From: Vicugna vicugna
Lineage: Eukaryota
Reading direction: 5' to 3'
Assembly (NCBI GenBank): GCA_013265495.1
Contig: MU058138.1
Location: 57,456 to 77,455 of the forward strand
Length of the DNA stretch: 20,000 bases
Both the position numbers and the translations under genes were made by a program. The notes under the pieces are model-generated. The model saw only the letters and a program-made list of their open reading frames with translations. It was not told the DNA's origin and searched no databases. Numbering within the stretch: the first letter of the stretch is position 1; each line of letters opens with the position of its first letter. Positions 1 to 20,000 of this stretch are shown here, piece after piece.

Positions 1-19
1 AAACAAAAAACAGGGCATA

Positions 20-525
20 ATGACAGAAAATAAGAGGAAGCATCTACAGCAGATAATAAGGTAGTCAGAAAAGGTCTTTAGAAAATGTAACATTATACCT
101 GAGATCCAAAAGATGAAAAGCTGTAGAATAGATAAATAAGATTATACTGTATAGCACAGGGAAATATATACAAGATCTTATGGTAGTTCACAGAGGAAAA
201 AATGTGACAATGAATATATATATGTACATGTATAACTGAAAAATTGTGCTCTACATTGGAATTTGACACATTGTACAATGATTATAACTCAGTAAAAAAT
301 GTTAAAAAAAAAGACAAAAAGCAGCTACCAGGTGAAGCTCTGTTACTTGTGTTAAACTCCAACATTGGAAAGAGCTCAGCAAGTTCAAGACACTGAAAAG
401 TCATTGTGCCTGAAGAGAAATAAGAAAGGGAGTGGATAGAACAAACTGAGGTCAAAGAGGTGGACAAGATACGATCTCTGCAGAGCACTACAGGTCTTGG
501 TAAAGAATCTGGATTTCACTTAGTG
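20..525 (-). mobile_element. Ancient LINE-2 (L2) fragment, interrupted at 122-308 by a younger L1 3' fragment
   Basis: Purine-rich sequence (GAAAAGGTCTTTAGAAAATGTAACATT...CTGAGATCC, GGAAAGAGCTCAGCAAGTTCAAG, GAGGTCAAAGAGGTGGACAAG...GGTAAAGAATCTGGATTTCACTT) resembles the reverse complement of the recalled L2 3' region. Highly diverged; boundaries approximate. Confidence 0.65.
122..308 (+). mobile_element. 5'-truncated LINE-1 3'UTR insertion with A-tail and 14-bp TSD, same family as the full-length L1
   Basis: About 89% identical by eye to the reverse complement of ~3500-3690. Ends in GTTAAAAAAAAA. Flanked by AAAAGATGAAAAGC (108-121) and AAAAGACAAAAAGC (309-322), 12/14 match. Confidence 0.9.
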
Positions 526-594
526 CTCCTTTAAGGTTAGAGTAAGCAAAGTAAGACAAGCAATTTTTTTAGTTAAGGAAAATATCCATCTCAT

Positions 595-697
595 AAATAG
601 ACCTTTTGCCAAAGTTTACATTGTACGTGGCAAAACTAAGATTTGAACTCAGAATTATCTTTTTGAACACTAAGCTCTTTACCATCATAGTGTACTA
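595..697 (-). mobile_element. MIR SINE fragment (5' tRNA-like and core part)
   Basis: TTGCCAAAGTTTACA...GTGGCAAAACTAAGATTTGAACTCAG...GCTCTTTACCATCATAGTGTACT resembles the reverse complement of the MIR 5' region. Confidence 0.6.
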
Positions 698-1256
698 AAT
701 TTTATCACCTATTCCTCAGCAATGTATGTATGATACATAAAATCCCAATCAACAAAGCAAAACTGGAAAAAGAGATTTTTAATCCAAATATACGTTTAAG
801 ATTATAATAACAATAAGTTTTCCACAAATAATACAGGAAAAACATGGTAGACTTTATATTTCAGAGGAAGAAATAGAAAATTAGAGAACCAGACAAGATA
901 TGCCAGAGTATTAGAAAGGATCAAAAGAGAAATTGGAAAATAAATACTCTAAAATTCCTATTTTCCCAAAATGCTTTATTTTGCTTTGCAATTTCATAGG
1001 TAGTGAACAATTGCATTTTAACAAGAAACAAAACTGGTTCTGATAGTACTTTAACATTTGACTACCAAATTGGCAATAAAAACATCTAAATAGGCTATTT
1101 TTATAAGGATGATTTCCTGTTAAGGTCTCCTCAGATTGCCTAATGCCAACATCCACATACCTTTGACAAATAGTGTGCCCTTGGCCCTGAAAATTAGGAA
1201 TTATCTTCTTTAACTTGTAACCATTTGAGGGATAAAGTTATTTTACATTGTTTTCA

Positions 1257-2170
1257 TTATTTCCCTGATGAAGTCATCTTTTGACTCAGAACTTCTCCAT
1301 AGCATTTTTAACCTCTGCACATCTTAGGGTATAATAGAGTTTAACACAAAATTTAGCACAGTATAAAATATAGCCATGGCTTAATTAATTGAAAAAGTGA
1401 TAATTTGAGGCAGATACATACATGTGCAAGGTACAAAGAATAAAATGACCAGAGCGATGTGAGAGGCTTAGGTGGAGTGTACTTTGCACCTACCATCCAA
1501 GCTATGAGATTTCAAAGTGTATAGGGTCATGATATAGGAGACCATCAAAAGGAGTAAGTTTAACAGAAAGATGACCCCTTTGTTGGTAGCAACAAAGAGA
1601 CAAAAATATGACTGTCCATGTTGATAAGTTTCAACAGAGTTCATGTCACACACAAAGTGATCTATGTCACTGGGGCCAAAAAAGGGTGCCAGACTGTGAA
1701 GAGGATTTAAACTGCTGGATGGATAAGTCTCCAGCCCAGGTGACTCCCAGAGATGACCACATCTCTATCAGCTTTTGGTGGTCAGGTAGTACAGATGGAC
1801 ACATAGAAGTCATAGGTCATACCCATCAGCAGAATGATGTCTTTATTCCATTGTGTGTTCTTGCCTCCTTTGTCGAAGTTTAGTTGACCAAAAATTTGTG
1901 GGTTCATTTCTGGGATCTCTATTCTGTTCCATTAGGCCATATATCTGTTTTTGTACCAGTACCATACTGTTTTGATTACTGTAGCTCTATAGTATTGTAT
2001 GAAGTCTGGGAGAGTTATTCCTCCAGCCTCTTTCAGCAGCACCAAAAGATGTTCAGCAAAGTTTTAAGTCATGCACTTACTAAAACATGGTTTTCCTTAC
2101 AGTAAGAGTGTCAGGACCTTGACGGGGTCAGGGAAGAAGAACAGCCACTATCTATGACGAATAAGTAACA
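1257..2170 (-). pseudogene. Olfactory receptor pseudogene, family 4 (OR4C/OR4A-like), lacking the N-terminus and TM1, interrupted by an L1-derived insert at 1842-2034
   Basis: Minus-strand translation across frameshifts gives OR motifs in order: CMT*NFAEHL-GAA|DIILLMGMTYDFYVSIC (MAYDRYVAIC), IDHFVCD, LFVATNKGVIFLLNLLLLMVSYIMTLYTLKSHSLDGRCKVHST*ASHIALVILFFVPC (KALSTCxSH), AMAIFYT, TLRCAEVKNAMEK (YTLRNxEVKNAM). Probable stop TAA at 1257-1259. Multiple stops and frameshifts. Confidence 0.92.
1842..2034 (-). mobile_element. 193-bp internal L1 ORF2 piece, near-identical copy of 4857-5049
   Basis: 1838-2034 vs 4853-5049 match at 195/197, with mismatches at 1915/4930 and 1939/4954. No poly(A) and no 3'UTR. 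Confidence 0.97.
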
Positions 2171-2174
2171 CATA

Positions 2175-3200
2175 AACAACATGTAAAGCATTACCAAAGA
2201 GTGTACAAAGGACTAAATGAAAACACCTAACTCTCTTCATGGAGAGGAATTCTCAAATCTCTAAAGATATAAACCCTTCCTAAATTAGTCATCCTAAATA
2301 AAAATGCATTGAAAAATAACAGAAATTTTTGTGACTAGCCTAGCTTATTATAAATTTAATTTGATGTCCTAAATTTGCAAGAACAGACATAATGCTGGAA
2401 AAGAAGAGTAATGAGGGAGTGTTAGACTTATTATTCTAAATGTATTCTAGATGAATTGCAACTATATCATAAATTAAATGGTACATGACTGAAAAGACCA
2501 ATGGAACTGAGTCCTGAACTGCATTCAAATATTTATGGAAATTTAGAATACAGTAATATGAGGATTTCAAATTAGTGGTGAAAGATAATTAAGCAACTAC
2601 AAAAAAAGGTCATTTAGAAAACAATAAAACACAATCTTCTTTAACTATATATGAAAATGAATTATAATTTCTTTAATGAACCTTCTTGTCATATACCAAA
2701 AAATATTCACTGGTTGTTGAGAATGGGGACAAGCTGATAGTCTCAGACTATGGGCAGAATTGTAGGTACAACTTCATGAATGGCATTTTGGCAATAACTA
2801 TGAATATCAACATTTAAATACATATTCCCTGTTGACCCAAAAGTTCTACTTATAGCAACTGACATTTCTAGGAACACATACTTGAGAAGATATATACTTA
2901 TTGCAGAATTATGTATCATAGAAAAAGATTGAAATGACATGAAAAGTACTGGGTGCATTAATTCAGGAATATTATAAGGGAACATCACATATTATACAAA
3001 TAACTGAGCATGAGTTAGATCTATATAGAGTGGTATGAAAAGATGCTCAAGATGTTGAATAGTAAAATGTAAGTGTTTACATGCAGGCATATATCCACAT
3101 ACACATATGTAAATATGCTTATATGTGCAAAGATTGATACTTGAAACATCTTAAGAAAGAGGCTTTGCACTAACTCTAGGTAAGAACACTGGGAAACACT
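2175..3200 (+). mobile_element. Ancient L1 (L1ME-type) ORF2 C-terminal region and 3' end, heavily decayed
   Basis: Degenerate L1 ORF2 landmarks in order (TAAAGCATTACC, CTTCATGGAGAGGAATTCTCAA, GACCAATGGAAC, ATATTTATGGAAATTTAG, GGTACAACTTC...TTTTGGCAATA, TTGACCCAAAAGTTCTACTT), then an L1ME-like 3'UTR (GAGTTAGATCTATAT...GATGCTCAAGATGTTG). Confidence 0.7.
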
Positions 3201-3279
3201 AAAAAGGATGAAAAAGAAGTTTGGTTTGGTTTGGTTTTGCAGGATGTTTTACTAAGCTTTCTAGGCAAAAATCATCCCA

Positions 3280-3405
3280 ATTTTATATGAATACTTTCTC
3301 AACTCTTTTTGTAACTTGCCTTTTTACTTTCTTTCAGGTGTTTTTGTTGAACAAAAGTTCTTACTATGGTCAAATTTATCATTCTTTCCTTCTTAGTTTG
3401 TTTAG
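3280..3405 (-). mobile_element. Old L1M fragment
   Basis: GAATACTTTCTC...CTTGCCTTTTTACTTTCTTTCAGGTGTTTTTGTTGAACAAAAGTTCTT...GTCAAATTTATC resembles the reverse complement of late L1 ORF2. Confidence 0.55.
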
Positions 3406-3822
3406 AAATATTTTGAAAGGAGATTTATTTTTCACTTGCACCATTTCATATGGTTCCTATTTTTATAATCATTATTATTGTATTTTCTTTTTCATTTATT
3501 TTTTAAACATTTTTATTGAGTTATAGTCATTTTACAATGTTGTGTCAAATTCCAGTGTAGAGCACAATTTTACAGTTATATGTGAACATACATATATTCA
3601 TTGACACATATTTTTCACTGTGAGCTACCACAAGATCTTGTATATATTTCCCTGTGCTATACAGCATAGTCTTGTTTATCTATTCTACATATGCCTATCA
3701 ATATATACAAATTTTGGACTCATAGTCTATCCCTTTTTACCCCCCTCCTAGGCAACTACAAGTTTGTATTCTATACCTATGTGTCTTTATGTTTTGCATT
3801 TATGTTCTTCTTCTTTTTTTTT

Positions 3823-6800
3823 TAAGATTCCACATATGAGCAATATCATATGGTATTTTTTTTCTTTTTCTGGCTTACTTCATTTAGAATGACATATTCC
3901 ATGAATAACCATGTTGCTGCAAATGGCATAATGTTGTTGGGTTTTATGGCTGAATAGTATTCCATTGAATAAACATACCACAACTTCTTAATCCAGTCAT
4001 CTGTTGATTGACATTAAGGCTGTTTCCATGTCTTGGCTATTGTAAATAGTGCTGCTATGAACATTGGGGTGCAGGTGTCATCCTGAAGTAGGGTTCCTTC
4101 TGGATATATGCCCAGGGTCAGTATTACTGGGTCATATGGTAAGTCTATTCCTAGCCTTTTGAGGAATCTCCATACTGTTTTCCACAGTGGCTGCACCAAA
4201 CTGCATTCCCACCAGCAGTGTAGGAGTGTTCCCCTTTCTCCACAGCATCCCCAGAATTTGTCATTTGTGGACTTTTGAATGATGGCCATTCTGACTGGTG
4301 TGAGGTGATGCCTTCTTCTAATTTTGATTTACATTTCTCTGATAATTAGTGATATTGAGCATTTTTTCGTGTGAGTATTGATCATTTGTATTTCTTCTTT
4401 GGAAAGTTTCTTGTTTAGGTCTTCTGCCCATTTTTGGATTGGGTTGTTTACTTTTTTTTTATTAAGTCATATGGACTGCTTATATATTCTGGAGATCAAG
4501 CCTTTGTCGGTTTCATTTGCAAAAATTTTCTCCCATTCTATAGGTTGTCATTTTGTTTTACTTATGGTTTCCTTTGCTGTGCAGAAGCTTGTAAGTTTCA
4601 TTAGGTCACATTTGTTTATTCTTGCTTTTATTTCTATTGCTAGAGTAGACTGTTCTAGGAGAACATTTTTGAAATGTATGTCAGATAATGTTTTGCCTAT
4701 ATTTTCTTTTAGGAGGTTTATTGTATCTTGTCTTATGTTTAAGTCTTTGATCCATTTTGAGTTTATTTTTGTGTATGGTGTAAGGGAGTGTTCTGGCTTC
4801 ATTGATTTACATGCTGCTGTCCAGTTTCCCCAAAACCATTTGCTGAGGAGACTGTCTTTATTCCATTGTGTGTTCTTGCCTCCTTTGTCGAAGTTTAGTT
4901 GACCAAAAATTTGTGGGTTCATTTCTGGGCTCTCTATTCTGTTCCATTAGGCCTTATATCTGTTTTTGTACCAGTACCATACTGTTTTGATTACTGTAGC
5001 TCTATAGTATTGTATGAAGTCTGGGAGAGTTATTCCTCCAGCCTCTTTCTTTTTCCTCAGTAATATTTTGGCAATTCTAGGTTTTTTATGTTTCCACATA
5101 AATTTCATTATGGTTTGTTCTAGTTCTGTGAAATATGTCCTGGGTAATTTGGTAGGGATTGCATTAAATCTGTAGATTGTCTTGGGCAGTATGACCATTT
5201 TGACAATATTGATTCTTCCAATCTAGGAGTGTGATATGTCTCCATTTTTTTAAGTCTTCTTTAATTTCTTTAATCAGTGTTTTATAGTTTTCCATGTATA
5301 AGTCTTTCACCTCCTTGGTTAGATTTATTTCTAGGTGTTTTATTAATTTGGGTGCTATTTTGAAAGGGATTGTTTCTTTACTTTCTTTTTCTGAGTTAGT
5401 GTAATGCAACTGATGTTTGAACTTTATTCTTGTAATCTGCTACATTGCTGAATTCTTCAATCAGCTCTAGTAGTTTTTGTGTGGAGCTTTTAGGGTTTTC
5501 TAGATTTAGTAACATGTCATTGGCATATGGTGACACTTTCATCTCTAGTTTTCAAATTTGGATCCCATTTATTTCTCTCTCTTGCCTGATTGCTGTGGCT
5601 AGGACTTCCAAGACTATGTTGAATAGCAGTGGTGATAGTGGGCATCCTTGTCTTGTTCCAGATTTTAGTGGGAAGCTTTTGAGTTTTTCACTGTTGAGTA
5701 CTCTGCTGGCTGTAGGTTTGTCATATATAGCTTTTATGATGTTGAGATATGTTCCCTCTATACCCACTTTGGTGAGAGTTTTTAATCATAAGTGGGTGTT
5801 GACTTTTATCAAATGCTTTTTCTACATCTATTGAGATGATCATGTGATTTTGTCCTTTCTCTTGTTGATGTGATGTATTACATTGATTGATTTGCATATG
5901 TTGAACCACCCTTATGTCCCTGGGATGAACCCCACTTGGTCATGATGTATAATCTTTTTTATGTGTTGTAGGATTCTATTTGCTAATATTTTGGTGAGGA
6001 TTTTGGCATCTATGTTCATCAGTGATATTGACCTATAATTCTCTTTTTTGGTAGTGTCTTTGCCTGGTTTTGGTATCAGGGCGATGGTGGCTTCATAGAA
6101 TGAGTTTGGGAGTATTCCATCCTTTTCAATCTTCTGGAAGAGTTTGAGAAGGACTGGTATGAGTTCTTCTTTGTATGTTTTGTAGAATTCCCCAGTAAAG
6201 CTGTCTGGTCCTGGACTTTTATTTGTAGCGAGGCTTTTTATTGCTAATTCAACTTTATTTCTAGTGATTGGTTTGTTCAAGTGGTCAGTTTCTTCTTGAA
6301 TCAGTCTTGGTGGACTGTATGTTTCCAGAAATTTGTCCATGTCCTCTAGGTTATCCATTTTGGTCCGATATAGTTTTTCATAATATTCTCATATGATATT
6401 CTATATTTCTATGTTACTTGTAATTTTTTTCATTTTCCTTTCTTATTTTGCTTATTTGTGCTCCCTATTTTTTCTTCTTTGTGAGTTTGTCCAGAGGTTT
6501 GTCAATTTTATTTACTGTTTCAAAAAAACAGCTTTTGGTTTGATTGATATTTTCTATTGTTTTTTAATCTCTGTTTTATTTATTTCCTCCCTGATCTTTA
6601 TTATTTCCTTCCTTCTTCTGACTTTTGGGGGTTTTTTTGCTCTTCTTTTTCTAGTTCTTTAAGCTGTTGGGTTAGATTGTTTATTTGAGATCGTTCTTCT
6701 TTTTTGAGGAAAGCCTATATCACTATAAACTTCCCTCTTGGCACTGCCTTTGCTGTGGCCCATTAATTTTGTGTGGTTGTGTTTTCATTTTCATTTTCTC

Positions 6801-7617
6801 AAGTTATTTTGTTAATTTCAATTTTGATTTCCTCATTGAACCATTGGCTTTTTAATAGCATGTTGTTTAATCTCCATGCTTTCCTTTTTTTGTCCTTTGT
6901 TTCTCTGTAGTTGATTTCTACTTTCATGGCATTGTGATCAGTAAAGACGCTTGAGATAATTTCTAGCTTCTTAAAATTGTTGAGGCTTCTTTTGTGCCCA
7001 AGTACATGATCAATCCTAGAAAATGTTCCATGTGTACTTGAAAAGAATGTGTATCCTATTTTTGGGAGCTGTGATGCTCTGAAAATATCCACCAACTCTA
7101 ATTTTTCTATTGTATCATTTAATTTCTCTGTTGCCTTATTTAGTTTCTATCTGGAAGACCTATCTGGTGATGTCAATGTGGTCTTAAAATCTCCAACAAT
7201 GATTGTATTCCCATCAATTTCCCCTTTTATCTGTGTTAGTAATTTTTTTTATGAACTTAGGTGCTCCTATACTGGGTGCATATATATTAATGAGTATAAT
7301 ATCCTCATCTGTATTACTTCTTTAATCATTATAAAATGTCCTTCTCTCTTTCTTTATGTCCTTTCTTATAAGTCCATTTTGTCTGAAATCAGTACTGCAA
7401 CACCTGCTTTTTTTGCTTTTCCATTTACATGGAATATCCTTTTCCATCCTTTCACTCTCAATCTATATGTGTCCTTCTCCCTAAAGTGGGTCTCTTGTAT
7501 GCAGCATATTGAAGGTTCTTGCTTTATTATCCAGTCTACCACTCTATGTCTTTTGACTGGCACTTTTAGTCCATTAACATTTACAGTAATTAATGATAGA
7601 TGTGTGTTTATTGCCAT
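3823..7617 (-). pseudogene. ORF2: L1 ORF2 (APE endonuclease, reverse transcriptase, C-terminal Cys-rich domain), broken by many stops and frameshifts
   Basis: ORF-track fragments: MAINTHLSLITVNVNGL...CCIQETH (EN), TFSRIDHVLGH...[17 protein letters not shown]...[32 protein letters not shown] (RT), YAND at 5527-5516 in place of the catalytic (F/Y)[17 protein letters not shown]. Ends near YHMILLICGI at ~3823. Confidence 0.97.
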
Positions 7618-8014
7618 TTTGAACTTATTTTTGCAGTTGACTTGGTATTTCCTCTCTGTTCCTTTCTTCTTCCTTTTGTGGTTTGGTAATTTTTCTTTGT
7701 ATTATCTTGGACTTTATTTAGTTTTTGTGACTCATATGTAAGTTTTTGGCTTGTGGTTTCCCTTTTGTGCATCTATTAACCCATCACTATAACTGTTTTT
7801 ATTAAGCAGATAGTAATATAATCTCAAACTCATCCTACCGACAACAAAAAACTTAAAAAAGCAAAATAATTACTCTATATTTTCTTGCTTCCCTCTCCAC
7901 TCTTAATGATTTAGATGTCTTCTACAATTTTGTGTTTATTCTATTTGGAATTCATGATAGTTATCACCTTTCCAGTTATGGATTTCTCATTTCTGTAGCA
8001 TCCTGCTTCTTTTC

Positions 8015-8271
8015 TATTTAGAGTAGACTTGTCAATATTTCCTTTTAGCATGGGTTTAGTGTTGCTGAACTCTTGTTGCTGTTTCTTGTCTGTAAAGTTC
8101 TTTACCTCTACTTCTATCCTAAAGAATAGCCTTGCTGGATAAAGATATTTAGAGTAGACTTGTCAATATTTCTTTTAGCATGGGTTTAGTGTTGCTAAAC
8201 TCTTGATGTTTCTTGTCTGTAAAATTCTTTACCTCTACTTCTATCCTAAAGGATAGCCTTGCTGGATAAAG
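8015..8271. repeat. Direct tandem duplication (~130 bp + 126 bp) of the ORF1 3' end
   Basis: 8015-8144 and 8146-8271 both read TATTTAGAGTAGACTTGTCAATATTT...GCCTTGCTGGATAAAG. About 4 substitutions and 2 small indels between copies. Confidence 0.95.
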
Positions 8272-9040
8272 TATCCTAGGCTGTCTCTTTTTTTCATTCA
8301 GGGCTGTGACTATATCTTGCCACTCCCTTCTGGCCTGTAGTGTTTGTGTAGAGAAATCAGCTGAGAGCCTTATGGGGGTTCTTTTGTAACTCACTCTTTG
8401 CTTTTCTCCTGCTACCTTTAGGATCATTTCTTTATCCTTGACTCTGGCCATCTTGATTATGATATGTCTTGGATGGTGTGAGTTGAGTTCTTCCTGTTTG
8501 GGACCCTCTGAGCTTCCTGTACTTGGATATCTGATTCCTTCTTTAAGTTTGGGTAGTTTTCCGTCATGATTTCTTCAAATACCTTTTCAATTCCCTTTGT
8601 TCTTTTATCCCATTTTGGAACCCCTATTATGTGTAGATTTGCATGCTTTATATTATCCCATAGGTCCCTTATATTATTTTCATTATTTTTAATTTGTTTT
8701 TCTCTCAGCTGTTCTGATTGATTGCTTTCTGCCATCCTGTCTTCTAGGTCACTTATTTGTTCCTTTGCATTATCTAGCTTGTTTTGTACAGCCTTTAGAT
8801 CAGAGTTCATCTCTGCAAATGAGTTTACCAATTCTACTTGACTCTTCTTTATAGCTTCAATTTCATTTTTGACATATTTTATATCTCTAAACACTATCTC
8901 TCCTTCAATACTTTGATCATTCCTTTTTTGAAATCTTCATCTAGTAGGCTATCAATGTCTATTTCATTGATTGTTCTTTCAGGGGATTTCTCTTGTTCTT
9001 TTAATTGGGAGTGGTTCCTCTGCTTCTTCATATTGCTCAT
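8149..9040 (-). pseudogene. ORF1: L1 ORF1 (coiled-coil, RRM and CTD RNA-binding protein), disrupted
   Basis: ATG at 9040 (MSNMKKQRNHSQLKEQEKSPE...), coiled-coil ...QISDLEDR...LWDNIKHANLHIIGVP...ENYPNL...IQVQEAQRVP, then PIRLSADFS...ARREW...PRILYPARLSF. Stop at 8151-8149. Confidence 0.95.
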
Positions 9041-10790
9041 ATCTCTCTGGCACTGTGGCTTATAGAGTATCAGTTATGTATTGTGGTCCTTAAGGAGTTT
9101 ATTTATTTATTTATCTAAAGCCTATGCAGGAATAAAACTTTTAAAAAGAGAGAGATTTTTAAAAGAAGGGAGGAAAAAAGTTTAAAAACAGTATATAATC
9201 AATAATAGAAGAGCAACTTGAAGCAGAATAGCAATTGAGTTGATATGTTTTTTAAAACATTAAAAAAGGAGAAAAAAATAAAAAAACAATAATTGAAACC
9301 TGTTTATAATCTATAACAGGAGATCAAAACCAAGAGAAATAAAAATGAAATGAGGTGGCTTTTAAAAATAATAATAATAAAAAATTTGAAAAGAAAAATT
9401 TAAAGGAATTAAAAATGTAGTTATATAGAATTGTTTAAAATGTAAAGATTAAAAAGGCAATAAAAAGTAGAACAGATGAAATAAAAGGTTAAAAAAATGT
9501 GTTCTCCTGGAGACCATGTGCTCTTGATGATTTTATTGATAGGTCTTTCTGTCTTCACCCTGTTTCTCAGACTCAGCTTGCTGTTTCCAGAGGCCCTCCA
9601 TTGGCACTCTCATCTGTGCTGCTTCCAGTGCCTGACGGCAAAGATCACACCCCCTCCCAACACTGGGTCAGGTGCTGCGCTCCTACATGGTGGGCTGGCA
9701 GGTCACTCCCCCTCCTGGTGCTGCAGTCAGATGCTGTGCTCGGGCGAGATAGGCAAGCAGAACATGCTCCCTCCCAGCACCATGGTGAGGTGCTGTGTCC
9801 CTGCTTGGAAGGCAGGTGGCCGCCTGCCCTCTCCAGGTGCTGGTTGCTCCCATGCTGTATGCAGCTGCCTGCTCCATCTGGGGTCAGTGCTCTGTAGGTG
9901 GGCTCAGGGAAGACCATGAACAGCCCCTCCCCTGCTCTTTGCCAAAACCCTGCTCCTTGTTTGTCGTGGTGGTGCAAGTTCTCTGAGGTACCAGGGCAGG
10001 AAGATCCTATCTTCCCCAGGCTGTAGACAGATCTCAGTCCTGCCTAGGAGGTTGCAGAGCCTCCAGGTGCAGATTCAGGTCTAGGTCCAGCCCCCGCCCC
10101 CGACAGGGCACTGCACCCAGGAGAATATGGTGGCTGTGGCAGCTGTGGCTGTGCCTCTCTTCTCATGAGAAGCACCAGTAATGGTGCCGCAGGGCTAAAG
10201 AGACAAAGACTATTGTGCCCCTTCCCACAGGGCACATCAGCAGTATCACTTTGCTTTTTTTGTTTTGTAATTTATGGAGGGCCCAGGTTTTTCTGCTCTG
10301 TATCCCCTCCCAGACATGGCATGCAGCACTTTGCTGTCCCCCAGGGATACCTCAGTTCAGCCACCCCAGTCTTCTGCCTGGCTCGGGCAGCCTGGACTTT
10401 CCCCCAGCTTCTGGCTCACATCTCAGGCTGGGTGTCACAGGGACCCTTTGTGCCCATTTAACTTAATCCTGTCAGCCAATGGGTGCTCTGTACAGACCCA
10501 AGCCTAGGAGGCTCCCTCTCTGTCCTGCTGGCCTCTCCGTTGGAGAGGGGGAGACCTAGCAAATGAGCACTAGTCCTCCTTTGCCACTTTTTCCCTGCAG
10601 GACCAGATCCACATTGTTTTTCTTTTTCTTTTTTCCTTTTCTCCTACCAGATTTGTGGTGTCTTTGCCTTTTGAAGAGGGCGATGTTATGTTTGAGTTCA
10701 GCAGGTAGGTGGGTCCATGGATGTGACTACTAGTGTATTTGTGGGAAAGGGTGAGCTAAAAGCGTCCTTCTACTCCACCATCTTGACCCC
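9041..10790 (-). promoter_or_regulatory. L1 5'UTR / internal Pol II promoter region (GC-rich ~9495-10790, T-rich ~9090-9495), with a YY1-like site at 10775-10784
   Basis: Lies upstream of ORF1. AAGATGGTGG a few bases from the 5' end resembles the L1 YY1 site AAGATGGCGG with CpG decay. GC-rich but CpG-depleted. Confidence 0.8.
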
Positions 10791-11174
10791 TTGCTAATTA
10801 TGCTTTCTTTTATACACTCTATGTTTCAGTTAGAAGCCCTAATTTGCCAAAATGCTAATCATTATATTTAAAATCTTGACATATCCATGAAGTTCTAAAT
10901 TATCTTATTCCTATCATTTTCATATTTTCATTTTATCTTTTGCCCTTGCTTAGTAACTCTTCTGTGCCATGATGGACTCATGGACATATAGAGTCTTTTA
11001 TAGAATAGCTTATCAAAGTATTAATGGTAAATGATAATGTTCTTTGTAAGACTTACAATCTGTTGTGCTCCATATTTTTGCAATTTTGAAAACTATCAAA
11101 ATCTTGTGATAGTTTAAATGCTCAACCTCACTTTCAGTAGTTGTCTCATCATAGAGTGAAAGCAGAGAGTGCAA

Positions 11175-11215
11175 GGACTGATGCTGGTCCATGGACCACA
11201 CATTACGTAGCACTG
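11175..11215. mobile_element. Terminal inverted repeat end of an hAT-Charlie-type DNA transposon; the body probably extends left toward ~10950
   Basis: CTGGTCCATGGACCACACATTACGTAGCACTG resembles the reverse complement of the Charlie/MER5-group end CAGTGCTACTCAAAGTGTGGTCC. It is followed by CTCTATGG, similar to the Charlie nTCTAnAn target. The other end was not identified. Confidence 0.55.
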
Positions 11216-11224
11216 CTCTATGGT

Positions 11225-11840
11225 GTCCATCCATCATAATTTACCTATGTGCTTTTGTAGTGAGGGAGAGCAGATTGCCAACAATTTGTCTTCACTACAA
11301 AGAACTCACTGTCAAAAATTTTCTAGGGTATTTTCCTATAGAAAAATATTTTAAGTCTGAGGGTATGCTTATATTTCATTTGACCAAGTTTTTTCAGATT
11401 GCTTTCCATAATGGCTGCACCAGTGCACACTCCTATTATTTGTGTATGGGGATCCCATACCCTCACTTCCTAGTGAATATTGGTATTTTCCTAATAAATT
11501 TTTAGCCAGGAAATCAGGTGTACTAGGTGATATATGATTTTATTTGTTTCCTTTCCCTTTAATTACAAATATATTTGATCATTATTTAATGTTCTCAGAA
11601 TTTTGAGATTCTATGGTTTTGTAAATTGTTTGTTAACTTTTTGGTGAAAGTTTTTATTGAGTTGATTGTTGATGGTATTTGTTTATCCAAGATTTGAATC
11701 TCTTGTCAGTTTTTGACTTAACAAATCTTTCTTACATTGTACCATCTACTAATTTTGTCTAAGATACCCTTTATACAATGAAATCTTTAAATTTAAAATA
11801 ACAATTTATCTTTTTTGCCTTACAGTTTGTTCTTTTGAAA
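11225..11840 (-). mobile_element. Ancient L1M/L1ME fragment
   Basis: TTTCTAGGGTAT...GAGGGTATGC...CAGATTGCTTTCCATAATGGCTGCACCAGT...ACACTCC and TTTTATTTG...TTTCCCTTTAATTAC resemble the reverse complement of the L1 ORF2 C-terminus. Confidence 0.7.
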
Positions 11841-12147
11841 AAAATAATTGAATAAAGATCATTTCTTTCACTAGCTTGTTTCTCCAGGACAGTAAAAAGC
11901 AATAAGAAAACTTTTTTTTTTCATTTTATGCTGGGTTTCTGGCATATGTTATTTGTGGCACTATGACTTTTCATATCATACAAATAATTTGATAAATGTT
12001 TGTTTTTTCTCAATATTTATTTATTTGTTTTTACAAAAGACTAACAGGATACTTACTGTAGTCTGTGTGTGTCTCTCTATGTATGAGCAAAATATTTAAA
12101 TATTTTAAACAATTATGTGGTTTGACTTGTTATTTAAAAATTTACAT

Positions 12148-12420
12148 GCAGACACTAGACCCAACTATTTTACAGAAACTACTACCAAACACTTATGGAG
12201 CAGAAAATTCTAGCATTACATAATCTTTTCCTCTAAGTCTCAAAGAAAGTATTACCCAACTCATTTCATGAGGCAAATGTAAACTTGACACCCAATTAAG
12301 TAAAGTTTGAGAAAAAAATTACAGCCAATTTCACTTATGAATATAGATGCAAACCCCTTTAAAAATACACATTCAATAATCAAATTCATTAACACATTAA
12401 ACAAATGGTTGTTAGGGTTT
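12148..12420 (+). mobile_element. Old L1M ORF2 fragment (region just before the RT domain)
   Basis: Encodes degenerate LPNSFHEA and [10 protein letters not shown] (compare L1 LPNSFYEA...[12 protein letters not shown]). Confidence 0.75.
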
Positions 12421-12719
12421 CAAAGAAGGGCCCAATTCTTCCTTTCTGTAGATTTGAACAAGTTGAGAAATAAAAGACAGTGTGTATATGGAGACCATTA
12501 TATCACCTTTAGACACCTGGGGGAAGACTTCATTAGTCAAGTGAAATTAGACTTCTGTAAGTCAAGTTGCTTGCTCATAATGAACACCATAAGCAAACAG
12601 GCTTATCCATCCAGTCTTGGTGGCAGTGACAGGGGCAGCCCTCTTGCACATTGTGGGGAAGCACCTCTGAAATGCAGGGGTCCATGGGCTTCAGCAGCCT
12701 GGCTGCTCCTAAGGGTGAG

Positions 12720-12815
12720 GGCAGAGCAGGGCACACCAGGTTGTTCTCAGATTTAACAATCAGGTAAGTCCCTCCACCTTTCTAGGAACTGAGTGAATAA
12801 AATGGGGACAGGGTG
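12720..12815 (+). mobile_element. Probable MIR core fragment
   Basis: GGTAAGTCCCTCCACCTTTCT...TAAAATGGGGACA resembles the MIR core GGCAAGTCACTTAACCTCTCT...TAAAATGGGGATA. Confidence 0.4.
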
Positions 12816-12939
12816 GCTGTGATTACATAAATTGAGCTCCACTCACAGAAGAGAAACAGCAGGAGCAGGGACAAAGTATTCTCCAGCAGCAGTCATGACC
12901 AAGTTGTACCAACGTGATGTTTCCCCTTATATTAGTTTA

Positions 12940-14045
12940 CAAGATCAATGCAATTTCAGTGAAATGCTTGAGAGAATTTCATGTACACCTTCAAAACTTA
13001 TAAAACTTATATGGAAAAGATAAGAGCTAAACATAGCTAAGAGAATTTCAGTGGATAAAAAGGGAGAATTTGTCCTTTCAGAAATCAGAACTAATTATAA
13101 AGCAACAATAATAGAGACAGTGTGGTATTGGTGTGAGGAGAGACAAGCAGGTCAATGGAACTGTGAGAAAGATCAGAAACAGGCTCACAAGTCACTGAAG
13201 CTTCAAGTATGAAAACAGTAGCATGCATAACAATGAAAAATGGCCCATTAAACTACTGTGCTATAAATGCTTGTGGGTATGAAATGTTATGTTGTATTTC
13301 TACTTTACATTTTATGAATCCTAAATGACTAAATTTAAATTATAAAGTTGTAAGATTAAAGCATAGCATAATATATATGACTTAGTTACGAAGTAAAAAA
13401 TTTAAATAAGACTTAAGTGCATAAAATGTAAAACACTGAAAATTCAACTTTAAATTAAAATTACCAACATTATAAAAAAGAAAAGATTAGATACTGACTG
13501 GGAATTTACTCAGATGAATTTGTTTGCAACACATATAAATGACAAGCAATCAGTATCCAGCATGTTTAAATAATTTCTATGAATTTCCCCAAGGGAAAAA
13601 TTCCCAAAAGACATAATCAGAACACTTATAGAAGGAAAATCTTAAATAGTCAATAGAAATATGGATATATATATACACAGCTCACTAATAAGGCAATGTA
13701 TTAACATTGCATGGAAATACAATTTTATAGTCCACAGCCTCTAAAATGCAAACTTTAGGTGAGAATGTGGACTCACTTTCTTTTTTGGAGAAATAAATTT
13801 GCATATTCATGTTGGGGACAAATTTGGAAATATTAGTAAAGTTAAACATTTATGTCCCTGGGTCCAGAATGTTTACTGTAGGGATATATTCTAAATTAAT
13901 TTTTGACCATGTAAACAAGGACATGTACACACATTTACATACACATGTAAATATATGTATGAATATGTGTATGTGTAAATATACTTATATACACACAAGA
14001 AGAGCCATAGCAGCATCTTTGAATATAGTAAAATATAAACTATTA
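12940..14045 (+). mobile_element. Ancient L1ME-type ORF2 C-terminal part and 3' region
   Basis: TCAATGCAATTTCAGTGAAAT, TATAAAGCAACAATAATAGAGACAGTGTGGTATTGG (YKATIIETVWYW), CAATGGAAC, TTTGCAACACATATAAATGACAA, GGTGAGAATGTGGA, CAAATTTGGAAATAT occur in L1 order. Confidence 0.75.
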
Positions 14046-14439
14046 AATAAATCAGTAATGAAAAGTAAGGTGCAGAATTTAGATGGTGGCTACAAGAATG
14101 GTTGAATTCTTTTAAATATATTTTTGTACATCTTAAATAGTGTGCAAGGACAGAAGTTTCTCAGAAAGACAAACCCCACCCCGACACCTCAGTAGAGGGC
14201 TCCTCACTCTGATGTGGGTAACTCTGGGCAGGTCTGTAGCTCCATGGATTGGAGGATCAGTTTGGGATGAGAAGGTGCCTTTAGAGGTGGGGAGTACAGC
14301 AAACCCACCTGCCCACCTGTGGGGATGTGGGCAATCCGGTTCTCTCAAACATCTTGAGAAGTAAAAAGAGTGGGGTAACTCTGTGGTGCTGGGATAAGAG
14401 ACAATTCTCCTCTTTCAACATTTAGTGATGGTCACAGGC

Positions 14440-14600
14440 CAATAAGTATGTGTGAGCTGCCTCCTTAGGTTAAATTTATTGTAAAACAGATTAACTGCAA
14501 CCCTTTCGAGGAGGCGTCCATGCAGTGTGTGGAAGCACTTGTCAGAGGAAGCTAGCACTGGTGTGAGTCCACTTAAACTAGAATCTTGATGAGATAATGA
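14440..14600 (+). mobile_element. Possible highly diverged MIR fragment
   Basis: TGTGTGAGC...TGTAAAACAG...TGTGGAAGCACTT...CTAGCAC loosely follows the MIR core and 3' layout. Confidence 0.3.
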
Positions 14601-14784
14601 CATTTACCATATTAATTTATTTCTCTTGTGTTAAAATAAAATGTATGACATATGGAGACAATTTTCAAGAGCTCTGGAAAACCAGTACAAGGGACACACA
14701 GACAATGTTAAGACAAATGCCCGAGCATTTTGAACCTCTTAACCTGTGCTGAACCCTGGAGGTTCTCAAGCTTCATTTATACTC

Positions 14785-15450
14785 AGCACTGTGCAGTAGA
14801 AAGGAGACAGGTATGGCTGGGTTTGAATTCCAGTTGCACTATCTCTTAGAGGCAAAGGATTTAGCTTCCTGTCTTCTCAATTCCAGCCTCTACAAAATGT
14901 GGATCACAGAATTACTGGGAAGTTGATAATGTTCATTGTTACACTGTGTACAATAGCAGAAGTTTGGAAATAGGGTTAACTAAGTCAGAGCAGATTCATA
15001 TTATGGATCAATACAGAGTCCAAAAAGTATGAGGAACATATATACTTTTATATATGTTTTACGAACGGTGCTCATGTCATGTTTTCAAATGAGCAGAACA
15101 AGCTGCAGAATAATACACAAAGTATGGACCCTTTTAAAATAAAAATTTCTTTCACTCTGAACTCTATTTTTCTCATTTTACTTACCCATGAAAAAGCTCA
15201 GAAAGAATTCACACCAAACTTATAAGGGATTATCCTTGGGAGTGAGAGTGGGGAGAGGAAGTCTTTAAACGTATAAAGTTCATCACCTTTTTTTTAAAAA
15301 AAAAAGCCTTAAGTATTTTGAAACAGAAGAGTAAGAGGAAGAGTGAAGTCTGGTTTGCAGTGATGTGACTTAAGGTGAGGTGATTTATGTAAAATTCCCA
15401 GCACAGGGCCAGCCACTGAGTGGGAACTCAAAACTGATTATAATAACACA
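14785..15450 (+). mobile_element. MIR split in two (~14785-14910 and ~15345-15450) by an L1ME 3' fragment
   Basis: 5' part: CTGGGTTTGAATTCCAG...GGCAAAG...CTCTACAAAATGTGGAT. 3' part: TAAGGTGAGGTGATTTATGTAAAATTCCCAGCACAGGGCCAGCCAC...CTCAAAA. Confidence 0.5.
14928..15310 (+). mobile_element. L1ME-type 3' end fragment
   Basis: ATGTTCATTG...CAATAGCAGAAGTTTGGAAA, AAATGAGCAGAACAAGCTGCAGAATAATACACA, GAAAGAATTCACACCAAAC...ATTATCCTTGGG resemble recalled L1ME 3'UTR sequence. Confidence 0.6.
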
Positions 15451-15480
15451 GTCAAATAACACACTAAAGGTATATAATAT

Positions 15481-15518
15481 CATTCATTCATTCATTCATC
15501 CAATCATATGTTCATTCA
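15481..15518. repeat. (CATT)n simple repeat, possibly an L2 tail remnant
   Basis: CATTCATTCATTCATTCATCCAATCATATGTTCATTCA. Confidence 0.7.
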
Positions 15519-15979
15519 CATCCTTCTCAGGCAACACACAGCTCAATTCAGGTCCCTCACTTCATTTCCATTTTGTCACCAAGGATGAAGTGATTACTCC
15601 TGGTCTTGGCTGAAACTTACTAGAAATTTGAGTCTGACCCATTTGCTCTACCATTTCCAGCATGCACTGGGAAGGCACATGGCTGATTTTTAAAAATAGA
15701 GTTTGCTTCTTTTTACTTACACTAGGGTTGCATCTAGATTTTTCTTTCTGCATCTGGTACAGGCTGATGGCCACCAAGTTCTCTGTGTATTTCTTTCTAA
15801 CTGGAGAGTTTAAAGCTTGAGCCTAAGGGATTGATACTTGCTCCCTTGAGAAACTGGGCTTCCAGGGGCTGAAATGGATTTGGAATGAACAATGTTCAAT
15901 AGTTATTTTCAGCTGAAGAATGTTTAAGTTTTCTCTAGAGAAATAAATTTAATCATGTTACTGTCATCAGGGACTTTGG

Positions 15980-15993
15980 GTGTGTGTGTGTGT
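15980..15993. repeat. Short (GT)n microsatellite
   Basis: GTGTGTGTGTGTGT. Confidence 0.8.
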
Positions 15994-16172
15994 TGCCTTG
16001 TTATAGAGCAAGGCTTTAAAATATTTTCTTGTTAAGAATCACTTTGAGCAATTCTTGCTATGTCTAAGAAGTTGTATTCAGGTCTAGAAAATTGATCTTG
16101 TCCCCCAGATCAGCAAAAAAACATGGAAATCTGGAAAAAAGATATCCAAAGCTAATCTAAATTTAAGATTAT

Positions 16173-16500
16173 AATTTCTTTGGATCTATTTCCTAGCAAA
16201 GGAAGCAAAAGGGAAAGTAAACAAATGGAACCTGATTAAATGTAAAGGCTTTTGCACAGCAAAGGATGCCATCAACAAAATGAAAAGATAATCTAGTGAA
16301 TGGGATAAAGTATTTTCAAATGACCCAACCAATGAGGGGAAAATAAATAGCTAGTATATATAAACAACTCATACAACTCAACATCAACCCCCCCAAAAAA
16401 TAAAACAAAAAAACAAAAAAGTTGCCCAAACAATATGATTAAAAAATGGGTAGAAGAACTGAACACACATTTTTCCAAAGAGGAAATTCAGATGGCCAAG
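16173..16500 (+). mobile_element. Internal L1 ORF2 fragment from a different subfamily than the full-length copy, without a 3' end
   Basis: AAACAAATGGAACCTGATTAAATGTAAAGGCTTTTGCACAGCAAAGG (NKWNLIKCKGFCTAK)...AAAAATGGGTAGAAGAACTGAACACACATTTTTCCAAAGAGGAAATTCAGATGGCCAA (KWVEELNTHFSKEEIQMA). L1 similarity stops abruptly there. Confidence 0.88.
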
Positions 16501-16579
16501 AATTTCTGTTCTTTAGAAGCCACTTGGTGTATGTAATTTATAATAGAGCTTGAACAAACACAACTGGAAACCACTACAA

Positions 16580-17077
16580 TACAATTCCAATTTTATTACA
16601 GCAAATAGACACAAATTATAACCACCTAAACAAACATACATAGATGATAAAGTCTGTGAGGTTCCAAGCTTGAAGCTTTCATTGTCCTCGGGGACATATT
16701 ACTTGCCAGGATGTCAACATGTTGCTATATGCGTGGACTTTGGCCAAGTCAGGAAGCTCACCTGAAACTTCAGTGTACACAGTTCCTTTTGGGGCTCTCT
16801 GTCACTGCCCATGTGGCTGATCTTTAGTTCTCAATCCCTCCTGGAGGTTCAGGGTTATACCTTTAGTTCCCAGTTCCTCTGGAGTTTGGAGCTGATAGGG
16901 CACATTCCAAAGCCCTGATCATAAGTCACACTGTTGGACTGTCCAGTGGCCAAAGCCTCCAGGCAAACAAAGCCACTCCTCTGAAGGATGGCATTTCAGG
17001 GTCTTTGAGGTCACCTCCCAGTAGGTGAAGACAAAGTTGGAACTTTTCTTCAGATAAGGTTAATTCTTCACTAAACA
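16580..17077 (-). mobile_element. MER21-like endogenous retrovirus LTR
   Basis: Minus strand begins TGTTTAGTGAAGAATTAACCTTA...CTGGGAGGTGACCTC...TTTGTTTGCCTGGAGGCTTTGGCCACTGGACAGTCCAACAGTGTGACTTATGA, matching the recalled MER21B/C 5' end. Contains an internal ~39-bp imperfect tandem repeat at ~16821-16897. Left boundary approximate. Confidence 0.75.
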
Positions 17078-17084
17078 CCCCCAC

Positions 17085-17276
17085 ATACATTAACTTCACC
17101 CAAGGCCATATCTCAGGTATGTAAACTATGACACGTACCACTCTAGCTACAGTGGAAGCTAGGAGGTAAGTACCTGTTTATCTGGCTGCATTACCTTCCA
17201 CATAACATCGGGTTTTTTTAGGGTGGAATGAGAGGAGAATGGAAAGGGGGTCAAAAAATCAGTATATTTTGCCATG
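17085..17276 (-). mobile_element. Old MaLR LTR fragment (MLT1K/L-like)
   Basis: CCACTCTAGCTACAGTGGAAGCTAGGAG...GGAGAATGGA...TTTGCCA resembles the reverse complement of the old MLT1 5' end. Confidence 0.55.
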
Positions 17277-17594
17277 ACTAGTGATGGTGAAGAGATTCTT
17301 TGTTTTTCAGTTTTTTAAATTATTGTCTTCTCCATGTCATTCTTGTTGAAAACTTTTACATGTAATATCATCTTTCCTTCCATTTTGGTCTAGACTAACA
17401 AAGTTAGCCATCTTTGCTATTCCTTGATCTCAAATTTTGGTTGAAGAACTGAGCCTTTATCATAATGTCTTAGAGACAGTTGGTGGACCCAACAATCTGG
17501 GATGAAACATGAGATGTTATAAGAACAGTTAGCAGTACTGGGATGTAGCTAGTATTTATTTTCCACGTGGGGCCATAGTCAAATTTTTGTGTGT

Positions 17595-17720
17595 ATTCTT
17601 TGCTCATTCTTTTACTAAGCACTTAATGAGCACATGATGTATTCCTGAATTAATGGATGCTGGGGACATAATAATGAGCAAAAGAAAAATTATCATTATG
17701 TTTACAGAGATTAAATTTGA
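17595..17720 (-). mobile_element. L2 3'-terminal fragment
   Basis: CTCATTC...AAGCACTTAATGAGCAC...GGATGCTGGGGACATAATAATGAGCAAAA resembles the reverse complement of the L2 3' end. Confidence 0.6.
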
Positions 17721-17814
17721 GTCTTTGTCATGCACACACCTATGGCAGTATAAATCATTTCCTGATCAGGGTGTCAGCTAAAAAATACTTATTCCAGGTA
17801 GGAACATTTTCTCA

Positions 17815-17975
17815 TAGGTTATAAATCAGGTCACAAATTATTTCCTTCAATGCAGGCACATCATTTCTATGTGATGTTGCAGGTCCTACCATTCAGTGGT
17901 AGAGTCAATGACTCCAATTCTTTGAATCAGGGTTGGCCATGTGACTTGCTATGGACAATGTGATACCAGCTAGTG
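17815..17975 (+). mobile_element. MaLR LTR 5' fragment (MLT1G/H-like)
   Basis: ATGTGATGTTGCAGGTCCTACCATTCAGTGGTAGAGTC...CTTTGAATCAGGGTTGGCCATGTGACTTGCTATGGACAAT. Confidence 0.7.
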
Positions 17976-18460
17976 CATAAAAACATCCCACTTGGATTTC
18001 TCTGGCACTCAGTGTTAGATTTATGCCCAAGCAAGGACTTAATCCTTATTGATTTTATAGCTTCTTTTACTTCCTCATTTCATTGTCAGTAGATAAGGAG
18101 ATTTAACATGGAATCATAATGCCACACTATAAGGATGTTTTCCCTACTCTTGAGAGTTGGTAGATCTAGGCTGTAAGTACATGCAAGAGGGGGCCCTAAA
18201 GAAAAGATAAGAGCTCAGGAGCAAGACAGAGCCCCTTTACTTCCCCTATCACAGAGGGCAAGCTCAGGATGGTAGATGATGCGTGTGTGTATGAGAAAAT
18301 AATGAGCAACACAGTTCAAAATTAAGTTAATCACAGGATAGATTAAAAAACATTTTCATGAAATATTTTATAATTGAATAATTGAGATGATTATAGATTT
18401 ATGTGCTGTTGTAAGAAATAACAGATGGAGATCCATTGTACAGTTTGTCCAGATTCCTCT

Positions 18461-18939
18461 TGTGATAGGCAGAGTAACAGTTCCCAAAGAATCTACATCT
18501 ATGAACACCTGGAATCTGTAAACCCATTAGACTGTGTGGCAAAGAGCAACTAAGGTTGTAGATAGAATGAAGGGTGCAAATTAGCTGACCTTGAGGTCAA
18601 GAGAATACTCTGAGTTTTCTAAGAGTCCCTAAAGTTGGAAGAGGGGTGTAGAAGAGTGAGAGTCAGAGGGCAATTTGCAGATGCTGTGATGTTGGCTTTG
18701 AAGATAGAGAAAATAAGCTATAAGTCAGGGAAAACAGGTGGCTTCTAAAAGCTGAAAAGAAATCAAGAAAATGGATTCTCCTCTAGTTTACTCAGAAAGA
18801 AATACAACCCTGATAACACTTCATCTAGAGACCCATTTGGAACTTCTGACTTCCAAAACTCTAAGATAATAAGTCTGTGTTGTTTTAAGCCACTAAACTT
18901 TTTGGTAATTTGTTATAGCAGCAATAGAAAACTAATACA
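18461..18939 (+). mobile_element. Complete solo MaLR LTR (MLT1D-like), 479 bp, with TG...CA ends and a 5-bp TSD
   Basis: Starts TGTGATAGGCAGA and ends TGTTTTAAGCCACTAAA...GGTAATTTGTTATAGCAGCAATAGAAAACTAATACA. Flanks are CCTCT (18456-18460) and CCACT (18940-18944). Confidence 0.9.
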
Positions 18940-19087
18940 CCACTAATAGTAAGGTTTTGAAAAAATTATAGTATAAAATCACAACCAGGATATCAACACT
19001 AATGCATTGCACTGATTTTATTCAGATTTCTCCAGTTTCCTCCAAACTCATTTGTGTATGTGTGCTTGTAGTAAGTTCTATAAATTT

Positions 19088-19176
19088 GCTTATTTATTTA
19101 TTTATTAATTAATGGTGGTACTGGGAATTGAACCTAAGATCTCATGCATGAATTTCACTGAGCTATATCCCTCCCC
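19088..19176 (-). mobile_element. tRNA-derived SINE (camelid Vic-1-like) with (TAAA)n tail and 12-bp TSD
   Basis: Minus strand reads GGGGAGGGATATAGCTCAGTG (A box, 19165-19156)...GGTTCAATTCC (B box, 19134-19124) CAGTACC...TAAATAAATAAATAA. Flanks TTCTATAAATTT (19076-19087) and TGCTAAAAATTT (19177-19188) match 10/12. Confidence 0.85.
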
Positions 19177-19431
19177 TGCTAAAAATTTTTATGATCCATG
19201 CTGATTTCTATTGTCACCACCCCAGTGAAGATACTGAACAGTTTTAAACAAGGATCTCATGTATTGTTCTTTTATAACACAACCTACACCTCATCCAACA
19301 CTTACTTCGCTCCATCCCTAACCCTGGTAACCATTCATTTGTCTTCAACATTCAAAATTTTGTCATTTCAAATATGTCTTATAACTAGAACTATACAGTG
19401 TACAACTTTGAGGTTTGGCTTTTTTTTTTTT

Positions 19432-19810
19432 NNNNNNNNNNNNNNNNNNNNNNNNNNNNNNNNNNNNNNNNNNNNNNNNNNNNNNNNNNNNNNNNNNNNN
19501 NNNNNNNNNNNNNNNNNNNNNNNNNNNNNNNNNNNNNNNNNNNNNNNNNNNNNNNNNNNNNNNNNNNNNNNNNNNNNNNNNNNNNNNNNNNNNNNNNNNN
19601 NNNNNNNNNNNNNNNNNNNNNNNNNNNNNNNNNNNNNNNNNNNNNNNNNNNNNNNNNNNNNNNNNNNNNNNNNNNNNNNNNNNNNNNNNNNNNNNNNNNN
19701 NNNNNNNNNNNNNNNNNNNNNNNNNNNNNNNNNNNNNNNNNNNNNNNNNNNNNNNNNNNNNNNNNNNNNNNNNNNNNNNNNNNNNNNNNNNNNNNNNNNN
19801 NNNNNNNNNN
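19432..19810. other. Assembly gap (379 N)
   Basis: Run of N flanked by T12 on the left and A13 on the right. Confidence 1.
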
Positions 19811-20000
19811 NAAAAAAAAAAAAATACATGAATGGATGCACAGAATACTGGTTCACTCAAGACAGGAGTTTATATTTTTTGTTCCCCTCAGTCTTGACGG
19901 GGCCCAAACAGCTTTAAGGCAGCTGATGATTTATGAAACATATGTGATTATGCAACAGACCACTGCTACTCTGCACAATGCCGGAAGGGATGTCTCTCTT

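Follow-up and report, generated by a model that had tools for sequence, protein, structure and literature searches.

Micro-insertions at human deletion junctions are reportedly templated from 2-6 kb away, as Abyzov et al. are said to have found in 2015. Partial LINE-1 (L1) pieces occur among the templates of class 2 templated sequence insertion polymorphisms (TSIPs) in the published excerpt of that work (PMC5110952), and a templated insertion of 182 bp has been ascribed to the polymerase-theta pathway (PMC11707537). In the portion of their study of non-classical L1 insertions drawn on here, Sen et al. 2007 recorded local DNA templates at two loci and judged an SDSA-type route to be minor (PMC1920257). 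Such a route is expected there to minimise the loss of target DNA and to use mostly old, mutated L1 copies (PMC1920257), and both hold at the locus described below. For humans, 5,523 non-canonical mobile-element insertions have been catalogued, the accessible part of that report giving no assignment of donors (PMC12350158). Literature searches made without camelid terms found neither a report of this locus nor a survey of locally copied old-repeat fragments.

In this study, a self-BLAST of the window, which is the whole stretch of 20,000 bases analysed, yielded a single long near-identical pair of segments. The two segments, together with the L1 fragment that provides a measure of divergence, are as follows.

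1838..2034, minus strand: inserted L1 ORF2 fragment, consisting of 193 new bases and 4 bases of junction ambiguity
4853..5049, minus strand: donor segment in ORF2 of the neighbouring L1, retained whole (self-comparison)
122..321, plus strand: short separate L1 3'-end copy, used as a divergence yardstick only (BLAST and alignment)

Insert and donor are identical at 195 of 197 positions in the assembly, in direct orientation and at a spacing of 3015 bases, with mismatches at 1915 A / 4930 C and 1939 A / 4954 T, whereas the sequences flanking the insert and those flanking the donor segment are unrelated. The identity, orientation and distance from which the original prediction had started were thus reproduced. 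In the assembly, the insert reproduces, over its 193 bases, part of the adjacent dead L1 almost exactly. It is an internal ORF2 piece truncated at both ends, corresponding to approximately residues 868-932 of a full-length ORF2 homologue (tblastn piece 2060-1839 against P0085), and on the pre-insertion allele the donor lies 2822-3018 bases from the break. Only one other relic of this ORF2 region occurs in the window, an older one at about 13057-13245, which matches the insert at 115 of 196 positions. The L1 3' ends at 122-308 and 3503-3689 match in 165 of 190 alignment columns with 19 substitutions (86% over 203 by BLAST), in agreement with the difference of roughly 10% claimed for them; derived from one pair of 3' UTRs and not from ORF2, this figure is a rough yardstick for the L1 family. 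At 10% divergence, the probability of at most two mismatches in 197 positions is 2.5e-7, and at 5% it is 2.7e-3.

The donor segment lies in an L1 of nearly full length, which comprises the following features.

3487..10790, minus strand: near-full-length dead L1 holding the donor segment (3' end near 3490; 5' limit approximate, placed by eye)
7617-3861, minus strand: ORF2 of the donor L1, in four frames and with 26 stops in the tblastn pieces against intact ORF2
about 8936-8149, minus strand: ORF1 of the donor L1

Pfam domains RVT_1, Exo_endo_phos, Transposase_22 and Tnp_22_dsRBD are recognised in this element, but because its ORF2 contains 26 stops and three frame changes it cannot mobilise itself. 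A TAA codon is common to the insert (1934-1932) and the donor (4949-4947) at a position where 95 of 102 aligned L1 ORF2 homologues have Q, confirming the shared stop that had been proposed. Further odd residues common to both copies are A for D (D in 85 of 103 homologues), N for I (I in 74 of 80) and T for I (I in 57 of 72). The comparison was based on 117 aligned proteins out of 120, none identified as camelid, and no named camelid L1 ORF2 was among the matches listed. Because the homologues are non-camelid or of unstated source, the stop alone is certainly a private lesion of the donor copy, and the other shared residues could be family traits. The two mismatches are distributed over both copies: at the S to I site the homologues have S in 70 of 99 cases and I in 4, which makes the insert the changed copy, and at the second site they have I or M in 69 of 107, T in 29 and K in 4, which makes the donor the changed copy. 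The claim of one private change per copy was thus upheld, the homologues siding once with the donor and once with the insert.

Within the donor L1, a tandem duplication of about 127 bases (93% matches) is located at 8015-8271, near where ORF1 ends and the spacer that precedes ORF2; being more diverged, it is likely older than the templated insert. The element is bracketed by TAATCATTAT at 3466-3479 and 10856-10869 (10 bases exact, 12 of 14 in all), a possible target-site duplication of the donor L1, yet about 65 bases past its apparent 5' end. Older and more decayed L1 ORF2 relics are found at 11310-11456 (minus strand), 12955-13245 (plus strand) and 16193-16497 (plus strand).

The insert divides an olfactory receptor pseudogene into two parts.

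2035..2191, minus strand: OR4C12-like pseudogene, portion preceding the insert (residues 60-108 or so; compared with P0202 it has three frameshifts and one stop)
1277..1837, minus strand: OR4C12-like pseudogene, portion following the insert (reaching residue 303 or so; compared with P0143 it has six frameshifts and three stops)

Taken together, the two parts of the pseudogene contain about nine frameshifts and no fewer than four stops. Roughly the first 59 codons could not be located in 2035-2450, upstream of about 2190, and are lost or displaced. A first search for receptor homologues gave 0 of 21 candidates, and the 98-residue receptor frame alone had no Pfam match because it is frameshifted. 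When 120 receptors were scored on stop-free fragments excluding the junction, the three best were named OR4C12-like or OR4C12; the homologues belong to Pfam 7tm_4 and bear the source names OR4C12/4C46-like, and no camelid orthologue of the receptor was among the matches listed. Because the decay of the pseudogene far exceeds the 1% difference between insert and donor, the receptor gene was presumably already dead when the insert arrived, and the insert would not have been its killer.

The insert accounts for 193 of the 197 bases of the repeat; the other four are the target's own and can be drawn either from the left junction or from the right one. Depending on this choice, the ancestral codon at the site encodes glutamate (E parse) or aspartate (D parse).

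1838..1841, plus strand: TGTC, left junction, with one base (T) of microhomology in the E parse and four in the D parse
2031..2034, plus strand: TTTC, right junction, likely the target's own four bases, pairing with donor 5046-5049 (ancestral state judged from proteins)

Excision of 193 bases from 1838 or 1839 gives AAEIILL, and excision from any of 1840-1843 gives AADIILL. At the junction position, E occurs in 115 of 130 motifs among the 120 receptors and D in 14, and 13 of the 14 D cases form a GADVILL group with names from cats and a panda. Of the 25 best-scoring receptors, 24 have E; the motif is GAAEIILL in the top three, and each of the four AA-x-II motifs has the form AAEII. The E parse is preferred because the closest receptor homologues carry E. 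By this protein comparison, the target most likely had Glu, and the microhomology would amount to four bases at the right junction (TTTC, which on the minus strand is the Glu codon GAA plus one further base) and to a single base at the left. An ancestral GAA would make the insertion clean, whereas an ancestral GAG would imply the loss of one target base. The D parse is possible but less likely, as it requires a prior E-to-D change in a decaying gene. The original prediction had placed 4 bp of microhomology on the left and 2 bp on the right, which is more than a repeat only four bases longer than the insert can supply; the bases TC had been counted twice. It had also stated that removal of the insert restores the receptor frame A-A-D-I-I-L. 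Local continuity does exist, since the receptor codons run straight across the insertion site, and therefore the copy came back to its point of departure. The D, however, is disfavoured by the homologues, and the frame is broken again about 12 bases from the right junction (at about 2047), with many more frameshifts beyond.

A four-base overlap arose in 1.9% of simulated blunt random copies, which suggests microhomology but does not prove it. With a chance of 0.02 per junction and 0.04 for either, the microhomology exceeds random expectation only mildly. Both donor ends, TGTC and TTTC, resemble one and the same target 4-mer, with all 4 bases matching at one end and 3 of the 4 at the other. The four junction flanks lacked stable hairpins (-1.3 to -3.3 kcal/mol).

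Two features of canonical L1 retrotransposition by target-primed reverse transcription (TPRT) were looked for at the insert. The 3' end of an L1 with a poly(A) tail is absent, the internal ORF2 piece being followed directly by receptor sequence, and no target-site duplication of at least 5 bases adjoins the junctions, where nothing longer than 4 bases is repeated. The earlier observation that poly(A), 3' UTR and target-site duplication are all missing therefore stands. Insertion of an active element by TPRT was rejected, as its hallmarks are missing and the stop is shared with the donor. A 7-base direct repeat, TCAGCAG, is the longest in the vicinity of the junctions and brackets the site at 1826-1832 and 2033-2039. 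Both copies are native receptor coding sequence and the left copy does not adjoin the left junction, so it was discarded as a target-site duplication, although software could miscall it as one. An AATAAA motif on the minus strand (1847-1842) abuts the L1-3' end of the insert with no tail after it. Assignment to the class 1 TSIPs was accordingly dropped, because no tail follows the AATAAA and cleavage would fall 10-30 bases further on.

The divergence of insert and donor is 1.0% (95% interval 0.13-3.7%), calculated from two differences. With assumed substitution rates of 2.2 and 1.1e-9 per site per year, this corresponds to an age of 2.4-4.7 million years (0.3-17), and the insertion could be much younger if the differences are synthesis errors or allelic. 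The description of the insertion as recent depends on those two differences and their wide interval.

The explanation that we favour, with a probability somewhat above even, is a germline double-strand break that was repaired by microhomology-primed copying from the DNA of the neighbouring L1 and then by end joining, in an SDSA-like manner. Local copying at the DNA level, whether in break repair or by fork switching, is the likely origin when both are considered together. In the favoured course of events, a germline break would have occurred at the codon for the conserved Glu of the already dead receptor gene. One broken end would have paired by four bases (TTTC/GAAA) with the matching site in the L1, 3.0 kb away on the same chromosome or on its sister, and synthesis would have copied 193 bases of the donor before the new strand was released. 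This strand would then have been joined to the other end with one base of homology or none, and with none or one target base lost. In a mirror route, the left end would prime on the resected right arm and fall back to the break after 193 bases; the product would be identical, which makes the two routes indistinguishable. Each copy likely gained one substitution afterwards, or one of the two changes arose as an error of synthesis or is allelic. The insert is not expected to have a function.

The central claim of the original prediction, that this is a locally templated, tail-less copy and not a product of retrotransposition, fits everything in the window; its junction parse is probably wrong. 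Polymerase-theta end joining, one of the repair routes that it had named, in its characterised form makes insertions of 3-30 bp from a template typically less than 30 bp away, whereas here 193 bp came from 2.8 kb. The polymerase could have sealed the junction, yet it is an unconvincing candidate for the copying step. A point against break repair is distance: resection at human meiotic breaks is quoted as roughly 2 kb in the part of the literature consulted (PMC7615360), and the donor is 2.8-3.0 kb away.

A replicative out-and-back template switch of the FoSTeS/MMBIR type, in which a stalled strand jumps 2.8 kb, copies 193 bases and returns, needs no two-ended break. The resemblance of the target 4-mer to both donor ends would let one strand leave and return, and local copy-and-paste jumps have been described in cancer genomes, in the account available (PMC7025897). 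An exact return without loss or duplication would, however, be simpler with a held second end, inverted or multiple segments are absent, and stable hairpins are missing from the junctions. A template switch is thus unlikely, if worth keeping in mind.

It is distinctly improbable that the template was RNA, that is, a transcript of the dead L1, perhaps read through into the receptor, which was reverse-transcribed at a break by L1 ORF2p acting in trans. In favour are a donor of nearly full length that is directed at the site, an insert in the orientation of the donor, and an insert size in agreement with experimental templated insertions of 73-414 bp (median 191) that were traced to RNA in the cited excerpt (PMC5110952). 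In addition, the E-parse target TTTC/AG is one base from the endonuclease consensus TTTT/A. Priming at a TTTC nick should nevertheless place TTTC at the left junction, where TGTC is found, and there is no tail, untemplated base or splice scar. Published non-classical L1 insertions, moreover, came from young copies and lost target DNA in 18 of 21 cases, according to the section consulted (PMC1920257). A DNA and an RNA template would leave the same letters, as would break repair and fork switching.

Olfactory receptor clusters duplicate in tandem. A near-identical L1 elsewhere, in a segmental or tandem duplicate of the receptor cluster, might therefore have served as template, the closeness of the present donor to the site being incidental. 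Such tandem duplication and the two sites at which insert and donor differ are compatible with a twin donor, but a 99% match 3 kb away suffices as a source and the other relic in the window matches at only 115 of 196 positions, leaving this explanation a slim chance.

An artefact of assembly in a gapped scaffold was considered because the window contains a 380-base gap and because of the word content of sequencing runs. The region 1000-3300 is held by 19 of the 24 runs listed, from 8 studies under three organism labels that score alike, with shares of 0.90-0.93 of the sampled words; none of the 19 exceeds 0.93, and 109-110 of 2271 words (4.8%) depend on the insertion. These shares fit a filled site with five to seven substitutions or an empty site with two to four, so that the missing 7-10% of words is equally well explained by five to seven substitutions. 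False joins would, moreover, need long overlaps and not 1-4 bases, in addition to a return to the same codon, and each copy has a private change in the direction that the homologues predict. An artefact is for these reasons very improbable. The ceiling of 0.93 among the runs listed may reflect private differences of the window or repeat words lost from those contigs, and a 22-base flank pattern gave 0 matches in metagenome contigs. The gap itself, at 19432-19811, consists of 380 N between a T run and an A run, and four long 'inverted repeats' of the window proved to be artefacts of it.

Scarcely credible, even taken jointly, are two-step histories, either a 3-kb tandem duplication (2035-5049) of which a deletion then left just the last 193 bases, or an ordinary L1 insertion that was afterwards trimmed and underwent gene conversion by its neighbour: either yields a direct copy carrying the donor lesions, but the deletion must begin within 4 bases of the duplication edge, and the trimming must remove the tail and both duplicated targets without touching receptor codons.

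Templated insertions are an already known class, and the insert is not a new mobile element. Its functional effect is nil, host gene and donor both being long dead, and its value is that of a clean natural case in which an L1 fragment of endonuclease-independent appearance is traceable to an old neighbour. It also carries the warning that the age of a repeat does not date the arrival of a fragment. If an empty allele exists, the insertion could serve as a presence/absence marker among related species. Whether there is a hidden class of some size, in which tail-less fragments of old repeats annotated as ancient L1 are actually young DNA copies of a neighbour a few kilobases away, is doubtful. 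If it were real, shared lesions would name the donors, and a catalogue of such cases would show how far away, in which orientation and on which strand the templates of germline repair lie, thus serving as a fossil ruler of resection length. The same catalogue would settle the shares of DNA and RNA among 'non-classical L1 insertions', this branch being invisible to the young-L1 filter of Sen et al.

Compared with known systems, the locus shares a template a few kilobases away with the micro-insertions reportedly described by Abyzov et al. 2015, but those accompany deletions and there is none here. Like the non-classical L1 insertions in the part of that survey consulted (PMC1920257), it has a 3' truncation, no tail and no duplication. 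Those insertions depart clearly from the endonuclease consensus; here the corresponding target would be TTTC/AG in the E parse and TGTC/AG in the D parse, the choice resting on the putative ancestral codon. The survey took young L1s (<2% from consensus) and read them as captured mRNA (PMC1920257), whereas the present donor is old, with 26 stops and three frame changes; further differences from those insertions are that the template adjoins the site and that none or one base was lost. With class 2 TSIPs, as presented in the excerpt of Onozawa and Aplan 2016 (PMC5110952), the locus has in common a germline patch of about 200 bases, an intact donor, microhomology and the lack of tail and duplication. 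Their donors are distant and the template is argued to be RNA (PMC5110952), in contrast to a closest window match 2822-3018 bases off; they are also polymorphic, while the run word shares of 0.90-0.93 at this locus fit presence or absence of the insert.

Polymerase-theta insertions, in the sections of Carvajal-Garcia et al. 2020 consulted (PMC7165422), resemble the insert in that flanking DNA is copied as a direct repeat and the microhomology is short. When one end copies from the other, resected end, the geometry described is a flanking donor in direct orientation (PMC7165422). A short first and a longer second microhomology would fit the E parse if the left end primed first. The scale differs, however, with insertions of 3-30 bp, single tracts rarely above 10 bp and a template typically within 30 bp (PMC7165422), against 193 bp and 2.8 kb here. 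The local n-jumps and bridges of templated insertions in PCAWG, in the available description (PMC7025897), are likewise local copy-and-paste events that return to the host site, but they are somatic, usually larger and multi-part, unlike the present case. The insert is placed in the broad class of microhomology-primed templated insertions, SDSA-like or by template switch, with which it shares two short-homology junctions, a retained donor and the return to the point of departure.
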